Shown here: positions 1 to 10,856 of the stretch, in pieces
How the letters are laid out: each line of letters starts with the position of its first letter
How positions within the stretch are numbered: the stretch's first letter is position 1
From: a bacterium
GTDB lineage: Bacteria; Cyanobacteriota; Vampirovibrionia; Gastranaerophilales; JBAXKC01
DNA: 10,856 bases
Reading direction: 5' to 3'
Assembly (NCBI GenBank): GCA_037137535.1
Contig: JBAXKC010000059.1
Location: forward strand, 1-10,856
Notes under the pieces: model-generated
Seen by the model: only the letters and a program-made list of their open reading frames with translations
What the model was told of the DNA's origin: nothing
Database searches by the model: none
Made by a program: the position numbers and the translations under genes

Positions 1-94
1 CTCCGTTTCTACTATACATTTTCTCGGAGGTTTACACAAAATTATTTATGGATTCGTTAGAAGAAATATCTTTTTTAAAAATAAAAGAAGTTAA

Positions 95-556
95 TTATTT
101 GTTATCAGCATTTAATGTTGTTAATATCTCATCAGTTAGATCTGTTCCACCTAGAACAATAGACGCTCTATTAAATACAACATCAATTTTATGAGCTTTA
201 GCAACGGCTGTAATTGTTTGATTAATGTTATCTTCAACCTGTTTTAGTTGTTTGGTTTGCTCCTCTTTAAGATTGGCAGCTCTTGAATTTAATTCAGCAG
301 TCAGTTTGTCTTCAAGTTTTTTATTTTCCATTGGGTTTGCAGTACCTTTTAATTGTTTTTGAGCATCTGCAACAAATTTTTGTAAATCAGCTTCTTTTAC
401 TTTTAAATCAGCTGATACATTTTGAGCTTTCGCATAATTTGCTAATATTTTATTAAGATCTACAACACCTAATGTTTCAGAGTATGAAGCCATTGTTGTG
501 AATAAGCAGATAAACGTAACAGACATAGCAATAAATAAACTTTTTAAATTATTCAT
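95..556 (-). CDS. skp: OmpH/Skp family periplasmic outer-membrane-protein chaperone
   Basis: 153 aa. Sec-type signal peptide (MNNLKSLFIAMSVTFICLFTTMASYS), N-terminal strand GVVDLNKIL, long Q/K/E coiled coil, C-terminal 'VAKAHKIDVVFNRASIVLGGTDLTDEIL' typical of OmpH. RBS AAGGAG upstream of the ATG. Confidence 0.92.
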   Translation of the reverse strand: MNNLKSLFIAMSVTFICLFTTMASYSETLGVVDLNKILANYAKAQNVSADLKVKEADLQKFVADAQKQLKGTANPMENKKLEDKLTAELNSRAANLKEEQTKQLKQVEDNINQTITAVAKAHKIDVVFNRASIVLGGTDLTDEILTTLNADNK

Positions 557-725
557 ATAAACTCCTTGTTATTTTAAACATCAAACTTAATATATCTACA
601 TAAAAGTATATCATCTAGTTTGCTATTTAACTAAGAATATTGAAAAAACCAAACTATAGTTTAATCTTTAGGTCGAGTTAAGTGTGATTTGCAATAATAT
701 TATTTTAGCGAGGCTTTTACTCTAA

Positions 726-759
726 ATAAAAAACGCCCTCAACTAAGTGATGGCGTTTT
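726..759 (-). terminator. Rho-independent terminator immediately downstream of tRNA-Ser
   Basis: Minus strand AAAACGCCaTCA-cttagt-TGAgGGCGTTTT, extending into a T-tract, directly after the tRNA CCA end. Confidence 0.8.
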
Positions 760-760
760 A

Positions 761-848
761 TGGCGGAGAAGGAGAGATTCGAACTCTCGGTACCTTGCGA
801 TACACAGTCTTTCCAGGACTGCACCTTAAACCACTCGGACACTTCTCC
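761..848 (-). tRNA. tRNA-Ser (anticodon GGA), CCA encoded
   Basis: Reverse complement GGAGAAGTGTCCGAGTGGTTTAAGGTGCAGTCCTGGAAAGACTGTGTATCGCAAGGTACCGAGAGTTCGAATCTCTCCTTCTCCGCCA. Acceptor stem GGAGAAG/CTTCTCC, discriminator G, anticodon arm CAGTC-CTGGAAA-GACTG, long variable arm GTATC-GCAA-GGTAC, T arm GAGAG-TTCGAAT-CTCTC. Confidence 0.98.
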
Positions 849-877
849 AAAAATATTTAATTTATTGTACTTTAATA

Positions 878-905
878 ATCTTATTAGTTAAAGCAATTAT
901 GTCAA
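878..905 (-). promoter_or_regulatory. Putative sigma70 promoter for tRNA-Ser
   Basis: Minus strand: perfect -35 TTGACA (905-900), 16-nt spacer, -10 TAAGAT (883-878), about 30 nt upstream of the tRNA 5' end. Confidence 0.65.
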
Positions 906-912
906 GAAAAAA

Positions 913-1293
913 TTATTTTCTTTTATTTGATACGGGGATATAAACAGTATAATCTGATATTGAAATATCTCTTACTTTCCAACGTGGAATAGTCATGTTG
1001 CCTGTAAGTGTCTTTATTTCAACGATTTCTTCATCAGCCAAAATTACTTCACCGGAAATTTGTTTTTTCTTGAATATTCCTATTGTTAGAATATCTCTTG
1101 AGGAGTTTTGAACGGTGCTTCTCCATATTTTTCTTTCGCCTTCTCGGGTCTTTATATCAATAAGACCTTTTACAATAAAGTCTATTTTTCCTATTGTTGT
1201 TATGTTTTTAGAATTAACCGTATCGCAAAAGGCTTGTGATGCTAAAGACAAAAGGAATATTCCTGTTAAAGATGTTAAAATGAATTTTTTCAA
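913..1293 (-). CDS. Hypothetical exported small beta-rich protein
   Basis: Start moved from 1317 to TTG at 1293 because GGAGA lies 7 nt upstream, just after the hisS stop. This gives a classical signal peptide MKKFILTSLTGIFLLSLASQAFC. No family firmly recognised. Confidence 0.75.
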   Translation of the reverse strand: MKKFILTSLTGIFLLSLASQAFCDTVNSKNITTIGKIDFIVKGLIDIKTREGERKIWRSTVQNSSRDILTIGIFKKKQISGEVILADEEIVEIKTLTGNMTIPRWKVRDISISDYTVYIPVSNKRK

Positions 1294-1306
1294 GATAAAT
1301 TCTCCG

Positions 1307-2545
1307 TTATTTTGCAATTATTTTTAAGGCTTCATCTTTAGGAAATGTTTGTTGCTCGCTTGTTTGAAGATTTTTAAGGCTGTATGTTCCTGCTTTTATT
1401 TCATCTTCACCTAATATTAGAGCATATTTTGCATTAGATTTAGAAGCTTTTTCTAATTGTTTCCCAAATTTCTTGCCTGCTGGGTCAAAATCTGCGATGT
1501 ATCCAGCTTTTCTTAATTCATCAACCGTCTTTAAGGCTTCTTTTGTATCAGAAGAAACAACAAATACATCAAGCCCTCTTTCAATTTGTACGTTCATTAA
1601 TGCAAGAAGTCTTTCCATTCCCATAGCCCAACCCACAGCAGGGGTAGGTTGTCCATTAAGCATTTCTACGAGATTGTCATATCGTCCACCACCACAAACA
1701 GCGTTTTGTGAGCCCAGAGCGTTGCTGGTTATCTCAAAAACAGTTCTGTTGTAATAATCAAGTCCACGAACCAATCTTTTATTAACTGTGAAATCTATAT
1801 TTAATACTTTGAGGTAAACTTTAAGACTTTCAAAGTGTTCGCTGCATGCAGGGCAGATATAATCTTCATTTATTACATTGTTAATTTCTTCATTTGCAAG
1901 GAGTTCTTTGCATTTAGGATTTTTGCAATCTAACATTCTTAATGGGTTTTTTTCATATCTTACATGGCAATCTTCACAAAATTCTTCTAATCTTGGTTTT
2001 ACGGAGGACTTAATCTTTTCACGATGAGACATTCTGCATTCTGGGCATCCGATATTGTTTACTTCTAGTGCTAATCCGCCAATACCAAGCTCTTTTAAGA
2101 ACCATATAGCAGTTTGGATTACTTCTGCATCAATTGAGGCTTCTTTAACTCCGAAAACTTCTACTCCAACTTGATGAAATTGTCTTTGTCTTCCAGCTTG
2201 CGGTCTTTCATATCTAAACATAGGACCTTTATACCAGAGTTTTAACGGATTAGGCAATTTATGCATATTATGTTCAATAAACGCTCTAACAACTCCTGCT
2301 GTGTTTTCAGGTCTTAATGTCAGACTTCTGTCTTTTTGAATAAATGTGTACATTTCTTTATTTACAATATCTGTCGAATCTCCAACCCCTCGGCAAAAAA
2401 GCTCTGTTGCTTCAAAAATTGGAGTTCGGATTTCCTGATAGTTTGATTTATCAAAAATATATTTAGCTTTTTCTTCCATGTATTGCCATAGGTCTGAAAC
2501 AGCAGGAAGTATATCTTTAGTACCTTTTGGGGCTGTTAGTTTCAC
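1307..2545 (-). CDS. hisS: Histidine--tRNA ligase
   Basis: PKGTKDILP, EIRTPIFEATELF, LRPENTAGVVRA, MFRYERPQAGRQRQFHQ (motif 2), LVRGLDYY, GGGRYD, GWAMGMERL (motif 3), C-terminal anticodon-binding domain. GTG start with AGGAG RBS. Confidence 0.99.
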   Translation of the reverse strand: MKLTAPKGTKDILPAVSDLWQYMEEKAKYIFDKSNYQEIRTPIFEATELFCRGVGDSTDIVNKEMYTFIQKDRSLTLRPENTAGVVRAFIEHNMHKLPNPLKLWYKGPMFRYERPQAGRQRQFHQVGVEVFGVKEASIDAEVIQTAIWFLKELGIGGLALEVNNIGCPECRMSHREKIKSSVKPRLEEFCEDCHVRYEKNPLRMLDCKNPKCKELLANEEINNVINEDYICPACSEHFESLKVYLKVLNIDFTVNKRLVRGLDYYNRTVFEITSNALGSQNAVCGGGRYDNLVEMLNGQPTPAVGWAMGMERLLALMNVQIERGLDVFVVSSDTKEALKTVDELRKAGYIADFDPAGKKFGKQLEKASKSNAKYALILGEDEIKAGTYSLKNLQTSEQQTFPKDEALKIIAK

Positions 2546-2789
2546 GTATTCATCTCCTAGTATTTATAGACATTATTTATTAACTTATTGAATTATTATA
2601 ATACTATCATCTTTCATTTTGTAGATAGTTTTATTTAAAGCCTTTTCAGTATCTCATGAATTTTTGCCTCTTATAAGTGCTATGGATGTATACTTTTAAT
2701 CAATAAAAAACATAATGTTACATTAATTGCTATCAAGAATTTCTTTGTTATAACTTTATGCATTTGAGGAACGAGTAGAGGAGTTTTAT

Positions 2790-3656
2790 ATGTTGTCTAG
2801 AGTTGGTTTTAATCCATTTTCTCAATTAAAAACAGAAAATAAAAATAATTCTGTAAAACAGTTTTCGCCAATGAGCTTAAAAACTTTATCAAGAGATACT
2901 GTTAGTTTTAAATCGGATGAAAGTATTGAACAAAAAAAAGCTGAAGCTCCCGAATCAATTCAAAGACTACATAACTATATAGGTAAACTTAAATCTAAAA
3001 TACAAGGAAATATTTTAGTTATTTCAGGTCCGTCAGGTGCAGGTAAAGATACCGTCATTGATCTTATGCGTAAGAAAAATCCAAAAATTAATTCTGTTGT
3101 TTCTCTTGCAACCAGAGATCCTAGACCTGGTGAAATCGATGGAGTTAATTATAAATTTTTAAAAGGTAAAAATAAATATAAAAACTTTGAAAAATTAATA
3201 CATGAAAATAAATTATTCCAGTACATGCATTCAATAGATAATGGTCAGTATTATGGCGTAACTAAAAAAGATCTTGAGCAAAAACGCAAAGGTCATGATG
3301 TTATAATGAACGTAACTGCTGATGAAGCTATGAGAATCAAAAGAGAAAACAAAGATAAAGCCGTTACAATGTTCGTTGATGCCTCTAGCCCCGAGGAACT
3401 TGAAGCAAGGCTAAGAGCCAGAGGAACTGAAAACCCTGAAGAAATAGAAAAAAGGATTAAAAGCGGTATAAAACAGCGTGAATTTGCTCCTGATTTTGAT
3501 AAAATAATTATAAATGCTAAAGGTGCTCAAAATGAAGCCGCTGAAAACATGTCAGACTACATTGATGAACGCAAAGACCCTATATTAAAATCATTAGAAG
3601 ATGTAGAACAATTATTAGAAGAAAAATATGATTTCAGTAATGAGAAAAAGCAATAA
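2790..3656 (+). CDS. Guanylate kinase-like protein with ~70-aa N-terminal extension (divergent Gmk, probably a paralog)
   Basis: P-loop VISGPSGAGKDT, NMP-binding segment SLATRDPRPGEIDGVNYKF, YYG, LID ELEARLRARGTE..EIEKRI. Strong RBS GAGGAG before ATG 2790 supports the extension being translated. Confidence 0.88.
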   Translation: MLSRVGFNPFSQLKTENKNNSVKQFSPMSLKTLSRDTVSFKSDESIEQKKAEAPESIQRLHNYIGKLKSKIQGNILVISGPSGAGKDTVIDLMRKKNPKINSVVSLATRDPRPGEIDGVNYKFLKGKNKYKNFEKLIHENKLFQYMHSIDNGQYYGVTKKDLEQKRKGHDVIMNVTADEAMRIKRENKDKAVTMFVDASSPEELEARLRARGTENPEEIEKRIKSGIKQREFAPDFDKIIINAKGAQNEAAENMSDYIDERKDPILKSLEDVEQLLEEKYDFSNEKKQ

Positions 3657-3670
3657 ATTATAATTATATA

Positions 3671-3703
3671 AAAAAGAAGCTCTGAGAAATCAAGCTTCTT
3701 TTT
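3671..3703. terminator. Bidirectional intrinsic terminator between convergent gmk-like and M16 genes
   Basis: AAAAAGAAGCT-ctgagaaatca-AGCTTCTTTTT, a perfect 11-bp inverted repeat with A/T tracts on both sides. Confidence 0.8.
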
Positions 3704-3712
3704 ATGTGAAAA

Positions 3713-3753
3713 ATAACCTGCTTGTGAGAATAATTCTATCTCTAGCAGGTTAT
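3713..3753 (-). terminator. Second hairpin just downstream of the M16 peptidase stop
   Basis: ATAACCTGCT (3713-3722) pairs with AGCAGGTTAT (3744-3753). On the minus strand it is followed by a T-run. Confidence 0.6.
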
Positions 3754-3766
3754 CAGAATGAATGTA

Positions 3767-6721
3767 CTAATAATTAGTCAGGTCACCAAGCGTTTTTAAG
3801 TAATTTTGCTCATTATTAAGAGTATTTTTACTGGCAACTACAGAAACAACCGAAGGCTGGTTTAAATATAGTCTTGCGGCATTTTGAATGTCTTTAGCTG
3901 TTATATTATCAATTGATTTTAATAACTCTGATAAATATTGTGTGCCGTAAGGAGTATTGAAGCCGCCTTGAATTAAGTCTGTTTTTCCTGCGGAAGATTC
4001 ACATCCAAAGATAATTTTAGATTTTAATGCAAGTTTAGCCGACTTTAGTTCTTCATCTGTCGCAAGTTCGTTTTGCATTTTTTGAATATGATGCTTAAAT
4101 CCATTTAATGATTTTTCAAGATTATCATATTGAGGCTTTCCGTTATTAGCTTTAGGGTCGTCTGTTGTCGTTTTTATTTCTAAAGCTATTTCCCCGATTT
4201 TGCCGTCGGTTATATATTTTGACTTAACCATATAAGCTAGAAGTTGTTTTTCTCTTAAATCCATAAATAATCTGGATTGACTTGTTTCGCCTAAAATGGT
4301 GTTCATTAAGTGTAATGCAGCTCTATCTTTAATATTTCCTGATTCTTTAATTCTGAATAATTGAACGACATGAGCCTGTTGTCTGTCATCAGCTACAGTT
4401 ACAACTTTTGAAGAGTTAAAGTCGGGAACTTTTATATTATTGTCATAATGATAAGGTTTTGAAACTGGGAATCCGTTTTGAAGTCCGTTAAACAGCTTGT
4501 CTTTAAGCTCAGGAGTTTTACTGAACGGAGCTGTTGCAACAATTCTTGTTTGAGCGTTATTTGTAATGTCGTTATAGAACTTTTTGACATCATCAAGTGT
4601 AATACTGTCAATGTTTTCAAGTATTTTTCTTGAGCTGTTACCGAATGGATGATTTCCATACATCGCTTCAACCGCTCTTGTCATAGGATCTTTTTGCTGA
4701 CTTGTAAACTTCAGTTTTAAGCCTGCTTTTATGTCATCAAATATTTTCTGGTCTAAATTTGGACTAAAAAGAATTTCTTTCATTGCCTCAAGTCCCAGAG
4801 CAATATTTTCATTAGGGCAATCAAGCCCAAATATAATTGAATTTGAGCCTGCACTGCCTGCTACTTTGATATTATTCATATCTAGTAAATCAGAAATTAA
4901 TTCTTTTTTATAATGACTTGAACCATTATTAAAAATTTCTGTCAAAATATCAGGAACACCCGGTTTATAGTTAGGAATAGACTCTGATTGAATTAAATAA
5001 TTTATACTTGTTCTTGTGCTTGATGGTGAGTCATTAACAGCAATATGAGCATTAGTATTTAATCTGAATTCTGAAATGTTTTCTGATTTTACTATGTTTT
5101 TTGTTCCTGCAAAAGAAACTTGTTTTGCGGCATTAGTTGCTTTGGGTTGCTGAATAGAGACATTATTTATTGGTTGTTGCTGAGTTGTTGAATCTTTTGC
5201 TTCTTGCTCAACTTTGGCTCTATCTGTTTCAGGATGTAAAAGAACTAATGAAACTTTATTTAAGTTCAAATAAGTCTTAGCTGCATCTTGAATATCAGCA
5301 GCTGTTAATTTATCAATCATTTGAGCTTTTTCCGTATAAGATTTCAAGTCTCCTCTATTCACCATAGCATCACCGATATGATCAGAAATTGCCATAGCAA
5401 ACTCACCTGATACATTCAAGTTATCTTTCAATTTGTTTTTAATGATTTGTAGCTCTATATTGTCGACAGGAATGTTTTTAATTCCTTCTAAAACTTCATA
5501 TACAGATTTTATTCCTTCTTTTTCTTCACCCGATCTGAACAATGTATCAAGCTGGAACACTTGAGGATCATTAAAATTAGGGCTTATGGTTGATATGGAA
5601 GAAGCTGCCTCCGTACTGTATGCTTTAAGCATTAGAGTTAATCTTGCATTGTCATATCCTGTTAAGGCAGTTGCAAGTGCTTCAGCTTTAAGACTTTCTT
5701 TTACGTCATTATTTTTAGGGCCGATAAAACCAAGTCCTACTGTTGTGGAATTAACTAAAGGACTGAATAGATCAGTTCTTATCGGTTTATCTATTTTGGT
5801 ATCAAGAGCTTCGTAATGCTTAGTAAACTTATTCAGATAGTCATCCATTGATTTAATGGATTTTGAGGATTTATCTCCAAAGCATTTAGCCGCCGTTTTT
5901 ATGGCTGTGTTCGGGTCAACATCGCCTACTATAACAGTTGTCATGTTGTCTGGAGTGTACCATTTATTATAATAATCAAGAACATCTTTTCTTGTTAAAT
6001 TACTGACGCTGTTTACTGTTCCTGCAATTAAGTCAGGGCTTTCTGATTTAATATTAAATAATTTTTTTAGCATTGTATTTTGAGCTGTGTTATATGGAGA
6101 ATCTTGATACATTTGAACTTCAGAACAAACAGGCCCTTTTTCTTTTGTAAGCATTTGCTCTGTAAATAATGGGTTTTGAAGCATATCTGCATGCATTGAA
6201 ATTATACTATTAAAATCATTGTCGCCATGAAGCGGAGATTCAATGTAATAATCAGTCATACAGAAATTAGTGCTGGCATTATAGGATGAGCCCATTTCAC
6301 TGACTTTTTTAACAAATTCACCAGGAGCAAGGTCTTTTGAACCATTAAATAAGTTATGCTCAATATAATGGCTTATTCCTCTGATTTTATCAGGTTCATT
6401 AAAAGAGCCGACTTTGACATAAGTTTTAACGGCAGTAGGACCTTCTTTAGGAATAACTACAACTTTCTGACCGTTATTAAGCATATATAACTTACCTTTT
6501 GCATTAAGGTAAGGAACTTCAAATGTTTCTATTTCTTTAAAAGCAGGAGGCGCTGAGATTGATTGGGCTTTAATTGCTTGTATAACAGAAGGAGCGCTAG
6601 CACTTATTGTGTTAGTCTGTTTCTCTTGAACAGACGGTTGTATAAGCTTTGGCTTCTCTTCTTTCGGCTGTAATGTTTTTGGTTTTACAGCCATATTAAA
6701 ATTTAAAGAACTTATATTCAT
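3767..6721 (-). CDS. M16B (pitrilysin/insulinase, MPP-like) zinc metallopeptidase, two modules fused
   Basis: Inverted zincin motif HYIEH (6370-6356) in VKVGSFNEPDKIRGISHYIEHNLFNGS, YNAST, distal Glu in EKGPVCSEVQMYQD, WYTPDNMTTVIVGD. Second module lacks HxxEH but has SRLFMDLREKQLLAY. ATG 6721 (MNISSLNF) preferred over TTG 6748, but the start is uncertain. Confidence 0.93.
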   Translation of the reverse strand: MNISSLNFNMAVKPKTLQPKEEKPKLIQPSVQEKQTNTISASAPSVIQAIKAQSISAPPAFKEIETFEVPYLNAKGKLYMLNNGQKVVVIPKEGPTAVKTYVKVGSFNEPDKIRGISHYIEHNLFNGSKDLAPGEFVKKVSEMGSSYNASTNFCMTDYYIESPLHGDNDFNSIISMHADMLQNPLFTEQMLTKEKGPVCSEVQMYQDSPYNTAQNTMLKKLFNIKSESPDLIAGTVNSVSNLTRKDVLDYYNKWYTPDNMTTVIVGDVDPNTAIKTAAKCFGDKSSKSIKSMDDYLNKFTKHYEALDTKIDKPIRTDLFSPLVNSTTVGLGFIGPKNNDVKESLKAEALATALTGYDNARLTLMLKAYSTEAASSISTISPNFNDPQVFQLDTLFRSGEEKEGIKSVYEVLEGIKNIPVDNIELQIIKNKLKDNLNVSGEFAMAISDHIGDAMVNRGDLKSYTEKAQMIDKLTAADIQDAAKTYLNLNKVSLVLLHPETDRAKVEQEAKDSTTQQQPINNVSIQQPKATNAAKQVSFAGTKNIVKSENISEFRLNTNAHIAVNDSPSSTRTSINYLIQSESIPNYKPGVPDILTEIFNNGSSHYKKELISDLLDMNNIKVAGSAGSNSIIFGLDCPNENIALGLEAMKEILFSPNLDQKIFDDIKAGLKLKFTSQQKDPMTRAVEAMYGNHPFGNSSRKILENIDSITLDDVKKFYNDITNNAQTRIVATAPFSKTPELKDKLFNGLQNGFPVSKPYHYDNNIKVPDFNSSKVVTVADDRQQAHVVQLFRIKESGNIKDRAALHLMNTILGETSQSRLFMDLREKQLLAYMVKSKYITDGKIGEIALEIKTTTDDPKANNGKPQYDNLEKSLNGFKHHIQKMQNELATDEELKSAKLALKSKIIFGCESSAGKTDLIQGGFNTPYGTQYLSELLKSIDNITAKDIQNAARLYLNQPSVVSVVASKNTLNNEQNYLKTLGDLTNY

Positions 6722-6942
6722 AAATAAAACCCAAAAAACTTCCCTCAATACATGATAATAAAGGTTTTTAACTTTTAAAAAGTTTGTTTTTTTTAAGAAA
6801 TTCCTGAAAATAGTTACAAAAGTTAATGCAAATAATTTTAACAGTAGAGCCTATTTTAGGAAATTAATTATTATGTTTTTTCTTTATTACTTTGAAAGTT
6901 AATATAAGAATAAATATCATAATTAAATTAGTATGTGTGCTA

Positions 6943-6971
6943 TTGACACTAATTTGATGAAGCAGTACAAA
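6943..6971 (+). promoter_or_regulatory. Possible sigma70 promoter for the lipid kinase-epimerase pair
   Basis: Perfect TTGACA (6943-6948), 17-nt spacer, imperfect -10 TACAAA (6966-6971). The AT-rich context weakens the call. Confidence 0.35.
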
Positions 6972-7002
6972 TATAGTAATAAATAAAAAACGGCAGTTGA
7001 TC

Positions 7003-7878
7003 ATGAATGAGTTTAAAAAAAATAATAGATATTTACTTGTCTTTAATTCTGAAGCGGGAAAAGGTTCTTCTCTTAATAAAAAAGAATTAATAGTAAAGTA
7101 TTTTATTCAAAAAAAATGTCGTTTTAAAATAATTAATACTGACAGGCTTTCGCAAGTTGAAAATTTTGATAAATATAAAGCCGTTGTAGTTATTGGTGGT
7201 GATGGCACAGTTTTAAAAGCAATTCCTTATGTAATAAATACAAATATAAAACTCGGAATTATACCCTGTGGAACTGCAAATCTATTTGCAGCAAGTCTTT
7301 CAATACCATTTAATATAAAAAAAGCTATTGACATTATAATTAACGATTCAACCTCAAAAGTAGATATAGGAAAAGTTGGGACTGATTATTTTGCATTAAG
7401 AGTAGGTATGGGCTATGATGCAGATGTTGTAAACGGTGCAACACGACTGTTAAAGCAAAAAATCGGGTATCTTGCCTATTTTATTCAAGGTATGATTTAT
7501 AGTTTTAAGCTTTCAACCAAATCTTATACTGTAACTATTGATAATAAAACTTTTGAAATAGATGCTAATGCAATAATAATATCTAATACAGGCAATATGT
7601 TTAGAAATTTATGCACAATTGCCCCATTAGGCTCTATTACTGACGGAAAACTCGATATTTTTATATTGAGAGCAAAAAATATATGGGAATTTTTAACTGT
7701 TTTTGCTCGAATAATCTTCAATAAACATAAACAAAGTGCTAAATCCTTTTATAGTCAGGCAAAAAACATTAAAATTCATTCAATCGACAAAAACATGCAC
7801 ATAGACGGCGAAAGAGTAGCCGAAGAGGATATAGACATCAGCATAATTCCTAAAGCTTTAACCGTTGTGATACCTTGA
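7003..7878 (+). CDS. Diacylglycerol kinase family lipid kinase (YegS/DgkB/BmrU-like)
   Basis: FNSEAGKG (NPxAG-like), IGGDGTV, LGIIPCGTANLFA, VDIG, GMGYDADVV, DGKLDI, HIDGE. ATG 7003 or TTG 6997. Confidence 0.93.
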   Translation: MNEFKKNNRYLLVFNSEAGKGSSLNKKELIVKYFIQKKCRFKIINTDRLSQVENFDKYKAVVVIGGDGTVLKAIPYVINTNIKLGIIPCGTANLFAASLSIPFNIKKAIDIIINDSTSKVDIGKVGTDYFALRVGMGYDADVVNGATRLLKQKIGYLAYFIQGMIYSFKLSTKSYTVTIDNKTFEIDANAIIISNTGNMFRNLCTIAPLGSITDGKLDIFILRAKNIWEFLTVFARIIFNKHKQSAKSFYSQAKNIKIHSIDKNMHIDGERVAEEDIDISIIPKALTVVIP

Positions 7879-7908
7879 CCTATATGTTGTATAGGGAGGA
7901 ATCACATC

Positions 7909-8874
7909 TTGAAAAGAACTTATTTAATTACTGGCGGAGCAGGTTTTATTGGCAGTAGTCTTATTGATAAGCTGATTGATAATGCTAATGTTATATGTGT
8001 AGATAATTTTGATGATTTTTATTCAGAAACAATAAAAAGAAATAATATAAAAAATCATATTGATCATCCAAATTATAAACTTTATGAAGCTGATATTACT
8101 GATTATAGTTCTTTGAAAAGTATTTTTGAATTAAATAATATTACTCATATTGTTCATCTTGCCGCTAATGCAGGTGTAAGACCTTCGCTGCTTATGCCTA
8201 TAAAATATACGAATACGAATATTAATGGGACCGTTAATTTACTTGAGCTGGCAAAAGATTATAAGGTGAAAAAGTTTGTATTTGGCTCTTCAAGTTCTGT
8301 GTACGGTATAAAAACAGATGGAGCTTTTAGTGAGGACGTCAAAATAGATAAACCAATTTCTCCTTATGCCGCCACAAAAGCAGCAGGCGAACAGCTTTGT
8401 TATACTTACAGCCATTTATATGATTTAAGTATTGTGTGCCTTAGATTTTTTACTGTTTATGGCCCAAGACAACGTCCTGATTTAGCTATACATAAGTTTT
8501 CTAAACTTATTAATGAAGGTAAAACAATCCCTATGTTTGGTAATGGCGACACAAAAAGAGATTATACTTTTATAGATGATATTTTACAGGGATTAATTGC
8601 CTCTATTGATTATACTGACAGTCAATATGAAGTAATAAATCTCGGAGAATCAAATACAGTTGAGCTGAATTATTTAATTGAATTACTTGAACAAAATATT
8701 GGTAAAAAAGCTATTATTGAAAAATATCCAATGCAACCGGGTGATGTTCCGATTACTTACGCAGATGTTACAAAAGCTCAGAGATTACTTGATTATAATC
8801 CTACAACCCCTATTGAAAAAGGATTAGAGGTATTTACAGAATGGTTTAAAGAATATTATAAAGTTATGGTTTAA
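7909..8874 (+). CDS. NAD-dependent nucleotide-sugar epimerase (extended SDR, UDP-glucuronate 4-epimerase-like)
   Basis: TGGAGFIG, HLAANAGVRPSL, GSSSSVYG, catalytic YAATK, LRFFTVYGPRQRPDLA, RDYTFIDD, QPGDVPITYAD. TTG start with RBS GGGAGG. Confidence 0.95.
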   Translation: MKRTYLITGGAGFIGSSLIDKLIDNANVICVDNFDDFYSETIKRNNIKNHIDHPNYKLYEADITDYSSLKSIFELNNITHIVHLAANAGVRPSLLMPIKYTNTNINGTVNLLELAKDYKVKKFVFGSSSSVYGIKTDGAFSEDVKIDKPISPYAATKAAGEQLCYTYSHLYDLSIVCLRFFTVYGPRQRPDLAIHKFSKLINEGKTIPMFGNGDTKRDYTFIDDILQGLIASIDYTDSQYEVINLGESNTVELNYLIELLEQNIGKKAIIEKYPMQPGDVPITYADVTKAQRLLDYNPTTPIEKGLEVFTEWFKEYYKVMV

Positions 8875-8882
8875 TTTTGCAG

Positions 8883-8921
8883 TTCAAAAGAAGCAAGCCA
8901 ATGAGGTTTGCTTCTTTTGAA
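8883..8921. terminator. Bidirectional intrinsic terminator between convergent epimerase and calpain genes
   Basis: TTCAAAAGAAGCAAGCC-aatga-GGTTTGCTTCTTTTGAA, a 17-bp stem with one G-T pair. Confidence 0.85.
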
Positions 8922-8941
8922 TTCTCACGATTTATAAAGAT

Positions 8942-10717
8942 TTAACTCCTGAATGGAAGTTTTACCCATCTTAGCCTATCAAAATAATTAAAAAATTCGT
9001 CAAAAGTATATTCTCTTTCTTTATTTGTATCATGAGGATTTATAAGTGTAATTGTTTCATTTTCGTTATCAATTTCTTTTACTGCATAGGAATGATTCAT
9101 AAAAATATTTTTAGATCTATTTTGAGTTATGTTTTCACTTGTTCCAACAGTTAAAACATAATCTTCAGGATTATTTGAAACTTCGTTAAATATTTCTTTA
9201 ACTTCATTTTTAGCATCTATGTCACTATAAAAAGATTCATCCTTACTAATAATTTCTCTTTTTTCCGTTGCTCCTGTTAAAGAGTATAAGGCATCATTTG
9301 CATTTACTCCGGTAATCCAATGTTTCCAATTATTAGGAGATTTTACATCTGCTTTCCAGTTCATACTTTCTTTAAGTTTTGAATAGCTGTATTCAAGAAG
9401 CGGAACAAATTTATTATTAGGAGCATTGACGATATCAGTGTCTTTTAATAGGGAAGAAAATTCATTGTAACTTATTTCAATAGGATTTTGAGGGAAACCT
9501 GGAAATGTAACAGTATATTTGTAATTTTTGTTGTCTGTTTTTATCATTTTAGGGATTAGTTCATTAATTTCAGGTTTTAATGAAAGTGAAGAAAGAGCAG
9601 CAATAAAGCTGCAATCGCCAATTTGTCCCTGCTTGATTTTCAGGTTATTAAATCCTGCTATTGCTAAGCTGGCAAAATTGGTGTTTTGTATAAAATCAGC
9701 TGCATTAGAAGATATACGTCTTAGACCGCTTTTAGCATTAAGAAAAATATCATTATCAACAGAAAAAAGCGAATTTACAGGTAATATGGTTTTATCATAC
9801 GGGAAACATCTTACAAAACTGTTTCCATCAAGTTCTCCAACTAAATCTCCTGAATTTGTTAATGTAATTGAGTTATCCGAATTCTTTTCTACTGTTACAT
9901 AAGAAAACTTATTGGTATTATTTGGGCTAAGTTTTATATCGCTATCTTTATCTATACCTATTTTAACTTTTTTATTTAACGGTAGTTTATATAGTTCACC
10001 TCTTTGTGCAAAAGAAGAAACTTCATCGTAATCATTTTGGAAATTATTTTGAATTGTATTTTGTATTTCTTTATAAAGTTGCTCTTTTAAATCTAAAGCT
10101 TTTTCTTTTGACATAGTGAATAATATATCACGATTATTATTGATAAAAGTTTTAATTATTGATTTATCTTTGTTTTGAAGTGCAGAATTTAATTTTTCGT
10201 AATCTTTATTATTTTCATCAGGATCAGAAAGTTCAAAGCCATAATCGTTTAACAATATGGCATTTTCCGTTGAAGTTGTATCGTGTAATAAGTTTTTATT
10301 GTTATTATCATTGTAAAATTTTGCAATTGAAGTATATAAACATAATGCAAATTCATTTTTACTTATATCGTCTATAGTATAATATACTCCCTTTTTGAAA
10401 TAAAGATCGAAAGCAGTAGAAAGTTTTTTTATTGAATGATTTACTTGAATAGAGGATTTAACATTGTATATTTCATGTCCGCTTGAGCTCATCTCTCCAT
10501 AGCCCATTACATAATTTCTTGAAAGTTTGTTTTCAGGGGTATATATATATTCTTTTGGTTCGGGTTTTATTTCGGTATTTCTATTGCTATAAGTTTTTTT
10601 CGTAAAACTAACTACATCTGAAGATAAACTAGGTAGTTTAATTTGGTTTAGAGGTATTATTGCTTTTTTACCTAGGGATTGAGAACTTAATGTGGAGAAA
10701 AGATTTAACTTAATCAT
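8942..10717 (-). CDS. Calpain-family (peptidase C2) cysteine protease with long N-terminal region
   Basis: IKQGQIGDC369SFIAALSSL (cf. QGxLGDCW), LLEYSYSKL (cf. LLEKAYAKL), ALYSLTG, NH542SYAV (cf. HAYSV), ITLIN560PHD (cf. LRNPWG). Complete Cys-His-Asn triad plus oxyanion Gln363. RBS AAGGA. Confidence 0.9.
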   Translation of the reverse strand: MIKLNLFSTLSSQSLGKKAIIPLNQIKLPSLSSDVVSFTKKTYSNRNTEIKPEPKEYIYTPENKLSRNYVMGYGEMSSSGHEIYNVKSSIQVNHSIKKLSTAFDLYFKKGVYYTIDDISKNEFALCLYTSIAKFYNDNNNKNLLHDTTSTENAILLNDYGFELSDPDENNKDYEKLNSALQNKDKSIIKTFINNNRDILFTMSKEKALDLKEQLYKEIQNTIQNNFQNDYDEVSSFAQRGELYKLPLNKKVKIGIDKDSDIKLSPNNTNKFSYVTVEKNSDNSITLTNSGDLVGELDGNSFVRCFPYDKTILPVNSLFSVDNDIFLNAKSGLRRISSNAADFIQNTNFASLAIAGFNNLKIKQGQIGDCSFIAALSSLSLKPEINELIPKMIKTDNKNYKYTVTFPGFPQNPIEISYNEFSSLLKDTDIVNAPNNKFVPLLEYSYSKLKESMNWKADVKSPNNWKHWITGVNANDALYSLTGATEKREIISKDESFYSDIDAKNEVKEIFNEVSNNPEDYVLTVGTSENITQNRSKNIFMNHSYAVKEIDNENETITLINPHDTNKEREYTFDEFFNYFDRLRWVKLPFRS

Positions 10718-10856
10718 TCAGTTTTCCTTTAAAATGTAGTTTTTTGTTTATATTAAGTAGCAGGAAAAATATAATTGCATATTATTGTAAAAAATTAATA
10801 TTTAAGAAGCTGTTTGGTTAAAAACATTTTTTAACGGTAACCCTTATCATTGCTAT

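Follow-up and report, generated by a model that had tools for sequence, protein, structure and literature searches.

Introduction

Early substrates of flagellar type III export are unchaperoned; their disordered N-terminus combines an N-terminal signal with a short hydrophobic stretch some tens of residues after Met1, the gate recognition motif, which docks at FlhB-C (Bryant et al. 2022, PMC8983047). Mitochondrial and chloroplast presequences (MPP, SPP) are N-terminal, unstructured, acid-poor and hydroxyl-rich, and occur on unrelated enzymes with leaderless counterparts. M16 enzymes cut organellar presequences near aromatic residues. Known lineage sorting tags include PEP-CTERM/exosortase, the T9SS C-terminal domain, LXG and other polymorphic-toxin N-terminal trafficking modules; in these, one short tag is carried by dozens of unrelated, often clustered, fast-evolving proteins of one lineage, divergent paralogues among them. 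The PP1 RVxF motif and the TonB box are strand-forming motifs of 5-7 residues with alternating hydrophobics, which lie in disordered regions and are read by strand addition.

The DNA analysed here, called the window below, is a 10,856-nucleotide stretch from a cyanobacteriotal genome of the order Gastranaerophilales. The leader carried by two of its genes has features in common with each of these systems, but departs from each in other respects. On the flagellar side, the organism has rod and hook proteins of its own with [DKR]-[VI]-x-F at the corresponding place, and the lineage has two export gates; the leaders, however, have no detectable homology to rod N-termini, and an export cargo would here consist of enzymes and membrane proteins, not axial subunits. 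As in organelles, the leaders are accompanied by a conserved two-half M16 enzyme, but the host is a bacterium of free-living type in which no internal compartment is known, and its leaders are Asn/Lys- instead of Arg-rich, with a discrete conserved motif where organellar presequences have an amphipathic helix. Unlike the sorting tags, the one found here is N-terminal, ~10 residues long and set in a disordered leader without a membrane anchor, with no cognate sorting enzyme identified. No Pfam or NCBIfam model covers the leader motif, and a literature search found no paper describing it.

Results

Genome-wide enrichment of the motif

The motif is translated and nearly restricted to N-termini, and no fewer than 44 proteins, whose bodies are unrelated, carry it. 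The protein set consisted of crude longest-ORF calls (2612 ORFs; genome ~31% G+C), and bearers were taken as the 44 matrix hits of at least 20 bits, a lower bound, with the consensus [LI]-x-x-[DN]-x-[VI]-S-F-[KGSA]-[GSA]. VSF gave the highest N-terminal enrichment in an unbiased tripeptide scan: it occurs 80 times in aa 2-80, where its frequency in the remainder of the proteins predicts 28.0 (z 9.8) and composition predicts 42.1 (z 5.8). D.VSF occurs 20 times among the ORFs, 15 of them at aa 31-50. At a threshold of 14 bits or more, a two-fold cross-validated matrix found 17 hits in 2612 N-termini, none in 2612 shuffled N-termini, one in 1032 interiors and none in 1032 C-terminal stretches; at 12 bits the counts were 26, 6, 1 and 4, respectively. 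Past aa 100 (~594,000 residues), 5 matrix hits of at least 14 bits were seen, compared to 3 in shuffled interiors. The earlier note had suggested a check for N-terminal enrichment against shuffled controls; the enrichment is present genome-wide, and the initial observation is confirmed as real and far larger in extent than first claimed.

Serine in the motif is drawn from both codon boxes in the 44 hits (AGY 11, TCN 24), and the constraint therefore acts on the peptide. Asp or Asn is found two residues before V in 23/44 bearers and Lys or Arg at V-1 or V-2 in 14/44, while small residues are common at position +2 after Phe (Gly 0.33, Ser 0.20, Ala 0.18). The V of the motif may be anywhere from aa 11 to 76, at aa 26 or later in 32 bearers and nearer Met1 in 12, so the nearly equal distance from Met1 reported earlier for the two window genes is not general. 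In the alignments the motif is kept as its flanks drift, and it fits no known signal type. N-termini of the form (V/I)SF(G/K/T), mentioned in the earlier note for relatives, are present in sampled genomes and in orthologues. Among five genomes compared, enrichment is strong only in the one studied here (G000), with an N-terminal/remaining density ratio of 3.1 for a simple pattern; the ratios were 1.6 in G028, 0.6 in G015, 2.2 in G055 and 0.9 in G110.

Leaders and the proteins that carry them

The leaders are 10-80 residues long, rich in Asn (18%), Ser, Gln and Lys, acid-poor and predicted to be disordered. Over their first 25 residues, the bearers have on average 1.0 Asp+Glu vs 2.86 in other proteins, and 9.8 Ser/Thr/Asn/Gln vs 5.8. 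No hydrophobic segment precedes the motif in any of the 44 bearers and 30 have no such segment at all; seven have a transmembrane helix 11-36 residues past the motif. BLAST sorted the 44 bearers into 43 components. The proposal of a shared non-Sec, non-Tat leader on unrelated enzymes, lineage-wide and outside curated families, is supported.

Bodies recognised with Pfam and NCBIfam are DHH/NrnA-like (2), M15, VanY, Gmk, AAA, Hel308/Ski2-type helicase, M14, GlgA-like, TreZ/GlgB-like, FtsH-like, CysE-like and M16, all far under equivalog cut-offs, and ~30 bearers match no family. The bearers comprise divergent extra copies of housekeeping enzymes, peptidases of the cell wall, small membrane proteins rich in Gly and Ala, and a large number of unknowns; leaderless housekeeping counterparts were found for Gmk and cytidine deaminase. 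Bearer genes are adjacent in 5 pairs vs 0.73 expected, a number reached in 0/2000 randomisations, and a search upstream of them found no common promoter word. VanY-like homologues are present in 4/201 genomes of the class. The bearers are accessory genes.

Leader-bearing genes and M16 peptidase of the window

Table 1. Coordinates of leader and motif features in the window.
Feature	Position	Strand	Basis or remark
Guanylate-kinase-like gene	2790..3656	+	288-aa ORF; divergent second copy with leader
Kinase-like leader, aa 1-46	2790..2927	+	predicted disordered
Kinase motif LKTLSRDTVSFKS, aa 30-42	2877..2915	+	read from ORF translation
Fused two-half M16 peptidase, MPP-like arrangement	3767..6748	-	Pfam M16 + M16_C; HxxEH in first half
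M16 inter-half linker with KQVSFAG	5096..5188	-	disordered, pLDDT <50 at residues 512-542
Weak motif variant PPAFKE, M16 N-terminus	6533..6550	-	sequence
M16 N-terminal leader, aa 1-56 from ATG 6721	6554..6721	-	pLDDT <50, residues 1-56
Calpain-type (Peptidase_C2) gene with leader	8942..10717	-	591-aa ORF
Calpain motif LPSLSSDVVSFTK, aa 28-40	10598..10636	-	read from ORF translation

Both motif sites lie where they were first reported (Table 1). Residues 74-258 of the kinase-like protein match Pfam Guanylate_kin, and its score of 135.8 bits against the NCBIfam equivalog is below the cut-off of 160.45; an ordinary, leaderless Gmk copy is encoded elsewhere in the genome (C9:62454-63032). In the AlphaFold2 model (alignment A1), pLDDT is <50 for residues 1-46 and ~90 from residue 50. 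Nine homologues aligned over the motif keep Asp in 7/9 and Phe within one column in 9/9, with variable flanks, and a match covering the leader was obtained in 2/40 other genomes of the order searched. In the calpain-type protein Peptidase_C2 spans aa 349-561. Its homologues are limited to 16/201 genomes of the class, and in distant ones from other families the corresponding stretch, at aa ~31-47, reads DSVAFSG, DSVQFSA or DTVGFGK. Shine-Dalgarno sequences are found ~7 nt 5' of both ATGs (GAGGAG for the kinase, 2790; AAGGA for the protease, 10717), and none was seen upstream of the internal Met28 of the kinase. The internal controls of the earlier note also held: HisS, the lipid kinase and the epimerase begin directly at their folds, and Skp and the 134-aa hypothetical protein have hydrophobic Sec-type N-termini.

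Translation of the M16 peptidase probably starts at the ATG at 6721. NCBIfam assigns its N-terminal half as YfmH-like and its C-terminal half as YfmF-like; the gene is present in 41/41 genomes of the order, and alignment A4 shows no change at H118, E121 or H122. At the place of PPAFKE orthologues have G-Y-[KR]-E or S-Y-T-K, and those of family f3 have x-x-F-[KRN]-G at aa 19-36 in 6/9. The internal QVSFAG, which had been noticed before, is real and conserved. It occupies aa 543-548 of the ORF (VSF at nt 5111-5119, minus strand) and is the best internal matrix hit of the genome (18.2 bits). Across 29 orthologues the linker is hypervariable, yet [VIL]-x-F-x-[GSA] is kept in 28 and the Phe never changes. 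The linker contains no start codon, and the M16 paralogue C34_20528 has KKVSFAG at the equivalent place. This internal site is the strongest evidence for the motif, and its retention in a hypervariable linker suggests a short linear motif that is read in trans.

Secretion routes and their distribution

VirB4 and TssC, markers of T4SS and T6SS, were sought in this genome and not found. The genome encodes FlhA and FlhB twice each, both FlhA full-length, and four further proteins that consist of the FlhA C-terminal domain only. The type-B cluster includes FliI, FlhA, FliH, FliF, FliE, a lytic transglycosylase, rod proteins and its own FlhB, and no hook or flagellin belonging to this apparatus was found. 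In family f3, flagellin (0/10) and type-A FlhA are absent and type-B FlhA and FlhB are present in 10/10; the five f3 genomes checked for axial genes have only 3-4 small ones, and a sampled f3 genome still has bearers, with the motif at aa 4-18. FlhA was found in 1/47 genomes of family f12. The leader profile at E 0.05 or better was detected in 0/47 f12 genomes vs 23/48 of f3, a link between motif and apparatus that comes from a handful of related lineages of differing composition, in which kinship and G+C content act as confounders. A 400-kb f12 sample held 0 credible bearers among 373 ORFs.

Rod and hook proteins of this genome carry DVSF (three times), DINF, KVNF and RVEF at aa ~40-62, the N-terminal region in which Bryant et al. 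place the gate recognition motif, at a required distance of at least ~26-30 residues from the N-terminus. The Flg_bb_rod model gave no hit among the bearers even at E 10. The gate motif is reportedly F-x-x-x-hydrophobic; a hydrophobic residue at F+4 was found in 11/44 bearers vs ~8 expected (local frequency 0.19), which is no enrichment. Support for the suggested type III/flagellar route is circumstantial: a second, rod-bearing apparatus in which no hook or flagellin was found co-occurs with the leaders. The F+4 position and the search for homology to rod N-termini do not fit this route.

Discussion

The reading we favour, at somewhat less than an even chance, is that of a lineage-specific, putative non-Sec targeting presequence in which one motif is read in trans by a common partner. 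The leader would mark an accessory, fast-evolving set of proteins for a single destination. The receiver would most likely be the second, flagellum-related type-B export apparatus of the class, with the V-S-F strand docking at its cytoplasmic gate in the way proposed for the [VI]-x-F of the rod and hook proteins that the organism itself encodes; cleavage of the leader at the motif may follow.

Several observations count against targeting or export. The 12 motifs close to Met1 are nearer than the gate spacing allows, as are those at aa 4-18 in f3, and an N-terminal export signal would have no evident need of the invariant copy in the M16 linker. Many bodies are ATP-dependent enzymes, which would be idle outside the cytoplasm, and the seven with a downstream transmembrane helix also count here, as do the strong enrichment in a single genome, the near-background F+4 count, the absence of Flg_bb_rod hits, the confounded phyletic link and the negative search for a common promoter word.

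A rather unlikely alternative is a putative cytoplasmic docking site, where the V-S-F strand would bind a common hub (a scaffold, a chaperone, or a protease or phosphatase adaptor) that would localise, regulate or destabilise the bearers without export. Bodies that are chiefly ATP-using, cytoplasmic-type enzymes agree with this, and in bearers with a membrane helix after the motif (VanY-like, CysE-like) the leader would form the tail that an N-in protein has in the cytoplasm. The variable position and the internal M16 copy suit a position-independent linear motif, and the core resembles the eukaryotic PP1 docking motif, [RK]-x-[VI]-x-[FW]. However, disordered regions usually carry docking motifs at any position, whereas internal hits here are at chance level except for M16 and C-terminal hits are absent. 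RVxF has a eukaryotic partner and favours basic residues before Val, where Asp or Asn is preferred here, and no hub candidate has been identified.

It is unlikely that the motif is first of all a candidate proteolytic site, with a single dedicated protease removing propeptides at [VI]-S-F or next to it, although such processing is compatible with targeting. The order-wide fused M16 of the window would be the obvious protease, given a two-half layout like that of presequence-processing peptidases, and cleavage at the linker site would split the enzyme into its two halves or regulate them. Pointing this way are the conservation of the motif within a disordered stretch of one polypeptide, its retention in the paralogue, the small residues after Phe, the resemblance of the leaders to organellar presequences, and the distribution of M16 itself, with HxxEH intact throughout the order and only 1/47 and 0/26 in f12. 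On the other hand, M16 tracks FlhA and the leader profile poorly across the class (in f16, M16 0/12, FlhA 12/12, profile 2/12), a threshold-dependent comparison; the enzyme's own N-terminal variant is weak; and propeptides on ~44 unrelated cytoplasmic-type proteins have no evident purpose, unless combined with targeting.

It is very improbable that the motif serves uptake in the manner of a TonB box or a bacteriocin, or marks cargo of a contractile injection system. TonB boxes have an alternating residue pattern, which D-[ST]-V-x-F-x-[GA] recalls; TonB_C domains occur in four proteins, one phage-type sheath gene is present, and the bearers include cell-wall peptidases and a deaminase. Against this, the TonB-dependent receptor barrel has 0 matches in the genome, the TonB_C domains are periplasmic, the sheath is found in only 10/41 genomes and is absent from G028, an f3 genome with bearers, and clustered bearers are not interspersed with leaderless immunity-like genes. 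An artefact of low-complexity composition, over-extended starts or a nucleotide-level element is scarcely credible: the longest-ORF set, the low G+C content, the Asn-rich leaders and some clearly over-called starts (e.g. C2_28913) speak for it, but the shuffled N-termini without hits at 14 bits, the two serine codon boxes, the Shine-Dalgarno sites of both window genes and orthologues that keep the motif while flanks change speak against it.

The tag that dozens of unrelated proteins carry in their leaders resembles a label for addressing or processing that has not been described before.

A short motif at the N-termini of unrelated proteins

The window is contig C59 of a genome (G000) assembled in 81 contigs totalling 2.95 Mb, with ∼31% G+C. 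Motif counts were based on a crude set of 2612 ORFs (longest ORF, minimum length 70 aa, overlaps removed greedily). D.VSF occurs 20 times in this set, with 15 occurrences at aa 31–50, and an unbiased scan ranked VSF as the tripeptide most enriched in aa 2–80, with 80 occurrences against 28.0 expected from the remainders of the proteins. The consensus reached by a position matrix was [ND]-x-[VI]-S-F-[KSAG]-[GSA], and 53 proteins scored at least 12 bits. In two-fold cross-validation with a cut-off of 14 bits, the matrix matched 17/2612 N-termini, and the controls gave 0/2612 for shuffled N-termini, 1/1032 for interiors, and 0/1032 for C-terminal stretches; the positional enrichment over shuffled controls, which an earlier note on this DNA had proposed to look for, is present in G000. 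Nine of the 53 proteins were removed by eye because the match lay within a known fold (GNAT, SpoU, NAT, ABC, RTX, and others), leaving 44 motif-bearing proteins (bearers). A looser pattern gave a union of 124 ORFs, false positives among them, and the tag marks ∼2–4% of the ORFs of G000. Codons for the Ser of the motif are AGY in 11 cases and TCN in 24, and this use of both codon boxes places the selection on the peptide.

Within the window, the two leaders belong to the guanylate-kinase-like and calpain-type proteins, and both motifs lie exactly where the earlier note had placed them. Shine-Dalgarno sites are found at the annotated ATG of both genes and none at the internal Met28 of the kinase-like gene, so both leaders are translated. 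The pattern LxxLSxDxVSF, originally proposed from these two proteins, extends to the wider set, with a hydrophobic residue at V−6 to V−4 in 27/44 bearers and Asp or Asn at V−2 in 23/44. The window further encodes an M16 peptidase, Skp, a small exported hypothetical protein (134 aa), HisS, a lipid kinase, and an epimerase. Coordinates of the window genes and of other features are collected in the table.

Locations of the genes and gene groups discussed (window positions, or contig (C) and locus (L) of G000 unless another genome is named)
Feature	Location	Strand	Remarks
Guanylate-kinase-like gene	window 2790-3656	+	leader
Fused two-half M16 peptidase	window 3767-6748	-	motif in linker
Calpain-type peptidase (Peptidase_C2)	window 8942-10717	-	leader
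Type-B export set	C13:60-11444 (L140)		FliI, FlhA, FliH, FliF, FliE, SLT lytic transglycosylase, FlgB-like, FlgC-like, two FlgF/G-like, two unknowns
Type-B FlhB	C21:47278-48351 (L183:1501-2571)
Proteins with FlhA C-terminal domain only	C2:107681-109057, C34:182-1675, C27:25204-26991, C60:3193-4608		unrelated N-terminal parts
Cytidine deaminase with leader	C15:36165-36956 (L097:8168-8956)		263 aa, variant TNVKFTG
Ordinary cytidine deaminase	C16:12001-12390		129 aa
Five-gene run	C16:21807-30933 (L098)		1179, 539, 319, 239, and 713 aa
Six-ORF run	C25:27023-30881		loose motif pattern
Four ∼200-aa paralogues	C15 (L097) 29318-29917, 44822-45466, 45683-46267, 46452-47096		start MGLAASQGR
TonB_C-domain proteins	C13:20270-21397, C7:89774-90997, C12:62668-65283		four proteins, one with the domain twice
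M16 paralogue with in-frame TAA, examples	G149:C15:12117-14645, G109:C5:56157-58685		relatives in family f3

Leaders and the proteins that carry them

The leaders are rich in Asn (18%), depleted in Asp, Glu, Gly, Ala, Val, and Trp, and contain 2.9% Arg. AlphaFold2 assigned pLDDT below 50 to residues 1–46 of the kinase-like protein and residues 1–56 of the M16 peptidase. The Val of the motif is located at aa 11–76 among the 44 bearers. A hydrophobic segment follows the motif in 14/44, and in seven of these begins 11–36 residues past the Phe. Neither Pfam nor NCBIfam has a model that matches the leader itself, all matches being on the bodies.

With leaders removed, BLAST groups the 44 bodies into 43 components unrelated to one another. 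Pfam domains are found on 14/44, all far under the NCBIfam equivalog cut-offs, and comprise DHH (2), M15, VanY, Gmk, AAA, DEAD+DSHCT helicase, M14, starch-synthase-like, alpha-amylase-like, AAA+M41, hexapeptide/CysE-like, and M16 types. The other ∼30 bearers have no match in Pfam or NCBIfam, and a search of the ESM Atlas with a 203-aa bearer gave a best score of 0.79, which is the noise level. Leader-leader likeness is weak, with 27 pairs at E ≤1e-3 when composition correction is omitted; the kinase leader and that of C15_47258 share 42% identity over 40 residues. This resemblance may stem from shared descent or from shared constraint.

G000 also encodes an ordinary, leaderless Gmk. The same pattern is seen for cytidine deaminase, where a leader-bearing enzyme, encoded two genes (∼1.6 kb) away from a Na+/nucleoside transporter, coexists with an ordinary one elsewhere in the genome.

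Bearer genes are clustered, with five adjacent pairs against 0.73 expected, a number reached in 0/2000 randomisations, and runs of bearers occur on contigs C15, C16, and C25. The C16 run consists of five consecutive co-oriented genes, all with leader motifs or variants, beginning with an M15 peptidase and located directly downstream of groES-groEL. In the C25 run, the two ORFs inspected (115 and 111 aa) have near-identical starts with QVAFSG. Four paralogues starting MGLAASQGR adjoin the C15 cluster and have no Pfam match. No usable shared promoter or sigma-28-like box was found upstream of bearers; the enriched upstream words were AT-rich ones plus some rare 7-mers and 8-mers, at 5–10 occurrences.

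A conserved internal copy in the M16 peptidase

As a rule the motif is N-terminal; its one conserved internal copy is in the linker of the M16 peptidase. The fused two-half enzyme is present in 41/41 genomes of the order with HxxEH intact. In an alignment of 29 orthologues, the region joining the halves is free to differ in both length and sequence, apart from the motif: [KN]-x-[VIL]-[SNGA]-F-[KGTSN]-[GSA] is kept in 28/29 and its Phe column is invariant. The internal QVSFAG singled out in the earlier note is therefore a conserved element, and it is also the best internal matrix match in G000, where interior matches otherwise are at chance level (5 against 3 in shuffled sequence). Together, the linker conservation, the invariant Phe, and the chance-level frequency in other interiors show that purifying selection acts here on a genuine short linear motif. 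The linker (residues 512–542) is disordered in the AlphaFold2 model (whole-model mean pLDDT 85) and contains no start codon, and the M16 paralogue C34_20528 has KKVSFAG at the equivalent place. The internal copy has the look of a leader kept from a second subunit that was once separate.

A second fused M16 paralogue in many genomes of family f3 has 1–3 in-frame TAA codons within the matches, which could be due to decay, to splitting of the gene, or to alignments that run over gene borders.

Conservation in relatives

A leader-covering match to the kinase-like paralogue was found in 2/40 other genomes of the order, both of family f10; the leader differs in both, and AVSFKS is kept. Six metagenomic homologues (44–69% identity) keep L-S-x-D-T-x-x-F, and among the nine kinase leaders compared the Asp is kept in seven and the Phe, within one column, in all nine. 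Calpain homologues are present in 16/201 genomes of the class. Several of those in other families begin with DSVAFSG, DSVQFSA, or DTVGFGK, and nothing resembling the motif was seen at the start of six of the seven f12 homologues. The VanY-like bearer was found in 4/201 genomes class-wide, too few for a comparison of leaders.

Motif density in relatives was assessed in a 400-kb sample from each of four genomes, a statistically weak test. Single convincing bearers were found in the samples from G028 (family f3), G015 (f9), and G055 (f18), and none among the 373 ORFs of the G110 (f12) sample. With a cut-off of 14 bits, the matrix matched 2/397 and 3/391 N-termini in relatives' samples, against 0 shuffled. 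The ratio of simple-pattern density between N-terminal regions and protein remainders, 3.1 in G000, was 1.6, 0.6, 2.2, and 0.9 in the samples from these genomes, in the order named. This weak or absent enrichment makes the large expansion a trait of the lineage of G000 itself. A profile built from 33 leaders gave 37 matches in G000, 33 of them by construction, and few, weak matches elsewhere among the 201 genomes (genomes being counted at a best E ≤0.05); it is a poor phyletic measure because it is Asn-rich and biased to AT-rich genomes.

Comparison with known signal types

The tag fits no Sec, Tat, lipoprotein, pilin, or double-glycine pattern. Sec signals, exemplified in G000 by Skp and the 134-aa hypothetical protein of the window, have an h-region of ∼7–15 residues within the first ∼30, followed by a small-x-small site or a lipobox. 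No bearer has a hydrophobic 19-residue window before the motif (0/44), and 30/44 lack one altogether. Arg-Arg before the Phe is found in 0/53 listed leaders, unlike in Tat signals, where a twin-arginine motif runs straight into an h-region; the description of the leaders as non-Sec and free of twin-arginine, made initially for two proteins, holds for the larger set. Double-glycine leaders, the substrates of C39-peptidase ABC transporters, end in Gly-Gly (or Gly-Ala/Ser) after a spaced hydrophobic pattern and are found on small cargo. Here Gly follows the Phe at frequencies of 0.14 at +1 and 0.33 at +2, and the cargo reaches 1179 residues. Two C39 ABC transporters are encoded in G000.

The gate recognition motif of early flagellar substrates is said, in work attributed to Evans in 2013, to consist of a Phe with a hydrophobic residue four positions on. 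Phe is present in 44/44 bearers, whereas a hydrophobic residue at F+4 is found in only 11/44 (local frequency 0.19), and the leaders thus differ from that motif. Its distance from the N-terminus is given as at least ∼26–30 residues in Bryant 2022 (PMC8983047), a spacing found in 32/44 bearers and not in 12, with the starts outside the window being crude calls. In the gate-motif region as delimited in that paper, rod and hook proteins of G000 have DVSF, DINF, KVNF, or RVEF. Homology to rod N-termini was rejected, since none of the nine matches to PF00460 (Flg_bb_rod) in G000, at E up to 10, is a bearer.

The leaders do resemble organellar-type presequences, being acid-poor, unstructured, and N-terminal on proteins with leaderless homologues. 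Organellar presequences are cut off by M16 processing peptidases once the protein has entered its compartment.

Neither VirB4 nor TssC was found in G000. The genome encodes TonB_C-domain proteins and has ExbD pairs, but a search for TonB-dependent receptor barrels gave none.

Two flagellar-type export systems

G000 encodes two FlhA of full length and two FlhB, and in four further proteins the C-terminal domain is the only part of FlhA present; one such protein of ∼495 aa occurs in nearly all genomes of the order. One export set (type A) comprises FliPQR with FlhB, FliFGHI, a hook, and seven flagellin-domain matches. Neither a hook nor a flagellin could be assigned to the other set (type B). 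FlhA is present in 152/201 genomes of the class, with 1/47 in family f12 and 0/2 in f17. Genomes of family f3 lack flagellin (0/10) and type-A FlhA, and keep type-B FlhA, type-B FlhB (10/10), and one stand-alone FlhA C-terminal domain; their axial genes amount to 3–4 small clustered ones, none hook-sized (5/5 genomes). The absence of filament, cap, junction, and L/P-ring genes from a gut genome is interpreted as genome reduction in Di Rienzi 2013 (PMC3787301). Since f3 keeps type B without flagellin and type-A FlhA, the type-B set may be a non-flagellar type III machine.

Possible functions of the motif

The motif appears to be a proteome-wide sorting or processing tag, and no description of it was found in the open-access literature searched. 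We tentatively favor a non-Sec targeting presequence, with export through the type-B apparatus as its likeliest route. What favors a targeting or processing presequence is that the motif lies almost exclusively at N-termini, in disordered, acid-poor leaders free of any Sec or Tat feature, and that the cargo is accessory, unrelated, and clustered. The type-B route is suggested by the presence of this sole orphan export machine wherever bearers were seen, and by the DVSF, DINF, KVNF, or RVEF that the rod and hook proteins of G000 have in the gate-motif region. Against the route stand the published gate-motif features that the leaders lack and the missing homology to rod N-termini; the internal copy, membrane helices, and ATP-dependent bodies would also be awkward for export.

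It is doubtful that the motif acts solely as a docking site in the cytoplasm. Docking would account for the types of enzymes and for the N-in membrane proteins, but leaves the restriction to N-termini unexplained. A function as a cleavage site seems unlikely as a reading in its own right; it would explain the M16 linker best and is compatible with targeting. The TonB-box and contractile-injection readings are, like other remaining ones, very improbable, as their partner systems are missing: TonB-dependent receptors (PF00593) have no match in G000 and do match in control genomes, and the phage-type sheath gene is patchy (10/41 order genomes) and absent from bearer-holding G028.

Targeting through type B can be extended to a fuller scheme, which we regard as improbable. 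Tagged proteins would be the substrates of a so far unrecognised, rod-only, non-flagellar type III machine, V-S-F would be the gate-docking signal, and the two-half M16 enzyme would be the leader peptidase. The machine itself would be class-wide and retained by gut families without flagellin and hook. If true, bacteria would have a system of presequences and their processing by which enzymes and small membrane proteins reach the envelope or the inside of other cells.

Proteome-wide sorting tags have repeatedly been a route to new machinery, and the host class is the non-photosynthetic sister class of Cyanobacteria, with few cultured members. The motif offers a handle on the purpose of an extra, hook-less flagellar gene set, on why divergent second copies of housekeeping enzymes persist, and on whether bacteria possess an equivalent of the organellar combination of presequence and M16 processing. 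Even as a mere docking site, it would define a testable interaction network of ∼50 proteins.
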